Virus genome (UHGV): UHGV-0115240
From: a virus
Direction: 5' to 3' (one strand)
DNA length: 59,150 nucleotides
The position numbers and the translations under genes are program-made. Positions 1 through 59,150 of this stretch are shown in pieces (the first letter of the stretch is position 1; the number at the start of each line of letters is the position of its first letter). The notes beneath the pieces were generated by a model. It had not been told where the DNA came from. It saw only the letters and a program-made list of their open reading frames with translations, and ran no database searches.

Positions 1-215
1 TGCGGCGATGCTTGGGTGTGCGGCGATGCTCGGGTGTGCGGCGATGCTCGGGTGTACGGCAATGCTCAAGTGTACGGAAATGCTCTGGTGTGCGGCGATG
101 CTTGGGTGTGCGGCGATGCTCGGGTGTACGGCGATGCTCAAGTGTACGGCGATGCTCGGGTGTGCGGCGATGCTCGGGTGTACGGCGATGCTCAAGTGTA
201 CGGCAATGCGGACTA
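1..215. repeat. 18-bp coding tandem repeat (consensus TGCGGCGATGCTCGGGTG / TACGGCAATGCTCAAGTG), about 12 copies. Two further copies lie at 59110-59150.
   Basis: The 18-nt periodicity is visible directly. Each unit encodes a [C/Y]G[D/N]Axx V hexapeptide pair. Confidence 0.85.
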
Positions 216-420
216 CGCATATGCTCACGGTTTCGGATCTGTCAACCGCACAACGACTTTTTTTCGACTTAAAAACGGAAACGTAGGGGTTGTATGCGGA
301 TGTTTTCACGGTACACTTCAGGAGTTTAGAGATAAGATCCGAGAGACACATGGAGAAACAAAAAAAGCACAAGAATATTTAATGTTAGCGGACTTAATGG
401 ATTTCAGATTCAAAAATTAA
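1..420 (+). CDS. C-terminal part of a hexapeptide-repeat (left-handed beta-helix-like) protein. It continues the ORF that starts at 58971 across the window junction.
   Basis: Frame 1 is open from nt 1. It reads CGDAWV/CGDARV/YGNAQV units with an exact 6-aa period, then a non-repeat tail ...NGNVGVVCGCFHGTLQEFRDKIRETHGE. The end of the window (..DAWVYGNALV) joins in frame and in repeat register. Confidence 0.6.
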   Translation, partial: CGDAWVCGDARVCGDARVYGNAQVYGNALVCGDAWVCGDARVYGDAQVYGDARVCGDARVYGDAQVYGNADYAYAHGFGSVNRTTTFFRLKNGNVGVVCGCFHGTLQEFRDKIRETHGETKKAQEYLMLADLMDFRFKN

Positions 421-448
421 AAAAACTAACGAAAGGAGATTTGTAAAG

Positions 449-664
449 ATGATTACATGCGATAAAGGGAATGTGGAAATGAGAGGAAATTTAATATTAT
501 TAGAAGCAGAAACAATCGCGATATTAAGAGGAATAAGAAACACCCTCGAAGAATCGTGTGAAAAAAAACATGCAGAAGAATTAATGCAAAAAATATTTGA
601 ATTATCCGCAATGACGCGAGAAGAAATGAAAGAGGAAATGAAAAAATTAGCACAAGAAATATAG
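449..664 (+). CDS. Hypothetical small protein.
   Basis: 71-aa ORF with an upstream RBS (AAAGGAG). Confidence 0.4.
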   Translation: MITCDKGNVEMRGNLILLEAETIAILRGIRNTLEESCEKKHAEELMQKIFELSAMTREEMKEEMKKLAQEI

Positions 665-868
665 AGAGAAATAGCGGAACACCTAATGAAATGAACGAGG
701 AGCTTATTTTGTGGATCATCCGCTGGGAAGATCCGTACGCATTAGAGTGTAAGACAATGACCAGACTGGAAGTCGAAAAGTACGCTCAAGAAAATCAAAA
801 AAGCGCGGAGGTACATATATAATCAATTAAAAAATGTGAATAAATTAAGTAGAAAGGAAAGAAGATGT

Positions 869-2926
869 ATGAAAATAATTAAATTAAAAAGTATTCACAT
901 CCAGAATTTTAAGGGATGTGTGAACAAGTTAATTTCATTCGGCGAATTAACGAAAATATATGGCGCAAATGCAACTGGAAAGACAACGGTATTTGATGCT
1001 TTCACATGGTTGTTGTTCGGAAAAGATTCGCATGGAAGTGCAAAGTTTGATATTCGCCCATTAGATAAAGACGGAAAGATGATTGACAATCTGGAAATAT
1101 GCGTAGAAGCAATCCTTTCTGTCGATGGAGAAGAATATACCTTGAAAAAAGTTCAAAAACAAAAATTTGTGAAGAAAAGAGGGACAGGAACAACAGAGTT
1201 TCAAGGAAATGTGAATGAGTTTGAAATTAACGGTTATCCGAAGTCGGAGAAAGATTTCAAAGCATTTATTTCCGGTATGATTGACGAAAAGATTTTTAAT
1301 CTTGTCACAAATCCAGTCGCATTTACTTCTTTACCATGGAAAGAACAGAGAGAAATTTTGATGCAGTTTGTTGTAGAAAAACCGGATGCACAGATTGCAG
1401 AGGAATACGGAGAAAAGTTCTTGAAATTGATTCCGGAGCTGAAACAAGAAAAAGCAGACAGTATTATTAAAAAATACGCAAAGTCAAAAAACACATTAAA
1501 TAAGGAAATGATCGAGATTCCGGCTCGTATTGATGAAGTATCAAAACAGCTTGAAAAGGTGAATGTTTCTGAGTTAAAAATCGAAAAGCTGGCAAAAGAA
1601 GTGGCTTTGAAAAAAGTGGAAGATGAGCTTGCTTGTGGTTCGCAGAAAAATGAAGAGATTAACGGCAAGAGAGAACTGGTGATGAACCTTAAATTTAATT
1701 TAAGTGATATCAGTAATAAAGAAACAGAGATTCTGATGGAAAAGAGAAGAGGTGTGGCTTCTGAACGCAACGAAGTAGAAGAAAAACTAATGTCTTTGAA
1801 AAGACAGGCTAATTCTATTGCGGTGGATATCGAAAGCGCAGAAAAGCAAAAAGAGAGTGCGGAAACTGATAAAAAGAAATTTATAGATGAATGGAGACGT
1901 GAAAAAGCAAGCACATTTCCAGAAATGAAGCCATTCCCAGAGTATGCGCCATCTTATAAACTTACAGAAGATGACTTAACTTGTCCCACTTGCGATCGGC
2001 CTCTTCCAAAAAAAGTTCGAGAAAATCTTATTTCTGATTATGAGAGAAGAAAGAAAAATGATGAAGAGAGATATAAAAAATCGAAGGCTGAATATGAAGA
2101 ACGCTACATTTCAGATAAAGAAAAGTTTGAAAAGAACAGAGAAAACAATCTGAAATCCATTACAGAAAAAGGACAGAAAGCAGCGGATAATATCCGAGAA
2201 TATCAGAAAGCTATTAATGATAAACAACAGGAACTGGAAGCGATCAATGCAGAAATCGCAAAATGCGAAGAAAAATTAAAAGAAAAGGAAGAAATCATTG
2301 ATTCAATCCCATCCGTAGCAGATATGTCAAAAAATGCGGAATATCAGAAAATCAGCGAACAAATCATTTCTTTGGAAAATGAAATCGAAGAAATGAGCAA
2401 AGAAACGGTTGGAAAAACAGAATTAGAAGCAAAAAAAGCTGTTTTGCGTGATGAAATCTCAGATATTGTTGCGAAAATCAAATCTGCGGACAATTCAAAA
2501 GTTAAAGAGCGTATTGAAGAGTTGGAAAAAGAGAAAGCGGAAGTCGGACAGAAGATTGCAGAACAGGAACAAATGATTGATTTAACAGAAGAATTTATCA
2601 GAGAGAAAATGAATCGAATTTCTTCTGTGATTAACGAGAAGTTTAAGGTTGTATCGTTCCGATTGTTTGAAAATCAGATAAACGGTGGTTTGAAAGAATG
2701 TTGCGAATGTACGGTAAACGGCGTTCCGTATTCATCATTAAATAACGGGCATAGAATTATCGCTGGCTTAGATATTATCTCTTCTCTTTCTAAGTTGAAT
2801 GGTGTTGATTGCCCTATTTTCTTAGATAATGCAGAGTCGATTTCAAAAGATAACTTGCCTGATGTTCAGTCACAACTTATATGCATGTATGTAACAGATG
2901 ACAAGGAACTGAAAGTGGAGGTGTAA
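869..2926 (+). CDS. AAA/ABC-type ATPase of the SMC/Rad50/SbcC-like DNA-repair class.
   Basis: N-terminal Walker A GANATGKTTVFDA follows IIKLKSIHIQNFKG, which is Rad50/RecF-like. A long coiled-coil middle carries CPTCDRP (zinc-hook-like). The C-terminal ...IFLDNAES resembles a Walker B/D-loop. The start is chosen at the second Met, which has the RBS AGGAAAGAAG. Confidence 0.7.
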   Translation: MKIIKLKSIHIQNFKGCVNKLISFGELTKIYGANATGKTTVFDAFTWLLFGKDSHGSAKFDIRPLDKDGKMIDNLEICVEAILSVDGEEYTLKKVQKQKFVKKRGTGTTEFQGNVNEFEINGYPKSEKDFKAFISGMIDEKIFNLVTNPVAFTSLPWKEQREILMQFVVEKPDAQIAEEYGEKFLKLIPELKQEKADSIIKKYAKSKNTLNKEMIEIPARIDEVSKQLEKVNVSELKIEKLAKEVALKKVEDELACGSQKNEEINGKRELVMNLKFNLSDISNKETEILMEKRRGVASERNEVEEKLMSLKRQANSIAVDIESAEKQKESAETDKKKFIDEWRREKASTFPEMKPFPEYAPSYKLTEDDLTCPTCDRPLPKKVRENLISDYERRKKNDEERYKKSKAEYEERYISDKEKFEKNRENNLKSITEKGQKAADNIREYQKAINDKQQELEAINAEIAKCEEKLKEKEEIIDSIPSVADMSKNAEYQKISEQIISLENEIEEMSKETVGKTELEAKKAVLRDEISDIVAKIKSADNSKVKERIEELEKEKAEVGQKIAEQEQMIDLTEEFIREKMNRISSVINEKFKVVSFRLFENQINGGLKECCECTVNGVPYSSLNNGHRIIAGLDIISSLSKLNGVDCPIFLDNAESISKDNLPDVQSQLICMYVTDDKELKVEV

Positions 2927-2927
2927 C

Positions 2928-3350
2928 ATGGCGATGCCCAAATTAGAAAAGCAATTTGAATACAAAGGATTTCCATGCGTAATTCTGTTTATGCCAACTG
3001 GCTATCGTTGCGGATATGTAGGGATTCCGAAAGAAGTGAAAATTGATATAGATAATATTGGTTGTCACGGAGGTATTACATATAATAGCGACCATTTATA
3101 TCATCAGGAACGGAAAGATTTGTTCTGGGTAGGTTTTGATTGCGCACATTGTTTTGATGGGTACGATGTGGAGGCAGCTAAAAAATTGTTCGCAGATGAA
3201 ACGGAAGTTATGAATCAGATAGATTTATTGGAAAGCACAGGATATTTCTCTGTTTGCAATGAGGATAATCCCATTCGGACTCTTGATTATTGCGAGGAAG
3301 AATGTAAAAAAATCGTAAATCAAGTTGTAGAAAGGATGGAATGTAAATGA
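2928..3350 (+). CDS. Hypothetical protein.
   Basis: 140-aa ORF that abuts the ATPase stop (TAACATGG). Confidence 0.4.
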   Translation: MAMPKLEKQFEYKGFPCVILFMPTGYRCGYVGIPKEVKIDIDNIGCHGGITYNSDHLYHQERKDLFWVGFDCAHCFDGYDVEAAKKLFADETEVMNQIDLLESTGYFSVCNEDNPIRTLDYCEEECKKIVNQVVERMECK

Positions 3351-3550
3351 TCGCAATTAAAGCACGATACTTAAAACATGGAGAGCCTATCGGAAAAGAC
3401 TATGTTTTTGCTTGCAATTTCATTCCGAAACTTGGGGATGTTGTAAAAGCCGGGAAAGCAAAGGCAGTTGTGACAGAAGTAGATACATCCGATGGTGCAG
3501 TTTATAAGTACGATGGAAAATTGAGAGTAGCAGAAGAAATGGAGGATTAA
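3347..3550 (+). CDS. Hypothetical small protein.
   Basis: 67-aa ORF with overlapping stop/start. Confidence 0.35.
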   Translation: MIAIKARYLKHGEPIGKDYVFACNFIPKLGDVVKAGKAKAVVTEVDTSDGAVYKYDGKLRVAEEMED

Positions 3551-3763
3551 ATGTCAGAAGAAATCAAAGAATACATGATATTCCTTATGGAATTATTGAA
3601 AGAAAGTATGAAAAAAGAGGGGGCTATTTTTGCGGTCTTAGTTAATCAAGAAGATATTGACAATTCAAGCATCTGCATTTTAGACAGAGAGAGGTTTGTT
3701 AAAGATGGGAAAATTGATGGAATAAAATTCCAATTATGTGAATTGAACAAAGGATTATTGTAG
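3551..3763 (+). CDS. Hypothetical small protein.
   Basis: 70-aa ORF in tightly packed gene order. Confidence 0.35.
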   Translation: MSEEIKEYMIFLMELLKESMKKEGAIFAVLVNQEDIDNSSICILDRERFVKDGKIDGIKFQLCELNKGLL

Positions 3764-3775
3764 GAGGAATATCAC

Positions 3776-4090
3776 GTGAAACAAAACCCGTGTAGATATT
3801 GCGCATTATCTTATGAGAGGAACGGAAAACATTATCGTTCATACAGAAATGAGTGTTATGAATGTGAGAATTTTAGAAAGCACCAAGAATATTTAAAGTC
3901 GAAAAGGAAATTTTTGGTTGGAGAAAAAATTACGAGCTTTCAAGAATTGATGGAGCAGACATGGATATTTTGGGGAAACAGAGATAAGTCAATGCACATC
4001 GAAGTGGTAAAAAGTTTACAGTTAAGAATTGTTATAAACAATTTGGAAAAAGGGAAGTTTTATAGGGCTATTAGAAAAATGGAGGAATAA
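3776..4090 (+). CDS. Cys-rich zinc-finger-like small protein.
   Basis: CRYC...CYEC motif pair. RBS GGAGGAA upstream. Confidence 0.4.
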   Translation: MKQNPCRYCALSYERNGKHYRSYRNECYECENFRKHQEYLKSKRKFLVGEKITSFQELMEQTWIFWGNRDKSMHIEVVKSLQLRIVINNLEKGKFYRAIRKMEE

Positions 4091-4093
4091 ATT

Positions 4094-4909
4094 ATGTCAG
4101 AGAATACACAGGTAGTAACACAGAATGCAGGAACGGTAGCACAGAAACCAAAGACATTTGATATGGCTTTAATGGAGAAACTGGATAGCGTGAATGACGC
4201 ACTTCCGAAAGATTTTAATAAACAGAGATTCGTGCAGAATACTCTTGCGCTGATCCACGATAACCCAAAACTCATGGAGTATAAGCAGTCGGAGATTATG
4301 TCCGGCTTGATGAAAGGTGCTACGCTGGGCTTGGACTTCTTCAACAAAGAAGCATACCTCGTTCCATATGGAAGCCAGTTGAATTATCAGACGGATTATC
4401 GTGGAGCAAAGAAACTCGCAAAAAAGTATTCTATCCGTCCAATCAAGGATATTTACGCAAAACTTGTTCGTGAAGGTGATGAATTCGAAGAAGTTATCGA
4501 AAACGGAGAGCAGGGAATCAACTTCAAACCAAAGGCTTTTAATGATGGAAAGATTATTGGCGCATTTGCAGTGTGCTTATTCGCCGATGGGGGAATGGTA
4601 TACGACACAATGAGCCTTGCAGACTTGGAGAACACAAGAAAATCCAGTAAGGCGAGCAATTCTCCGGCTTGGAAGAATTTCACCGGGGAAATGTATAAAA
4701 AGACAGTGCTGCATAGACTTTGCAAACATATTGAACTTGATTTTGAGAATCCGACTCAGCAGAGTAACTTTATGGCTGGAATGGAAATTGAAACAGATGT
4801 AAGCGAGATTGCACACAGAGAAATCGCAGAAAACGAAAATTCACAGCCATTTGAAGTTGTGGCAGACGTGGAAGCGAAAGAAGAACCAAGTTTCGTGACG
4901 GAGGGATAA
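4094..4909 (+). CDS. recT: RecT-family single-strand annealing recombinase.
   Basis: Segments align with E. coli RecT: GLDFFNKEAYLVPYG, DYRGAKKLAKK, AKLVREGDEFEEV and WKNFTGEMYKKTVLHRL. Confidence 0.9.
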   Translation: MSENTQVVTQNAGTVAQKPKTFDMALMEKLDSVNDALPKDFNKQRFVQNTLALIHDNPKLMEYKQSEIMSGLMKGATLGLDFFNKEAYLVPYGSQLNYQTDYRGAKKLAKKYSIRPIKDIYAKLVREGDEFEEVIENGEQGINFKPKAFNDGKIIGAFAVCLFADGGMVYDTMSLADLENTRKSSKASNSPAWKNFTGEMYKKTVLHRLCKHIELDFENPTQQSNFMAGMEIETDVSEIAHREIAENENSQPFEVVADVEAKEEPSFVTEG

Positions 4910-5091
4910 AGAAGTGAAAGACAGATTAACAACGGAAGAATTATCCGGCGGAAATCATTGTTGCGGCACTTGTCTTTGGTTTAATGGAGATATTAAAGAC
5001 GGAGAACAATTCTGCGATGAACTTGAAACATATGTACACGCTATTGATTTTTGCTGCAATAAGTGGAAAGAAAAATATTAAGGAGATCAAC

Positions 5092-5461
5092 TATGAGAAT
5101 TATATCACAGGATGGAATGCAAGATATTCCGTATGAGAAATTTGTATTTTCAATTACAAAAGACAACAGGATTGTAGCAACGATAGGTTGCACTGCTCCT
5201 CCAACAGAATTGTATATGTCATCAGTTGCAAAATATTCTATACAAGAAAAAGCCATGAAAGCAATGGAAATGTTGAGAAGTGCTTATACAGGGATGCCAG
5301 TTGTTTTTCAAAATATAGAACCTTCAGAAAAGTTTAGGGAATTACTTGAAATAACAAAAACGAACGGAATTATCACAATCACAGATGATAAAAAGTCGAA
5401 AATCGAATATGTCAATAATGTGATTTTTCAGTTTCCGAAAGATGAAGATGTGGAGGTATAG
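5092..5461 (+). CDS. Hypothetical protein.
   Basis: ORF; the start is set at the internal Met that follows AAGGAG. Confidence 0.35.
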
Positions 5462-5464
5462 TAT

Positions 5465-5785
5465 ATGAAATTACATTTTTACATTTTGAAAGGACTATAC
5501 GGAAGTAATCCAAAACTCACATATTCTGAATGTGAAGTGGACGAAAAGCCAAAAACTTATAAACCGATAAGCAGATTCCCGGACGGATATTTTAGTTCGT
5601 TCGTTAAAAAAGAAGATGTTGCGAGTTTAATCGGAAGAAACGTAGTTGTCTTAGAAGAAAAAGATGATAAGAAAGCAAAAGAAATATTTGCACATTATTT
5701 TGATCGAGCCATTGATCTTAAGAAAAGTGAAATAGATAACTTGGAAAAAAAGTTAAAAGCTATTAACGAATTTGGGGATGTATAG
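5465..5785 (+). CDS. Hypothetical protein.
   Basis: 106-aa ORF. Confidence 0.35.
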   Translation: MKLHFYILKGLYGSNPKLTYSECEVDEKPKTYKPISRFPDGYFSSFVKKEDVASLIGRNVVVLEEKDDKKAKEIFAHYFDRAIDLKKSEIDNLEKKLKAINEFGDV

Positions 5786-5786
5786 C

Positions 5787-6085
5787 ATGGACGAAGCAGA
5801 GAAAATAAAGATTATTGCCGAACATTACGGATATGACTCGCAAAGCAGACAGTGCATTGAAGAGATGGCGGAATTGACACAGGCGATCAATAAGTGGTGG
5901 AGAGTTTGCGGAAACGGTCAAAGGACTGAGAAAAGTATTGCAGAGTGCAGAGACAATTTGGTTGAAGAAATTGCGGATGTGCAGATTATGTTATGGCAGA
6001 TGGAATACCTGCTTCTTTCTACACCGGAAGTAAATCAGATGATTACACAGAAATTGAACAGGCAGTTGGAAAGGATTAAGAGAGA

Positions 6086-6089
<4 letters not shown>
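5787..6089 (+). CDS. MazG-like nucleotide pyrophosphohydrolase domain protein.
   Basis: Paired EE motifs, EEMAELTQAI and EEIADVQIML, at the spacing typical of a MazG/NTP-PPase four-helix bundle. Confidence 0.5.
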
Positions 6090-7006
<917 letters not shown>

Positions 7007-7102
7007 AAACATTGGAAGAAAAACAGATACGGCAACTTGTTTACTTACTAGAGATTACAAAGGATACGGAAAGTTGCAGTTTGGGAATGGAGTAGTAGAG
7101 CA

Positions 7103-8278
7103 ATGGAAGAAATCTTAGGAAGTATTTATTGCAATAATAGTGATAAATTCGGAACTAGGCTTATGAAGAATGCGTTTAGAACAATCAAAGCTGAAAAAAA
7201 TGATTTAGTGGTGGTTTTTATGGAAGTAAAAATTATAGGTCAAATGGACAATACATTGGACCATACATTTGAAAGTGCTAATAGGATATACGATAAAAAC
7301 GGATTATCGCCAACGATAAACACTTGTGATGGAGATGGATTGCAACCAAAAGTTATCGACAAGCCAAAGCAACTAGGATTTATGGACAATGGAACGGGAA
7401 AACATCAATCAAATACTGTGTATGACGAAAAAGGAATTTGCCCTAACATTACAACGATAGAGGGTGGCGGAACACAACAAATTAAAATCGCAACAGCAGA
7501 TGTAATTAGAATGGTCCGTACAGAAGAAGGTAAAAAATTTAGAAAACAATATGAAAATCATGAAATCCAACATGGTTTTAATGAATTTAGAGAGCCTGCG
7601 TTCAGAAAAGATGGGTGTTCAAACACTTTAACATCCGTTCAGAAAGATAATATGGTGTGTGTTGCTATGCGTGGTAGAAATCCAGAGAATCCATTAGACA
7701 GAACGTCAGGAATACATACAGAGCAACGCTTGGAAGTAAATAAAAACGGAACAATCAATACGCTTACAAGTGTACAGAAAGACAATCTAGTAATGGAAAC
7801 TGTAAAAATTAAACAAGCAACAAAAGAGGGATATATCGAATGCGAAGTTGGAGGGGTTGCCGATCTGTCTTACCCAAACAGTAAAACAAGAAGAGGAAGA
7901 GTTCAAGATAGTGGAAATGTTCGTCCTACTTTAACAGCACAGAATCAAGATATTTGTAAAATCGGACAAATTTCTAGTGATAAAAGTCAATACGGTACAG
8001 TTATTTCAGATGATGGGTTAAGTTCAACTCTTCAAGCAGGAACGCATGGTTATGCCAATAATTGCATTGCTACACAATATAGAATACGAAAGCTAACTCC
8101 GAGAGAATGTTGGAGGTTGATGGATTTTAAAGATTCTGACTTTGAAAAAGCACAAGAAGTAAATTCAAATACTCAATTATATAAGCAAGCTGGTAATTCT
8201 ATAGTTAAGAATGTTCTAGTTGCAATATTCGGTCAGATGATCGATGGAAAGGAAAATGTTTATAAGGAGGTGGTCTAA
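7103..8278 (+). CDS. C5-methyltransferase C-terminal portion. It has several target-recognition-domain-like segments followed by motifs IX and X, in the manner of the multispecific phage MTases.
   Basis: Reiterated TRD-like T(L/I)T cores: SPTINTCDG, SNTLTSVQKDN (twice), RPTLTAQNQD and SSTLQAGTHGY. Then RKLTPRECWRLMDF (motif IX) and QAGNSIVKNV (motif X). The frame matches the N-terminal ORF, but two stops separate them. Confidence 0.8.
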   Translation: MEEILGSIYCNNSDKFGTRLMKNAFRTIKAEKNDLVVVFMEVKIIGQMDNTLDHTFESANRIYDKNGLSPTINTCDGDGLQPKVIDKPKQLGFMDNGTGKHQSNTVYDEKGICPNITTIEGGGTQQIKIATADVIRMVRTEEGKKFRKQYENHEIQHGFNEFREPAFRKDGCSNTLTSVQKDNMVCVAMRGRNPENPLDRTSGIHTEQRLEVNKNGTINTLTSVQKDNLVMETVKIKQATKEGYIECEVGGVADLSYPNSKTRRGRVQDSGNVRPTLTAQNQDICKIGQISSDKSQYGTVISDDGLSSTLQAGTHGYANNCIATQYRIRKLTPRECWRLMDFKDSDFEKAQEVNSNTQLYKQAGNSIVKNVLVAIFGQMIDGKENVYKEVV

Positions 8279-9021
8279 TGCTTATGAAATGTATAAATTC
8301 CGGCAGCAGTGGTAATGGATATGCACTGATTTCAGATGATGAAATTCTTCTTATAGAGTGTGGAGTTCCGGCGAAAGAAATGTTGCGTGCTATTGATTAT
8401 CAGACAGGAAAAGTTGCCGGATGCCTTATCTCTCATGAGCATGGTTAAGGAGACCATGCAAAGTATATCAAACAGTACATGAAATACGGTATCAAGTGTT
8501 ACGCCTCTGATGAGGTACAAGAACGTATCGAAACAATCTACGGTGAAAAGACGGTTGGAATGAATCGTATGCGTGTTACAAAAATAGGTTCGTTCCATGT
8601 AGTTCCGTTTCAGTCACCGCATAATGGAACAGAGTGTGATGGTTTCTTGATTAAACAAGAAAAAACAGGTTGCTTGCTATTTATTACAGATGCGGAATAT
8701 TGCAAATACGATTTCTCAAAAAGTGGTATCACCCATGCAATGGTTGAGTGTAATTATTCCGAGGATTATTTGGACGTAGAAGAAAATCAAGGAAAATCAA
8801 ATCATGTACTTCAAGGTCACTTAGAGTTGCAAACTTGTAAAAGGCTCATACAGACGATTAATAGTCAAATGCTAAGAAGCGTAGGCTTACTACATTTAAG
8901 TTCACAGAATGGCAATCCAAAGCGTTTCAGAGAAGAAATAGCAGAATTAGTTGATTGTGATGTGGATGTATGGGTGGCAGAAAAAGGTATAGAAAGGGAA
9001 TTACGGTTAGAACCGTTTTGA
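8278..9021 (+). pseudogene. MBL-fold metallo-hydrolase gene interrupted by an in-frame TAA inside its HxHxDH motif.
   Basis: Reads ...CLISHEHG*GDHAKY... Removing the 6 bp GTTAAG would restore SHEHGDH. The same frame continues to 9021. Confidence 0.6.
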
Positions 9022-9030
9022 GGAAGAAAT

Positions 9031-9189
9031 ATGGAAGTTTTGTATGTATTATTTATCATTTCTTTTTTAGTATGGGTTGGGTGTTTGGTTTATTCAATGG
9101 TAACAAAAAATAGCACTCCTATGTTGGTTTCTTGCTTAATAATGAATTCTATTGCAATATTAATTAATTTAATAAATTTAATGGGGTGA
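9031..9189 (+). CDS. Small hydrophobic membrane peptide (52 aa).
   Basis: RBS GAGGAAG sits 4 nt upstream. The sequence MEVLYVLFIISFLVWVGCLVY... suggests two TM segments. Confidence 0.4.
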   Translation: MEVLYVLFIISFLVWVGCLVYSMVTKNSTPMLVSCLIMNSIAILINLINLMG

Positions 9190-9195
9190 AAATTC

Positions 9196-9417
9196 ATGAA
9201 AGAAACATTAAAAGTAAAAGACATTTTATCAAATTGCGAAGAAAGAGCGAAGAAATGTAGAGGGTTAGCAGATAAAGCGGTTGAGAATGTCGGACACGGA
9301 GAAAGTGAAGAATCAGCGATCGGTGCTTGTGCATTCTTTATGCAAGAACAAAGAATGTATCGGCAGATTATACCGGACATTATAAAAGAATTAGCAGAAA
9401 GCGAGGACAAGGAATGA
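9196..9417 (+). CDS. Hypothetical small protein.
   Basis: 73-aa ORF with RBS GGGGTGA. Confidence 0.35.
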   Translation: MKETLKVKDILSNCEERAKKCRGLADKAVENVGHGESEESAIGACAFFMQEQRMYRQIIPDIIKELAESEDKE

Positions 9418-9854
9418 ATAGTATCGTAATTGTGGGACGCGCGGTCAGAGACGCGGAAGTTAGATATTCCACTGGTGAAAAATCGACAGCATTTGGAAAT
9501 TACACTCTTGCAGTTGATAGACCGTACAAAAAAGACGGAGATAAAGAAACAGATTTTATCATGTGCAAGGTAGTTGGGAAAACTGCTGAATTTGCAGAAA
9601 AGTATATCACAAAAGGTGTGAAGATGATCGTTCGTGGTCGCATGCAGATTGATAACTACACAGACAGGTACGGAAACAAAAGACAATCAGCGTATGTTTC
9701 CGTTGAGCAACAGGAATTTGCAGAAAGCAAAAATGCGAATCAGCAGAATAACAATGTGCAGGCTGGTCCGTCACCTTTTGGTAATATGCCTACCGATTCG
9801 GAGGGGTTCATGAACATTCCTGATGGAATAGACGAAGAATTACCATTTAATTAA
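9414..9854 (+). CDS. ssb: Single-stranded DNA-binding protein.
   Basis: OB-fold signature IVGRAVRDAEVRYS...FTLAVDR...ADFIMCKVVGKTAE, and an acidic C-terminal tail DEELPF. Confidence 0.9.
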   Translation: MNSIVIVGRAVRDAEVRYSTGEKSTAFGNYTLAVDRPYKKDGDKETDFIMCKVVGKTAEFAEKYITKGVKMIVRGRMQIDNYTDRYGNKRQSAYVSVEQQEFAESKNANQQNNNVQAGPSPFGNMPTDSEGFMNIPDGIDEELPFN

Positions 9855-9873
9855 AAGAAGGCGGTGACAAAGA

Positions 9874-10461
9874 TTGAGTTATCAAAACTTTAGACAAATA
9901 AAGGCTATTGAGCAAAAGAATAAACAACGGTTGCTTGAGGTTAATTCGAGGTTAGATGATGAAAGTGGAATTTACTTTCTGACAAGAGAAGATGAAAACG
10001 GTTTCCGGTACGCTTACATCGGACAGGCAGTGCACATTTTGACTAGACTTGCGCAACACCTTGTCGGTTATCAGCATATTGATTTGTCGCTGAAAAAGCA
10101 TGGTTTGTATTCAGAAGAGAATCCGTATGGGTGGAAGGTTAATTTTAGAAACTATACAACAAATTTGCTTGATAAAATGGAGCAGTTATGGATTAAGCAG
10201 TATGCGGATAAAGGTTATCAGTTGCGAAACAAAACTTCCGGGAGCCAAGGCGAGGGAAAGACACAGATCGCGGATTATCGACCGCAAAAAGGGTATAGGG
10301 ATGGTATAAAACAGGGAAGAATCAACCTTGCTAGGGAATTATCGTCTATCGCAGAAAAGCATCTTAAAATCGAAATTAGAGATGATAAGAAGAATAACAA
10401 GATTTCGCAGCGACAGTTTGAGAAGTTTAAGGAACTGTTGAGTGAAGAAAAAAGCGTTTGA
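9874..10461 (+). CDS. GIY-YIG family nuclease, homing-endonuclease-like.
   Basis: GIYFLT...YAYIGQA...R...H motif spacing. Confidence 0.7.
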   Translation: MSYQNFRQIKAIEQKNKQRLLEVNSRLDDESGIYFLTREDENGFRYAYIGQAVHILTRLAQHLVGYQHIDLSLKKHGLYSEENPYGWKVNFRNYTTNLLDKMEQLWIKQYADKGYQLRNKTSGSQGEGKTQIADYRPQKGYRDGIKQGRINLARELSSIAEKHLKIEIRDDKKNNKISQRQFEKFKELLSEEKSV

Positions 10462-10504
10462 TTAAGAATGCAGAACTTGAAGAACAAAGAATTGAGGTCT
10501 CGGT

Positions 10505-11011
10505 ATGAGCGGTTGGATAAAAATACATAGAGACATTTTGTATCACGAAATATGGAGTGATAAGCCGTTTTCAAAAGGGCAAGCATGGATTGACCTTATT
10601 CTTATGTCGAATCATTCAGACAATAAATGCATGGTCGGGAATAAGGTAGAAGAAATTAAGCGTGGTAGTTTTATCACGTCTGAACTGAAATTGATGGACA
10701 GGTGGGGATGGGGAAGAAAAAAGGTTCAGTTGTTCTTGAAGTTTCTGGAAAGTGAATCCATGATTGTCCGAAGTGCGAACAACAAAAGAACAGCAATAAC
10801 CATTGTGAATTATGATGTTTATCAATATCAGGGAACATCAAAAGAACAACAAAAGAACAACAAAGGAACATCAAAAGCACACAAACAAGAAAGAAAGAAT
10901 GAAAAGAATGTAAGAAATTATAATAATTTCGAGCGTAGGAAGTACGACATGGATTCACTAGAAAGTAAGTTGATGGAGGTGAATATGAATGGCAAAATCA
11001 ATAAAGCATAG
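10505..11011 (+). CDS. Putative replication initiation or replisome-organizer protein with a winged-helix N-terminal domain.
   Basis: WIKIHRDIL...W...PFSKGQAWIDLILMSN...IKRGSFITSELKLMDRWGWGRKKVQLFLKFLE resembles N-terminal domains of phage replication proteins. There is a low-complexity KEQQKNNKG tail. Confidence 0.5.
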   Translation: MSGWIKIHRDILYHEIWSDKPFSKGQAWIDLILMSNHSDNKCMVGNKVEEIKRGSFITSELKLMDRWGWGRKKVQLFLKFLESESMIVRSANNKRTAITIVNYDVYQYQGTSKEQQKNNKGTSKAHKQERKNEKNVRNYNNFERRKYDMDSLESKLMEVNMNGKINKA

Positions 11012-11486
11012 TTTCAATGGAAGTCCAAGGAAACAGTCAATTGGCTTTAATCAAGGGAATATGGCTGCATTTATGTATGCCAGTTCAAAACGGAAGAGAA
11101 AGAAACGGGTGAAAGGGAAATGAATTGGGCGAACAAAGCACATAAGAGAATAGAAAAGCAAAAAATCTGACGAAAAGTATAGTAAGGATTTGAGAAATGC
11201 ATTAGATTTATTCTTCTTGATCACAGCAGACTATCTGCACAGGCATGAGTGATATTCAAAAAAGAGACTTATTAGGTTCATCGATTTTGCAGTTCAACAA
11301 CTGCATTACGCGGAAGAAGATAGTAACTACTTTCTCTTGATGAATGAAGCGTTATGTGACGAAACCGGGATAAATGTTTTAAAGGGATTTGTGAGAAAGA
11401 AAAAGAAATATAAGAAGTGACAACAGGAATTTTGATACTGGCAGCGTTTCTGATCGGAGCAATGGTCGGGTACTGCTGCGGAAAGG

Positions 11487-12014
11487 ATGAATAATATGGA
11501 AAAGGAATTTACAAAAGCAGATTTGAAAGATGGTATGGTGATTGAAACAAGAGAAAGAGGAAGATACCTTGTGCTTGGAAATATAGCTACAAGAAATAGT
11601 GGTTACAACAGGTTAAGCAGATATGGGGATGATTTAACAGAACATTCATTTCACAATAAAGCATATGACATTGTTAGAGTTTTTAAGGTAAGGAATGATT
11701 GCTCGAGCAATTTAGAAGGTCTACTTGAAGATTGCAATCTTGAAATTATCTGGGATCGCAAAGAAACCAAGCGCATGACTGCCGAAGCAATGCGACAGAA
11801 GTTGGAAGAACTGACAGGAGAGAAGATTGAGGTTGAACCAAGTAGAGAAGAGATGATTGGTGCGTGTTATGAGTTCTGCAATAAAAACAAATGTCTGTGT
11901 CCGAGACCGTGTATTTTGATTGGTAGTGGAAATTGCGCTTTTAGAAACTATTCCGATGAACAATTAAAAGAATGCTACGAGAAGGTGATGAAAGATGGAC
12001 GTAAAGAAAGTTAG
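11487..12014 (+). CDS. Hypothetical protein.
   Basis: 175-aa ORF with RBS GGAAAGGATG. Confidence 0.4.
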   Translation: MNNMEKEFTKADLKDGMVIETRERGRYLVLGNIATRNSGYNRLSRYGDDLTEHSFHNKAYDIVRVFKVRNDCSSNLEGLLEDCNLEIIWDRKETKRMTAEAMRQKLEELTGEKIEVEPSREEMIGACYEFCNKNKCLCPRPCILIGSGNCAFRNYSDEQLKECYEKVMKDGRKES

Positions 12015-12405
12015 AGAAGCGATATATTGCATGAAGTCATTTGCAGACGATACAGTGTGTGAAGAGTGCGATAACTATGATATCTGTGATCATACAATCG
12101 TTGCTGATAATGCGAGAACAGCCATCGAAGCACTGGAAAAGCAGTTGCCGAAGAAACCAATTATTAAAACAAAGAAAGAAGTTCCTCATACTCATAATTT
12201 AGGAAGATTACTTCGTTTTCATTGCCCGAATTGCGGAAGATTTATTGTTGCGATATATGAATCAGATACTGAACGAGGTGGTGGAATCTCAAACTCTTTA
12301 AAAGGGTGTTCTACTTGCTTACAAGCGATTGATTTTTCAGAGTATTACACCAAGAGAGACGTTGACAATAATAAGTTGAATGAAGACATAGAATGGAGCA
12401 ATTAA
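11995..12405 (+). CDS. Cys-rich zinc-ribbon protein.
   Basis: CEECDNYDIC and CPNCGR motifs. Confidence 0.4.
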   Translation: MDVKKVREAIYCMKSFADDTVCEECDNYDICDHTIVADNARTAIEALEKQLPKKPIIKTKKEVPHTHNLGRLLRFHCPNCGRFIVAIYESDTERGGGISNSLKGCSTCLQAIDFSEYYTKRDVDNNKLNEDIEWSN

Positions 12406-12542
12406 ATAGAAGTTGAGTAATTGAGTTCTTGCGAGTTTTTTAAGAGTGAACTCGCAAGAGACTCGGAAAGGTGAAGCAAAAAACATCTTGATATGTATCG
12501 ACTTGCAAGGGAAATAGCAAGAGAAATGAAAGGAGTGATTCA

Positions 12543-13061
12543 ATGAACGTACTAGAGAAGATATTGGAAGAGATAAGAGACAATGCCAAACTTGGGAATA
12601 TGCACTTGGAAAGCATAAGAATTGAAAAAGTAGAGGAAATCATCCGCTCACACATGGATGAAGTTACTTCCGAAAAGGAGAAAGTAACGAGTGCAGAGAT
12701 AATAACCAGACAAATTGATGGAAAACCATATTATCATATTAAGCTCAAAAAAGTCGGCGAAGATGAATATACGATTGGGTATAGTTCTTTCAAACTGGAT
12801 TATGTTGTTAAATGGCTTAATGATTACTTTGAATTTTGCGGAGAAGCAAAAGTATCTTGTGATGATAACGGTTGGATTCCGGTGGAAGAGCGGTTGCCAG
12901 AAAATGGAACATACCTTTGCACACTAGATGGAGAATTATGCGGAATTGATGAGCCGTTTACAGGGATGTGTGGAATTGAAAATGGAAAATGGGATGAAGA
13001 AGGATGCGTGATTGCATGGCAGCCACTTCCGAAGCCGTACAAGGAGGAAAAGAAATGCTGA
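12543..13061 (+). CDS. DUF551-type phage protein.
   Basis: C-terminal WIPVEERLPENGTYL...CVIAWQPLPKPY is the characteristic DUF551 pattern. Confidence 0.55.
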   Translation: MNVLEKILEEIRDNAKLGNMHLESIRIEKVEEIIRSHMDEVTSEKEKVTSAEIITRQIDGKPYYHIKLKKVGEDEYTIGYSSFKLDYVVKWLNDYFEFCGEAKVSCDDNGWIPVEERLPENGTYLCTLDGELCGIDEPFTGMCGIENGKWDEEGCVIAWQPLPKPYKEEKKC

Positions 13062-13279
13062 GAAAGACCAAAACAAACGAAGCCCAGCGCCAGAAGCAGG
13101 CAGAGAACATCCGACGGCGTGGGATTGAGCAGATGGCAGAGCATGATCCTTCGGAGTCAGCAAAGCGGCAGATGCAGCACAAGCCATACCAGGCGGCGGC
13201 GCTGATCCGGGAGCAGGGAGAGCAGATGCGAAGAGAAACAGCAGAATCTTGGTTAAAACGAAAAAATGTATTAATTTAA
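13055..13279 (+). CDS. Small basic hypothetical protein in a locally GC-rich patch.
   Basis: AGGAGG RBS, then ATG. Local GC is visibly elevated. Confidence 0.35.
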   Translation: MLRKTKTNEAQRQKQAENIRRRGIEQMAEHDPSESAKRQMQHKPYQAAALIREQGEQMRRETAESWLKRKNVLI

Positions 13280-13299
13280 TAGAAAGGAACTTAAGGCTT

Positions 13300-13713
13300 A
13301 TGCGATTAGGAAAATATTTATCCTCATTGACTAAGCCAGAACTTGAAGAATTAAAAAATGTATGCAATTTTGTAGATGAAGATTTAGTTATTATTGATTG
13401 TTTGATAAGAGAGAAAAGCTATGAAGAAATTTCATCTTACATAAAATGTTCTACAGCAACAGTGGGAAGAAAAATATCAGCAATCAGAGATAAAGTAGAA
13501 GGAAGTGAATTAGATATGAAAAACAAGGTTCCTATATGGGAGAAAGCAAATCTAACGATCGAAGAAGCCGCGGAATATAGCAATATCGGGATTTGTAAAT
13601 TAAATGAGATATCAAAAGACCCAAAATGTACGTTTGTTCTTTATGTCGGAAGAAAAAAATTGATAAAAAGAAAGGAATTTGAAAAATTTTTAAATAATAC
13701 TTTAGAGTTGTAA
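13300..13713 (+). CDS. Putative HTH DNA-binding protein, sigma-r4/LuxR-like plus excisionase-like, lying immediately upstream of the integrase.
   Basis: SYEEISSYIKCSTATVGRKISAIR is HTH-like, and LTIEEAAEYSNIGICKLNEI is a second HTH. The position suggests an excisionase (Xis) role. Confidence 0.4.
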   Translation: MRLGKYLSSLTKPELEELKNVCNFVDEDLVIIDCLIREKSYEEISSYIKCSTATVGRKISAIRDKVEGSELDMKNKVPIWEKANLTIEEAAEYSNIGICKLNEISKDPKCTFVLYVGRKKLIKRKEFEKFLNNTLEL

Positions 13714-13792
13714 TATAGACATATGAGCCTTATTATAGTATTATATAGGACTATATCAAGGCTCTTTTTCTTTTGGAAGGAGATATAATACT

Positions 13793-14926
13793 ATGGGAAA
13801 GGATTTAAAAGGAAAAGAGTTAGGTGTTGGAATTTCTCAAAGAAAGGACGGGTTATATACAGCAAGATTTGTAAGTAAAGCAACCGGAAAATCTATTCAA
13901 AAATATTTTCCTAAATTACAGGAATGTCGGAAGTGGTATGCGGACGCTAGGTTCCAAGATGAACATGGTGGAATCAATGCAAGCGGGAACATGACAGTTA
14001 AAGCTTGGTTTGAATATTGGATTACAACTATTAAAGGGAACAGTATTCGACCAAACACAATAAGAAATTATAAAGAAAGATTCAAACACAATATTGATCG
14101 TTGCATAGGAAATATGCTCATATCAGAAGTAAAGCCAATGCATTGCCAAAACGTATTAAATCAGATGAAAGATGATTATAAAACTTCAACGATATATCAA
14201 ACTAGAATTACTTTGTATTCAATGTTTTCAGATGCTGTCGAGAATGATGTTATACTAAAGAACCCGGTAACAAAATCTGTTAAGTATAATATAGGGAAAG
14301 AGCCTAAAAAAGTTCGCGCATTGACTATTGAAGAGCAAAAGAAATTTTTGGAAACTGCAAAAGGTACTAGCAATTATAATCAGTTTGCTTTTTTATTACA
14401 AACTGGATTGCGTACCGGGGAACTTATCGGATTAAAATGGTCTGACATTGATTTTAAGAGAAAGGTAATGCATATAGAGAGAAGTATGGAATACAGACAC
14501 TCTGTTGGCGAATGGCGAATAGGAGAACCCAAAAGTAAATCTGGATATCGCGACGTTCCTTTAACAGAAGAAGCTATTTCTATATTAAAAAAACAAAAAG
14601 AAAAGTTGAAAGAAATAAAAGTGATCAATATTCAGTTTAAAGACTTTGTGTTTTTATGCAGAAAGGGTGAGCCAACAAAGAATTCTGCTTACGATACGTC
14701 CTTATTTAAATTATGTGACAAGGCTGGTATCGATAGATTTTCAATGCATGTTCTAAGACACACGTATGCAACTAGAGCAATAGAGGGAGGAATAAGACCC
14801 AAAACATTGCAAGTTATTTTAGGGCATTCGAATGTTGGTATCACCATGAATCTATACGTGCATGTTACAGAAGATGAAAAGTTAAAAGAGGTAGAAAAGA
14901 TAGAAAAAGTCCTAAAAATTGTGTAG
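13793..14926 (+). CDS. int: Tyrosine site-specific integrase.
   Basis: Catalytic box R...HVLRHTYATRAIEGG...LGHSNVGITMNLYVH (R-H-R-Y). Confidence 0.9.
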   Translation: MGKDLKGKELGVGISQRKDGLYTARFVSKATGKSIQKYFPKLQECRKWYADARFQDEHGGINASGNMTVKAWFEYWITTIKGNSIRPNTIRNYKERFKHNIDRCIGNMLISEVKPMHCQNVLNQMKDDYKTSTIYQTRITLYSMFSDAVENDVILKNPVTKSVKYNIGKEPKKVRALTIEEQKKFLETAKGTSNYNQFAFLLQTGLRTGELIGLKWSDIDFKRKVMHIERSMEYRHSVGEWRIGEPKSKSGYRDVPLTEEAISILKKQKEKLKEIKVINIQFKDFVFLCRKGEPTKNSAYDTSLFKLCDKAGIDRFSMHVLRHTYATRAIEGGIRPKTLQVILGHSNVGITMNLYVHVTEDEKLKEVEKIEKVLKIV

Positions 14927-15213
14927 TAAATTGTGTAGTAAAAATATAGAGAAAGGCGAAAACCCGTAAAATTGCAGGGTTTTTAGACAGGTAAAGATAA
15001 AAATGAAACTAGGTATTGTAATTTATTGACTAAAATTATATATATCTATAAATAATTATAAATACATATAAAACAGCAATTTTGCGTTGCTTTGATAGAT
15101 TTTGTAAGTTATAAATATCTATAACAATCTATATGTTTTTATACGAAAATTGTGTAGTGATTGTGTAGTAAATGTGTAGTAAATTTTATAAAGAGCCTTG
15201 ATATAAAAATGAA
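14919..15213. promoter_or_regulatory. attP-like region: an AT-rich core flanked by five copies of the direct repeat TTGTGTAGT(A/G)A, which look like integrase arm-type sites.
   Basis: Repeat copies at about 14922, 14934, 15149, 15161 and 15174. A hairpin AAAACCCgtaaaattgcaGGGTTTT lies after the int stop. The tract between is extremely AT-rich. Confidence 0.55.
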
Positions 15214-15276
15214 TTGGACGTGATATTTTCACGTTCTTTTTTTATGCGAAAATTTAAGTATAGGGAGGTATACTGT

Positions 15277-15444
15277 ATGTTTACCGATGAATTTTTAGAA
15301 AGAATTTTTTCAAATGAAGAAATGCAGAAACTTCCGGTTGGTATGCAATCGACTGTTGTAAATGCTTTTCAAGATGTAATGGAAGAAATAAAGGAGGAAT
15401 ACCCTTATGCAGACTTATCCGCAATATTATCCACAGATGAATAA
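15277..15444 (+). CDS. Hypothetical small protein.
   Basis: RBS AGGGAGG. Confidence 0.35.
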   Translation: MFTDEFLERIFSNEEMQKLPVGMQSTVVNAFQDVMEEIKEEYPYADLSAILSTDE

Positions 15445-15928
15445 TTATGGGCAGCAGTACAATCCACAGCAGCCATATATGGATAGGTTAGCAGGATTAC
15501 AACAATATCAGCAGACGTTGCAGCAGCCGCAAATGGTAGGGACACAAATGTCCTTGCCAAATCAGCCTATCGGATTAAACGGGAAAATGGTAGATGCTGT
15601 AGAGCAAATCACAGCAAACGACGTTCCGATGGATGGAAGTGTTGCGATCTTCCCGAAAAAGGATATGTCAGAGATTTATTTGAAGTCATGGACACCAAAC
15701 GGAACAATCGCAACAGTTGTTTTTAAGCCGGTTTTAGAGGAACAGGCAAACAATTCTGTGTCTATTCCACCAGAAATGAAAATAGGCATGAATAACGAGG
15801 TTACAGAGGTATTTATGCAAAGGTTTGATGAACTAAAAGACAAGATAGAAGAATTAGAAAAATCTATGTCTAAACCTATAACTAAAACAGCGGTTTCTAG
15901 GACTAAAAAGGAGAGTGAAGAACAATGA
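15407..15928 (+). CDS. Q/N/Y-rich (prion-like N-terminus) hypothetical protein.
   Basis: MQTYPQYYPQMNNYGQQYNPQQPYM... RBS AAAGGAGG. Confidence 0.45.
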   Translation: MQTYPQYYPQMNNYGQQYNPQQPYMDRLAGLQQYQQTLQQPQMVGTQMSLPNQPIGLNGKMVDAVEQITANDVPMDGSVAIFPKKDMSEIYLKSWTPNGTIATVVFKPVLEEQANNSVSIPPEMKIGMNNEVTEVFMQRFDELKDKIEELEKSMSKPITKTAVSRTKKESEEQ

Positions 15929-16164
15929 ATCCCTTAATGATGATTGGTCAAATGATGAAAAATGGAGGAAATCCGCAGCAGATTTTTCAACAGATGATGG
16001 GGAATAATCCGTCTATGAATAATCCGATTATGAAAAACGCGTTTGAAATGGCACAAAAAGGAGATTCAAAAGGGGTTGAAGAACTCGCAAGAAATTTATG
16101 CAGGGAAAAAGGGATAAACCCGGATGAAGCGATAACAAAAGTAAAACAGCAATTAGGAATGTAG
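15925..16164 (+). CDS. Hypothetical Q/M/N-rich small protein.
   Basis: 79-aa ORF. Confidence 0.4.
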   Translation: MNPLMMIGQMMKNGGNPQQIFQQMMGNNPSMNNPIMKNAFEMAQKGDSKGVEELARNLCREKGINPDEAITKVKQQLGM

Positions 16165-16235
16165 CATATTAGAGGTTGCCGGCATAATACTTAAGTTCCT
16201 CTTTATGAATAAACAAAATAAGGAGGACATCTAAT

Positions 16236-16991
16236 ATGTTCAATACAGGTAATTGTTCCGTTCCATTGGTAGCTTCTATTGATGGTAATGGAAACAACGG
16301 AAATGGCTTTGGCGGCGACGGTTGGGGATGGATCTGGATTATTCTCATTTTCGCAATTTTTGGAGGATGGGGTAACGGCTTTGGCTTTGGCGGTAACGGT
16401 GGAGCAAATTCACCGGGATTACAAGGGCTTGCAACACGCGCCGACATAAACGAGGGATTCGCTCTGAATAACTTGCAGAGTGGAATTACTGCAATTCAGC
16501 AGGGTATTTGTGACAGCACATACGCAACAAACAACGCGATCAACGGCGTAAATATGGGCATGATGCAGGGATTTAATGGCGTAGAGCGTGGTTTCTGTAA
16601 TATGTCTGCACAGTTGGCTCAGTGTTGCTGCGACAACAGGGAAGCAATCGCACAGGTTCGTTATGACATGGCAACACAGGCTTGCGATACAAGACAGACG
16701 ATCCAAAACAGTACGAGAGACATTATTGAAGGGCAGAACGCAGGAACAAGAGCAATTCTTGATTTCCTGACTCAGGATAAGATCGCATCTTTGCAGGCTG
16801 AAAATCAGAGTCTTAAATTCCAAGCTTCTCAGACAGCACAAAATGCTTATATCACTGCGAGTCAGGATGCACAGACAGCGGAATTAATTCGCAGACTTGG
16901 AGCTGATTGTCCGCAGCCGGCTTATTGGGTAAATCCGCCTACACCAGTAGCGGTTCCGAACTGCAACTCTTGTGGTTGCGGATGTGCATAA
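16236..16991 (+). CDS. Gly-rich membrane protein with a YjcZ-like N-terminus and a Cys-rich C-terminus.
   Basis: GNGNNGNGFGGDGWGWIWIILIFAIFGGWGNGFGFGGNG, then the tail ...CNSCGCGCA. RBS AAGGAGG. Confidence 0.5.
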   Translation: MFNTGNCSVPLVASIDGNGNNGNGFGGDGWGWIWIILIFAIFGGWGNGFGFGGNGGANSPGLQGLATRADINEGFALNNLQSGITAIQQGICDSTYATNNAINGVNMGMMQGFNGVERGFCNMSAQLAQCCCDNREAIAQVRYDMATQACDTRQTIQNSTRDIIEGQNAGTRAILDFLTQDKIASLQAENQSLKFQASQTAQNAYITASQDAQTAELIRRLGADCPQPAYWVNPPTPVAVPNCNSCGCGCA

Positions 16992-17080
16992 TTGAATAAA
17001 ACTCGCCGATTTAGGCTGATAACATTTCTATGGGATAGGTCTAAAGGCTTATCCCATATTGATTTAAGGAGGAAAATATT

Positions 17081-17494
17081 ATGGCTTGTAAAAATACTTG
17101 CCGGCTTTGCGATCGCTTGGTTATCTCGGAATCAGTCGTATATACAGCCGGAACAGGTCTTGTTATAAGAATCCCGGCAGGCTCTTATAACGATAAAGAA
17201 AAATATTGTATTGTTGTTGGACAGGCAATTCCTGATACAACAGTAATCAATGCACCTGTGTTTATTCAAATTGGAACCGGAGCAGTACTATATCCACTTA
17301 CACAGCCGGGATGCAATCAGGTAACAGCTTGCGGAATTAAAACTAGAACGCGATATGCAACTGTTGTTCATACATCCGCAGATTCCGGCACATTTAGATT
17401 GTGTAAAAGAGTTTGTTGCGCAACAAATAATTTGAGAGCAATTAACGGAGAGGGAACAGCAGTAGCACCTAGTCCGGTAGGAGGTGACGCATAA
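17081..17494 (+). CDS. Cys-rich hypothetical protein.
   Basis: CKNTCRLCDR...CCATNN. RBS AGGAGG. Confidence 0.4.
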   Translation: MACKNTCRLCDRLVISESVVYTAGTGLVIRIPAGSYNDKEKYCIVVGQAIPDTTVINAPVFIQIGTGAVLYPLTQPGCNQVTACGIKTRTRYATVVHTSADSGTFRLCKRVCCATNNLRAINGEGTAVAPSPVGGDA

Positions 17495-18246
17495 TGCATA
17501 AATTAGCAAAACAGATAGCAGAATGTCTGAAATCAAAGGTAGAAGGCAAAGGAATTGACAATCTCAATTTGGCAGAAGTTGAAGAATTAAAAGCGTGGTC
17601 TGAAATCATTAAAAACATTGTATGCTATGATAAAGATTACAAAATCATAGAAGCAATGGACAAGGCAGAAAAAGAAGATGAAGAAAGCGAAAAGTATTTC
17701 ATCAAAATGCTGAAAGAAGAATACGGCATGGAGGATGAAGAAGAGGCACGCAGATTTTACAGAGGACAGCCACGAAGTAAGACAAGCGGTCGATTTATGA
17801 GTAGGGGTGACGGTAGGCGTAATTACACAACACCTTACTATCATATTCCGCCGTATATGAGAAACGAAGAAGATATGGAATACTATCGTGACATGGACAG
17901 AAACATGGGTAAAATGTATTATTCCGAAAGAGGAATGAACACAAATTCTAGTTCTACAGAAAGAGGAAATTCCACATCTTCAGGAAGAAATCGGAATTAT
18001 TATGGCGGAGAATCCGGTAGAGATTATAGAGAAGGTCGCTCCGGCATGAGTAGACGTTCCTATATGGAAACAAAAGAAATGCATTCTGATAATACGCCCG
18101 AGAGCAAGCAACACAAAATGAAAGAGCTCGAGAAATACATTACGGAACTTGGAAGTGATATTTCTGAAATGATTTCCGATGCGTCCAATGAAGAAAAGAC
18201 GTTGCTTAAGAATAAGTTGCAGGTACTTGCTCAAAAGGTAGTTTAG
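17494..18246 (+). CDS. Acidic and R/S/Y-rich low-complexity protein.
   Basis: EDEESEKY... and SRGDGRRNYTTPYYHIPPYMRNEEDMEYYRDMDRNMGKMYYSERG. Confidence 0.4.
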   Translation: MHKLAKQIAECLKSKVEGKGIDNLNLAEVEELKAWSEIIKNIVCYDKDYKIIEAMDKAEKEDEESEKYFIKMLKEEYGMEDEEEARRFYRGQPRSKTSGRFMSRGDGRRNYTTPYYHIPPYMRNEEDMEYYRDMDRNMGKMYYSERGMNTNSSSTERGNSTSSGRNRNYYGGESGRDYREGRSGMSRRSYMETKEMHSDNTPESKQHKMKELEKYITELGSDISEMISDASNEEKTLLKNKLQVLAQKVV

Positions 18247-18290
18247 GCGTAAAGGGGACTTAATTGTCCCCTTTTTAAGTAGGTGATAAT

Positions 18291-18620
18291 ATGACGTTTA
18301 TAATCAATAATCGAATTTGGCACATTGAATTTGCAAATGCTGCAAGTGAAAAACTGCATAGAAGTGATGGGTCTTTGACTGTAGGTGTTACAGATGGAAA
18401 TGATAATTGCGTGTATCTATCAGATTTGTTATCCGGCTCATTTCTTAAAAAAGTATTGTGCCACGAATTATGCCACTGTTTTATGATGTCCTATAATATT
18501 TCAATTCCGATTGAACAGGAGGAATTTCTTGCAGACTGGATCAGCATTTATGGAGAAGATTTAATTTATCTTCTGGATGATTTAATGAGTGCAATGTCAA
18601 GAGAGGTGCGATATGGATAA
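18291..18620 (+). CDS. Small HExxH zinc-metallopeptidase-like protein (ImmA/IrrE-like or SprT-like).
   Basis: VLCHELCHCF contains H-E-x-x-H. Confidence 0.45.
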   Translation: MTFIINNRIWHIEFANAASEKLHRSDGSLTVGVTDGNDNCVYLSDLLSGSFLKKVLCHELCHCFMMSYNISIPIEQEEFLADWISIYGEDLIYLLDDLMSAMSREVRYG

Positions 18621-18835
18621 AATAGATGAATTGTTGCAATATGTTAGGAAAACGAATCCTGAAATGACAAGAGCAAGACTGATTTTCGAGTTATCACAAA
18701 GCCGATATTCGACAGCAGGGTTGTGGAATACATATAAAAATAGTGCATTTAATAAAGGTAAGAGGTAGCCTAGTCTACTTCTTTCTTTTTACGCTTTTTT
18801 GTGGTAGAATGTTGGTATCATACGAATGGGAGGAT

Positions 18836-19411
18836 ATGAGGATGAAAAAGAAAATTTTATCAATGTTACTCGTAGGGACAATGGCTTTATCAATGACGGC
18901 TTGTGGAAGTGGAAAAGAAAGCGGAGTATCAGAAGCGGAATACGACAAGGTTGTAAAAGAACGCGATCAGTACAAGGAAGAGTTAGAAGAAATTAAAAAG
19001 AAGGAAGAGGAGAGTAAAGAAACAAAAGAATTTAAAGTAGGCGAAACATGGGAAGTTGATGGGAAGTTTAAAGTCACTGTAAATTCTGTAATCGCAACAG
19101 ATTATCGTAATCAATTTGATGAAAGTAATCCAGCCGCAGTGTATGTAATTAATTATACATATGAAAATATCGGATTAAAAGAAGATTTGTATGTTAATTT
19201 TGAATCGAAAGTTGTGGACAATGCCGGAAAAGTGGCAAGTTCTTATCCCGGTGATACTGAAAAATATCCAGAATCAGTTCCTACAGGAGCGTTTTGTGAA
19301 GCAGAAGTTACGATAGGCGTTGAAAATGCCGGAAGCTTTAAAGACTATGTTTCGATTTATGACGACGATTACAATGAGTATTCAGCTATATTTAATTTAG
19401 AAGTACAATAA
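18836..19411 (+). CDS. Lipoprotein, DUF4352-like.
   Basis: Signal peptide plus lipobox ...ALSMTAC. The body GETWEVDGKFKVTVNSV resembles DUF4352. RBS GGGAGG. Confidence 0.55.
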   Translation: MRMKKKILSMLLVGTMALSMTACGSGKESGVSEAEYDKVVKERDQYKEELEEIKKKEEESKETKEFKVGETWEVDGKFKVTVNSVIATDYRNQFDESNPAAVYVINYTYENIGLKEDLYVNFESKVVDNAGKVASSYPGDTEKYPESVPTGAFCEAEVTIGVENAGSFKDYVSIYDDDYNEYSAIFNLEVQ

Positions 19412-19428
19412 AAAAGGAGAAATTTGTT

Positions 19429-19785
19429 ATGAAAACTTGGAAATTGGTATCTGGTATTTTGTCAATTATTTTATTCGTAGTGGTATCTTTTCAATCTTGC
19501 GCGGTTGGAATCGGAAACACGCTTGGGGAAACAGGGGAAGTTGGTGGAAGTGGAGGAATTGTTCTTTCAATCTTAATGCTTGCTGGAGGAATTGTTTCAA
19601 TCGCTACTAGAAACACAAAAGGGAAAGGCGGGAACATTTCTTTAATTATTCTTTTTGGGTTAGCTTCATTTTTCGGTTTTGTATTGGCAGGAAGTTATAC
19701 AGACTTGAAAATTTGGGCAGGATGGTGTTTAATCAATGCTATTTTAGCAGTTGTTGCGATCGTAAAAAGTAAGAAAACAGAATAA
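19429..19785 (+). CDS. Integral membrane protein.
   Basis: Four predicted TM stretches. RBS AAAGGAG. Confidence 0.5.
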   Translation: MKTWKLVSGILSIILFVVVSFQSCAVGIGNTLGETGEVGGSGGIVLSILMLAGGIVSIATRNTKGKGGNISLIILFGLASFFGFVLAGSYTDLKIWAGWCLINAILAVVAIVKSKKTE

Positions 19786-19802
19786 TTTTTGATGTACTGA
19801 TA

Positions 19803-19833
19803 GCGGTGGAGAAATCTACCGCTATTTTCTTAA
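19803..19833 (+). terminator. Rho-independent terminator.
   Basis: AGCGGTGGagaaatcTACCGCT followed by ATTTTCTT. Confidence 0.6.
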
Positions 19834-19841
19834 AAAACACT

Positions 19842-19882
19842 TGACAAAATGTAATTACAATATTAATATGTAATTACATTAA
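19842..19882 (+). promoter_or_regulatory. Promoter (TTGACA, 17 bp, TAATAT) overlapped by two palindromic operators TGTAATTACA.
   Basis: cTTGACAaaaTGTAATTACAatattaatatGTAATTACAtt. Confidence 0.55.
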
Positions 19883-19900
19883 GTGAAAGGAGATGGTATA

Positions 19901-20083
19901 TTGTCACCGATGAAAGGTCAGAAAATTAAAGATGACCCAATCAATAAGCTTGTTCACTTTAGAATAAACGATGAGACAAATAAACAGCTTGAATTTGTTT
20001 CTCAAAAAAACAATGTGAGCAAATCAGAAGTGATAAGAAAAGGTATTGAAATTCAATACAAAGAGTTAAAAGAAAAAGAGTAA
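19901..20083 (+). CDS. Ribbon-helix-helix (CopG/Arc-like) repressor.
   Basis: INKLVHFRINDETNKQLEFVSQKNNVSKSEVIRKGIE matches the RHH beta-alpha-alpha pattern. The start codon is ambiguous (TTG 19901 or ATG 19910). Confidence 0.5.
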   Translation: MSPMKGQKIKDDPINKLVHFRINDETNKQLEFVSQKNNVSKSEVIRKGIEIQYKELKEKE

Positions 20084-20198
20084 TCGTTCCACCGACCAAA
20101 GCGACACGATTACTCCACAAAGCACACACCAAAGGAGCATGCACAATTATTGTATCTTTTTTTGGTGTAGTTGTCAAACATCGAAAGGAGATTTTTTT

Positions 20199-20441
20199 AT
20201 GGACAAATTTTTAGAAATCACATTTGAAAACCAGATACTTGCAACAAAAGACGGAGATAAATTCGTGGAATATTTCGCTCCGTTTATGGAAAAGCTGAAA
20301 GGAATTGTCAGCGCAGAACTGTATGAGGAGTTTGACGAACTGTTAAACGGTTGCGCCAATCAGAATAACATATTCTATGGCGTGCAGGGAATGAAGCTTG
20401 CTATGGGTGTTCTTGACGGAACATATCAGTTGACGGTTTAG
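20199..20441 (+). CDS. Hypothetical small protein.
   Basis: RBS AAAGGAG, then ATG. Confidence 0.4.
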   Translation: MDKFLEITFENQILATKDGDKFVEYFAPFMEKLKGIVSAELYEEFDELLNGCANQNNIFYGVQGMKLAMGVLDGTYQLTV

Positions 20442-20453
20442 GAGGTGTAGATC

Positions 20454-21371
20454 ATGAGTGATGTTATGACAGTTCGAAAGAGCTGGAATAGGAAAGATAT
20501 TACAGGACAAACATTTGGCTATTTAACTGCAATTGGATACGATCATTTTGATGGTAAGAGTAGTTATTGGAAATTTAGATGTAAATGTGGAAACACTGTT
20601 ATACGTTCTTTAAAAAAATTAAGAGAAGCGAAAACTCCTAGTTGCGGCTGTTACGCAGAAGAAATAAAAGCAGAAGCAAAAAGGAGACGTGATGAAAAAG
20701 AATCTAAAAGTAAATACTATCACGAAAATGCAAAATGCAATCGAAATCTTGAGGGAAACAAAATAGGAAAACTAAAAGTGATTAAGTTGCTTTCAGAAAA
20801 ATCTGGAATAGACGCTGAATATTTGTGCAGATGCGATTGTGGAAACGCTGTAATAAAAAAGCAGAAATACTTGATAAACACTTCTAATAATCACAGTTGT
20901 GGTTGTGGAAGAAAGAATGCTGCTTGCAGGGATAAATCAAGGAATAGATTGCTTGGTATATATAGAAATATGATTTATAGATGTTATAACAAGAACAGTT
21001 CATCTTACAAATATTATGGAGAAAAAGGAATTACGGTTAATAAGATTTGGCTCGGAGACAATGGCTTTGAAAAATTTTATCAATGGGCAATACATAATGG
21101 ATATAACGATGAATTGACGATTGATAGAATAAATCCAAACGGTAATTATACACCAGAGAATTGCAGGTGGGCTGACGCAGAAACCCAAGCTAATAACAAA
21201 ACAAACAACATTCACGTTCAATACGAAGATGAAACAATGACTTTATCAGAGTTTTGTAGAAAATTAGGATTAGATTACAAAATGTCAAGATTGATTATAC
21301 AAAATGATTGCGTTTTTTCTGGAGAATATATCGAAAAAATATTGCAGAAAAAAACAAATCCCCCCCTATAG
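20454..21371 (+). CDS. HNH homing-endonuclease-like protein with duplicated N-terminal zinc-binding modules.
   Basis: C-terminal W..GY.D.LTIDRINPNGNYTPENCRWA..Q.NN is an HNH motif. N-terminal repeats FGYLTAIG...WKFRCKCGN and YLCRCDCGN. Confidence 0.7.
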   Translation: MSDVMTVRKSWNRKDITGQTFGYLTAIGYDHFDGKSSYWKFRCKCGNTVIRSLKKLREAKTPSCGCYAEEIKAEAKRRRDEKESKSKYYHENAKCNRNLEGNKIGKLKVIKLLSEKSGIDAEYLCRCDCGNAVIKKQKYLINTSNNHSCGCGRKNAACRDKSRNRLLGIYRNMIYRCYNKNSSSYKYYGEKGITVNKIWLGDNGFEKFYQWAIHNGYNDELTIDRINPNGNYTPENCRWADAETQANNKTNNIHVQYEDETMTLSEFCRKLGLDYKMSRLIIQNDCVFSGEYIEKILQKKTNPPL

Positions 21372-21735
21372 TTAAAATTGAAGTGAAAAATGAACTAAAA
21401 AATATCGAAAATTTTATTGCAAAAATTTTTAAAGCCCCCCTATATACTTTTATGGGTCGAAATTTCAGATAAAATCCGTTGAAAATTTCACACCGATTTT
21501 GAACCGATTTTAAGGCTGGAAGTAGTGCGGAACTGCCGGAAAATTTGCGGACTTTTGGCTGCGTGGCAAGTCAGATGAACAGTCCCACGGATAGCGCGCA
21601 ACGTAACTACTACGAGCGTATTTTAGCCGTATAGGAATTTTGAAACGCAAAACGATAAAATCATAGCATAATTATAAAAACGTCTTATATCGTCAAATAT
21701 AGACTTTTGCATGGCATTTGTCAAGGTGCAACAAG

Positions 21736-21772
21736 AAAAGGCGGACAGAATCCGCCTTATTTTTTGAAAAAT
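21736..21772. terminator. Bidirectional rho-independent terminator.
   Basis: AAAAGGCGGACAGAATCCGCCTTATTTTTT. Confidence 0.6.
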
Positions 21773-21969
21773 TCATTCAGTGCATCTTGCTGCCAACTGT
21801 TGACTACTTTTTTAAAATCTTCCCCGAAAATAAATTCGAGCACTTCAAATTGCGTTTCATATCTTGCCCTTTCTTTGCTTTCGAAAATACTTTTTTCAAA
21901 AGCATTTTCAGCAAGACAGTCCGTATATACACCTTTAAAATATTCTTTGCATTCATGTAGTTTCTTCAT
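21757..21969 (-). CDS. Hypothetical small protein.
   Basis: 70-aa ORF, the last gene of the minus-strand operon. Confidence 0.4.
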   Translation of the reverse strand: MKKLHECKEYFKGVYTDCLAENAFEKSIFESKERARYETQFEVLEFIFGEDFKKVVNSWQQDALNEFFKK

Positions 21970-22065
21970 TTTATAGCTTTCTCCCCTTTTCCCTGGGGGC
22001 TAGGATCTATAATCCGCTGCACGCCCTCGAAACGCGCCGACCGCCTGAACGGATAGCGGAAGAAA

Positions 22066-22338
22066 TCAGCAATAGCAAAAATCGCCCTGAGTGCCTGTTG
22101 ATATGATCATTTTTCCGTCATTTCTGCGATATACAACGCCGCAGCCATGGTTTAATGATGACCATACAATCCACCCGGGCGGTGTTGCTTTTTCGCCGTT
22201 TTTATAGTCGTAAAAAGAATAATGCGGCTTTACGCCGTCCTTTTCTTGCTGTAAAGCGTTTTCAATAATTTCTTTTTCGGACACAACAACACAACGCCCA
22301 TCTTTTTCTCCGATCACATAGTTTTTCATTTTCTTCAC
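22066..22338 (-). CDS. Hypothetical protein.
   Basis: 90-aa ORF. Confidence 0.4.
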   Translation of the reverse strand: MKKMKNYVIGEKDGRCVVVSEKEIIENALQQEKDGVKPHYSFYDYKNGEKATPPGWIVWSSLNHGCGVVYRRNDGKMIISTGTQGDFCYC

Positions 22339-22448
22339 CTCTTAAATTTTAATAAATGGGATATATCAACCCAAAAGGCAGCCGGGGAATTGCGCCCCGG
22401 TTCGCTCTCCTGCCTAGTAATTTTTTAATTTTGAAATTTCGCCCGCTA

Positions 22449-22712
22449 TTATTTGTTGCTCCAAATAATAACGTAATCTCCAAATTTTTCGTTAATGTCT
22501 TGCACGTGGTTGTAAAACTCTTCGAATCTTTCTAGATCGTCAATGTGGATCATGTAGCGTTTTATTTCCTTGTTCGGTGCGTTGTAATTTTCGGCTTGCA
22601 TCGGATTAGAAAATAATGCTTCAACTTTTATTTTGCTTTTTCTGTCGTCCTGTGTTTTTCTGTCTATCATTGTTACAAGTGCCCAATTCATAAACTTTGT
22701 ATAGTCTTTCAT
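22449..22712 (-). CDS. Hypothetical protein.
   Basis: 87-aa ORF with RBS. Confidence 0.4.
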   Translation of the reverse strand: MKDYTKFMNWALVTMIDRKTQDDRKSKIKVEALFSNPMQAENYNAPNKEIKRYMIHIDDLERFEEFYNHVQDINEKFGDYVIIWSNK

Positions 22713-22792
22713 AATATCTTTCTCCTTTCGTTTGGCTTGTCATCATCAGCGAACAAGTTGCCGTCTTGCTCGGACGCCCGCAGGCGTTTCGA

Positions 22793-23116
22793 CTATTTTA
22801 CTTTTCTGTATATGCACCCTGTCCACGTCTGGCAGGTTGTACCTTTACAGGTTTTTCCACGTTCCAAGCAATCAAAACACATTGTATTCAGATCGCTATA
22901 ATAAATTGTTCTTGCTTCTTTCCTTTCTTCTGGTCTCATATCTAGAACCCTTTCAAACGCTCGCTTAACTGCCGGAAGAACACGCGCGCCGCTTTTTATT
23001 GCCTTTGCAAGCGTCACCATTTCGTCGGCTGTCTTGTCGTAAATGTTTGAAATGATGTTATCAAATTCTTCAGATGTGATATTTAATTCCTTTAAATCCT
23101 GTTCGTATGTTGTCAT
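22793..23116 (-). CDS. Hypothetical protein with a Cys-rich C-terminus.
   Basis: 107-aa ORF with CFDCLERGKTCKGTTCQTW. RBS AGGAGG. Confidence 0.4.
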   Translation of the reverse strand: MTTYEQDLKELNITSEEFDNIISNIYDKTADEMVTLAKAIKSGARVLPAVKRAFERVLDMRPEERKEARTIYYSDLNTMCFDCLERGKTCKGTTCQTWTGCIYRKVK

Positions 23117-23129
23117 TTTAATTTCCTCC

Positions 23130-23312
23130 TTATAATAACTCCGCCAACTGCTGAAGCTGCGAAACTGTTAAGTAGTCCATAACAACTTCGCAATCTCTGT
23201 TATATACTTCGAATTTGTCATTGTGACAGTCGGTCATATTTGCCACATAGTAACCTTTTTTATAAAGCTTTTCTTCTGCTTCTTTTATTTCATTTTTGAA
23301 AAGTTCATTCAT
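23130..23312 (-). CDS. Hypothetical small protein.
   Basis: 60-aa ORF with RBS GGAGG. Confidence 0.4.
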   Translation of the reverse strand: MNELFKNEIKEAEEKLYKKGYYVANMTDCHNDKFEVYNRDCEVVMDYLTVSQLQQLAELL

Positions 23313-23339
23313 TTTTTTAACCTCCGTTTGTTTTATTTG

Positions 23340-23730
23340 TTGATATTATAATACTCTAATATTAGAATAATGTCAATAGGAAAATACTCAAAAATTAGAA
23401 TATTTTAAAATTGACTTTTTTCTGTTTTGGTGGTATTGTTTCTATATATAAATAGAAAGAGGTGAAAGAGTTGATAAAATATAAAATTGATGTTTTTGAC
23501 GAACTAAAAAAACATGGATACAATCAGACACGCATACAAAAAGAAAGGCTTTTACCAGCACAGACGGCGCAGAATATAAAAGCAGGTAAAAGCATCACGT
23601 TAGAAACATTAAATAAGATATGCATCATGTGTAAGATGCAGCCGGGTGACATTGTTGAAGTGATTCCGACAGACGAAGAAAAAATAAAATATTATTAGAA
23701 ATTATGTTGACAATATTCTAATTATAGAAT
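23340..23730. promoter_or_regulatory. Divergent promoter and operator region with reiterated TTAGAATA / TATTCTAA half-sites.
   Basis: Copies at about 23358, 23395 and 23712-23726 flank the XRE gene. Confidence 0.45.
23462..23698 (+). CDS. XRE-family HTH regulator (Cro/CI-like).
   Basis: QTRIQKERLLPAQTAQNIKAGKSITLETLNKIC is HTH-like. Confidence 0.55.
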   Translation: MKELIKYKIDVFDELKKHGYNQTRIQKERLLPAQTAQNIKAGKSITLETLNKICIMCKMQPGDIVEVIPTDEEKIKYY

Positions 23731-23780
23731 ATAATATAATTGTCGAAAGGCAATAACCCAACAGGGAGAAAGGAGAACAC

Positions 23781-24131
23781 ATGGAAACTAGCGAATTAAA
23801 TTCGGAATCAGAAAAAAAAATAATAGAATCCTATAATAAATTTTTATCTGTCAGGGCGGTATCTAAAGACACAGGATACTCCTGGAACAGAATTGTAAAA
23901 GCGCTATCTAATAATGGATATGTTTTATCCGAAACGCACGCGGAAATATTGGAAAAATATGGGAATGGGATGGACATAGAAACAATAGCCTGCGGAATAA
24001 AAATGAACAAAAAAACAGTACAAGCATATATCCCGCGAAAAAGACCTGTATACAATGAAAATCAATCGGATAACGCCATGCGAATTAAAAAATGCAGATC
24101 GAAAAAAGAAAGGTATGAGGTGATAAAATGA
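23781..24131 (+). CDS. Hypothetical protein with a possible HTH.
   Basis: SVRAVSKDTGYSWNRIVKAL. Confidence 0.35.
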   Translation: METSELNSESEKKIIESYNKFLSVRAVSKDTGYSWNRIVKALSNNGYVLSETHAEILEKYGNGMDIETIACGIKMNKKTVQAYIPRKRPVYNENQSDNAMRIKKCRSKKERYEVIK

Positions 24132-24442
24132 AGATTTTAGTAAACGGAACGGAAAAAGAATTGATTGCAAGAGGGATGAATGGAATAGAATGGACGCAAG
24201 ATCTTTTAGGAAATCACGACGCGCTCCATTATGACGGAGATATTGATGAGTATATCATGGCAGAAGAAGAGTTTGAGTGGTGGAATCCGGTTATTGACAA
24301 ATTAAACAAAATCGAGGATTTACTAGCAGAACTCGACGAAGAGGCAAGAGCGGAATTTGACCAAGAATACTGGCCGTCTGATCTAGATGACATGGCGGAA
24401 TCAGAACTTGAATGGATAAAGAACAAAATACAAGAGCAATAA
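24128..24442 (+). CDS. Highly acidic small protein, a candidate DNA mimic or anti-defense protein.
   Basis: D/E-rich throughout: DIDEYIMAEEEFEWW...ELDEEARAEFDQEYWPSDLDDMAESELEW. Confidence 0.4.
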   Translation: MKILVNGTEKELIARGMNGIEWTQDLLGNHDALHYDGDIDEYIMAEEEFEWWNPVIDKLNKIEDLLAELDEEARAEFDQEYWPSDLDDMAESELEWIKNKIQEQ

Positions 24443-24454
24443 AGGAGGGGAAAG

Positions 24455-25297
24455 ATGGGTCCATATATAAGCCTTATTAATGCATATGATGCTTTAATCG
24501 AGAGTGGAGTGGAGATGTGCCCGATCGCACATACTTATATGACGGTGCATATTGCTGTATTGTTAAACCTAAAAGGGGAATTCCTTTGCGCAAAAATCCC
24601 GGATATTAAAGGGGAGCTTGTAAGAGTACCTTGTACGGATGAGTCTGGGCGCAGAACGAGCGGAGATTATCCGCACTTGTTGCATGATAATTTATGCTAT
24701 GTTGCTCCTTTTGGATCAAAACCAGACAGACACGAAGCATATATATCACAGCTCAGAGAATATACAAAAGCAAAGCCCGAAGACATGTATGCTACCGCGA
24801 TATATAATTACGTTAAAAACGGGGATATTTTGCATGATTTAAAAGATATAATCTCAAACTTTGACCTAAAAATGCCATTAGATAAAGCAAATGTTGCTTT
24901 TGCGGTATATGGATTAGATAACGACGGCACAGATCTATATTGGACGGAATACTATTTATCCACTCTACATAAAAACGGAATTTGTGCTGTGACTGGTGAG
25001 CCTGATTATATTCCGTCAGCTTATCCGGCTTGTATTATATCCCCATCGGGAAAAGAAAGATTTTTTTTAAAAGACTGTGGGGTAGGCTATGTTGCATCAC
25101 AAAAAATCATACACGCAATACAATACTGGGCGTATGGAGCCAAAAACGCAGCAAGAGTTAAAACGGAATCGTATATACAAGACTACATGCACGGGAAAAA
25201 AACAGAAGATGAGCTTAAACAGTGGATTGATGAGAGGTATCCGGGAAAATGGGGCGGTTTTATAAATATATTAAAAAAAGGAGAAGCAGAAAATTAG
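24455..25297 (+). CDS. Hypothetical 280-aa protein.
   Basis: ORF with RBS AAGGAGGGG. I recognise no motif. Confidence 0.4.
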   Translation: MGPYISLINAYDALIESGVEMCPIAHTYMTVHIAVLLNLKGEFLCAKIPDIKGELVRVPCTDESGRRTSGDYPHLLHDNLCYVAPFGSKPDRHEAYISQLREYTKAKPEDMYATAIYNYVKNGDILHDLKDIISNFDLKMPLDKANVAFAVYGLDNDGTDLYWTEYYLSTLHKNGICAVTGEPDYIPSAYPACIISPSGKERFFLKDCGVGYVASQKIIHAIQYWAYGAKNAARVKTESYIQDYMHGKKTEDELKQWIDERYPGKWGGFINILKKGEAEN

Positions 25298-25315
25298 CTT
25301 GTGAGTCAAAAGAAT

Positions 25316-25346
25316 TAAGCCGGTTAAATTCCGGCTTTTTCTTTTG
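25316..25346 (+). terminator. Rho-independent terminator.
   Basis: AAGCCGGttaaatTCCGGCTTTTTCTTTT. Confidence 0.6.
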
Positions 25347-25440
25347 TTTATTTTTAAATTATCTGACAATACTTTAGGGACAGAAAGTAAAATGCTATAA
25401 ACGCCGTATTTAAGGCGAGCAATTTACACACAATTAAGAA

Positions 25441-25530
25441 CAGGGAACAACTAAGGAACAGCAAAAGGAACAACGCAAACCCTTATAAACACTGGGCTTA
25501 CAAGCATTTAGGGAACAGCAAAAGGAACAG
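25441..25530. repeat. Iteron-like cluster of GGAACA motifs, about 7 copies including two GGAACAGCAAAAGGAACA units, followed by the alternating GC tract CGCGTGCGCGCGCGG.
   Basis: Counted directly from the sequence. Confidence 0.6.
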
Positions 25531-25853
25531 CCTACGCGTGCGCGCGCGGTAAGAATATATATAATAATACCTAGAAAAGAAATAAAAGAAAGAAAATATA
25601 AAAAGAAAATCGCCATCAATTAAACTTTCGGATTCTTGACTTTATCAATCAAATTGTCAAACAATTATTTTCCGCTTGACAATTATATTTTACGGGTGTA
25701 TATTAATGGCATAGAAACAGACGGCTTTTAATTTATAAAATTAAATACAATTAAATCCGCCCAATTCCCGGCGGTGTGAGAATGGATTCGGGAGATCCGC
25801 AACTATATGTTGTGGGTCTCTTTTTTATTATTAAGTGTTAGGAGGCGCAGAAG

Positions 25854-26474
25854 ATGGAGAGAGTACAGGATGCAGAGCAGACGGTAGAAGTATTCGAGAA
25901 TGATATAGATTTATATTTAAAATTATTCTGTGAAGAACAGAATATTGAAGATCTAAAAGCAGAAAGCCAAAGCGTATGGAATGCTGCCTTGATGTATGTT
26001 AAGCGCCATGTATTCCCGACATCCGATACACTTAAGTTAAAAAATAATATTATAAATAATAATAGTATTATGGACAGTACATATAATGCATATAATTATG
26101 ATTTGGTAGATAATGTATGTGATTATTATATATATCTTTGTATGAGATATGATAAAGAAGTATCAGCTATAGGGTTTAGTTTATTAACCGGAATAGATAG
26201 ATATACAATAGCAACTTGGAGAGATGGAGGGAATAAACTAAGTACGAAGAGTTCAGACATCGGCAAAAAGATTTATGATTACCGAGAGGAAAGCCTTTCT
26301 AATAAGCTAGTAACTGGCAAGCAGAACCCGGTAGGAGTGTTAGGAGTTCTTAATAGGCATTACGCTTGGAATCTTCCGGGAGTGAGCAAGGAACGAACCA
26401 GCGAAAGAGCCCTAACAGCTTCGGAATTGCCAAAACTCGGAGAGATAAAGCAGATCGGAAGCGAAAAAGATTGA
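25854..26474 (+). CDS. Hypothetical protein with an HTH-like segment. A TerS-like or regulatory role is possible.
   Basis: GFSLLTGIDRYTIATW is HTH-like. It is preceded by a leader hairpin plus T-run (25790-25830). Confidence 0.35.
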   Translation: MERVQDAEQTVEVFENDIDLYLKLFCEEQNIEDLKAESQSVWNAALMYVKRHVFPTSDTLKLKNNIINNNSIMDSTYNAYNYDLVDNVCDYYIYLCMRYDKEVSAIGFSLLTGIDRYTIATWRDGGNKLSTKSSDIGKKIYDYREESLSNKLVTGKQNPVGVLGVLNRHYAWNLPGVSKERTSERALTASELPKLGEIKQIGSEKD

Positions 26475-26550
26475 TATATTTTAACATTTTGAAATGGAGA
26501 ATAATTTAGGTTAAAATATATCATTGACATTGGTGCGAATATAATAAAAC

Positions 26551-26600
26551 ACGTATAGATGTATTTGATAAATAAGGATTTATTCGATAGATACATACGT
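26551..26600. promoter_or_regulatory. A roughly 50-bp imperfect palindrome downstream of a TTGACA/TATAAT promoter.
   Basis: ACGTATAGATGTATTTGATAAATAAGGATTTATTCGATAGATACATACGT. Confidence 0.45.
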
Positions 26601-26722
26601 TCGATAAATGTAGGACGGTACCTCCCCCTCTGTACAGGATCGCCAAAACCGCCCTACTTAGCCCCAAAAATTCCGAAATCAACAAAAAGAGGTATTCGCT
26701 AAACAAACAGGAGGTTATAGAC

Positions 26723-27055
26723 GTGGTACTAACGTTTACAGAAGAACAGGCAATCGAAATACGGAAAACCGGATTATCGGTTGTACAGTTTAAGTATTTT
26801 ATCAAGAATGGAGTTGGAACAACAACCCGTATTTTAAATGATATTAAATCGGCATTTGAGAAATTGATAAATGTTTTTGTGCGTATCAGAGATGCGTTCG
26901 GAAATATTATACATCTTATCGAGAAATCACAAGACAGATTGGAGTGCATACCGTCAGCAAGATATAAATTTGTAAAAGCTCTCGGAAATATAAGATATCG
27001 CAAATATGGTGTTTTGTCTTCAATCTGTAGATGTGTAGCGAGAAGTAATTGCTGA
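26723..27055 (+). CDS. Hypothetical protein.
   Basis: GTG start with a strong RBS CAGGAGG. The antisense 160-aa ORF is rejected. Confidence 0.45.
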   Translation: MVLTFTEEQAIEIRKTGLSVVQFKYFIKNGVGTTTRILNDIKSAFEKLINVFVRIRDAFGNIIHLIEKSQDRLECIPSARYKFVKALGNIRYRKYGVLSSICRCVARSNC

Positions 27056-27095
27056 TTTCAAAAATTTTTCAAAAAAACAAAAAGAGGTGATATAC

Positions 27096-27248
27096 ATGAA
27101 CTGTTGTTGCGGAACTTGTAAATACGGTCACTATGACAAAATGCAAGGCTATGTATGTGTGAATGGTGAAAGTGAATATGTAGCGGGTTTCGTAAGTTTT
27201 GAACACTGGTGCGAAGATTGGGAGAGTAAAAATGATGAAGATGATTAA
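27096..27248 (+). CDS. Small Cys-rich protein (50 aa).
   Basis: MNCCCGTCKYGHYDKMQGYVC...HWCEDW. RBS AAGAGGTG. Confidence 0.4.
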   Translation: MNCCCGTCKYGHYDKMQGYVCVNGESEYVAGFVSFEHWCEDWESKNDEDD

Positions 27249-27371
27249 GAGATTATTCTGTAAGCATAAACATGTTGAGCCATTATACACATACCTGGAA
27301 CAGCAGGAAGACGGATCGTGGATAACAAGGCATGTTTAGAAGTGCATAGATTGTGGAAAGGAGATTTATTA

Positions 27372-27533
27372 ATGATTAAAGGATTTTTGTTAGCGTTTAA
27401 TGTAATTTTGTTTGCACTGTTCTTGATCGGAATGATTTTTGGCTTAAAAACCAAAGAAACAGGAATGGGCTTGTTAAGTGGATCGGTCGCATTGATCATT
27501 GCATTAAATTCATTATTCATTTTAAATTCATAA
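27372..27533 (+). CDS. Small membrane protein.
   Basis: RBS GGAAAGGAG. Two hydrophobic helices. Confidence 0.4.
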   Translation: MIKGFLLAFNVILFALFLIGMIFGLKTKETGMGLLSGSVALIIALNSLFILNS

Positions 27534-27537
27534 GATT

Positions 27538-28587
27538 TTGTGAGGTGGCGGAAAAGGTAAACGCGTAGTAGTGCATATACAGGCATGTATAGAATATTAG
27601 GGTACGGTTGTAGATGACACCGAGTAAAGTCAAGACGAGAAGTTATGTCCCTAGCTTCATGTGTGGTGCAAATCCACACCCTCACAATCGCCGCAGTTTT
27701 TCTTTTTATTGTTTCATCCTTTCTCCCCATAGCGGAATGCTGTTAAGAGCTGTCAAAGGCTCGTGGGGATTAGTCAAGGAAAAGACATGAAACCCGCTTG
27801 CTAGAGCGTATAGGTAGCAGTGCAAAAGTCCGACTACTGCTTGAGGACAATAAAAAAAGAGCAGCGTCAGGGTTGCGAGTAACACGAGAGTCCGAAGAAA
27901 AATAGAAAACTCGAAAGAAATTCATTATCTGCCACTCCCGACAATTAAGCGAGGGTGCATACTAGTTGCAGAAAATGATCTTGTCTCAAACTAAAAGCCT
28001 TACAAGCGGTAATATTGGCAGTCGAATGACAGGTGTTGAGAAAACCCTATGAAGTCCTCATAGACATAAAATGGACAACCGCTCAACCGAACGCGGTATA
28101 TAAAGACATAAGGACTATACGAGAAATAGTCTGGTTTCTCTGTGTACGTTGCAGAATACATGGCAGAGAGTAAAAAGATTCAGCAAAAATCCACTCATGG
28201 TCGGTTTGAAGTCCTGCAATGCTATAAAACCGATAAAAAACTTAATCCGTAGGAGATGAGACAAGTTTCGGTGATTGCAGTAGTCCGAATACTATGGATA
28301 TTCGCTGGAAGTAATTGAGTGACTGCTTGGTGGTCGAGGGTGGTTTATAAAGTGAATTAGTGTCAAGCATGGCACGATAAAAACGAGTGAAAGCCGGGAA
28401 GACCGGCTTAAGGGAGAAAGGTCACTGTTGGTTGTGTGTCGGCGGTCTGTAAAACCGTTCCCAAGTGGTAAACACCGAAAGTTCAATTCTTTCTTCTCCC
28501 ATTTCATTTATCCAAATGGATATAATCCGGCTGGCGCAAGGTGGATTGTATAGACAAAAAGGATATCTAAGAATTGCGCCATCACGA
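27538..28587 (+). ncRNA. Candidate large structured non-coding RNA (GOLLD/ROOL-like) immediately upstream of a tRNA.
   Basis: About 1.05 kb with no credible ORF in a phage that is otherwise densely coding. GC is elevated against the surroundings. There are many local hairpins: GTGTGGtgcaaatCCACAC, GCCGGgaagaCCGGC, GTCCgactactgcttgaGGAC and TGCTAgagcgtataggTAGCA. There is also long-range complementarity, GTGAGG (27541) with CCTCAC (27679). It is adjacent to a tRNA, as is typical for GOLLD/ROOL. The strand is inferred from the tRNA. Confidence 0.5.
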
Positions 28588-28658
28588 AGCCCTATGGTGT
28601 AATGGCAGCACATGAGACTTTGACTCTCACGGAATAGGTTCAAATCCTGTTAGGGTTG
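28588..28658 (+). tRNA. tRNA-Gln (anticodon UUG).
   Basis: Manual fold. Acceptor AGCCCTA/TAGGGTT, U8, D-arm GTG..CAC with a TAATGGCAG loop, anticodon stem TGAGA/TCTCA with loop CTTTGAC (anticodon TTG), T-arm ATAGG-TTCAAAT-CCTGT, discriminator G. CCA is not encoded. Confidence 0.75.
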
Positions 28659-28788
28659 TGCGTCCTGTCCATTACCGGATATACGAGCGCATGAGGTCAC
28701 TGCCTCGGTGAAAAAATGAATGCTCGGATAGGAGCAACTGAAAATCCTAGGAAGTTGTTCTTATCCGGGAAACCTCACAGAAAGGGGA

Positions 28789-29277
28789 ATGGATATGTGC
28801 GAATTTTGTGAAAATGAAAAGATAATTGAATTTGATAATGGAAAAGAAACATGGAATATTCAAAATACCGAAAAATGTTATGAAATGCTTTATGCAAACC
28901 ATGAGACTGGAAAATCGAAAGGAATCACAATTCGATATTGCCCTATCTGTGGAAGAAATTTAACTGATGAAGAAAATAAAGTAAATGATACGATTAGAAA
29001 AGAAAACATTCGATTAAAAAATGATTTAGATACATTTATAAACTATCTTCTACCAAGAGCAACGATACAGGCAGGAGAGGAAATCAAAAAAGGAAATTAC
29101 AATTTAGTAACCATTGTGACAAATGGAGAAAGATGTGAGCAGAAAGAACTTCTTGATAAAATCTCAAAATTAGAAGACAGACATCAATCCGATTGCATTA
29201 AAATCAATCAACTCCAAACTACGATTGATGTGCTTGTGGACAAGTTGGCGAAATTACGGGAGGTTCACGAGCTATGA
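28789..29277 (+). CDS. Zinc-ribbon plus coiled-coil hypothetical protein.
   Basis: CEFCEN...CPICGR. Confidence 0.4.
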   Translation: MDMCEFCENEKIIEFDNGKETWNIQNTEKCYEMLYANHETGKSKGITIRYCPICGRNLTDEENKVNDTIRKENIRLKNDLDTFINYLLPRATIQAGEEIKKGNYNLVTIVTNGERCEQKELLDKISKLEDRHQSDCIKINQLQTTIDVLVDKLAKLREVHEL

Positions 29278-29492
29278 AAGTGATTTTGAAAGATAAAATT
29301 TATGAAATGGATAGAAAGCAGTTCTGTGGATTATTAGACATAGCAAAACGGTCTGTTAATATGGGGATTTATGCCGTGCAGAAAGATGGAATTGCGGAAA
29401 TGAAGAATGAAAAATTTAACAACAAAACTGATTTGCAAAAAGCGGTTGCAGAATATGTGAAAAATGGATTCAAAGTATATTGTAAGGGGTAA
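29274..29492 (+). CDS. Hypothetical small protein.
   Basis: 72-aa ORF. Confidence 0.35.
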   Translation: MKVILKDKIYEMDRKQFCGLLDIAKRSVNMGIYAVQKDGIAEMKNEKFNNKTDLQKAVAEYVKNGFKVYCKG

Positions 29493-29800
29493 TGATTATG
29501 ATTCATCAAGAAAAATGGTACACATGTGATCGCTGCGGAGAACGGATTGAAAATTTGGTAGAAGATGTTCTTGATTGTCTGCCGGAAGAAGTTTCAGCAC
29601 AAATTCCAAGAGATGATTACTTGAAAATCATGAGAGGAGAATCCGATATTTCGATCGTAAATGCGGAATTTGATGGAAAAGACACGGAAACAGTTACAAT
29701 ACGAAAAGTGTTCTTAACGAAAGAAGATACAATTCATTTGTGCGGCAAGTGTAAAAGGAAATTTGAGAGGTTTATGAAAAATGATAAAGAGGTTATGTAA
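29492..29800 (+). CDS. Zinc-ribbon hypothetical protein.
   Basis: CDRCGE...CGKCKRKF. Confidence 0.4.
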   Translation: MIMIHQEKWYTCDRCGERIENLVEDVLDCLPEEVSAQIPRDDYLKIMRGESDISIVNAEFDGKDTETVTIRKVFLTKEDTIHLCGKCKRKFERFMKNDKEVM

Positions 29801-30020
29801 TCTGTACATAAAGAGAAAAACAAAAAATCTAACACGAATTCCATTGTTCACAATGACATTTAATTATAAAAAATATAAAGAAAATGGAAAAGAGAATAGT
29901 TGTATGTTGTATACACTACACCCTGATATTGCGCGAGACGAATTTTTGAAAGAAAATTTGCAGAAATGTGTAGATTACATAAGAGAAAATTACGATATGG
30001 AAGTTTTTACTAAAATTTGA
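29781..30020 (+). CDS. Hypothetical small protein.
   Basis: 79-aa ORF. Confidence 0.3.
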   Translation: MIKRLCNLYIKRKTKNLTRIPLFTMTFNYKKYKENGKENSCMLYTLHPDIARDEFLKENLQKCVDYIRENYDMEVFTKI

Positions 30021-30055
30021 AATTGGAAATAGAATTTTGAAAAGAGGTATGCAAG

Positions 30056-30331
30056 ATGAAAATATATAATCCGTTCAAAAAAATTAGTAAACTGGAAAGA
30101 GAGCTAAAAGATTCTTTACTCGATTTAGATGACTTGAAAAGAGAAAACGAAAGACTTAGTGGAAAACTTGAATATTTGAGAGAAAATAAAGAAAACCATG
30201 AAACAGGAATGTGGTGTAATGGATGCAAAAATCTTGTAAAATCAATGGAAGATACTGCTTTTGGTAGAAAAGAACTAAGATTTTGTATGTTAGACAACAA
30301 ATGCAAAGACAGGGAGATAGAGAATGAGTGA
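30056..30331 (+). CDS. Hypothetical coiled-coil protein.
   Basis: 91-aa ORF with RBS AAGAGGTATG. Confidence 0.35.
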   Translation: MKIYNPFKKISKLERELKDSLLDLDDLKRENERLSGKLEYLRENKENHETGMWCNGCKNLVKSMEDTAFGRKELRFCMLDNKCKDREIENE

Positions 30332-30667
30332 AAAAGAGATTCAGAAAAAGATTGTGGAGCAGTCTGGAACGATTGCGAAAGCAATTTGTAAAGGGAAAGA
30401 CGTGGAATTAAGAAAATCTGCAAGTGGCGTGTCTGTTGCGGAGATTTCTAAGAAAGTTGTGGCGAGATGAGCACGGCGAAAGGAATTATTTCTGTTATAT
30501 TGGTAATACCATACATATTGTTACTAGGATCAATGACTTTTAGCGCGGAATTTCCAGATGGAACAGAAATATGCTACAACGGATGGATGATATAATATCT
30601 AATGACATAGCCGAGATGGTGGCTATGTATCATGCAAAATGGTGCATTACTTTTTTTATTTTGAAAG

Positions 30668-32434
30668 GTGGTGCGCCATTTTCTTATGGCAAGTCAAGAA
30701 ATTCAACAAGCAATCCAATCATACGAAAATTATATATCGGATAACGGAATAGATGAATCGGTCATTGATGCAATGATAGAAGCGTGCAAAGTGGCATATC
30801 AGACGGAAAAAGATATTCCATATGCGCTTAAGGTGTCTGAAAGGACGAAAGAACTGATTGAACAGCTCGTTCTAAGTCTGACAGGTACAGATATTTGGGG
30901 ATTAGAGAAGTATTCTTTTGAAAACAAGGTCAAGTATGAAATTATAGACAAGTTTTATGAAGTTCTCTTATTGGAAGCGCAAAATAAGATCGTAGACAGC
31001 GGTTTTCGGTATTTGGAACGGAAAAGAGAACCAAAAGAACGTTTTTATATGCCAAGAAGAAAACAATTTTTGAAAATTGGTCTTGTGGATGCGCTACAAG
31101 GAATGATTGACGATAAATACGACATTTTGTGTATGTCGTTAATACCTGGTGCCGGTAAAACCACAATCGAAAAATTCTTAAATGCCTTGGTGATTGGATG
31201 GTTTCCGAAAGATTTCACGCTTTTTTACTCCCATAGTGGCGATATTACACGAATGTATTATGACGGCGTGTATGACATTGTGACAAATACAGATGAATAT
31301 ACATGGAATGAAATTTTCCCTGATTTACACGTTACAAGCACCAATGCAAAAATGGAACAGTTCAACGTAGGAAAATACAAGCCATTTCCAAGTGTGCAAT
31401 GCACGTCTGTTGGAAGTAAGAATGCCGGTAAGGTTCGTGCCTCCAAGTTTTTACTTGTTGATGATATGATAGGCGGAATTGAAGAAGCAATGAATCCAAG
31501 TATTTTGGATAAATTATGGGATAAATACGCAGTAGATGCACGTCAGAGAAAGATACAAGACACAGACGGAAAAAACTGTAAGGAAATACACATAGCGACC
31601 CGTTGGAGCGTGCATGACGTTATCGGGCGTATTCAAAACATGTACGCCGGAAATCCAAGAGTAAAAGTAATTGCAGTACCAGATATTGACCCGGTTACAG
31701 GAGAAAGTAATTTCGAGTATGAGTATAGTGGTTTCACAAAAGAGTTTTTTGCAGATCAACAATTACTTATGGATGAGATTTCTTATCGCTGCTTGTATAA
31801 GCAGGAACCGATTGAACGTGAGGGATTGCTGTTCCCGGATGATAAAATCAGACGATATCTGCATTTACCACATGGGGAACCGGAGATTATTACGGCTCAA
31901 TGCGATACAAAAGGAAAAGGAACAGACTATTTTGTTATGCCGGTATTGCAGAAGTATGAGGAAGATTATTATTGCGTAGATTGCGTGTGTGATAATACTG
32001 CTGATTATGAAATGCAGTATGAGAATGCTTCAAATGCAATCGTAAACAATGAAGTACAGGAGTGCGAATTTGAGCGTAATGCAGGCGGTGACCGTGTGGC
32101 AATGGAAGTAAATAAACGTGTAGAACAAAAAGGATGGATATGCAATATTACAGACGTTCCGACAGAGACAAACAAGGAAGCAAGAATATTTCAATGTTCT
32201 AACTGGATTTTACAACATGTTATATTCAAGGATCCATCACTTTACAAACCTAACGAACCATACGGAGTAATGATGTCTCTATTGAAACAATATTCAGTTT
32301 CAGGTAAAAAGCAGTTGGACGATGTGCCGGATGTTTTTTCAAACTTTGCCATACGGATGACAAAAGGAAACAGAGTCGCAAAAGCCGAAGCAATACACAA
32401 CCCATTCAGAGGAGGATACGGATATGGATACTAA
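30668..32434 (+). CDS. terL: Terminase large subunit.
   Basis: 588 aa lying immediately upstream of the portal. P-loop-like LIPGAGKTT, an acidic LLVDDMIGG (Walker B-like) and a C-terminal nuclease-like region. Confidence 0.7.
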   Translation: MVRHFLMASQEIQQAIQSYENYISDNGIDESVIDAMIEACKVAYQTEKDIPYALKVSERTKELIEQLVLSLTGTDIWGLEKYSFENKVKYEIIDKFYEVLLLEAQNKIVDSGFRYLERKREPKERFYMPRRKQFLKIGLVDALQGMIDDKYDILCMSLIPGAGKTTIEKFLNALVIGWFPKDFTLFYSHSGDITRMYYDGVYDIVTNTDEYTWNEIFPDLHVTSTNAKMEQFNVGKYKPFPSVQCTSVGSKNAGKVRASKFLLVDDMIGGIEEAMNPSILDKLWDKYAVDARQRKIQDTDGKNCKEIHIATRWSVHDVIGRIQNMYAGNPRVKVIAVPDIDPVTGESNFEYEYSGFTKEFFADQQLLMDEISYRCLYKQEPIEREGLLFPDDKIRRYLHLPHGEPEIITAQCDTKGKGTDYFVMPVLQKYEEDYYCVDCVCDNTADYEMQYENASNAIVNNEVQECEFERNAGGDRVAMEVNKRVEQKGWICNITDVPTETNKEARIFQCSNWILQHVIFKDPSLYKPNEPYGVMMSLLKQYSVSGKKQLDDVPDVFSNFAIRMTKGNRVAKAEAIHNPFRGGYGYGY

Positions 32435-32855
32435 AACATATTTGCAGCAGATAGAAAGACTAGACAGAAAGATTCAGAATAAATTTTCTGAAATTACACA
32501 GCTAAAAACTATGGCCACATCCATAACTGTTGCACAAAAAGATGTCAATGTTCAGACTTCATCGGATAAAGATCGAATGGGAAGTGCTGTTGCAAAGGTT
32601 GTAGATTTGGAAACTGAAGCAAATGAAATGATTTGCGAATACATTCAAAAACGAGCAATGATTATACAACAAATAGACACGATTTCCGATACAAATATGT
32701 ATCATATACTTTTCAACCGATATGTGATGATAAAAGATTTAGGAACAATAGCTGTTGAAATGGGATATTCGTTCAAACAGGTCTGCAGAATACATGGAAA
32801 CGCATTAAAGGAATTTGAAAAAATGTATGGATCAATGTATTTAAAATGCTCTTAA
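32424..32855 (+). CDS. Hypothetical protein with a C-terminal sigma-r4/ArpU-like HTH.
   Basis: YHILFNRYVMIKDLGTIAVEMGYSFKQVCRIHGNALKEF. Confidence 0.35.
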   Translation: MDTKTYLQQIERLDRKIQNKFSEITQLKTMATSITVAQKDVNVQTSSDKDRMGSAVAKVVDLETEANEMICEYIQKRAMIIQQIDTISDTNMYHILFNRYVMIKDLGTIAVEMGYSFKQVCRIHGNALKEFEKMYGSMYLKCS

Positions 32856-33024
32856 CTTGTCCACAAATGTCCTACAATGTCCACTAATGTCAGCTAGATG
32901 TCCAAAAATTGACATGATATAATAATAATCAGAGAAATAATAAATATCTCTCCCCAAAACATAAACCCATAAGTATGATTGGAAAATGGACGCAATTAAG
33001 CGTCCTTTTTTCGTGGAGAAAATT

Positions 33025-33225
33025 ATGAAAGAGTATAAAGAGAAAACAATATACTGTCCAAAGTGCGGACGGAAAGTTGGCGTTTATGATGGAAGGTCAA
33101 CAATAAATAAAATTTGCAGATGCAAAAATTGTAATAAAAGAATTGTGTATCACGTTGATACAGGAGAAACAGAGATTAAAAGGATCCCCAAAAGAAATTG
33201 TTCTTCTGGAATGACGTTTATTTAA
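33025..33225 (+). CDS. Com-like zinc-ribbon protein.
   Basis: CPKCGRKVG...CRCKNCNKRI, two CxxC pairs, in about 66 aa. Confidence 0.4.
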   Translation: MKEYKEKTIYCPKCGRKVGVYDGRSTINKICRCKNCNKRIVYHVDTGETEIKRIPKRNCSSGMTFI

Positions 33226-33237
33226 AGGCGGTGCTTT

Positions 33238-34680
33238 ATGTATAACTATCCACATAAAAATTACAGACCGTTTTCTGCTATTTGTGATTGTGGATTTGGT
33301 AGGAAAATCATTTACACAAGGCAAAGGCAGATTACATGGCGAAATATCGTAGGTGAATTGAATAAAGCACTTGCAATCCATAGACAGAACGCTACGGAAA
33401 TAGAGTATCTTGACCGCTATTATCGTGGAGACCAACCGATTTTATATCGAAAAAAGGTAAATCGACCGGAAGTGAACAATAAAATCGTTGTTAATCTTGC
33501 ATATGAGCTTGTGGAGAGAAAAACTGCTGATATTTGCGCAGAACCGATACAGTACGTTCTTCGTGGAACGGATGATAAGAAGTCTGATGAAATTTCATGG
33601 CTCAACGCAATCATGGATTCCGAGAATAAACAGGAATGCGATATTGATATTTGCAGATGGCGATCCATCTGCGGTACTGCATATCGGTTTATCGGAAATG
33701 ATGAGGGAAATGGTTCGGTTTTGGACGAAAGCGACTTTGAGTTGTCTTCTGAAAACCCGATTTATACATTCGTGGTGTACTTTCCGAATAATAAACCGGC
33801 TTTTTCATGCCAGATTCGAGAAGATGAAAATGGTCAGGAGTTTTATTTTTGCTATACGAATGGTCAATGGTTTGAAATTTCAGAAGGAAAATTGAGAAGA
33901 TTCGGGATAAACGGAAACGGAGCAATTCCGGTCGTTGAATATCCGAATAATTCCCGTAGGCTTTCTGATATTGAAATGACGATTGCCATTACAGACGCAA
34001 TCAACACACTTTCTTCCGATAGAATCAATGGAATCGAACAGTTTGTTTCATCGTGGGTAAAATTCGTAAACTGCGAAGTAGACAAGGACAGTTTCTTGAG
34101 CATGAGACAAGAGGGTGCGCTTGTAGTGAAGTCCAATAATGGAATGGAAAACAAAGCGGACGTTGATGTAATGACAACGGAGTTAAATCAGACGGAAGGA
34201 CAAGTTGTGTTTAATGATTTGTTTGAGCGTTTTCTTGATATTCAAGGATTAGCAAATCGAGGGAATATCAACACGGGCGGAGATACTCAAGGCGCAGTCA
34301 ATCTTCGTAACGGACATTATGATGCCGGACTTCGGACAGCAATTAATGAGCCTATCTTGAAAAAGTCGGAGAATATGTCTATTAAGATTATTCTGAACCG
34401 ATTAAGGATTTCAAAAGGATTTACACTTGTGCCGAGTGACGTGGAAATTCATATTAACCACAACAAGCTAGATAACATGATGGTAAAAGCGGAAGTTTTA
34501 CAGATTTTGTTAAAATGCGGAGTTCATTACAAACGTGCAATCAAGGTTATTGATATGTTTAGTGATCCGGAACAAGTTGCGATTGAAAGCAAAAACCGGA
34601 TGGAAAATCTTTATCCGGATAAAACAGAGAAACAAGAAAAAATAGAAGAACCAGTTAATAAGGAAGTAGTCGAACAGTAA
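33238..34680 (+). CDS. Portal protein.
   Basis: 480 aa, placed directly after terL and before the scaffold and capsid genes. Confidence 0.6.
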   Translation: MYNYPHKNYRPFSAICDCGFGRKIIYTRQRQITWRNIVGELNKALAIHRQNATEIEYLDRYYRGDQPILYRKKVNRPEVNNKIVVNLAYELVERKTADICAEPIQYVLRGTDDKKSDEISWLNAIMDSENKQECDIDICRWRSICGTAYRFIGNDEGNGSVLDESDFELSSENPIYTFVVYFPNNKPAFSCQIREDENGQEFYFCYTNGQWFEISEGKLRRFGINGNGAIPVVEYPNNSRRLSDIEMTIAITDAINTLSSDRINGIEQFVSSWVKFVNCEVDKDSFLSMRQEGALVVKSNNGMENKADVDVMTTELNQTEGQVVFNDLFERFLDIQGLANRGNINTGGDTQGAVNLRNGHYDAGLRTAINEPILKKSENMSIKIILNRLRISKGFTLVPSDVEIHINHNKLDNMMVKAEVLQILLKCGVHYKRAIKVIDMFSDPEQVAIESKNRMENLYPDKTEKQEKIEEPVNKEVVEQ

Positions 34681-34790
34681 TCGGCTACTTTTTTATTTTA
34701 TAAATTTGCAGTTATGCGTCAAATAGCAAAAGCAAAAAATCCGAGCTGATAGAACAGCGAAAACAAATGTAGATCACGGAGGTAATCAAA

Positions 34791-35330
34791 ATGACAAGAG
34801 AAGAAGCAAGACAAAACTTAGTGGCTTTAGGAATTGAAGAGCCAAGTGAAGCACAGGTAACAAATTATCTGAATCAGTTTCACAGCAATCGACCGAATCC
34901 ACAACCACAGCCTGCGCCACAGCCTGCACCTGAGCCAACACCAAATCCGGAACCGGATGATAACACAAGAGCGTTGCAGGAACGGATTGAACAGTTGGAG
35001 CGAGAGAACGCGCAGAAAGATATTCGAGCGTATGCAGCGGAAAAAGGCTTGACAGGTGAACAGGCGGAAAGCGTGCTCGCAGGATTTCAGACAGATTTAG
35101 AAGCTGCTAAGAAAGCGATTGACTCTATCGCGCAGATTATTTCCGATAAAGAAACCGCAGCAGCCACAGCAAAAGAACAAGAGTTATTAAAAGGCACTCC
35201 GAATCCGGGTGGTGGAACTGGCGGTAATCCGGGCAATGATAAGCCGGAAGATGTGAAGAATGCGGAAAGCATCTCTTTTGGAAACAAAGCGGACGAACAG
35301 TCCATGAAAGATTATTACGTTTTGAAATAG
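34791..35330 (+). CDS. Scaffolding protein.
   Basis: Pro/Gln-rich linker PQPQPAPQPAPEPTPNPEP plus coiled coil, positioned between the portal and capsid genes. Confidence 0.5.
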   Translation: MTREEARQNLVALGIEEPSEAQVTNYLNQFHSNRPNPQPQPAPQPAPEPTPNPEPDDNTRALQERIEQLERENAQKDIRAYAAEKGLTGEQAESVLAGFQTDLEAAKKAIDSIAQIISDKETAAATAKEQELLKGTPNPGGGTGGNPGNDKPEDVKNAESISFGNKADEQSMKDYYVLK

Positions 35331-35344
35331 GAGGTTAAAAGACT

Positions 35345-35686
35345 ATGGGAAAGCCTATCGTACATGAGTATGGACAAAGTAAAGGTATTTTGAAGTTTTT
35401 CCCTTATGAGGGCGCAGCGTGTGTTGTTCCTCAGACAATGAAATCTTCACCGGATGAAAACGGTTTGAAAATTGTTCCGGCTGGAACACCATTTCCGACA
35501 AATGATAACAGTTGCCTTGGCTATCTTCTGCATGATGTAGATGTGACACAGGGAGATGCACCGGGAACTTACGTTTATCAGGGAACTATTGATTGGGAAA
35601 AAGTAAAATCATTATCAATCGCGGATGCAGCAAGAAAAGTAACGCCGAGAGTTACATTTTACGGCGCACCGGCAATCTCAGAGTAA
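35345..35686 (+). CDS. Hypothetical head protein.
   Basis: 113 aa, between the scaffold and major capsid genes. Confidence 0.35.
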   Translation: MGKPIVHEYGQSKGILKFFPYEGAACVVPQTMKSSPDENGLKIVPAGTPFPTNDNSCLGYLLHDVDVTQGDAPGTYVYQGTIDWEKVKSLSIADAARKVTPRVTFYGAPAISE

Positions 35687-35701
35687 AAGGAGGAATAGAA
35701 A

Positions 35702-36790
35702 ATGGCATTACCATTGAGAGAAGCGTTTACTGCTAGAGCTTTAGGAGTCCTGTGGAATGATTATAAGGCAAAGCTCGGGACGGGACCGTATAGTGGAAGA
35801 ATGAAGTTTGGAACGGTGAAACAGGACAGCCTTGATTTGAAGTTTATTAAAGGAAAGAACGGTCTCCCGGTATCTTTGAAAGCATCAAATTTTGACGCAC
35901 AAGCACCATTAAGAGATGTTGGAGGATTCTCTGACATTCAGAATGCGATGCCGTTCTATCGTGAAAGTTACATGGTAACAGAGAAAGAAGAACAGGAATA
36001 TGCAAATTATCAATCAGCTGAAAATTCCAGTATGGCAAATCAGGTTTTACAAGAGATCGCTAAAAAGCCTTTTGCGCTGATTCAAGGCGCTTTGGTTGTA
36101 CCAGAACGTCAGATTTGGGAACTTTTGGCACCGGAAGATGGTGTTCCGAAAGTAACTGTAAATATCGAAGGAAAGAAATATGTTGTTGAGTACACAACGG
36201 ATAGTGGAGCAGAGCATAAGAAAGACCACTTTGTTGAGATTTCCGGTGAAGGAGATAAGTGGAATGTTCCGGCAACTGCAACGCCACTTGACGATTTGAT
36301 TCAAGCAAGACGTGATTTTGCGAAGAAAACCGGATACTCTTTGACAAGATTCTCTATGAATACAGAGACATTTGAAATGATTCTGAAAGCAGAAGATACC
36401 AAGAAACAGGTACTTGGAATTACTGCATATAATGGCGGTATCAGAGTGAGACAGGCTGACGTTCTTTCTTACTTGAGAGAGTACGGAATTGAGATCGAAG
36501 TATACGACAAAGTATACATTGATGAAGAGGGAAACACCAAGTATTTCATTCCGACAAACATTGTTTCTGCTCAATCAGCCGGAGTGTATCTTGGTGACTA
36601 TACATTTGGTAGAACACCGGAAGAGAGAAGCGGAAGTCTGACAGACGGAAATCTTTCTCTTGTAGAAACTGGTATTTCAGTATATTCATATACCACAAAT
36701 CATCCAATTAACACACATTGTGTAGTCTCCATGATTGGACTTCCTACTTTTGAGGGTATGGACAGCGTTGTTGTTATGAAGGTTGCGTAA
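35702..36790 (+). CDS. Major capsid protein.
   Basis: 362 aa, by position and size. RBS AAGGAGG. Confidence 0.55.
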   Translation: MALPLREAFTARALGVLWNDYKAKLGTGPYSGRMKFGTVKQDSLDLKFIKGKNGLPVSLKASNFDAQAPLRDVGGFSDIQNAMPFYRESYMVTEKEEQEYANYQSAENSSMANQVLQEIAKKPFALIQGALVVPERQIWELLAPEDGVPKVTVNIEGKKYVVEYTTDSGAEHKKDHFVEISGEGDKWNVPATATPLDDLIQARRDFAKKTGYSLTRFSMNTETFEMILKAEDTKKQVLGITAYNGGIRVRQADVLSYLREYGIEIEVYDKVYIDEEGNTKYFIPTNIVSAQSAGVYLGDYTFGRTPEERSGSLTDGNLSLVETGISVYSYTTNHPINTHCVVSMIGLPTFEGMDSVVVMKVA

Positions 36791-36801
36791 GGAGTGGTTA
36801 C

Positions 36802-37053
36802 ATGATTGCTACACACAATATCAAGATAGGTGGACGTTGGTATAAAGCCGGGGAAGAAATCAATTCCTCGGCTGATTTTATGAATACGCCAGAGATTCCA
36901 GAATATGGAGAGAAGAAGTTTACTAAAACAGAGATTTATCAAATGCCCGTAAAAGAACTTCGGGAGCTTGCTACCGAGTATGGGATTGACGGTGCAGAGT
37001 ATTTGAACGGTTCGGATATTAAGAAACTTCTTATTGATAAGTTAGGACTGTAG
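36802..37053 (+). CDS. Hypothetical head-associated protein.
   Basis: 83-aa ORF. Confidence 0.35.
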   Translation: MIATHNIKIGGRWYKAGEEINSSADFMNTPEIPEYGEKKFTKTEIYQMPVKELRELATEYGIDGAEYLNGSDIKKLLIDKLGL

Positions 37054-37063
37054 GTGAAAAAAT

Positions 37064-37393
37064 ATGGCGTACTCAAGATTAGAACAACTTAAAATTCGGT
37101 TGAGACAATCTGATGTTTCATGCGAGCAAGAAGATAAGTTCTTAGAACAGCTTCTTTATCAATCAGAACAAGATGTGCGTCTTTACCGAAATTATCCAGA
37201 CAATTACACAGAGGAGATGATTGAAAAGGATATGAAGAAATTCGACAGTATCATCATAGACTTGGCTTTGTATGATTGCAACCAAGAGGGAGGAGAATTT
37301 CAGATTTCCTCTTCTGAAAACGGAACTTCAAGGAGTTGGATTGACCGGGATAAAATTCTCGGAAAAGTTACTCCTTTTGTGAACGTGTTATAG
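37064..37393 (+). CDS. Head-tail connector (gp6-like) protein.
   Basis: Size, position and the pattern LEQLKIRLRQ...D..L..LL. Confidence 0.4.
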   Translation: MAYSRLEQLKIRLRQSDVSCEQEDKFLEQLLYQSEQDVRLYRNYPDNYTEEMIEKDMKKFDSIIIDLALYDCNQEGGEFQISSSENGTSRSWIDRDKILGKVTPFVNVL

Positions 37394-37543
37394 AAAGGGT
37401 ACGGTGATCCAATCATCTCCCGGCTACTGGGTTAAGTAGTAGACGATTGTGCGTAACCGTATGGATTTACATTCGGTTGCAGGGATATGGCACTTGGCGG
37501 TGGTGGGCGGCTATATAAAAATTCCCGAAAGGAGAAAGAAGAA

Positions 37544-38053
37544 ATGGAATATTTTTTAAATTCCTTCGGTGATATAACAATCGGAAATGTGGCTATTTTG
37601 CTGTGCGCAGTAATTTTTCTTTTTGGATGCTACAAGAAAGTGGAAAAATATTTTTCTGAAAAGGCTATAAAGGAAAAAGAGTACGACGAAAGAATTAAAA
37701 AAGTGATTAGTCAAGCAGAAAATTATCCGAAATGGCATGAACAAAGCCTTTGTATACAGAAAAAGTTTGGAAATTCTATTGACAATTTAGATAGAAAGAT
37801 GGATAAATTGCAAAAATCAAATGATGAGGGAATGGCTCTTACTTGGAGATACAGAATCCTTAGATTTGATGATGAAGTTCGGCATGACGATAAGCACACA
37901 AAAGAACACTTTGACCAGATACTTGAAGATATTACAAAATATGAGAGGTTTTGCAAGGACAATCCTGATTTTGAAAATAATAAGGCGTCTCTTGCAATAG
38001 ACAATATCAAAAAAGTGTATAAAAAATGCACAGACGAAGGAACATTTTTGTAA
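37544..38053 (+). CDS. Membrane-anchored protein (N-terminal TM helix, coiled-coil body) upstream of the holin.
   Basis: ITIGNVAILLCAVIFLFGCY forms a TM helix. RBS AAAGGAG. Confidence 0.4.
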   Translation: MEYFLNSFGDITIGNVAILLCAVIFLFGCYKKVEKYFSEKAIKEKEYDERIKKVISQAENYPKWHEQSLCIQKKFGNSIDNLDRKMDKLQKSNDEGMALTWRYRILRFDDEVRHDDKHTKEHFDQILEDITKYERFCKDNPDFENNKASLAIDNIKKVYKKCTDEGTFL

Positions 38054-38067
38054 AGGAGTGATTTTAA

Positions 38068-38403
38068 ATGGAACAGATTGTTATAAACATGACACTTGTT
38101 ATCGGAATTGTTGGAATTTTCGCTTTCGCAGTTTCAATAATTACGCAAGTTTTTAAAGGAGTATCGGGATTGAAGAAAATTCCGACTGATATTTTGGTTT
38201 TTGTATTGTCAATCGGTCTTACGGTTACAGCTTTTATAGCTTATATGCAGTATATACAGCAAACGATTCTGTGGTACATGATCCTAGCAGCAATTCTAGC
38301 CGGCCTATTAGTAGCTTTTGTGGCAATGTACGGTTGGGAAAAAGTAGCAGAATTGTGGAAACGATTTTACAGAGTGAATAAGAATGATTTAGAGGATGAG
38401 TAA
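38068..38403 (+). CDS. Holin.
   Basis: 111 aa with three TM segments and a charged C-terminus, immediately before the endolysin. Confidence 0.6.
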
Positions 38404-38449
38404 TCGTCCTCTTTTTTTGTACAGGTGCAAATGCCGGAGAGAGGAGAAA

Positions 38450-39469
38450 ATTATGGCAAATTTAAGAGTAATTGATGTAAGCGAACATCAAGGAACTATT
38501 AACTGGGATGCAGTAAAAGGACATATAGATGGGGCAATCTTACGATGCGGATATGGAGATAATATTGCGAGTCAGGACGATAAGCAGTGGAAAAGAAATG
38601 CAGATGAATGTACAAGACTTGGGATTCCGTTCGGAGTTTATATCTATTCCTACGCGACAAGTGACGCACAGGCAAGAAGCGAAGCGGAACACGTCCTTAG
38701 AATGGTAAGCGGATATAAACTTTCGTACCCAATTTATTTGGATTTGGAACAGGCAGGAACGGAAAATGGAGCAATTCAAAGAGCGAATATCTTCGGGGAT
38801 ATCATCGAAAAAGCTGGCTACTGGTGCGGAGTTTATGCGAATACAAACTGGTGGACAAACTACCTGGTAGGGTTGGAGCGGTTTGTAAAATGGGTGGCGC
38901 AGTATAATTCGGTCTGTACATATCAGGGCACATACGATATCTGGCAGTATACGTCAGGCGGATCTGTTCCGGGAATTTCCGGAAACGTGGATATGAATCA
39001 TTGTTATAGAGATTATCCAGCAGAAATTACAGGAGGGGATACAAAACCAACGCCGCCGGCAGTAGCACCATCTGGATCTACGCTTGATCTTGTTGTTGGA
39101 GTTATGCAGGGAAAATATGGAGACGGAGACGCTAGAAAAAATGCTCTAGGAAATCGGTATAATGAGGTGCAGAATATGATTAACTATATTGCATCTGCCT
39201 CCGTAGATACACTTGTGAAAGAAGTTTATGCGGGAAAATATGGAAATGGAGATACAAGAAAGGCGGCGCTTGGAAACCGGTACAATGAGGTACAAAACAA
39301 GATTAATGGTTCCTCCGGCGGCGGTGCAGTATACTACACAGTCCAGTCTGGGGATACGCTTTCTGGAATCGCTGCTAAATACGGTACTAATTATCAGGCA
39401 ATCGCAAATCTGAACGGTATTCAGAATCCGAACTTAATTTATCCGGGGCAGAAGCTACGCGTAAAATAA
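38450..39469 (+). CDS. Endolysin: GH25 muramidase, two CW_7 repeats and a C-terminal LysM domain.
   Basis: N-terminal [16 protein letters not shown]...ILRCGYG...GVYIYSY is GH25. Repeats [24 protein letters not shown] and [24 protein letters not shown] are CW_7. C-terminal [30 protein letters not shown] is LysM. Confidence 0.85.
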
Positions 39470-39482
39470 GGAAGGTGTCTGT

Positions 39483-39917
39483 ATGCGACTTTTAGAAAAA
39501 AACAAGCAGAATTTAAAGTATGCGTTACAAGTCGGGGAAGTTCCGATTTACGAACGAGACGAAGACGGAAACATCATATACATTGAGATCGATGGTCAGA
39601 AAGTTCCGGTAGAAACAGGAGAGATGGAAATCGGCTATTCAAAACCAGTAGATTTCCGAGGAAATATCGCAATGTCTGGCGGTGAAGCAGAAGCGAAGTC
39701 TTTTGGAGTTGATATCAGTGAGTATGACGCTGTTCTTCTTATGGAGAAAGATAGAATACCTATTGATGAAACGTCTCTAATTTGGCATATGAGCGAAGTT
39801 AAATATGCAGACGAACAAAATACCATTGTAGATAAAAAGTCGGCTGATTACACTGTTAAACGTGTTCAGCCGAGTCTTAATTTTACAAGGTATCTTCTGA
39901 AAAGGGTTGTGAAGTAG
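39483..39917 (+). CDS. Hypothetical head-tail joining protein.
   Basis: 144-aa ORF. Confidence 0.35.
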   Translation: MRLLEKNKQNLKYALQVGEVPIYERDEDGNIIYIEIDGQKVPVETGEMEIGYSKPVDFRGNIAMSGGEAEAKSFGVDISEYDAVLLMEKDRIPIDETSLIWHMSEVKYADEQNTIVDKKSADYTVKRVQPSLNFTRYLLKRVVK

Positions 39918-39918
39918 C

Positions 39919-40449
39919 ATGGCAAAGAAAGTATTGAAAGCAAATATCTTTTCAATGTCCAGTATTCAAGAATTGCAGAAGCAGTTGAGGGAATATCAAG
40001 ATTCTCTCAATAAAAAATGTGAAATATTCACGGAAGAATTAGCAAAACGAGGTGTAGAGATTGCGAAAGCAAGGGTCACTACACTTGACGCAATATTTAC
40101 AGGTGAACTTTTAAACAGCATACACACAAGGAAAGGTAACGGAGATAAAAACACCGTTATCTTTTTTATTGTGGCTGATTCTAAGCACTCGGTATTTGTT
40201 GAATTTGGTACTGGTCAACTTGGACTTGAGGGAAGTTATCCATATCCATTCCCGGAGGGCGTGGAGTGGAATTATAACACCGGAAAGACAATTTTTGAGA
40301 TTGCGCCCGGAAAATACGGATGGTTCTATCCGAAAGATGGAAAATGGTATTTTACGCAAGGTATGCCGTCAAGACCGTTTATGTATGAAACATCATTGGA
40401 ACTCATGCAAGAGATTCCAAGAATTGCAAAGGGAGTATTTGGAAAATGA
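39919..40449 (+). CDS. HK97 gp10-like head-tail or tail-completion protein.
   Basis: Family-like pattern ...SVFVEFGTGQLG... and position. Confidence 0.45.
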   Translation: MAKKVLKANIFSMSSIQELQKQLREYQDSLNKKCEIFTEELAKRGVEIAKARVTTLDAIFTGELLNSIHTRKGNGDKNTVIFFIVADSKHSVFVEFGTGQLGLEGSYPYPFPEGVEWNYNTGKTIFEIAPGKYGWFYPKDGKWYFTQGMPSRPFMYETSLELMQEIPRIAKGVFGK

Positions 40450-40736
40450 AATACAGAAAAAAACCAGTTGAGATCGAAGCATTCCAATATGATGGAGATT
40501 TAAAAGGTTCAGATGGAAAATATTATGTTCCAGAGTGGGCGGTATCTGCATTTGAAAATGGAGAACTAATCTATATGTCGTTATCACCACTACATCCGCC
40601 ATGCGATTTATATGTAAAAACACTCGAAGGTTATATGCATGTTTCTGTTGGAGATTACATCATTAAGGGCATAAATGGAGAACTTTATCCATGCAAGCCG
40701 GATATATTTGAGAAAACGTATGAGGCGGTGGAATAA
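40446..40736 (+). CDS. Hypothetical protein.
   Basis: 96-aa ORF. Confidence 0.35.
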   Translation: MKYRKKPVEIEAFQYDGDLKGSDGKYYVPEWAVSAFENGELIYMSLSPLHPPCDLYVKTLEGYMHVSVGDYIIKGINGELYPCKPDIFEKTYEAVE

Positions 40737-41132
40737 ATGCTGGACATGCTAGAATCACAAGTTATCACTCGGATAAAGACGCAGTTTTCTCAAAAAATGA
40801 AAGACCGTTATCCAAATTTAAAATTTACAAACTCTGACAGAGCCGATACTGTTCCGAAATTCCCAACTGTGTATATACACGAAATGCCGGGAATGGAAAC
40901 AGGAGAGGACTTACAAGGAGATACGATCAATGCTGTTTGGTCTTCTTTTCAAATTGAGGTAACAACAAACGCCAAGATGAATGATGCAAAAGAAGTAATG
41001 AATGAGGTTGTACGCATTATGAAAACCATGAGGTTTCAAGTAATTTCAACACCGGAATTTCAAAGCACGGACAGCACATATCGAAGAGTAGCTCGTTTTC
41101 GGCGAATGATAGCCGATGACGATATTTTATAG
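40737..41132 (+). CDS. Hypothetical tail-completion protein.
   Basis: 131-aa ORF. Confidence 0.35.
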   Translation: MLDMLESQVITRIKTQFSQKMKDRYPNLKFTNSDRADTVPKFPTVYIHEMPGMETGEDLQGDTINAVWSSFQIEVTTNAKMNDAKEVMNEVVRIMKTMRFQVISTPEFQSTDSTYRRVARFRRMIADDDIL

Positions 41133-41180
41133 AACCGAAAGGTTCTTATTTTTTTACAAAGAATAAGGAGGAAAAACAAC

Positions 41181-41672
41181 ATGGCTTCAACAAGTTATAA
41201 AACTAGGGTGATTATTTCAGAAGAAGAAGTGACTGATTTGAAAAAAGTTGATTTTGCTGGAACTTACAAACTTCTAGTTGCCGCAAAATCAATCCCAGCA
41301 CCAGTATCAGCCCCAAATACAGTTGAATCGACTACAACGGAAGACGATACGCAAACATTTGAAATGGGCATTAAAACATCGGATTCCAAAGAAGTAACAG
41401 GAAACTTGGACAAAAAGGATTTGCAAGCAGTTAATAAGCTGAATGGGAAAAAAGTAAAAATCATGCAGCTTTACGGAACCGATGGTATCGGTGGCGTAGC
41501 GAAATACGCTTACGTTGGACAGGTTACTGCTACACCAACAGATGTAGGTGGAGTAGATGAAATACTTGAAATGGCAGCTACGATCATTCCGAATACAGTA
41601 GCCGAGGAAGTTACAGATGGTTATACGGTAGTAGATAATAAGGATGGTACATTTACAGTGTCAAAAGCGTAA
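41181..41672 (+). CDS. Major tail protein.
   Basis: 163 aa, strong RBS AAGGAGG, position before the chaperones and the tape measure gene. Confidence 0.5.
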   Translation: MASTSYKTRVIISEEEVTDLKKVDFAGTYKLLVAAKSIPAPVSAPNTVESTTTEDDTQTFEMGIKTSDSKEVTGNLDKKDLQAVNKLNGKKVKIMQLYGTDGIGGVAKYAYVGQVTATPTDVGGVDEILEMAATIIPNTVAEEVTDGYTVVDNKDGTFTVSKA

Positions 41673-41817
41673 ATCGCCTTTCTTATAAATCGGCAGAAAG
41701 AAAAGGCGACACGTTATTTGATGCCGAAACAGAACTTGAAGAAATGATTTATTAAAAATGAGTGGGGCGGTCTACGGACTGCCCCCTCTGATTAATCGGA
41801 GGGTAAGTAAGATGAGA

Positions 41818-42141
41818 AAATTTAAACTTAATGGAAAAGAATATAACGCAAAAGGATTCAGTTTCAACACAGTCTGCGATTTGGAAGATTGCGGATTTTC
41901 AATGGGAGATATGCAGAGAAAACCGATGTCTATGGTTCGTGCATACTTGTCTATTTGCTTAAACACTTCTCTGGAAGTGGCGGGAAAAGAAATGGAAGAA
42001 CATATCGTTTCCGGCGGCGATTTTGAAGAAATTATGAAAGTAATTACAGATGAAATGAACGATTCCGATTTTTTTCAGAATCTCAACAAGAGAGAGAAAG
42101 AGGAAATTGTAGAGAAACCGGAAGAGAAAACAGCGGAATAA
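41818..42141 (+). CDS. Tail assembly chaperone.
   Basis: Position upstream of the tape measure gene. Acidic C-terminus. Confidence 0.45.
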   Translation, partial: KFKLNGKEYNAKGFSFNTVCDLEDCGFSMGDMQRKPMSMVRAYLSICLNTSLEVAGKEMEEHIVSGGDFEEIMKVITDEMNDSDFFQNLNKREKEEIVEKPEEKTAE

Positions 42142-42209
42142 ATCCGATAATAGAATACAAAACGCAAAGGGAACTATTTGAAAAAGAATGGTTCCCAAAG
42201 GCTCATGCA

Positions 42210-42548
42210 ATGGGTGTTTCTTGGAATGAGTTCTGGATGCTTAATCCAAGAATTATCAAATGTATTGCAGACGGATATTCAGAAAAAATGAAACAACAGG
42301 ATTATTTAAACTGGGTATCAAATCAATATACATTATCTGCGGTTTCGGTTGCGATTGATAGAGTGTTAAACAGTAAGAAATCAAAGGCTGAGTACATAAA
42401 AGAGCCTGTTTTATGGAAATTCCTTGAAGAGTCGCAACTGACCGAAGAAGAGCGTGAAAAAAGAGAGATGGAAAAGGAGATTCTTGCTATGGAACAGTGG
42501 ATCGCGAATGACAGAGCAAGAGGACTTCCGGAAACAAATATTGAATAA
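42210..42548 (+). CDS. Second tail assembly chaperone (G/GT-like) ORF.
   Basis: Position between the chaperone and the tape measure gene. Confidence 0.4.
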   Translation: MGVSWNEFWMLNPRIIKCIADGYSEKMKQQDYLNWVSNQYTLSAVSVAIDRVLNSKKSKAEYIKEPVLWKFLEESQLTEEEREKREMEKEILAMEQWIANDRARGLPETNIE

Positions 42549-42561
42549 CTAGGACGATAGT

Positions 42562-45500
42562 GTGTTACAGCCTATCGTCTTTTTTAATGAAAGGATGTGT
42601 GAAATGGGAACAACAGTTGATAGTCTTGAAATACAATTACAAGCACAGGCCGGAAAAGCAAATTCGGCGATTGATACGTTAATATCAAAACTTGGAACAT
42701 TAAACACATCGCTTACAAAAATTAATGGTAGCGGACTATCTGGCGTGTCGAACGGTGTTGATAAACTAAGTCGTTCTATGCAAGGACTAAAAAATGTAGG
42801 TGCAGCGGACTATACAAGACTTGCAAAAGGAATTGAGAAAATATCAAATTTGGATAGTGGACAGATTTCAAAGGCGGCAAACGCGATTGTAGGTTTTGGG
42901 AAAGGATTGCAAAGTCTTAACTCAGTGAATGTGTCTAAAACATCTGAGCAAGTTGCAAACTTAGCAAAGGGAATATCGCAACTTGGATATAAAAGCTCTA
43001 CAAAAGCGATTGAAAACATACCTTTGCTTGCTAAGTCTATGCGACAGTTAATGTCTGAACTATCTAAAGCACCTAAAGTAAGTCAGAACTTGATTGATAT
43101 GACAAATGCATTGGCAAAATTGGCTCGGACAGGCGCATCTTCCGGTCGTGCGGCGAATGCTCTTAGCGGAAGCCTTAATACTTATACAAAATCTACACAT
43201 AAGGCAAGTAGAGGAACAAAAGGACTTGCGTCTGCACTTGGAAAGATGTATGCAACATACTGGTTACTGTTCCGTTTTATAGGGAAGATAGGAGAATCTA
43301 TCACCATTGCATCTGATCTTGTAGAAGTACAGAATGTTGTAGACACTGTATTTGGAGATATGTCAAGTAAAGTGGAAGAGTACGCACAAAATTCCATTAA
43401 GCAATTCGGAATGTCTGAATTGTCATTTAAACAATATGCGAGCCGGTTTCAAGCCATGGGTTCTGCGATGGGAATTGATACAAGCTCCATCGGAAGTGCA
43501 AATTCATTTTTGAATAAAGCAACGAACGGATATGTTGGCTTGTCTAATTCTATGGCAGATGTATCTTTAACATTGACACAATTAACAGCCGATATGGCAT
43601 CGTTCTACAATGTCAGTCAAAAGGATGTAGCAGAAGATTTATCAGCTATCTTTACAGGAGAGACACGACCGCTACGTACATACGGACTTGATTTAACACA
43701 GGCAACACTTGCAGAATGGGCAATGAAAAATGGATTGGATGCAAATGTGAAGTCTATGTCGCAGGCAGAAAAGACGATGCTTCGTTATCAATACGTATTG
43801 GCGAATACTTCGGCAGCGCAAGGCGATTTTGCCCGGACTTCTAATACATGGGCGAACCAAATTCGTATTTTGCAAGAGCAAATTAAGAAATTTGCTTCCG
43901 TCATTGGAACTGGTTTTATCGCAGCGTTTAAACCATTTGTCCAAACGCTAAATAAAGTCATGGCAAAAGTAATTGACTTTACGCAAAATGTATTGAATGC
44001 ACTTGGTCAAATTTTTGGTTGGAAATTTGAAATCAGCGGTGGTGGAATTGCTGATGATTTAGGAGATGTATCTGGTGATTTGGCTGATTCAGCCGGAAGT
44101 TCCGGCGATCTATCTGATAATCTCGGACAAGCTGCTAAAAATGCAAAGAAGCTTCACACTTTAGGAATTGATGAATTAAATATTGTTGAGCCTGATAATG
44201 GTAGTACTGGTAGTGGTGGAGCTGGTGGCTCAGGTGGATCAGGAGGTGCTGGTTCAGGTGAAGTGGGAGGTTTAATTGCCAGCTTTAATCCGAATGATGA
44301 GATGTTAGACGCATATAAAAGTAGTATTAAAAGTTTAGAACAGTTAGGCGAATATATAAGCGTCACATTATCAAACACGTTAGAAAAAATTAACTGGGAT
44401 TCCGTGTATGAAAAAGCAAAAAATTTCGGAACAGGGTTGGCAGATTTTTTGAATGGTTTAATAAAACCTAGACTTTTTTATAATTTAGGAAAAACTGTTG
44501 CTAATTCAATTAATACAGCTTTTCAATCTGCAAATGCGTTCGCTGTAGAGTTTGACTGGGAAAATTTAGGGGAATCTATAGCAAAGAGCATAAAAGGATT
44601 TTTTGAAAATTGGGATCCTGAAATCGCAGCGGATACATTTAGTAATTTCGCCAACGGAATTTTAGAGTCTTTAACGGAATTTATAAATACTTTACAAGAC
44701 GATAAAACATTTGAAACGATAGGTCAAAAAATAGTTGATTTTATATGCGGAATAGAGTGGGGAGACTTAGCTTGGAACTTATACAAATTCGGAAAGGCAT
44801 TAGTTAAAGCTATAGCGAACCTTCCGAATGATTTTGCAAAAGGTGCATTACAATCACTGGTTGATAAAATCTTTGGTGAAGACGCCGAAGTTAAAGTCGG
44901 AGACATTGCATTACCCCCAACGAGTCTTTCTGGATTAATGTTGCAATTAGAAAATATTAAGGAATGGGTCGGAGAAACAGCATCATCAATAGGCGAACAA
45001 TTCAGAAAAGGATGGGATGAAGCAAAAAAATCTTGGGAGAACGGAAGTGGATTTTTTGAAGGATTATGGGAAGGAATAAAAGTAGTATTTTCTCCTGTAA
45101 CGGAATGGTTTGGCGAAAAGTTTGATAAAGGTTATGAAGGTATTAAAAAAGCTTGGTCATCCATTAAATCTTGGTTTTCTCAAAAATGGGAAGATATTAA
45201 ATCCCCGTTCAAAAATGTACATCCATGGTTTAAAACAGCTTTTAAAAATGCATATGATGCCATAAAGAACATTTGGAAGGGGTTAGGAGACTTCTTTAAA
45301 GAAATTGCAGAAAACGCATTTAAACCTATTAAAACCCTTGTGAATGGTGTTATAAAAGGCGTGAACTGGGTGCTTGAAAAAGTGGGATCAGACACACGAG
45401 TAAGTGAGTGGAGTGGAATAAAGTTCGCTAAAGGATCGGATGGAGTTCCGCAAAACACACTTGGAATCGTGAATGACCAAGCGGGATCAACTTACAAAGA

Positions 45501-46548
45501 GCTTATTATTCCGCCGTCAGGAAAACCATTTATACCCGAGGGGCGGAATGTCATGTTGCCGCTTGAAAAAGGTACAAAAATAATGCCTGCGAATCAAACA
45601 AAGGCGTTTATATCAGGCACTCCACATTTTAAAGGTGGAATAGGTGAGTTTTTTGAAAACGCATGGAGTTCGGTAAAAAGTTTTACAGGGAATGTGTTGG
45701 ATTATCTTACAAACCCAGGAGAAATTGTAAAAGTTGCAATCAGCAAGTTTGCAAATATATCAAATTTATTTGAACCGTGGTCGAGTGTGGCAGGTGGAAT
45801 TATAAACAAGACATTTGATGGAATTGTACAGTATGTAAGCGGAATATTTGATTCAATACAGCCAAAATATAACCCATCAGCCGGAGTTGAACAATGGAGA
45901 AACATTGCCACTAAAGCATTGAAAATGACAGGTCAATTTTCAAAATCAAATTTAGACCTTTTGCTTTATCAGATGCAGACGGAATCCGGCGGAAACCCAA
46001 AAGCAATTAATAAATGGGATATAAATGCAATCAAAGGAACACCTTCCAAAGGATTGATGCAGGTAATTGATCCGACTTTTAGAACGTACGCATATCCTGG
46101 ATATGATAAGGATATTTACGATCCATTGTCAAACATATTAGCATCTATTAGGTATACATTAGCTAGATACGGAAGCTTGTCAAACGGTTGGAAAGGTCAT
46201 GGATATGCCAACGGAATAGGGAAAATTACATTGGCAGATTTAATACCGAAGTATTCAGTAGGAGGATTCCCGGAAGACGGATTGTTTATGGCAAATCATA
46301 ACGAGTTGGTAGGGACATTTTCCGACGGAAGAACTGCGGTTGCAAATAATTTGGATATTCAAAAAGGAATTGAAGAAGCGGCATACAGAGGTTTTTCTCG
46401 TGCAAATATGGAAAACCGAGAGCAAGAAAACCTATTGAGAGAATTGATACAAGCGGTTAGAGATGGAAAACGAATTGTAGTAGACGGAAGAGAATTAGTG
46501 TCGATCACAGATTCGAGACGTGCAAGGAATGGATATTCGTTTACTTAA
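42562..46548 (+). CDS. Tail tape measure protein with a C-terminal lytic transglycosylase (SLT-like) domain.
   Basis: 1328 aa, alpha-helical, with a Gly-rich linker GSTGSGGAGGSGGSGGAGSG. The C-terminal QMQTESGGNPKAINKWDINAIKGTPSKGLMQVIDPTF resembles a transglycosylase catalytic region. Confidence 0.8.
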   Translation: MLQPIVFFNERMCEMGTTVDSLEIQLQAQAGKANSAIDTLISKLGTLNTSLTKINGSGLSGVSNGVDKLSRSMQGLKNVGAADYTRLAKGIEKISNLDSGQISKAANAIVGFGKGLQSLNSVNVSKTSEQVANLAKGISQLGYKSSTKAIENIPLLAKSMRQLMSELSKAPKVSQNLIDMTNALAKLARTGASSGRAANALSGSLNTYTKSTHKASRGTKGLASALGKMYATYWLLFRFIGKIGESITIASDLVEVQNVVDTVFGDMSSKVEEYAQNSIKQFGMSELSFKQYASRFQAMGSAMGIDTSSIGSANSFLNKATNGYVGLSNSMADVSLTLTQLTADMASFYNVSQKDVAEDLSAIFTGETRPLRTYGLDLTQATLAEWAMKNGLDANVKSMSQAEKTMLRYQYVLANTSAAQGDFARTSNTWANQIRILQEQIKKFASVIGTGFIAAFKPFVQTLNKVMAKVIDFTQNVLNALGQIFGWKFEISGGGIADDLGDVSGDLADSAGSSGDLSDNLGQAAKNAKKLHTLGIDELNIVEPDNGSTGSGGAGGSGGSGGAGSGEVGGLIASFNPNDEMLDAYKSSIKSLEQLGEYISVTLSNTLEKINWDSVYEKAKNFGTGLADFLNGLIKPRLFYNLGKTVANSINTAFQSANAFAVEFDWENLGESIAKSIKGFFENWDPEIAADTFSNFANGILESLTEFINTLQDDKTFETIGQKIVDFICGIEWGDLAWNLYKFGKALVKAIANLPNDFAKGALQSLVDKIFGEDAEVKVGDIALPPTSLSGLMLQLENIKEWVGETASSIGEQFRKGWDEAKKSWENGSGFFEGLWEGIKVVFSPVTEWFGEKFDKGYEGIKKAWSSIKSWFSQKWEDIKSPFKNVHPWFKTAFKNAYDAIKNIWKGLGDFFKEIAENAFKPIKTLVNGVIKGVNWVLEKVGSDTRVSEWSGIKFAKGSDGVPQNTLGIVNDQAGSTYKELIIPPSGKPFIPEGRNVMLPLEKGTKIMPANQTKAFISGTPHFKGGIGEFFENAWSSVKSFTGNVLDYLTNPGEIVKVAISKFANISNLFEPWSSVAGGIINKTFDGIVQYVSGIFDSIQPKYNPSAGVEQWRNIATKALKMTGQFSKSNLDLLLYQMQTESGGNPKAINKWDINAIKGTPSKGLMQVIDPTFRTYAYPGYDKDIYDPLSNILASIRYTLARYGSLSNGWKGHGYANGIGKITLADLIPKYSVGGFPEDGLFMANHNELVGTFSDGRTAVANNLDIQKGIEEAAYRGFSRANMENREQENLLRELIQAVRDGKRIVVDGRELVSITDSRRARNGYSFT

Positions 46549-46606
46549 AAGGAAAAGCGCCTACTTCGGTAGGTACTTTTTCTTATTTAAAAACAGGAGG
46601 TTGAAT

Positions 46607-46996
46607 ATGGCATTATCATCGTTTTTGAACGTAAATGGTTATGACTTTCCACCGCCGAGACGCGGGTTTTCATGGACGATAACAACGACAGTAAACGGTG
46701 GAAGAAATGAGAACAACGCAGTTATTGGTCAAAGAGTTGGAAGGGATTTGTACAAACTTAGTAATCTAGAGTGGGTCGGTCTTAATCCAGAAACTCGAAA
46801 GATGATGTTAGATGCCATAAAACCATTTTACGTTCCTGTTACATTTGAAGATATGGCGAATCCGGGACACCCGATCACTATTATAATGTACCCCGGAGAT
46901 AGGAGCGGAAAACCGTTATTTGTAGATAGGCTAACTCATATGGTAACAAAAGATGAGACACTTTCATTTAATCTGATTGACGCTGGTTTGGAGTGA
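46607..46996 (+). CDS. Small tail protein (distal-tail-like).
   Basis: Position after the tape measure gene. Confidence 0.35.
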   Translation: MALSSFLNVNGYDFPPPRRGFSWTITTTVNGGRNENNAVIGQRVGRDLYKLSNLEWVGLNPETRKMMLDAIKPFYVPVTFEDMANPGHPITIIMYPGDRSGKPLFVDRLTHMVTKDETLSFNLIDAGLE

Positions 46997-47002
46997 TCGT
47001 AT

Positions 47003-49234
47003 ATGCAAATGGCAAGTAAAGAATACATAGAATCAATGAAACTGCCGTTTCGGAATAGAGGATATGTAAAAGTAAGCATAGGAGTTGTAAATTCTGATGC
47101 TCAGAACAATGCAAAAGTAACGAATTCAGAACTACTATACCTTGCAAATAAAGAAAAACCGTTCGATGGTTACGATGTAAATAAAATATACGCAACATGT
47201 GAACAAAATTTCTCAAAAGTCGATGGGACAATGTATTTTCCACCGAGAATAAATAGTTCTTTGGAAATTTACAACAACGGAATCATTACAAAAGAAATTC
47301 TTGGAAGTATAAAAATAGAATTTACAGATAAGTTAGGTCTTGATATTAAAGGAATGACGATAGATTTCGGTCATTGCTACCCTACAGAATTTACCATAGA
47401 GACAAATTCGATCACGAGAACCTATAAAAATAGTTCGCAAAAATTTGTTACAGAAGATTCCTTTGACGGAACAAATTATTTTTTGATAAAGCCTAAAACT
47501 ATGGTGAATGGGAAAGGCAGACTCAGAATTGGAAACATGATATTCGGAATTGCGAATACATTTACAAATGAAAAAGTAATGAATTGCAGCATGAAAGAAT
47601 ATGTTTCGCCGATATCTGAAAGCATTCCGAGTATGGACGTTTCTATCAAGGTTGATAACCAAGACTTGTATTATAGCGTAGATAACCCAGAAAGTGCTAT
47701 CGCGTATATGGAAATAGGGCAGAAAGTAAAAGTTACTTTTGGATATGATGTGACAGGAAACGGTGATATAGAGTGGCTTAATGAAACAACGACATATCTT
47801 AATTCATGGTCAGCAAATGACACAGAGGCTGTATTTACATCAACAGATAGATTTTATCAGTTGAGGGATAACTTTTACGGAGGAAAATACAGAAAAGATG
47901 GAATCTCTTTGTATGAGTTGTCATTAGAAGTTTTGAAAAGTGCCGGAATTACCGATGAAAGAGAATACTATATCGACCCATATTTAAAAAATATAATAGT
48001 ATATAATCCGCTTCCAGTTGTAAGTCATGCAGAAGCGTTGCAGATTATTGCAAATGCCGGAAGATGTGCATTGAGAGAAGATAGAAAAAATAAAATCATA
48101 TTGCGTTCATCATTTGTTCCCAATATGATTGCCGAAACAAATGATATTGCAAATTTTGGTAAGATAGACAACATCTTGAAAGAGAGTAAAAAAGATGCTT
48201 ACGCAAATGCAAGTAAAGACTTTTCCGTAGTAGATGGAAGTCTTTATTTTTTGCCGAAAGACAATAATTACCTAAATACTGGATATGTAAGCGATTCTGT
48301 TTCGGATGGAAATGGAATATTTCAAAAAAACCCGAAAATCACAGTGAACTTGGAATCTTCATTCGATGCGTATGGCTTGATTATTAATTTTAGAAACACA
48401 GCACCGGAAGAATTTAAAATAGTAACATATAACAATGGAGTCTTAAAAGAAGAGTTTATTGTAAAAAAACCGGATATTAGTTTTTTAACAGATCATGTTT
48501 TTCTTGAGTTTAATAAAATGGTAATTGAGGTAACAAAAGGATATTCAAATTCAAGATTATTCATAGATAATATTTTGATTAATGATGTTACGGATTATAG
48601 ATTGGACAGGGTAAGGGATTTGATTAAAAATCCTACCGGAACACGATATGAAAAAATAAAAAATATTGTGATTACTAGAGAAAATTACAAGGAAAGCACC
48701 GGAGCGATTGAAGAGCTTATCCAAGAAACAGTTTCTTTTGAAAGCGATTCTGAATATACGATTTACTTTAACAGGCCGTCATACGGATTTAAAGTATCAG
48801 TTCCAGAAAATCCAGAGTTAAAAGTGAGTATTGTTGATTCAAGCGATTTTTACATTAAAGTGCGAATCACTAATATAAAGGCAAAAACAGATGTAAAAGT
48901 AAAGGTTGAGGGATATGAGTATCTTACAGAAGAAAATAACTACATTGTGAATCACAACGTAAACGGTCAAGAAATCACATGGAATAACCCTCTTATAAGC
49001 ACAATTCAGCACGCAAAAGATTTGGAAGAATGGATAGCGGAATATTATCTCGGAAACATAGACTACGAAATATCTTGGCGTGGAGACCCAAGAACGGAGG
49101 CGAATGATTTGTTCTATATGGAATTAAAAGGAAGAGAAGATGCTTTGATTCGGTCTTATCAAAATGAAATATCGTTTAACGGTTCATGGTCGGGCAGCAT
49201 AAAAGCTAGAAAGGTGGAAATGTCATGGCGTTAG
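47003..49234 (+). CDS. Tail structural protein (baseplate, Tal-like).
   Basis: 743 aa, position. Confidence 0.45.
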   Translation: MQMASKEYIESMKLPFRNRGYVKVSIGVVNSDAQNNAKVTNSELLYLANKEKPFDGYDVNKIYATCEQNFSKVDGTMYFPPRINSSLEIYNNGIITKEILGSIKIEFTDKLGLDIKGMTIDFGHCYPTEFTIETNSITRTYKNSSQKFVTEDSFDGTNYFLIKPKTMVNGKGRLRIGNMIFGIANTFTNEKVMNCSMKEYVSPISESIPSMDVSIKVDNQDLYYSVDNPESAIAYMEIGQKVKVTFGYDVTGNGDIEWLNETTTYLNSWSANDTEAVFTSTDRFYQLRDNFYGGKYRKDGISLYELSLEVLKSAGITDEREYYIDPYLKNIIVYNPLPVVSHAEALQIIANAGRCALREDRKNKIILRSSFVPNMIAETNDIANFGKIDNILKESKKDAYANASKDFSVVDGSLYFLPKDNNYLNTGYVSDSVSDGNGIFQKNPKITVNLESSFDAYGLIINFRNTAPEEFKIVTYNNGVLKEEFIVKKPDISFLTDHVFLEFNKMVIEVTKGYSNSRLFIDNILINDVTDYRLDRVRDLIKNPTGTRYEKIKNIVITRENYKESTGAIEELIQETVSFESDSEYTIYFNRPSYGFKVSVPENPELKVSIVDSSDFYIKVRITNIKAKTDVKVKVEGYEYLTEENNYIVNHNVNGQEITWNNPLISTIQHAKDLEEWIAEYYLGNIDYEISWRGDPRTEANDLFYMELKGREDALIRSYQNEISFNGSWSGSIKARKVEMSWR

Positions 49235-49641
49235 ATTGGATAACACCAAAAACAAATTGGGTATCTACAGACAGAATGAATTTAGAAGATTACAACCGAA
49301 TAAAGAACAACATTACATACTTGAAAGAAAAAGCAAATGAAGTTAACAAAGAATTTTCTATTCAAAACATGGGAGAAGATATTGTTGATTATTTGGAGTT
49401 GTGGGATTATGAGAAATTCAATTTGTTTGAGGGTAATATAGAAAAGATAAATCAATCAATTTTCACACAGGATATCGGAATCAAAAAGACGTTCTATCCG
49501 AATGGAATGTTTATCAAATACGATGAACTTAACAGATTGGAAAAAGCATGTGAAAAAATGAAAGATATTATTGAAAGACAGACTATCGGTCTTAGAAAAA
49601 TTCCATTTATTCTTGGAAGATTTAAGGAGGTAAGAATATAA
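49225..49641 (+). CDS. Hypothetical tail protein.
   Basis: 138-aa ORF. Confidence 0.35.
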   Translation: MALDWITPKTNWVSTDRMNLEDYNRIKNNITYLKEKANEVNKEFSIQNMGEDIVDYLELWDYEKFNLFEGNIEKINQSIFTQDIGIKKTFYPNGMFIKYDELNRLEKACEKMKDIIERQTIGLRKIPFILGRFKEVRI

Positions 49642-50303
49642 TGCCAAAGCAAGAATTACCTGTTAATTTTAAAGATGATATATTAGCTTCAAGCATGGCT
49701 GGAAAAAGAAAGTACTTAATTACTCAAAACGAAGATGCAAGCTATTCTTTGGAAGACGTAACAGATTATACTCAATCCGGGAGTAATCTAGGGGCTAAAC
49801 AAATTAATGAAATATGCCAAGCTATAAACGATTCCGCCGATAAATCTAGAATCATAGACAATCTTGATGATATAGTGGCGAACAAAACACCGGGGATGAT
49901 CGCAGGAGCGCAGGCTGTAGCTGCGCTAAATGCATATTTGTTACAATTACAAGCGCATCATGATAAAAAGACGCTCACACCGACCGATCTGGGAATAAGG
50001 GTCGGAGTGTGGACAGCCATAGCAAACAACTCGTATAAAATCGGTAAAACGATACACCTAAATATGGAAATTTATACAACTGCCACAATAGTCGCGAATA
50101 ATGTGTACGACAATGTTTTTACGATACCGTCACAGTATCGCCCGTTAAATGATACTGTTGTAAATGTGACAGCGTCAGATGGGTCATATAAAAATCCGGT
50201 GGCCTGCACATCTATGGCAAGGACAAACGGAAATTTGTTTATCTGCATACCAAAAGCAACAAACAGCTATCTTTTTATCGATGCGGAGTGGGAAATTAAA
50301 TAA
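49641..50303 (+). CDS. Small tail-fiber or adhesin-like protein. Its C-terminal roughly 116 aa lie inside a putative invertible segment.
   Basis: The ORF carries ...LNAYLLQLQ... at the left inverted repeat. Confidence 0.45.
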   Translation: MPKQELPVNFKDDILASSMAGKRKYLITQNEDASYSLEDVTDYTQSGSNLGAKQINEICQAINDSADKSRIIDNLDDIVANKTPGMIAGAQAVAALNAYLLQLQAHHDKKTLTPTDLGIRVGVWTAIANNSYKIGKTIHLNMEIYTTATIVANNVYDNVFTIPSQYRPLNDTVVNVTASDGSYKNPVACTSMARTNGNLFICIPKATNSYLFIDAEWEIK

Positions 50304-50309
50304 CGCTTA

Positions 50310-50694
50310 TCACTTCCACGTTCCACGCGCGTAATAGGATAAATCAAAACTTGCTGTATTCCATACCGTAGCAGCAAGCAAATGGTATGAAAAGCTTGAT
50401 TTGTAGTCATTTGCAGATCCGTACACCTTGCCCCATATCGCGCCGCCAGCTCCTATTGTGAGCACGATATTACATTTTGTTTTTGATGCAACCGGGAAGT
50501 TTAATGTAAATTGTCCGCTTGTGTAAATGCTACCAGCTTTTGTTCCGATCGCGCACGTAAATGGAGAATTGAACCACATTTCAAGAGTTCCGTCGCTCCA
50601 TTTGCGATATTTACCATTAGCATTGCTATCTTCTTCGATAACATGATTTTTGACTTTTCCAGTTTCAGGTTGCAACTCCAACAAATACGCATTA
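50310..50694 (-). CDS. Alternative C-terminal cassette (silent in this orientation). It begins NAYLLELQ... and has no credible RBS or start of its own.
   Basis: The minus-strand ORF converges on the 49641 gene with stops 6 bp apart. Its first conserved residues NAYLLELQ mirror NAYLLQLQ in the plus gene. The upstream part of the annotated 157-aa ORF is antisense to the RBS region of the 50723 gene. Confidence 0.45.
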
Positions 50695-50722
50695 TTCAAA
50701 CAAATAAAAAGGAGAAATACAT

Positions 50723-51901
50723 ATGGCATATATAAGATTCTTAGGAGAAAAAACTCCGCACAAAGCAACCGTAATTCCGACAAATAATATCGTTACGGTT
50801 AAGTTTGGAACTGATGTAATAGAAAATAAAAATGGGTTTGATCTATTTCTTGATAAAGAATGCACAATAGATATCGGCGGGACTTTTTATCAAAAATTTA
50901 CAACTATTTACAGGAATGATTCTGTTACAAAAAAGTACAACGGATATCAATTATCAAACGACGGAAGTGTATATGTCGAGCCTGAAATTTCTCCTAATCC
51001 TAAACCTTACAACCCTACATTGGATGAGGTAAAGGAAAGTAAAAAAGCGGAAATTAGGATGAAAGTACAAAATGAAATATTGTCAGATGTTATGATAGCG
51101 TCTTATGCGTTTGGCTACAACGAATCTGACATGATTGCCATTAGAAACGCATACGAAGACAGTATTTCAAGCGGAATGTCAGTTATTTTAAAAGATTCAA
51201 CCGGACAGTCACGAGAATTGAATGAGGAAGAAATTACTGACTTGTATAAAAAGCAAGAGATCAAGCGTTTGGAAAAAGAAAGTTATGCGCAGTGTTTGTT
51301 GGATTATATTGATGGATTAACGAGCAAGGAAGCGGTTAATTCGGTTGAGTACGGCGATGAATTAACAGGAAAATATCTCGAAAAGTATAACGAAAAGGTA
51401 TCAAACACTCAAAGTTACATCGAAAAAGTGATTAGCGGTAAAAAAGCGGTTGTGGATCAGGCAAAAATCGCTTCTCTCACTAATACGGACGCACAAGCCG
51501 TTGAAGTAAAAGGGCTGTACGCAGATTGGGAAGATGATCCAGACGGGTACGCATATGATGTACAAAACCAAAAAGATAAAAGAAGAAACTTTGGAGGGCT
51601 CTTGTGGAATCTGAATAAGAATCACCAGAAACAAAAGGACCGTTTTCCGGGGGCAGAACCTACATTGTGGACACAGCTTGTCGAAGGTTACGAAGGATCG
51701 TATTCAGATCCTATTCCCGTGCCAGATAGCGTAAACGTAAGTGGATTTGAATATGAATACGGGAAGTATTATATCGAAAATGAGTTAGTTTATTTGTGTA
51801 AGAGAGGTGGAGTTCTTAATCCAGAATCAATGTATGGTCAAAAAGAAAAATTGTATTTTAAACCATCGGCACTCATTGGACAATATTTTGAAATAGCGTA
51901 G
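50723..51901 (+). CDS. Tail fiber or receptor-binding protein.
   Basis: 392 aa with a C-terminal DPIP...KYYIENELVYLCKRG...LIGQYFEIA module shared with the 54819 gene. Confidence 0.45.
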   Translation: MAYIRFLGEKTPHKATVIPTNNIVTVKFGTDVIENKNGFDLFLDKECTIDIGGTFYQKFTTIYRNDSVTKKYNGYQLSNDGSVYVEPEISPNPKPYNPTLDEVKESKKAEIRMKVQNEILSDVMIASYAFGYNESDMIAIRNAYEDSISSGMSVILKDSTGQSRELNEEEITDLYKKQEIKRLEKESYAQCLLDYIDGLTSKEAVNSVEYGDELTGKYLEKYNEKVSNTQSYIEKVISGKKAVVDQAKIASLTNTDAQAVEVKGLYADWEDDPDGYAYDVQNQKDKRRNFGGLLWNLNKNHQKQKDRFPGAEPTLWTQLVEGYEGSYSDPIPVPDSVNVSGFEYEYGKYYIENELVYLCKRGGVLNPESMYGQKEKLYFKPSALIGQYFEIA

Positions 51902-51912
51902 GAGGAACAGAA

Positions 51913-52155
51913 ATGGCGATAGCACAAACAATAACGGTTGTGGACGGAAAGACGTATCAGCCGGGAGAAGAGATATGGGATTTAGGCAGTTTTGCTTGTG
52001 TGGATGTGAGAGGGAATATCAGAAGCTATGAGGGATTATCGAGTGATATATCAAAACTTCCGCATTATGTAGGCACAGGAAGTTCGGCGTTATGTCTTGA
52101 CACCGGAGATTATTATAAATTCCATAAGCAAACAGATCAATGGTATAAATTGTAA
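51913..52155 (+). CDS. Hypothetical small tail protein.
   Basis: 80-aa ORF. Confidence 0.35.
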   Translation: MAIAQTITVVDGKTYQPGEEIWDLGSFACVDVRGNIRSYEGLSSDISKLPHYVGTGSSALCLDTGDYYKFHKQTDQWYKL

Positions 52156-52172
52156 ATTGATGAGGTACAACT

Positions 52173-52574
52173 ATGAGAGCAGACGAAGTATATGCAATCT
52201 TGTTAAAGAAAATTAGAAGTAGCGGAGGAGAGATTTCATCAGAGCAGCTTCAGGAAGCGATTAAAAATTATTTGCAGAAAAATCCGATCAGTACAAACAT
52301 AAAAGAAGAACGTCCTCAAGAAACTACATATGCGTTAAAACCGAACGTACAAGCAGTATGGGGAGAAGTTGCAGAGTTAAATTTAACGCTTGAAGAAGAG
52401 TTGCCTGATGCTGTAAATATCTATCCGTTTTGGTTCACAAGCGGATCAACACCAACTAAGGTGATATTACCGTCAACAATCGCGTTAGATGGATTCGATA
52501 CACAAGCAAACAAGAAATATTGTTGTCAGATTGAACAAAATGTAATGTTTTGGAAGGAGTTTGATATTACATGA
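52173..52574 (+). CDS. Hypothetical tail protein.
   Basis: 133-aa ORF. Confidence 0.35.
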   Translation: MRADEVYAILLKKIRSSGGEISSEQLQEAIKNYLQKNPISTNIKEERPQETTYALKPNVQAVWGEVAELNLTLEEELPDAVNIYPFWFTSGSTPTKVILPSTIALDGFDTQANKKYCCQIEQNVMFWKEFDIT

Positions 52575-54145
52575 TACTTTTAAAAAGAAGAGCTTTTATG
52601 ACTTGCAAATTTAACTACGAAACGTCAAAAGGAATAAAGCAAATAATATTGACAAATTGTGCACAAGCTCCTTTTAAACAATTTAGTATACTAGGTAATT
52701 CACACCAAGATAGTACAACTGGGAAGCAGTTGTTTAAACTAACAGACAATTATTTACATGCATATTTTTATCACGGAGAAAATAAAGAAATTGTACCATA
52801 CATTAATAATGCTGTGGTGTATTTGCCCTGTGAACCAAACACAACTTACACAATATATGGTAGAAAAAATATTAACAACGACATGACAAGAAAAAATAGG
52901 GTTGGTTTAACATCGGAACTTCCGGCGTTTAATGTTAAGCTTACTAAAACGGCTGAAACAACATTAGATAAACCTGTGACTATTACTACCGAAGAAGATA
53001 CAAAATATCTTGTTATAATGGCTATTACCGATGGAGAGATTGGGAAGTTAAATTTTGATAAGGTTCTTGAGAATAACACATCTAAGCTTATGGTGGAGGT
53101 TGGAGACAAAGCATCTCCTTATGAGCCATACACAGGCGGTAAACCATCCCCATCACCCGATTATCTACAAGAAATCAAGAGTGTCGGAAAATGGAATGAG
53201 AAAACACAAAAATATGAAGTCGATATAAAAGTTACAGGAAAGAATTTATTTGATATAGATAGTTTTTTAAAATTACCATTGCAACCTGTGAGTGGAAACG
53301 ATAGCGTTAGAAAACTTATATTGACTTTGAAACCAAACACAAAGTACACTTTATCAACAAATAACGAAGGTATTTGCAATAGTCAAGATAAAGACACAAG
53401 TGGAAGTTTATATTTTACAAATGCTGATGATGAAATATATCAATGTAATACTACCGCAGTTTTTAAAGGGAAAAAAGTAACGGTGACAAGCGATGAAAAC
53501 GGTCGAGTGAAAATTGTCTTATTTGACAGAACAAATTCTAAACCTATCGAAAACAAACAGTGTTATGTAATGTTAAATGAGGGAACTTTTGCCGAGCCGT
53601 ATGAACCATATTTCCCCGAACAGACTGCTACAATAACAATGGATGAACCTCTTAGGGGCATCGGAAAATATCAAGATAAAATTACAAAAGATGGGATTGC
53701 TAGAAGAATCAGAAGCGTTATGTTAAATGGGAATGAAGATTGGAAGCTTTATGGAAGTAACGGAAACATCAATAATTTTGGGTATATACTTAGAGAAGCC
53801 ATTAGTAATAATGTGGGGCAAAGGTCGTCTTTAACTTTTTCATCATATAAGTCCGGAGTTTGGGCAACTGATAGGTTAGGGCAAGATATGTTCGCGAGGG
53901 TTATAAGAATTAATTTGCCTAAAGATGTGTTTCCTGATGTAGAAACGCTAAGAAATTGGTTGTCACAAAGCAAAACTACATTGCAATATGTGTTAGAAAA
54001 AGAGGTGATAGTCCCTATCTCACAATCCGAACAAGATGCAATCAGAGCATTAACAACATACCATCCAACAACAGTTATCACGGTAGACGGTGGAGACGTA
54101 GATGCGGGAATTGAAGTGGAATATGCTACGAAAAATAAGGAGTAA
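52571..54145 (+). CDS. Tail fiber or host-specificity protein.
   Basis: 524 aa, position. Confidence 0.4.
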   Translation: MILLKRRAFMTCKFNYETSKGIKQIILTNCAQAPFKQFSILGNSHQDSTTGKQLFKLTDNYLHAYFYHGENKEIVPYINNAVVYLPCEPNTTYTIYGRKNINNDMTRKNRVGLTSELPAFNVKLTKTAETTLDKPVTITTEEDTKYLVIMAITDGEIGKLNFDKVLENNTSKLMVEVGDKASPYEPYTGGKPSPSPDYLQEIKSVGKWNEKTQKYEVDIKVTGKNLFDIDSFLKLPLQPVSGNDSVRKLILTLKPNTKYTLSTNNEGICNSQDKDTSGSLYFTNADDEIYQCNTTAVFKGKKVTVTSDENGRVKIVLFDRTNSKPIENKQCYVMLNEGTFAEPYEPYFPEQTATITMDEPLRGIGKYQDKITKDGIARRIRSVMLNGNEDWKLYGSNGNINNFGYILREAISNNVGQRSSLTFSSYKSGVWATDRLGQDMFARVIRINLPKDVFPDVETLRNWLSQSKTTLQYVLEKEVIVPISQSEQDAIRALTTYHPTTVITVDGGDVDAGIEVEYATKNKE

Positions 54146-54149
54146 CAAG

Positions 54150-54803
54150 ATGGACATAAATAAAAATGCCTTTACCCCCCCCGAATTTTTATTGAGAAGA
54201 AGATTATTTTTAAATGGTGGTTTGAAATCGAAAAAAAATATTGTAATAAAAAACGGAAGTAAAACAGAAATAAGATATTGCGAAATTGGAGAACAGGTAA
54301 GACTTGTTGCCGAGCCTGCACCGCAAGGAAAGAAGTTTGCGTATTTTATGTTTAACAAAACTCCATATTGTTATTCAACTCCGTATACCTTTACAGTATA
54401 CGAAGATACAACAATAGAATCAGTTTATGTAGATGTTGATGAAATAGTAATACCCGAAGCTGTCTGCAAGTGTATATCTTTTTATGATGCGCAGTTAAAA
54501 AAAATCGCTTTTGTTGTAAGAAGAATGATTCCTGCTGGATCAATAAAAGAACATGGGTTAATTGTCACTGATAGTAAGGGTTGGGAACAAATGGGCGATT
54601 CCGGATTTATAGTTGGTGGAGAGCGAATAACTCAAAGCATTGCAACAACAATCGGATTAAATGGGAATTATAGGGTCAACTTAAGATCCACTAGAGATAC
54701 TGTATGGTATGGGAGAGGGTACGTTATGTACACAGACAAAAACGGGGAGACAAAGACTTTATACAGCGATGTAACATCAATTAGAATAATCATAAATAAC
54801 TAG
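54150..54803 (+). CDS. Hypothetical tail protein.
   Basis: RBS AAGGAG then ATG (internal Met of the annotated ORF). Confidence 0.35.
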   Translation: MDINKNAFTPPEFLLRRRLFLNGGLKSKKNIVIKNGSKTEIRYCEIGEQVRLVAEPAPQGKKFAYFMFNKTPYCYSTPYTFTVYEDTTIESVYVDVDEIVIPEAVCKCISFYDAQLKKIAFVVRRMIPAGSIKEHGLIVTDSKGWEQMGDSGFIVGGERITQSIATTIGLNGNYRVNLRSTRDTVWYGRGYVMYTDKNGETKTLYSDVTSIRIIINN

Positions 54804-54818
54804 AATAAATGAGAAAAT

Positions 54819-55535
54819 ATGAATACAAGTTTTGGAAAATTAGAAAACGGAATATTGATACATGCACCTTCCGTATTACGTGTTGATGACAAACAGATTG
54901 TATCTCCTGATGAAACAGATTATCTTAATAGCGGTTATTTGCCGATATTAATAGAAGACAATTTGGAATACAAGGAAGGATTTGAAATTGTCACCTCCTA
55001 TAAAGTTGTTGAAGAAAGCCAAACACTTGCCGGAGAAATGATTCCGAAACATATTTTGAGGGTTCAGGAATATCAGGAAATTTTTGAAACTCCATACATC
55101 CCTACAAAAAACGATCTTGCGATGGAGCTTATGACGGTGAGAATTACAAAAGAAATTAACACTTATAATCTCACAAAATATGAAGCAATTCGTTATAAGT
55201 GGCTACACCCTACATTTAGTGAAATCGTTGGACAAACGGTGAAAAAAGGATTCAGGTTTGTTTACGAAAACGAACTCTATTCCGTAAATCAAGATAACCT
55301 CACGATTCAGGCGCATTGTTTGCCCGGAACTGGAACGGAAAGTTTGTACGAAATTGTGGATGAGGAACACAGTGGAACAAAAGATGATCCTATCCCGTGG
55401 AGAAAAAACATGCAATGTTACAAAGATAAATATTATATTCAAAATGAGATTGTGTACAAATGCACGAGAGACTCAGGAAATGCATTGCAAAATGATATCA
55501 TAGATTTGATCGGACATTATTTTGAAATTGCATAA
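54819..55535 (+). CDS. Tail fiber or receptor-binding protein, a paralog at the C-terminus of the 50723 gene.
   Basis: DDPIPWRKN...KYYIQNEIVYKCTRD...LIGHYFEIA. Confidence 0.45.
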   Translation: MNTSFGKLENGILIHAPSVLRVDDKQIVSPDETDYLNSGYLPILIEDNLEYKEGFEIVTSYKVVEESQTLAGEMIPKHILRVQEYQEIFETPYIPTKNDLAMELMTVRITKEINTYNLTKYEAIRYKWLHPTFSEIVGQTVKKGFRFVYENELYSVNQDNLTIQAHCLPGTGTESLYEIVDEEHSGTKDDPIPWRKNMQCYKDKYYIQNEIVYKCTRDSGNALQNDIIDLIGHYFEIA

Positions 55536-55566
55536 TCAATAGGCGGGGCATCCCCCGCCTATAATA

Positions 55567-56298
55567 TTAAACAGTGGTAGTTTCGACAATGTATCCCATT
55601 AACTCATCAATGTCGGGTTCGTTTATAATGGCATTTCTATTGCGAATTCCATAATATTTAACACTATTCTCTTCTTCCTTTCTTATTCCGATCATCATTT
55701 TCCCATAGTAAAGAAAAACGCACTTTTCTGTTTCGTATGGTTTTCTGTCGTTCGCAAGCAAAAGGATATCATACGGAGAATAATGGGGCATAAAATCTTC
55801 ACAATTAACTTGGATTCCCAAAAATACTTTGGCTTTTAGATTGTCGGAAAATTCGCTGATATTTATTGAGAAAAAATCATTAGATGGAACTAGATGACCG
55901 TTTTTATATTTAGGTTTCATAACTCCTATTGATTTTTTGTGAGGGGTTCTTGCGCGTAATGTTTTTTGATGTCTTATAAACCATCTGATTAAATATCGTG
56001 AGTTTTCTGGAAGCTCTCTGCAAATACTCAAGCAATCAGTAGTTGTTTTTTCCATAGTTCCGGCATCAAATAATTCATCGACACTTACATGAAATACTTT
56101 TGCTAGTTTTACTGCATTTGACAGTTTACAATCTGCACCGTTTTCGTAAATCATGCCTCGTAGGGTAGAAAATGGTATATCGGCTTTTTCTGCTAATTCG
56201 CTTAACGTCATATCTTTGATATACAAATTAAAGTTTTGCCGAAAATTATCCATCAAAGACATTTGCTTATCCGTCATTTCATTGTTACTTTTGTTCAT
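55567..56298 (-). CDS. CI-like repressor: N-terminal XRE HTH and C-terminal S24/LexA-like domain.
   Basis: MTLSELAEKADIPFSTLRGMIYENGADCKLSNAVKLAKVF is HTH. The C-terminal beta-rich domain is FLGIQV...DILLLANDRKPYETEKCVFLYYGKMMIG. RBS AAAGGGA. Confidence 0.65.
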   Translation of the reverse strand: MNKSNNEMTDKQMSLMDNFRQNFNLYIKDMTLSELAEKADIPFSTLRGMIYENGADCKLSNAVKLAKVFHVSVDELFDAGTMEKTTTDCLSICRELPENSRYLIRWFIRHQKTLRARTPHKKSIGVMKPKYKNGHLVPSNDFFSINISEFSDNLKAKVFLGIQVNCEDFMPHYSPYDILLLANDRKPYETEKCVFLYYGKMMIGIRKEEENSVKYYGIRNRNAIINEPDIDELMGYIVETTTV

Positions 56299-56449
56299 TG
56301 TTTTCCCTTTCGTGGTATTCTTTTTGTATATAATAAATGATAAACTATGAACTGTCCTGTTCAATAGGACGCTTCAAGTTCTGGCTATGGGGATGACCAC
56401 ACCACAAGGCATCCCCTAACCGCAAATAATTCTATCATTTTTTAATCAA

Positions 56450-56485
56450 ATGGTCAAATTTCACAAAAAATTCGTGAAATACAGG
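56450..56485. promoter_or_regulatory. Operator-like palindrome ATTTCACaaaaaattcGTGAAAT in the immunity intergenic region.
   Basis: Read directly from the sequence. Confidence 0.45.
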
Positions 56486-56690
56486 ATATAAAGGGAATTC
56501 ACATTCCTGAAATTGAGCGATTCCTGTTATATAAAAATAGAGGGTTTTGCAAAAGGAGGGTTATTGTGGAGTACAAAGAGAAAATTATTGAGATGGTTAA
56601 TGAGATTGATTGTGAAGATTACATAATGAAAATCTATTTTTATGTTCTTGCTAGATATAAGAAGCATAAAGAGAAAAAGTCGGAAGAAAT

Positions 56691-57062
56691 TTAATTCTCC
56701 CGGCTTTTATATTTTTCCGCCATACCCTTGGCGATCTTTCTTAATGCACTCTTACTATCTTTGTCCAATCCCATATATACAGTAATCAAACTTTTAATAA
56801 AATCATCATCAGAGTCTTCTAATTCTACAAGCAATTCTGAAAACGAACCGTCTCTTTCTTTATACATTTTACCAGTTCCATTTCTTAGCCAATCTTCATT
56901 GACGTTAAATTCTCTACATATGGAAAGAATAACTGCGTCTGTGGGGTTTCTCAATCCGGTTTCATAATTTGTTACCGTATTTCCTTTTACGCCTATGTGT
57001 TCGCCAAACTCTACTTGCGTAAGATTCTTTTCTTTTCTAATTTGTTTAATTCTATTTTTCAT
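56691..57062 (-). CDS. XRE-family HTH repressor.
   Basis: KNLTQVEFGEHIGVKGNTVTNYETGLRNP. Confidence 0.65.
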   Translation of the reverse strand: MKNRIKQIRKEKNLTQVEFGEHIGVKGNTVTNYETGLRNPTDAVILSICREFNVNEDWLRNGTGKMYKERDGSFSELLVELEDSDDDFIKSLITVYMGLDKDSKSALRKIAKGMAEKYKSREN

Positions 57063-57184
57063 CAACTCACCTCCTGTCTAAATTCAATATATCAAAAAAA
57101 ACTCACAAAGTCAATATTTTATCTTGCATTTATAATCGCTATGTGATATATTAAACTCACGAAGAGAGAAGGGTGGGTGAAAAC

Positions 57185-57367
57185 ATGAATGAACTTATTA
57201 AAGTAAATCTTGATACGCAAACAGTATCAGCAAGAGAACCAAGTTGTCAATTTTCAGATGAATTTATAGAAATGGCGATAGAACTTGGAGAAAAGATGAA
57301 AGAGATTAAGGCATTAAAAGAGGAAAGGAGAAAGCTTGAAACAAATGAACGAATTGAAGATTTTTAA
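57185..57367 (+). CDS. Small early protein (Cro-position).
   Basis: RBS AGGGTGGGTG. 60 aa. Confidence 0.35.
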   Translation: MNELIKVNLDTQTVSAREPSCQFSDEFIEMAIELGEKMKEIKALKEERRKLETNERIEDF

Positions 57368-58124
57368 TAATGAAGAATTCGGACAAGTAAGAACCGTGGA
57401 GATTGACGGAAAGCCATATTTTGTTGCAAATGATGTGGCGAGAGCACTAGGGTATGTCGCGCCAAAAGATGCAGTTGCAAGACATTGTAAGGGGGCGTTG
57501 AAACGTCGCTACCTTACAGAAGGTGGGAAACAGGAGATGAAAATGATTCCAGAGGGCGATATGTACCGTCTAATCACTCACAGTAAATTGGAATCAGCAG
57601 AACGTTTTGAGACATGGGTGTTTGATGAAGTCCTACCGTCTATCCGAAAGAACGGAGGTTACATATCGGGACAAGAAAATCTTTCAGACGAAGAACTTCT
57701 CGAAAAAGCGGTTCTGGTTGCTCAAAGAAAGCTTGCAGAGCGTGACAAAATCATCGAACAGCAAAAGCAGAAGATCGAACAGGACAAGCCGAAAACAATC
57801 TTTGCAGATGCAGTCAGCACAAGCCACACATCAATTCTTATCGGAGACTTGGCAAAGTTGATTTGTCAGAATGGTGTGCAAATCGGACAAAAACGATTAT
57901 TCGAGTGGATGCGACAGAATAACTTCCTTATTAAAAGCGGTTCATCCAGAAATATGCCAATGCAACGGTATGTGGAACAAGGATTGTTTGAAATTAAGGA
58001 AAGTAATGTTCAGAATCCGGACGGAAGCGTGAGAATTACAAAAACAACTAAGGTTACTGGAAAAGGACAGATATATTTTGTGAATCAGTTTTTAAAGGGA
58101 AATACTTTAGAGAAGAGGTGTTAA
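57336..58124 (+). CDS. ant: Antirepressor with Bro-N and KilA-C domains.
   Basis: N-terminal FGQVRTVEIDGKPYFVANDVARALGY (Bro-N). C-terminal LFEWMRQNNFL...RYVEQGLFE (KilA-C-like). Confidence 0.7.
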   Translation: MKQMNELKIFNNEEFGQVRTVEIDGKPYFVANDVARALGYVAPKDAVARHCKGALKRRYLTEGGKQEMKMIPEGDMYRLITHSKLESAERFETWVFDEVLPSIRKNGGYISGQENLSDEELLEKAVLVAQRKLAERDKIIEQQKQKIEQDKPKTIFADAVSTSHTSILIGDLAKLICQNGVQIGQKRLFEWMRQNNFLIKSGSSRNMPMQRYVEQGLFEIKESNVQNPDGSVRITKTTKVTGKGQIYFVNQFLKGNTLEKRC

Positions 58125-58126
58125 AA

Positions 58127-58291
58127 ATGGCAGGAGATGTATTAGAAATGGCAATACCAAAAGAAGAACAGGAAGAAATCAAAGAATTTATTTCTACATT
58201 ATTAGTTCTTCCGAAAGAGGACAGGGCAGTTCTGTTGTCAAATGCAAATGCTTTTCGGGTAAGAAGAGACATTGAGAAAGCAAAGAGGTGA
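58127..58291 (+). CDS. Hypothetical small protein (54 aa).
   Basis: ATG after the ant stop. Not in the ORF track because it is shorter than 60 aa. Confidence 0.3.
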   Translation: MAGDVLEMAIPKEEQEEIKEFISTLLVLPKEDRAVLLSNANAFRVRRDIEKAKR

Positions 58292-58300
58292 AAAGAAAAT

Positions 58301-58516
58301 ATGAAGCAGCCAAAGAAATTAACGAGACAGCAAAAGGAATGCTTATCCGCGCATCACTTGAATGCTGAAAATTGGGCGCTTGTCCAAGAAACGGATTTTT
58401 ATTTGAAAATTATTAATAAGAGAACGGGAAATATTAAGAATGTGGATAAGTTTAGAAGAATAAGAAAGGGTGAAAGAAAGTATGCGGGAAACAAAACCGA
58501 CGAAGTGCAAAATTGA
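58301..58516 (+). CDS. Hypothetical small basic protein.
   Basis: 71-aa ORF. Confidence 0.35.
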   Translation: MKQPKKLTRQQKECLSAHHLNAENWALVQETDFYLKIINKRTGNIKNVDKFRRIRKGERKYAGNKTDEVQN

Positions 58517-58676
58517 TGTACTTAAATTTGAGCACACAACGAACACTCCGGTTATTGAAGCAATGAAAAAAAAGAAAAATAAAATAAGTGATGAACAAAT
58601 AATAATTACCGCGCAATGGATCATCATTGTTGTCATGGCTGTAATCATTTATATCTTGCAGGCAGGACCGATTTAA
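58470..58676 (+). CDS. Small membrane protein.
   Basis: C-terminal TM IITAQWIIIVVMAVIIYIL. Confidence 0.35.
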   Translation: MKESMRETKPTKCKIDVLKFEHTTNTPVIEAMKKKKNKISDEQIIITAQWIIIVVMAVIIYILQAGPI

Positions 58677-58692
58677 GGAGGCGAACAAAGAA

Positions 58693-58899
58693 ATGTACAA
58701 AGAAATGGACAGAGAGGCAAAGAAAGACGCCGAAGAAGAAATGAACTGCATCCTAGATCTGCTCGAAGAATGGTGTCTGAAATACGATCAGGATTATGTA
58801 AACGCAGTTGTAATTACAAAAAACGATCGGATCACATCATGGGGAAGCATAGGTAATCAAGAAAACTTTGATGTCTACAGAACAAAAAAGCGCCCATAA
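58693..58899 (+). CDS. Hypothetical small acidic protein.
   Basis: RBS AAGGAGG. Confidence 0.4.
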   Translation: MYKEMDREAKKDAEEEMNCILDLLEEWCLKYDQDYVNAVVITKNDRITSWGSIGNQENFDVYRTKKRP

Positions 58900-58970
58900 G
58901 AGGCGGCAACCTCTAGGACGCATATTTAAAAAATCAACTTTATTTTAAAGGAAAGTGAGGATTTTGTAAA

Positions 58971-59150
58971 GTGAAGAAATTTGAACTTACAAGTGAATTT
59001 GTGACAAATATTTCCGGGACAAAGCTGTTTCGGATCAAAGCTCTGGTTGAGTTCGGTGACGTGGAAGCCGGAGAACTGGGAGGATACATAGAGAAGGAAG
59101 AAAACCTTGATCATGACGGCGATGCTTGGGTGTACGGCAATGCTCTGGTG
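58971..59150 (+). CDS. N-terminal part of the hexapeptide-repeat protein, running off the window end and continuing at nt 1.
   Basis: VKKFELTSEFVTNISGTKLFRIKALVEFGDVEAGELGGYIEKEENLDHDGDAWVYGNALV. RBS AAGTGAGGA. Confidence 0.55.
   Translation, partial: MKKFELTSEFVTNISGTKLFRIKALVEFGDVEAGELGGYIEKEENLDHDGDAWVYGNALV

What the first reader, a model, noticed from the sequence alone, without database searches (positions are those of the whole stretch)
27538..28658. A 1.05-kb ORF-free, structured, GC-enriched segment abutting a tRNA-Gln: candidate giant ornate ncRNA (GOLLD/ROOL class)
The phage is otherwise coding-dense, with overlapping stops and starts everywhere. This segment has no plausible ORF; the only ones are antisense fragments of 71 and 73 aa. 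Its GC is visibly higher than the genome's. It is packed with perfect local hairpins and at least one long-range helix. It ends 1 nt before a complete tRNA-Gln(UUG). GOLLD and ROOL RNAs are large, highly structured RNAs found almost only in phages and prophages of Firmicutes. They are typically adjacent to tRNA genes, and their function is unknown, although recent cryo-EM work shows RNA-only multimeric cages. The architecture here fits that class, or a new one.
Basis: partly seen in the sequence, partly recalled or inferred. Interest (0 to 1): 0.85.

Follow-up and report, generated by a model that had tools for sequence, protein, structure and literature searches.

The report
New structured RNAs beside phage tRNAs
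The gene-free stretch is real non-coding RNA, but it is not GOLLD or ROOL: it is a chain of RNA modules in a gut-phage tRNA cluster, and its best-supported module is a roughly 175-base, doubly knotted RNA family that Rfam does not contain.

Summary
The observation largely holds. Positions 27534-28788 are the longest ORF-free stretch in the window and have high GC (0.43 against 0.37).

No GOLLD, ROOL, HEARO, OLE or raiA match appears, even at E<=10. Three close relatives carry a true ROOL (about 340 bits) just after the same tRNA-Gln, alongside the RNA studied here. So this RNA is not ROOL.

The segment is modular:
- M0, a tRNA-like element with a hypervariable insert.
- M1, a three-way junction (27712-27775).
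- M2 and M3, two small pseudoknots.
- M4, a conserved 176-nt core (28188-28363).
- A 3' hairpin, then tRNA-Tyr and tRNA-Gln.

M4 has seven helices, including a kissing-loop pair and a second pseudoknot. On 28 sequences, 92.5% of cells pair (26-45% when partners are slid), and 37 of 44 pairs change on both sides. I found 117 instances (67 distinct sequences, 24 clusters) in gut phage and metagenome contigs. They usually lie upstream of the large terminase gene. Many abut a tRNA or a degenerate tRNA-like element.

Best reading: a new family of tRNA-island RNAs, probably released by RNase P and RNase Z. Its function is unknown.

The parts
27540..27686 (+). M0: a tRNA-like element. It has an acceptor stem (GUGAGG/CCUCAC), a D-arm with GG, a T-arm (GUGUGG-UGCAAAU-CCACAC) and discriminator A. 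The anticodon arm is replaced by a 93-nt, three-hairpin insert.
   Evidence: Acceptor, D-arm and T-arm are conserved in relatives, while the insert is completely different in six lineages. The D-stem covaries four ways: GCG/CGC, CUG/CAG, GAG/CUC and CCG/CGG. ARAGORN does not call it as a tRNA, an intron-containing tRNA or a tmRNA, and Rfam does not call it either.
27687..27711 (+). U-rich spacer between M0 and M1
   Evidence: Read directly from the sequence. M1 starts 27-33 nt after a tRNA or tRNA-like 3' end in the window, L001, L051 and L013.
27712..27775 (+). M1: pyrimidine tract UCCUUUCUCCCC followed by a 47-nt three-way junction. The closing stem is UCCCCA/UGGGGA, with hairpins AGC-GGAAU-GCU and GAGCU-GUCAAAG-GGCUC.
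   Evidence: Alignment A6 and model R2. The window scores 87.5 bits. M1 is also found in Dulem virus 39, L005, L010, L011, L013, L036-L038, L051, L179 and L204/L219/L223. Compensatory variants are CCACA/UGUGG (L038), CCCCG/CGGGG (L051) and GGCC/GGCC (L011).
27776..27993 (+). Variable region containing M2, a hairpin-type pseudoknot. The stem is AGCAGU (27816-27821) with ACUGCU (27836-27841). Loop GUCC (27828-27831) pairs with GGAC (27845-27848).
   Evidence: Close relatives replace this region with unrelated sequence (L004 group), and L179 lacks it. Part of it matches Dulem virus 39. There the loop and its partner change together, GCCC with GGGC.
27994..28078 (+). M3: a GUC-GAAU-GAC hairpin, then hairpin CUAUGA-AGUCC-UCAUAG, an A-rich linker and GGAC that pairs with the loop (pseudoknot).
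   Evidence: Alignment A8 and pair counts. The main stem pairs in 85% of cells and three of its pairs change on both sides. The loop-tail helix pairs in 97% of cells. GCCC/GGGC in L013 and GUUC/GGAC in L028 keep the pairing.
28079..28187 (+). Lineage-specific insertion of three hairpins
   Evidence: Present only in the window, L037 and L045. L038 joins 28078 directly to 28188.
28188..28363 (+). M4: the conserved core, a doubly pseudoknotted RNA. Helices are P1 28191-96/28338-43, P2 28201-07/28227-33, Pc 28245-52/28292-99, Pd 28268-71/28285-88, P5 28321-26/28330-35, the kissing-loop helix Pk 28214-20/28274-80 (P2 loop with Pd loop) and P6 28301-06/28351-56, which crosses P1.
   Evidence: Model R1 scores the window at 188 bits. 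Pair counts on 15 sequences are and on 28 sequences. The latter gives 92.5% paired against 26-45% when slid, 37 of 44 pairs with changes on both sides, and 0 of 500 shuffles reaching the observed values. P6 was not in the model, yet pairs in 91% of cells, with 6 of 7 pairs covarying. The kissing loop keeps 5-9 bp in all 28 sequences through five different sequence pairs.
28360..28411 (+). 3' tail: a small hairpin (GUGUCA-AGCA-UGGCAC) and a GC-rich hairpin, AAGCCGG-GAAGA-CCGGCUU (28391-28409). The tail ends 2 nt before tRNA-Tyr.
   Evidence: Conserved in relatives with compensatory changes: AAGCAGG/CCUGCUU in the L004 group and AACCCGG/CCGGGUU in MT835739. No U-tract follows, so it is not a terminator.
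28412..28501 (+). tRNA-Tyr(GUA), class II with a long variable arm.
   Evidence: ARAGORN; the best Rfam clan match is weak (30 bits). It is conserved with covariation in MT835739. It is a cassette that the L004-group relatives lack.
28502..28587 (+). Spacer belonging to the tRNA-Tyr cassette
   Evidence: Absent together with tRNA-Tyr in relatives. Partly conserved in MT835739.
28588..28658 (+). tRNA-Gln(UUG)
   Evidence: ARAGORN and Rfam RF00005 at 60.6 bits.
28659..28788 (+). Conserved non-coding stretch leading to the next gene. The 28658/28659 junction is where relatives carry a ROOL RNA plus tRNA-Lys cassette.
   Evidence: nhmmer finds the 'post' module in 19 relatives. ROOL is at L045 559-1114, L179 4453-5033 and L037 9230-9810, between tRNA-Gln and tRNA-Lys.

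Best explanation
The segment is the non-coding RNA part of a phage tRNA island, on the + strand. It is built from exchangeable structured-RNA cassettes, not from one GOLLD or ROOL RNA.

The conserved functional unit is M4 (28188-28363). M4 belongs to a widespread family of roughly 175-nt RNAs in gut Clostridia/Lachnospiraceae phages. The family is absent from Rfam 15 and from the literature I could search.

M4 folds into a compact core: two hairpins whose loops kiss, enclosed by two crossing long-range helices. The junction nucleotides are strongly conserved.

In this phage, M4 is preceded by optional 5' modules: the M1 three-way junction, the M2 and M3 pseudoknots, and a lineage-specific insertion.

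The whole block (about 27687-28411, about 725 nt) is bracketed by a degenerate tRNA-like element (M0) and by tRNA-Tyr.

Inferred mechanism: the island is co-transcribed with the flanking + strand genes. The host tRNA-processing enzymes then cut at the tRNA and tRNA-like 'punctuation'. RNase P cuts at the 5' end of tRNA-Tyr, leaving the GC hairpin as a protective 3' end. RNase Z or an equivalent cuts after M0. This would release a stable structured RNA that acts in trans around the time the packaging and late genes are expressed, as proposed for ROOL and GOLLD.

Shown: the RNA is non-coding; the M1, M3 and M4 structures; the family and its distribution; tRNA adjacency; the distinction from ROOL.

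Inferred: co-transcription, RNase P/Z maturation, and whether M1-M4 stay together as one RNA.

Unknown: the molecular target.
For: Non-coding:
- No ORF matches any protein family.
- Indels between relatives are 1 and 4 nt inside conserved blocks.
- Many G-U pairs in the helices fix the + strand as the RNA strand.

Structure:
- M4 pair statistics, kissing-loop covariation, M1 and M3.

Family:
- R1 hits occur in the window, in Blautia phage Montmirail (151 bits), in Dulem virus 39 (93 bits) and in dozens of IMG/VR contigs.
- They also occur in two GTDB MAGs (one Lachnospiraceae, one Eubacteriales) and in 86 of 93 metagenome loci, many of them labelled human gut.
- In total there are 117 instances, 67 distinct sequences and 24 clusters at 90% identity.

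Modularity.

tRNA punctuation:
- A tRNA on the same strand starts -3 to +5 nt after M4 in six loci, and 41-55 nt after it in the window family and the Montmirail clade.
- A strict T-arm motif lies at tRNA-consistent distance downstream in 13 of 23 clusters. It ends 8-9 nt before M4 in 5 of 23. Background density is 0.063 per kb.
- L230 reads tRNA-M4-tRNA-M4-tRNA.
- Several flanking elements are tRNA-like but have aberrant anticodon arms. Like M0, they keep only the acceptor, D and T parts.

Not ROOL or GOLLD.

Position: TerL lies 1.2-3.7 kb downstream in nine loci.
Against: - There is no expression or end-mapping data, so co-transcription and RNase P/Z cuts are inferred from geometry only.
- About 40% of M4 clusters have no recognisable tRNA within 150 nt downstream.
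- In one clade, M4 sits 63-224 nt after a regulator gene and an extended -10 promoter, and is followed by a terminator-like hairpin. That fits a cis-acting leader better.
- In the window, no tRNA-like element separates M1-M3 from M4, so I cannot say whether one RNA or several is made.
- The strongly conserved unpaired nucleotides would also suit a ribozyme or a ligand- or protein-binding RNA.
- Unnamed 'candidate structured RNAs' predicted from IMG/VR (PMC10690425) could already include pieces of this. I could not check, because no supplement text is held.
Confidence: 0.6

Rival explanations
1. One giant RNA. The block from about 27687 to 28411 (about 725 nt, M1 to M4 plus the tail) is a single functional molecule of the GOLLD/ROOL kind. 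It would have a conserved 3' core and a variable 5' half, and might assemble into an RNA-only multimer, with the kissing loop or the GUCC/GGAC contacts acting between molecules.
For: - The same module order, M1-M2-M3-M4-tRNA, is found in the distantly related Dulem virus 39, where TerL is 88% identical but the RNA aligns only in blocks.
- M1 is fused directly to M4 in L179.
- The block is bracketed by M0 and tRNA-Tyr, with no tRNA-like element inside it.
- The layout of a conserved 3' part and variable 5' part, and the tRNA-island context, match the description of GOLLD (PMC12286853).
- GUCC is over-represented: 6 observed against 1.7 expected, P about 0.007.
Against: - M4 occurs without M1 in most clades, and M1 occurs without M4 in L011.
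- In L204, a T-arm that ends 9 nt before M4 separates it from M1.
- I found no covarying long-range helix linking the 5' modules to M4.
- The middle region is replaced wholesale between close relatives.
Confidence: 0.2
2. Cis-acting leader. M4 is part of the leader region upstream of the packaging and late genes and acts in cis on RNA polymerase or on the transcript. It could give put-like processive antitermination, a riboswitch-like attenuator, or a 5' stabiliser. Under this reading the tRNAs are merely neighbours.
For: - In L057, L065, L209, L214, L220, L221 and Montmirail, a phrog_36 sigma-region-4-like regulator gene ends 63-224 nt upstream of M4.
- Between that gene and M4 lie direct repeats and an extended -10 box, TGYTATAGT or TATAAT.
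- L065, L057 and L209 have terminator-like hairpins just after M4. In L065 and L057, a 14-nt copy of the terminator's 5' arm lies upstream of M4, which allows an alternative pairing.
- TerL is 1.2-3.7 kb downstream in nine loci.
Against: - The window has no promoter-like site near M4. Its candidate promoter and leader terminator lie 2.4 kb upstream, at 25677-25830.
- The precise abutment to tRNAs of many identities, and the two M4 copies interleaved with tRNAs in L230, are not expected of a promoter-proximal leader.
- There is no conserved expression platform.
Confidence: 0.13
3. New ribozyme. M4 is a self-cleaving or otherwise catalytic RNA that processes the tRNA island transcript, for example by cutting at its own boundary with the tRNA.
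For: - M4 is a complex double pseudoknot with many invariant unpaired nucleotides.
- Related islands are rich in small ribozymes and ribozyme-associated motifs: pistol in L204, hammerhead II in L010, and RAGATH-21 and RAGATH-27 in L003 and L001.
- The boundary with tRNAs is fixed, with a 4-nt AUUU-type linker.
Against: - No similarity to any ribozyme family in Rfam.
- The AUUU linker with U at position -1 is what an ordinary RNase P substrate looks like (general knowledge of RNase P).
- At 175 nt, M4 is large for a self-cleaving ribozyme.
- Nothing computational can show catalysis.
Confidence: 0.1
4. No function. The segment is debris: decayed tRNA genes, recombination scars, or a frameshifted protein gene.
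For: M0 and several flanking elements are degenerate tRNAs. Large parts of the segment (27776-27993 and 28079-28187) are lineage-specific.
Against: - Extensive compensatory change in M1, M3 and M4 across 24 sequence clusters.
- Blocks are conserved between phages whose intervening sequence has diverged beyond alignment.
- No ORF family hits, and indels break the reading frame.
Confidence: 0.03

Closest known systems
ROOL RNA (Rfam RF03087)
   Same: A phage or prophage RNA found in tRNA islands, with pseudoknots and no known function or protein partner (PMC5737381, PMC12286853). In relatives L045, L037 and L179, a true ROOL lies in the same island. In L045 its model match overlaps the last bases of the same tRNA-Gln (tRNA 496-566, ROOL 559-1114).
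   Different: No ROOL model match in the window at E<=10. ROOL is a separate 574-position cassette that coexists with M1-M4 in those relatives. M4 is about 175 nt and has its own fold.
GOLLD RNA (Rfam RF01998)
   Same: A conserved 3' region plus a less conserved 5' region. It occurs near or around tRNAs in phages (PMC12286853).
   Different: No model match. The conserved core here is far smaller and often occurs on its own. No evidence of multimeric cages.
RAGATH and other orphan phage RNA motifs (for example RAGATH-21 and RAGATH-27)
   Same: Small structured RNAs of unknown function that occupy equivalent slots next to tRNAs in related phages: L003 2851-2935 and L001 2419-2502.
   Different: Different sequences and structures. 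M4 is larger and doubly pseudoknotted, and none of these models hits the window.
tRNA-punctuated RNA maturation (mitochondrial transcripts; MALAT1 with its tRNA-like mascRNA) - from general knowledge
   Same: A tRNA or tRNA-like fold next to a non-tRNA RNA serves as the RNase P/Z cutting signal that defines its ends. M0 and the other degenerate tRNA-likes keep only the acceptor, D and T parts that these enzymes recognise.
   Different: Processing has not been shown here. The system is a bacteriophage one, and genuine decoding tRNAs are used as well.
HK022 put RNA and the lambda late-leader arrangement - from general knowledge
   Same: In one clade, M4 lies just downstream of an activator-type promoter and upstream of a terminator and of the long operon that holds the packaging genes.
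   Different: There is no sequence or structure similarity and no test of antitermination. This arrangement is not present in the window.

Membership tests
ROOL (RF03087) | Match to the Rfam covariance model (about 574 positions, multistem junctions and pseudoknots) | tested here: not met
   No hit in the window at gathering score or at E<=10. The same tool finds ROOL at 338-341 bits in relatives L045, L179 and L037, so the negative result is informative.
ROOL (RF03087) | Located in phage or prophage DNA near tRNA genes | tested here: met
   tRNA-Tyr and tRNA-Gln are adjacent and TerL lies 2.3 kb downstream. This is context only and does not establish membership.
GOLLD (RF01998) | Match to the Rfam covariance model, in particular the universally conserved 3' region | tested here: not met
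   No hit at E<=10 in 27300-28900, nor at gathering score in the window.
GOLLD (RF01998) | Conserved 3' half, variable 5' half, and tRNAs adjacent or embedded | tested here: met
   M4 is conserved, M1-M3 are variable or optional, and tRNAs flank the block. This is a resemblance of layout only.
GOLLD/ROOL | Assembly into RNA-only multimeric cages | not testable with these tools
   Needs cryo-EM or SEC-MALS on transcripts.
HEARO, OLE, raiA, group I/II introns, RNase P RNA, T-box, and known self-cleaving ribozymes | Match to the respective Rfam models | tested here: not met
   At E<=10 there are no such hits. Only the tRNA matches and three chance-level matches appear (cHP, mir-628, Ms_IGR-8).
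tRNA (for M0, 27540-27686) | Cloverleaf with a 7-nt anticodon loop, detectable by ARAGORN or RF00005 | tested here: not met
   ARAGORN gives nothing in default mode, intron-tolerant mode, lowered-threshold mode or tmRNA mode. There is no RF00005 hit. The acceptor, D-arm and T-arm are present and covary, so the element is tRNA-like but not a tRNA.
M4 family (defined here, model R1) | Helices P1, P2, Pc, Pd and P5, plus the kissing loop and the P6 pseudoknot, with conserved junctions (AAAAACUUWAUC, GUGAUUGC, GGAAGU, GUUUAUAAGG) | tested here: met
   The window scores 188 bits at 28188-28363. All helices are present.

The most novel reading that the evidence does not exclude
M4 is a new class of functional RNA with sophisticated biochemistry. 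It could be a new ribozyme, an RNA that modifies RNA polymerase or the tRNA-processing machinery, or, together with M1-M3, a third class of ornate phage RNA alongside GOLLD and ROOL. It would be matured by tRNA punctuation using deliberately retained, anticodon-less tRNA-like elements. It is common in human-gut Lachnospiraceae phages, and one cultured phage carries it.
Probability: 0.25. Interest if true: 0.85.

Novelty: new variant of a known kind. Interest (0 to 1): 0.62.

Why it matters
Large structured phage RNAs in tRNA islands, such as GOLLD and ROOL, are a long-standing puzzle. Their structures are now known, but their functions are not.

This locus adds a distinct and much smaller family of about 175 nt that should be tractable to study. 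Its fold is unusually well supported by covariation. It shares the niche with ROOL and sometimes sits in the same island.

It also points to a simple, testable maturation rule: cutting at flanking tRNAs or degenerate tRNA-like 'punctuation marks'. The same rule may apply to ROOL and GOLLD.

The family occurs in a cultured phage, Blautia phage Montmirail with host Blautia coccoides. Expression, processing, oligomerisation, catalysis and knockout experiments are therefore feasible straight away.

Tried and rejected
- **Known RNA families.** Rfam at gathering score and at E<=10 gave nothing but tRNAs in the window.
- **M0 as a tRNA with an intron, or a tmRNA.** ARAGORN with -i, -m and lowered thresholds found nothing.
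- **Hammerhead, hairpin, twister or RNase P-like readings of the recurring AGUCC motif.** By inspection, the order of the core strands does not fit, and no Rfam model supports them. The resemblance of GAAGUCC to the GAAAGUCC of RNase P helix P4 does not extend into the helix.
- **T-box reading of GGGUGGU.** Other clades have GGUAGU in the same place, and there is no T-box hit.
- **Promoter or terminator inside the segment.** None was found.
- **Protein coding.** No Pfam or PHROG match for ten ORFs.
- **Target-site duplications flanking M4 as a sign of mobility.** Seen only in L065 and L057; 22 other loci show nothing above chance.
- **A protein consistently linked to M4.** I found only TerL downstream, a TerS-like protein upstream, and a phrog_36 regulator in one clade. 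No candidate partner emerged.
- **Literature.** Full-text search for four diagnostic sequence motifs, entered as six DNA and RNA query strings, returned nothing. The IMG/VR candidate-RNA catalogue (PMC10690425) has no searchable supplement.
- **Genome scan.** My first genome contigs pattern was too loose. Of the 120 rows returned, only two are real (L177, L179), so host range in GTDB is under-sampled.
Full report
**1. The observation**

Positions 27534-28788 lie between a 71-aa membrane-like ORF (27318-27533) and a 162-aa zinc-ribbon-like ORF (28789-29277).
- Positions 27731-28788 are the longest stretch in the 59-kb window with no ORF of 80 aa or more on either strand (1058 nt; the next longest is 664 nt).
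- GC is 0.433 against 0.371, which puts the segment in the top 2.4% of equal-sized windows.
Neither they nor eight other ORFs in the segment match Pfam or PHROGs.
- Thermodynamic folding is only modestly better than shuffles and is similar on both strands. Energy alone therefore decides nothing.

**2. Known families**

Rfam 15 finds only the tRNAs, both at gathering score over the whole window and at E<=10 over 27300-28900. There is no GOLLD, ROOL, HEARO, OLE, raiA, intron, RNase P, T-box or ribozyme match.

The negative result for ROOL is informative. The same search on relatives finds ROOL at 338-341 bits in L045, L179 and L037. In those phages the order is M4, tRNA(s) including the same tRNA-Gln, ROOL, tRNA-Lys, and then the sequence that in the window starts at 28659. 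The window simply lacks the ROOL plus tRNA-Lys cassette. The RNA under study is therefore a different entity that can sit beside ROOL.

**3. Comparative anatomy**

The phage is a relative of Dulem virus 39, whose TerL is 88% identical at the amino-acid level.

BLAST, nhmmer and pattern scans of IMG/VR show that the segment is a mosaic.
- Relatives at about 84% identity share 27304-27771 and 28190-28412.
- The same relatives replace 27771-28190 with unrelated sequence and lack the tRNA-Tyr cassette.
- L038 joins 28078 to 28188. L010 lacks 27978-28148. In L179, M1 is fused directly to M4.
- Dulem virus 39 keeps the order tRNA-Ser, M1, M2, M3, M4, tRNA-Ile. Only the structured blocks are alignable.

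**4. The modules**

*M0 (27540-27686)* has a tRNA-type acceptor stem, D-arm and T-arm. In place of an anticodon arm it carries a 93-nt insert.
- Six lineages carry six unrelated inserts.
- The D-stem covaries four ways.
- It is not detected as a tRNA, an intron-containing tRNA or a tmRNA.

*M1 (27712-27775)* is a three-way junction preceded by UCCUUUCUCCCC. It has compensatory variants, and model R2 detects it in about 14 loci.

*M2 and M3* are hairpins whose GUCC loops pair with a downstream GGAC.
- The pairing is kept as GCCC/GGGC in Dulem 39 (M2) and in L013 (M3).
- GUCC is over-represented in the segment: 6 against 1.7 expected.

*M4 (28188-28363)* is the core.
- A hand-derived structure was tested on a MAFFT alignment of 15 sequences. 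It gave 85% pairing against 25-45% when partners were slid, and 20 of 44 pairs changed on both sides.
- Model R1, built with the nested helices only, gave a 28-sequence alignment. On it, 92.5% of cells pair (26-45% when slid), 37 of 44 pairs change on both sides, and no shuffle out of 500 reaches the observed values.
- Helix P6 crosses P1 and was not in the model, yet it pairs in 91% of cells, and six of its seven pairs covary.
- The kissing loop between the P2 and Pd hairpins is kept at 5-9 bp in all 28 sequences. It does so through five different sequence pairs: CUGCAA/UUGCAG, UUGCA/UGCAA, UCGCAR/UUGCGA, CCGCAA/UUGCGG and UCACUU/AAGUGA.
- Frequent G-U pairs fix the + strand as the RNA strand.
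- A conserved GC hairpin (28391-28409), with compensatory variants, ends 2 nt before tRNA-Tyr.

**5. Distribution and context of M4**

R1 finds the family in many places.
- Blautia phage Montmirail and Dulem virus 39.
- More than 40 IMG/VR contigs.
- Two GTDB MAGs, one Lachnospiraceae and one Eubacteriales.
- 86 of 93 metagenome loci, many labelled human gut, several on contigs of 56-58 kb.

In total there are 117 instances, 67 distinct sequences and 24 clusters at 90% identity.

TerL lies 1.2-3.7 kb downstream in nine loci.

Adjacency to tRNAs is striking.
- A same-strand tRNA begins -3 to +5 nt after M4 in six loci, with a short AUUU-type linker. In the window family and the Montmirail clade it begins 41-55 nt after M4.
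- A strict T-arm motif occurs at tRNA-consistent distance downstream in 13 of 23 clusters. It ends 8-9 nt before M4 in 5 of 23. The background is 0.063 per kb.
- L230 reads tRNA, M4, tRNA, M4, tRNA.
- Several flanking elements fold like tRNAs but have aberrant anticodon arms. This echoes M0.

In another clade, M4 follows a phrog_36 regulator gene, direct repeats and an extended -10 box. It is sometimes followed by a terminator-like hairpin. The window has nothing comparable nearby.

**6. Interpretation**

The best-supported reading is a tRNA-island array of RNA cassettes. M4 is an autonomous new family, and M1-M3 are optional 5' modules.

In this phage, the block between M0 and tRNA-Tyr (about 725 nt) is probably cut out by RNase P and RNase Z. 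That step is inferred from geometry, and from the fact that the degenerate tRNA-likes keep exactly the acceptor, D and T elements those enzymes recognise. Whether the block stays as one RNA is open.

Function is unknown. I rank the possibilities as follows:
1. A trans-acting stable RNA.
2. A single GOLLD-like giant RNA.
3. A cis-acting leader upstream of the packaging and late genes.
4. A new ribozyme.

'Debris' and 'coding' are effectively excluded for M1, M3 and M4.

**7. Novelty**

There is no Rfam 15 family and no full-text hit for the diagnostic motifs. A catalogue of unnamed IMG/VR candidate RNAs (PMC10690425) could overlap with this family, but I could not check it.

The kind of element, orphan structured RNAs in phage tRNA islands, is known (PMC5737381, PMC12286853). 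This family and its fold appear to be new.

Noticed in passing
window 24455-25297 (+): A 280-aa phage protein matches Pfam Cas_Csd1 (the N-terminal part of Cas8c) at 71.7 bits, above the curated cut-off. It covers only profile positions 1-194 of 559. A truncated Cas8c homologue in a phage could be an anti-CRISPR decoy. An intrinsic terminator follows the gene at about 25318-25345.
   Followed up: partly
window 25350-25853: A 556-nt ORF-free control region upstream of a TerS-like gene (25854-26474; weak GP3_package match). It contains iterated GGAACA-type repeats (25430-25530, including a 21-nt direct repeat), a good TTGACA-17-TATATT promoter (25677-25705) and a leader hairpin followed by a U-run (about 25790-25830) just before the ribosome-binding site. 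This looks like a terminator-controlled start of the operon that holds the packaging genes.
   Followed up: partly
L045 559-1114; L179 4453-5033; L037 9230-9810: True ROOL RNAs (338-341 bits) are inserted, together with a tRNA-Lys, between the tRNA-Gln and the sequence homologous to window 28659 onwards. The window lacks this cassette.
   Followed up: yes
L233, L073, L177 (5' of M4); L221/L220/L215/L236/L213/L024 and L028/L031 (3' of M4); L023: tRNA-like elements with non-canonical anticodon loops (4-6 nt, or ARAGORN 'tRNA-???') directly flank M4. They may be processing signals rather than decoding tRNAs.
   Followed up: partly
L065 and L057, flanks of M4: The 14-nt sequence AAGAUGGCAGCAGG lies 18 nt upstream of M4 and again 3 nt downstream. 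The downstream copy forms the 5' arm of a terminator-like hairpin. This is either an insertion scar or an antiterminator/terminator switch that encloses M4. In L057, the one C-to-U difference I inspected within the upstream GAUGG(C/U)AGCAG stretch would still allow the alternative pairing through a G-U pair; the two L057 copies match exactly over only 7 nt.
   Followed up: partly
L001 (Dulem virus 39) 3399-3667 and 4846-6051: A 260-nt insertion carrying a 71-aa ORF sits between M3 and M4 and is flanked by the direct repeat AATGACCGT. An RtcB RNA ligase gene lies 1 kb downstream of the island, which suggests tRNA repair.
   Followed up: no
window 27717-27724 and all M1 copies except L179: The single-stranded tract UCCUUUCU in front of M1 is identical to the last 8 nt of the Bacillus-type 16S rRNA 3' end, the anti-Shine-Dalgarno region (from my own knowledge). 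It could pair with purine-rich ribosome-binding sites such as AGAAAGG at 28777-28783. This is speculative.
   Followed up: no
L003 2851-2935; L001 2419-2502; L204 739-804; L010 7964-8029; L051 and L204: Related phages carry RAGATH-21, RAGATH-27, a pistol ribozyme, a type II hammerhead and int-alpA RNAs in or near their tRNA islands.
   Followed up: no
window 23117-23780: The second-largest ORF-free stretch (664 nt) lies at a strand switch, where GC skew changes sign around 21.5-23.5 kb. It contains AT-rich inverted repeats and a palindrome (23384-23424, 23707-23753), so it is probably a divergent regulatory region.
   Followed up: no
L037 insert of M0 (about 10760-10790, minus strand): The hypervariable insert of the M0 tRNA-like element in L037 itself contains a canonical T-arm (UUGGUUCAAAUCCAA). 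That is a tRNA fragment nested inside the tRNA-like scaffold.
   Followed up: no

What the first reader, a model, noticed from the sequence alone, without database searches (positions are those of the whole stretch)
49928..50694. Convergent alternative C-terminal exons flanked by about 27-bp inverted repeats: candidate DNA-inversion (Mu G-segment-like) host-range switch with no invertase gene in sight
Gene 49641-50303 (+) and a start-less ORF 50310-50694 (-) converge with stops 6 bp apart. Left repeat: AAATGCATATTTGTTACAATTACAAGC at 49928-49954, inside the + gene, encoding NAYLLQLQ. Right repeat: the reverse complement of 50668-50694, TAATGCGTATTTGTTGGAGTTGCAACC, encoding NAYLLELQ at the head of the minus cassette. 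The two match at 20 of 27 positions, with a 14-nt near-perfect core AATGC(R)TATTTGTT. Inverting the 49955-50667 segment would fuse the constant N-terminal 96 aa to a completely different C-terminal domain of about 118 aa. This is the logic of the Mu Gin/G and P1 Cin/C tail-fiber switches. It is unusual in a Firmicute siphophage. No serine invertase is encoded in the window; the only recombinase is the tyrosine integrase.
Basis: seen in the sequence. Interest (0 to 1): 0.75.

Follow-up and report, generated by a model that had tools for sequence, protein, structure and literature searches.

The report
Flippable receptor-binding tip of a gut phage
A gut Lachnospiraceae phage carries a spare, backwards-facing tip for its receptor-binding tail protein, and sister prophages are caught with the same DNA segment in both orientations, so this is a DNA-inversion host-range switch; here it has no invertase gene of its own and looks rarely used or locked.

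Summary
Gene 49641-50303 (+) and a start-less ORF 50310-~50699 (-) converge 6 bp apart. Each variable part begins with the same in-frame motif (NAYLLQLQ / NAYLLELQ), encoded by a 24-nt, 79% inverted repeat.

The inversion reading is supported by comparison with relatives.
- In [Ruminococcus] torques-type prophages carrying close homologues of the same two cassettes, otherwise 99.6-100% identical contigs differ by a clean 773-bp inversion between 21-24-nt repeats at this junction.
- A second flipped pair exists.
- The silent cassette is intact in every complete locus and is under purifying selection (dN/dS 0.11-0.30).
- The two tips have different predicted folds: TP901-1 RBP head versus pyocin-fibre foot/H-type lectin.
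- A site consensus built from other lineages hits the window only at the two predicted places.

Two things qualify this. All 33 loci of the window's own lineage show one orientation, and its repeats share only an 8-nt perfect core. The complete 59-kb phage also encodes no recombinase except a genuine tyrosine integrase, whose attP lies in ychF. The invertase is therefore unidentified and probably acts in trans.

Verdict: a new variant of a known kind of switch. It is Mu-G-like in logic but is not a Gin/Hin family member.

The parts
49641..49928 (+). Constant N-terminal part of the receptor-binding protein (residues 1-96). It runs into an alpha-helical neck.
   Evidence: ORF. The same N-terminus (95-100% identical) is fused to cassette A or cassette C in relatives. 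The AlphaFold model has a helix at residues 84-107 spanning the junction.
49929..49952 (+). Left inverted repeat / presumed crossover site. It encodes NAYLLQLQ (residues 97-104). Core sequence: AATGCATATTTGTT.
49953..50303 (+). Cassette A: the currently expressed head domain, with a TP901-1 RBP-head-like fold, through the stop codon.
   Evidence: PHROG 13141 C-terminal end, E 8.5e-52. Foldseek match to TP901-1 ORF49 (2f0c), E 7.7e-5, probability 1.0. The same cassette occurs as the silent copy in other prophages (P0061; L006-L010).
50304..50309 (.). 6-bp spacer between the two convergent stop codons.
50310..50669 (-). Cassette B: a silent, start-less alternative head domain with a pyocin-fibre-foot / H-type-lectin-like fold.
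   Evidence: PHROG 2712 tail fiber C-terminal end, E 1.4e-15. Foldseek match to 6cl5 (R1 pyocin fibre), E 2.8e-4. Intact in 42 of 43 loci, the remaining one being cut by a contig end; dN/dS 0.11-0.30. Fused to N-termini in P0127 and P0134-6 and in L030, L096 and L109.
50670..50693 (-). Right inverted repeat at the head of cassette B. It encodes NAYLLELQ. Core sequence: AATGCGTATTTGTT.
50694..50722 (.). Fixed outer flank between the right repeat and the next + gene (start at 50723). It contains that gene's ribosome-binding site. There is no ribosome-binding site or start codon for cassette B on the minus strand.
   Evidence: The promoter scan was not above chance and no terminator was found.
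13249..15019 (+). Not part of the switch, but it holds the only recombinase of the phage: a Tn916-Xis-like excisionase (13249-13713), a tyrosine integrase (13793-14926), and an attP core ending near 15019 (..ATGAAACTAGGTATTGT).
   Evidence: Pfam. Prophage junctions with host ychF in L085-L089.

Best explanation
The feature is a two-cassette invertible module in the receptor-binding protein (RBP) gene of a temperate siphophage of a gut Lachnospiraceae host.

Anatomy. The first ~100 codons are fixed: the baseplate-attachment part and a helical neck. Two alternative head-domain cassettes follow, A (+) and B (-), tail to tail. Each begins with a ~20-24-nt site (consensus AATRMRKATTTGTYRSARKT) that encodes the end of the neck (N-x-Y/D-L-S/L-E/Q-L).

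Mechanism. Conservative recombination between the two inverted sites flips the ~765-bp segment 49929-50693. The constant part is then read into B instead of A, giving a predicted product of ~223 aa. Transcription continues into the downstream tail genes in either state. A and B have unrelated predicted folds (TP901-1-type head versus pyocin-foot/H-type lectin), so flipping should change the receptor recognised.

What is shown:
- the anatomy;
- that both cassettes are selected RBP heads;
- that homologous modules in sister prophages exist in both orientations with identical flanks.

What is inferred:
- that the enzyme is a site-specific recombinase supplied in trans, most likely by the host, because the complete phage genome has only a bona fide integrase;
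- that the window's copy, whose sites share only an 8-nt perfect core and which is seen in one orientation only, flips rarely or is locked in A-ON.

The confidence given (0.85) is for 'this is an invertible RBP-head module'. I put 'supplied in trans by the host' at about 0.35-0.5, and 'this copy still flips appreciably' at about 0.4-0.5.
For: 1. Flip pairs. L030 and L032/L031 have flanks 99.6-100% identical, with the 773-bp segment between 24-nt repeats inverted. L030 reads N2'-B with A silent; L032 reads N2'-A with B silent. Their cassettes are 90% (B) and 96% (A) identical in protein to the window's.

2. A second pair. L096 (B'-ON) versus L102/L090 (A-ON) has a 15-nt perfect core. L109 is also in the flipped arrangement. 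The fused N2'-B protein appears in independent ENA assemblies (P0127, P0130).

3. In [Ruminococcus] torques ATCC 27756 the RBP reads N2-A and is followed by a 22-aa inverted remnant of C. That is the flipped, then decayed, counterpart of L007-L010 (N2-C expressed, A silent).

4. Silent cassettes are intact in all complete loci. dN/dS is 0.11-0.30 for B, 0.09-0.21 for A and ~0.11 for C.

5. The site consensus from other lineages hits the window only at the two predicted positions, in inverted orientation, with 0 of 100 shuffles matching. It occurs as inverted pairs at this junction across the loci.

6. The folds are different receptor-binding heads.

7. There is no cis recombinase. The window is a complete circular genome: L084 is a 59,205-nt contig with the same gene order, and the window's two ends lie in the same repeat-containing gene. 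Its only recombinase is the integrase, with attP in ychF. A close relative of the flipping prophages (97.8% identical to L094 over 14.5 kb) instead has a large serine integrase. The two phage groups that share the site type therefore do not share an integrase type.
Against: - In the window's own lineage 33 of 33 loci are B-silent. The predicted recombinant junctions are absent from IMG/VR and from the metagenome collection, while 15 parental junctions were found there. No N1-B fusion protein exists among 5.8 billion clustered proteins.
- The window's repeats are the most degenerate seen: an 8-nt perfect core, or 14 nt with one mismatch. Lineages where flipping is documented have 15-21 nt perfect cores.
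- No recombinase has been identified, and no read-level data could be examined.
- Contigs are consensus sequences. Some mosaics (L027, contig 016145) could be assembly chimeras through the shared module.
- The lysogeny module of the very contigs that flip was not recovered.
Confidence: 0.85

Rival explanations
1. Locked fossil. The module is an evolutionary relic of such a switch. In this phage lineage it no longer inverts, and cassette B is merely carried along or serves as a reservoir for recombination with other phages.
For: 0 of 33 loci are flipped in the N1 lineage, against 3 of about 11 in the N2' lineage. The repeats are degenerate. No recombinant junction was found. Decay to a locked state is documented elsewhere: ATCC 27756 and L101 have lost the silent cassette and the right site.
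Against: B is intact in all complete N1-lineage loci. Comparisons between copies that are both silent give dN/dS of 0.17-0.30 (window vs L027, L028). The 8-bp core TATTTGTT is identical in both sites, which would suffice for strand exchange by a tyrosine recombinase (established knowledge, not tested here). Assemblies report only the majority orientation.
Confidence: 0.4
2. Homology-driven rather than site-specific inversion. Flipping is produced by recombination between the short identical repeats, using the phage RecT-type annealing protein or host RecA, with no dedicated invertase.
For: No invertase is encoded in the phage. The window encodes RecT (4094-4909) and a Rad50-like ATPase. The relative L129 encodes a PDDEXK exonuclease and RusA. 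Flipping is seen only where the repeats are perfectly identical over 15-21 nt, and not in the window, where identity is 8 nt.
Against: Identity of 15-21 nt is far below what RecA or single-strand-annealing recombination uses efficiently (established knowledge). The site sequence, including synonymous positions (AAT, TAT/GAT, TTG), is kept across lineages with different neighbouring codons. Breakpoints are precise and the module architecture is conserved.
Confidence: 0.12
3. The phage integrase (with its Xis) doubles as the invertase.
For: It is the only recombinase in the complete genome. Both the attP core end (GGTATTGTAAT) and the repeats (CATATTTGTTAC) are AT-rich and loosely alike.
Against: The resemblance is weak and requires a gap. 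A close relative of the prophages in which flipping is documented has an unrelated large serine integrase, yet those prophages use the same site consensus. Relatives carrying the same RBP module did not turn up among contigs with a close homologue of this integrase; that search finds only close relatives.
Confidence: 0.08
4. The minus-strand ORF is an independent small gene (gene callers give it 121-165 aa), or a dead fragment left by a module swap. On this view the repeat is only a shared coding motif.
For: Gene callers do call it (P0121-P0126). The N-x-Y-L-x-E-L motif is a conserved linker of this RBP family. One frameshifted copy exists (P0132).
Against: There is no ribosome-binding site or conserved start. 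The called starts differ and overlap the next gene's ribosome-binding site. The domain is otherwise always the C-terminus of an RBP. Flip pairs with identical flanks exist. The cassette is under purifying selection.
Confidence: 0.03

Closest known systems
Mu G segment / P1 C segment / e14 P / p15B Min tail-fibre switches (Gin, Cin, Pin, Min serine invertases)
   Same: The logic is the same. A constant N-terminal part of a tail fibre gene is joined in frame to one of two oppositely oriented C-terminal cassettes by inversion between short inverted repeats. The outcome is an alternative host range.
   Different: There is no serine invertase next to the segment or anywhere in the phage. The sites are unrelated to the 26-bp gix/hix sites (my knowledge of the consensus). 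Only a ~115-aa head domain flips, with no accompanying U/U'-type assembly gene. The host is a Gram-positive Lachnospiraceae and the virion is siphovirus-like.
Second bifidophage inversion locus (Bb423phi2 / 689b-1) described by Mavrich et al. 2018 (PMC6109161)
   Same: [quoted passage not shown] It lies between very short repeats (8 bp), with no flanking recombinase. The authors proposed an invertase supplied in trans.
   Different: It is in an actinobacterial phage, and its genes have no assigned function there. No sequence relationship was tested here. In the present case the cassettes can be assigned to RBP head folds, and the module recurs in many prophages with three or more cassette types.
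Rin shufflon of Bifidobacterium prophages and the R64 Rci shufflon (tyrosine invertases)
   Same: Short asymmetric sites sit at the head of each alternative C-terminal cassette of an adhesin/RBP. The Rin cassettes show weak similarity to the TP901-1 RBP C-terminus.
   Different: Those systems carry a dedicated tyrosine invertase gene at the edge of the locus, and several cassettes. Here there are two cassettes and no dedicated recombinase.
Lactococcal phage RBPs (TP901-1 ORF49, p2, bIL170) with exchangeable head domains
   Same: The architecture is shoulder/stem, then neck, then head. Cassette A's model matches the TP901-1 head. Engineered head swaps are represented in the PDB (3d8m and 3da0, the chimeric TP901-1/p2 RBP, appear among the hits).
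   Different: In lactococcal phages head exchange is an evolutionary or engineered event, not a built-in reversible switch. Cassette B has a different, pyocin-foot/H-type-lectin-like fold.

Membership tests
Gin/Hin/Cin/Pin-type (serine invertase) tail-fibre inversion systems | A small serine invertase gene (Resolvase domain, ~190 aa) adjacent to the invertible segment | tested here: not met
   No Resolvase or Recombinase domain in about 60 scanned ORFs.
Gin/Hin/Cin/Pin-type (serine invertase) tail-fibre inversion systems | 26-bp gix/hix-type crossover sites (two 12-bp half-sites around a 2-bp core) | tested here: not met
   The sites are AATRMRKATTTGTYRSARKT. They were compared by eye with the hix/gix consensus as I remember it, and no resemblance was seen. 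This is a weak test because the reference came from memory.
Gin/Hin/Cin/Pin-type (serine invertase) tail-fibre inversion systems | A constant N-terminal coding part joined in frame to alternative, oppositely oriented C-terminal cassettes at the repeat | tested here: met
   Natural fusions of both kinds exist in relatives.
Gin/Hin/Cin/Pin-type (serine invertase) tail-fibre inversion systems | Each variable part carries its own downstream assembly/chaperone gene (U/U') | tested here: not met
   The segment contains only the two ~115-aa head cassettes, with stops 6 bp apart.
Programmed gene-altering inversion (general class, as in Milman et al. 2023, PMC9881135) | Both orientations of the segment exist in otherwise identical genomes | tested here: met
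   Met for homologous modules in sister prophages: L030 vs L032/L031, L096 vs L102/L090, and L109. Not met within the window's own lineage, where 33 of 33 loci show one orientation and no recombinant junction was found.
Programmed gene-altering inversion (general class, as in Milman et al. 2023, PMC9881135) | Intra-population heterogeneity (both orientations among reads of one strain or sample) | not testable with these tools
   No read data are available; only consensus contigs could be examined.
Tyrosine-invertase shufflons (Rci of R64; Rin of bifidophages) | A dedicated arm-less tyrosine invertase gene flanking the cassette array | tested here: not met
   The only tyrosine recombinase is 35 kb away. 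It has an N-terminal SAM-like domain, a Xis partner and a demonstrable attP/attR in ychF. No recombinase lies within 6-10 kb of the module in L001-L010, L064, L067 or L083. The one exception is an unrelated integrase beyond leuS in L083.
Tyrosine-invertase shufflons (Rci of R64; Rin of bifidophages) | Three or more cassettes separated by repeated sites | tested here: not met
   Every locus has exactly two sites and two cassettes. At least three cassette types (A, B, C) exist across loci, always in pairs.
TP901-1/p2-type siphophage receptor-binding proteins | C-terminal head domain with the lactococcal RBP head fold, preceded by a neck and an N-terminal attachment part | tested here: met
   The N1-A model has mean pLDDT 77, and above 90 in the head. 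Foldseek matches TP901-1 ORF49 structures at E 7.7e-5 to 6e-4, probability 1.0, over about 112 columns. Trimer formation and baseplate attachment were not testable.
Diversity-generating retroelement (considered as an alternative diversifier) | Reverse transcriptase plus a template/variable repeat pair of near-identical sequence | tested here: not met
   No RT was found among the scanned window ORFs. A and B are unrelated in sequence and fold. A relative, L087, does carry RVT_1 plus an Avd-like gene elsewhere in its genome.

The most novel reading that the evidence does not exclude
The phage's host-range switch is operated by a recombinase the phage does not encode. On this reading a host (Lachnospiraceae) invertase acts in trans on a conserved 20-nt site shared by unrelated prophage families that carry different integrases (tyrosine in one, large serine in the other). 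The bacterium, not the phage, would then set which receptor-binding head its prophages display. The same module would also serve as a portable two-cassette unit exchanged between phage families.
Probability: 0.35. Interest if true: 0.8.

Novelty: new variant of a known kind. Interest (0 to 1): 0.62.

Why it matters
Tail-fibre inversion switches are textbook for Mu and P1 in enterobacteria and have been proposed for bifidophages. I found no description of one in Lachnospiraceae phages in the searchable literature, although these bacteria are among the most abundant in the human gut.

Here the module is small and well defined: a 20-nt site and two ~115-aa heads of different predicted fold. It recurs in [Ruminococcus] torques prophages and in a 59-kb phage assembled as a circle. 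It lacks its own invertase.

That makes three things directly testable:
- which enzyme flips it (a host invertase acting in trans would be a new host-phage dependency);
- what receptors the TP901-1-like and lectin-like heads bind;
- whether metagenomic 'host range' of gut prophages is underestimated, because assemblies report one orientation only.

The module also offers a natural scaffold for swapping RBP heads in phages of hard-to-target gut Firmicutes.

Tried and rejected
1. GenBank phage collection: no DNA or protein match to the region, so there were no annotated relatives to lean on.
2. Pfam on the RBP region: no hits. Only PHROGs were informative.
3. Search for the flipped state of the window lineage: the recombinant left junction was absent from IMG/VR and from the metagenome collection. 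A pattern matching both the parental and the recombinant right junction returned 15 loci, all parental.
4. Integrase as invertase: I mapped attP/attR. The core is only loosely similar to the repeats, so I judged this uninformative.
5. Integrase homologues in IMG/VR share no contig with the RBP-module loci. This is weak evidence, because the search finds only close relatives.
6. I walked upstream in the [R.] torques-type prophage family to find its recombinase. I reached a large serine integrase in a close relative (L209). I could not reach the lysogeny module of the exact contigs that flip, because those contigs end first.
7. A serine recombinase next to the capsid gene in L102 is a 537-aa large serine recombinase, probably from another element. 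I rejected it as a dedicated invertase.
8. Extra matches to the site consensus in L094, L099, L103 and L205 are the C-terminal NADLLEV motif of YopX-like proteins, so they are coincidental.
9. The GTDB genome scan found only one genome, [R.] torques ATCC 27756, and its module is decayed.
10. The promoter/terminator scan around the module was not above chance.
11. A DGR explanation was rejected: there is no RT in the window and the cassettes are unrelated.
Full report
**1. What is in the sequence**

The window holds a + strand gene at 49641-50303 (220 aa). Six bases after its stop codon lies the stop of a minus-strand open frame, which runs back past 50699 without a credible start. The repeat finder reports arms 49929-49952 / 50670-50693, 24 nt and 79% complementary. 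Read in the frame of each coding part, the arms encode NAYLLQLQ (residues 97-104 of the + gene) and NAYLLELQ (the head of the minus frame).

As bare DNA the repeat is not better than neighbouring chance pairs. Its significance comes from context. A 20-nt consensus built only from other phage lineages (AATRMAKATTTGTYRSARKT, up to 1 mismatch) hits the whole 59-kb window exactly twice, at these two places and in inverted orientation. None of 100 shuffles gave any hit.

**2. Both parts are real receptor-binding heads**

Pfam is silent on the region. PHROGs is not: the + gene matches the C-terminal end of phrog_13141, and the minus frame matches the last 117 positions of phrog_2712, 'tail fiber protein' (E 1.4e-15).

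Searches of the 5.8-billion-protein collection gave three results.
- The window's N-terminus (N1) is found fused either to the window's C-terminal type (A) or to a third type (C; P0090).
- B-type domains occur as the C-terminus of full-length homologues (P0127, P0134-P0136, P0142, P0143).
- A-type domains occur as ~121-aa 'orphan' ORFs (P0061, P0035 and others, some from [Ruminococcus] torques).

The AlphaFold model of N1-A has mean pLDDT 77, above 90 in the head. It has a helix at residues 84-107 across the junction and then a beta-rich head. That head matches the lactococcal phage TP901-1 RBP head (2f0c, E 7.7e-5, probability 1.0), followed by the p2/bIL170 heads and Listeria PSA gp15.

The model of B (pLDDT 77) matches the foot of R1/R2 pyocin fibres (6cl5, E 2.8e-4) and H-type lectins (Helix pomatia agglutinin). 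The gene is therefore a TP901-1-style RBP, and the two cassettes are unrelated carbohydrate-binding-type heads.

**3. The architecture recurs**

- In L001-L005 (N1 lineage) the expressed head is C and the same silent B follows.
- In the prophages L007-L010 a different constant part (N2) carries C, and the convergent silent cassette is A. A 26-nt repeat sits at the same junction, encoding INKDL.EL. L006, with the N2' constant part, has the same C-expressed/A-silent arrangement.
- Across all loci fetched, the site consensus occurs as one inverted pair per intact module.
- The four stray hits are the C-terminal NADLLEV motif of YopX-like proteins.

**4. Direct evidence for inversion in relatives**

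L030 (IMG/VR 3300029453_000047) and L032/L031 are the same prophage. The flanks are 100% identical over 258 nt on one side and 99.6% identical over 3.6 kb on the other. The 773 bp between them are inverted at 99.7% identity. The two alignments overlap by 24 nt at each end, and those overlaps are the repeats (21 nt perfect: AAATAAATATTTGTCGGAGTT).

L030 reads N2'-B with A silent. L032 reads N2'-A with B silent. These cassettes are 90% (B) and 96% (A) identical in protein to the window's.

A second pair exists. L096 runs from the constant part through the repeat into a B' cassette that is 100% identical to the silent B' of L102/L090, in the opposite orientation. L109 is also in the flipped arrangement. 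In that pair the repeats share only a 15-nt perfect core, followed by ACAATTAC versus GGAGTTAC. This places the crossover in AAATAAATATTTGTC.

The N2'-B fusion also appears in independent ENA assemblies (P0127, P0130).

[R.] torques ATCC 27756 (L083) reads N2-A followed by a 22-aa inverted remnant of C. That is the flipped and then decayed counterpart of L008. L101 is another locked copy.

**5. Selection**

B is intact in 42 of 43 loci; the exception is cut by a contig end. dN/dS values are:
- B, window versus L027: 0.17;
- B, window versus L028: 0.30;
- B, window versus L029: 0.11;
- B, window versus L030: 0.18;
- A: 0.09-0.21;
- C: about 0.11.

A cassette that is silent in every assembly of a lineage yet evolves under purifying selection must be expressed at times, or must be repeatedly re-imported from expressed copies.

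**6. The window's own lineage**

Twenty-six loci are N1-A/B-silent and seven are N1-C/B-silent. None is B-ON. By comparison, 3 of about 11 N2' contigs are B-ON.

The predicted recombinant junctions were not found in IMG/VR or in the metagenome collection, while 15 parental junctions were. No N1-B protein exists in the protein collection.

The window's two sites share AATGC(A/G)TATTTGTT: an 8-nt perfect core, or 14 nt with one mismatch. They are the most degenerate pair seen. I therefore rate 'this is an invertible-RBP module' at about 0.85-0.9, but 'this copy still flips at an appreciable rate' at only about 0.4-0.5.

**7. The recombinase**

The window is a complete circular phage genome.
- A 59,205-nt contig (L084) has the same gene order.
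- The window's two ends lie in the same beta-solenoid-repeat gene.
- In L085-L089 the same integrase abuts host ychF-lgt-PFOR. Homology breaks after ..ATGAAACTAGGTATTGT (window ~15019), so the phage integrates into the 5' end of ychF.

The Tn916-Xis-like protein (13249-13713) and the tyrosine integrase (13793-14926) therefore form the lysogeny module. No other recombinase was found by Pfam scans of about 60 ORFs or in six frames.

No recombinase lies within 6-10 kb of the module in any relative.

I walked upstream in the N2' family. A circular 35.3-kb relative, 97.8% identical to the flipping contig L094 over 14.5 kb, has a large serine integrase (L209 8817-10298).

Two phage groups that use the same site type thus carry unrelated integrases. 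This argues against integrase moonlighting and for an enzyme supplied in trans. That step is an inference. The lysogeny module of the exact flipping contigs was not recovered, and no host invertase was identified.

The host of the window phage is a Lachnospiraceae near Faecalicatena / 'Clostridium sp. AF19-22AC' (ychF 91-92% identical). L027 joins N1-type upstream genes to N2'-type downstream genes within the module. This suggests either exchange between the two phage groups in a shared host or an assembly chimera.

**8. Comparison with known systems**

The logic is that of Mu G / P1 C, but the defining machinery is absent: no serine invertase, no gix-type sites, no U/U' genes. The system is also not a Rci/Rin-type shufflon, because it has no dedicated tyrosine invertase and only two cassettes.

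The closest published analogue I could find is the second bifidophage locus of Mavrich et al. 2018 (PMC6109161). That locus is a ~500-bp inversion of a small gene plus the 3' end of its neighbour at an 8-bp repeat. It has no flanking recombinase, and the authors proposed a trans-acting invertase.

Milman et al. 2023 (PMC9881135) list tail fibre genes among targets of programmed inversions and note that some invertible regions lack a nearby recombinase.

I found no description of this Lachnospiraceae RBP-head switch.

**9. Verdict**

It is wrong in the implied family (Gin-like) and in the claim of rarity. It also needs the caveat that this copy is seen in one orientation only.

The feature is a new variant of a known kind. 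The identity of the flipping enzyme is the open and interesting question.

Noticed in passing
window 24455-25297 (+): A 280-aa phage ORF matches the N-terminal part of Pfam Cas_Csd1 (Cas8c), E 6.8e-20. This is a Cas8c-like fragment carried by a temperate phage and could be an anti-CRISPR decoy or a regulator.
   Followed up: no
window 14926-15019, with L085-L089: attP lies just downstream of the integrase. The phage integrates into the 5' end of host ychF and supplies a replacement start (ATGAAACTAGGTATTGT). The window is the excised circular form.
   Followed up: partly
window 1-420 and 59091-59150: Both ends of the window lie in the same YdcK-type beta-solenoid repeat gene (GCGGCGATGCT.GGGTGT repeats; Pfam B_solenoid_ydck). 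The contig was evidently opened inside a repeat.
   Followed up: partly
L087 242-1838 (relative of the window phage): A close relative carries an RVT_1 reverse transcriptase plus a 23S_rRNA_IVP (Avd-like) gene, i.e. a DGR-like cassette. It sits in the early region where the window has unrelated ORFs.
   Followed up: no
L001 6688-6750: Between the C cassette stop and silent B there are two tiny remnants of the A cassette end in opposite orientations (NSYLFIDAEWECA on the minus strand, IDAEWEIK* on the plus strand). Together they form a 23-nt hairpin. This looks like a scar of cassette replacement from an N2-C/A-type module.
   Followed up: partly
L028 2848-3642: Both the A and the B heads are preceded by the same 28-nt outer flank (TGCATCTATTTGAATAATAAAGATTTGT), and the locus ends before any constant part appears. 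This could be a foldback assembly artefact or a detached module.
   Followed up: no
L014 and L090 (IMG/VR contig 3300045988_016145); L027: One IMG/VR contig holds both an N1-type and an N2'-type RBP module. L027 is N1-type upstream and N2'-type downstream, joined inside the module. These are either real mosaics or tandem prophages in one host, or assembly chimeras through the shared ~800-bp module.
   Followed up: partly
P0144 (ENA contig, 1124 nt); window 50723-50881 and 50310-50438: A called ORF fuses the first 53 aa of the downstream gene (50723..) to the last 42 aa of cassette B in sense orientation. The junction is at a short GGCGG-type repeat, so this is probably a foldback chimera.
   Followed up: no
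window 50723-51901 and 54819-55535: Two tail-region proteins share a C-terminal ~120-aa domain (PHROGs 27545 and 30034, function unknown). Gene 52571-54145 varies in length among relatives: 524, 507 and 411 aa. The distal tail module is variable beyond the RBP switch.
   Followed up: no
L083 16100-19970 ([R.] torques ATCC 27756): A strain-specific ~3.8-kb insertion between leuS and the sialidase gene carries a 400-aa tyrosine recombinase, 35% identical to the window integrase.
   Followed up: no
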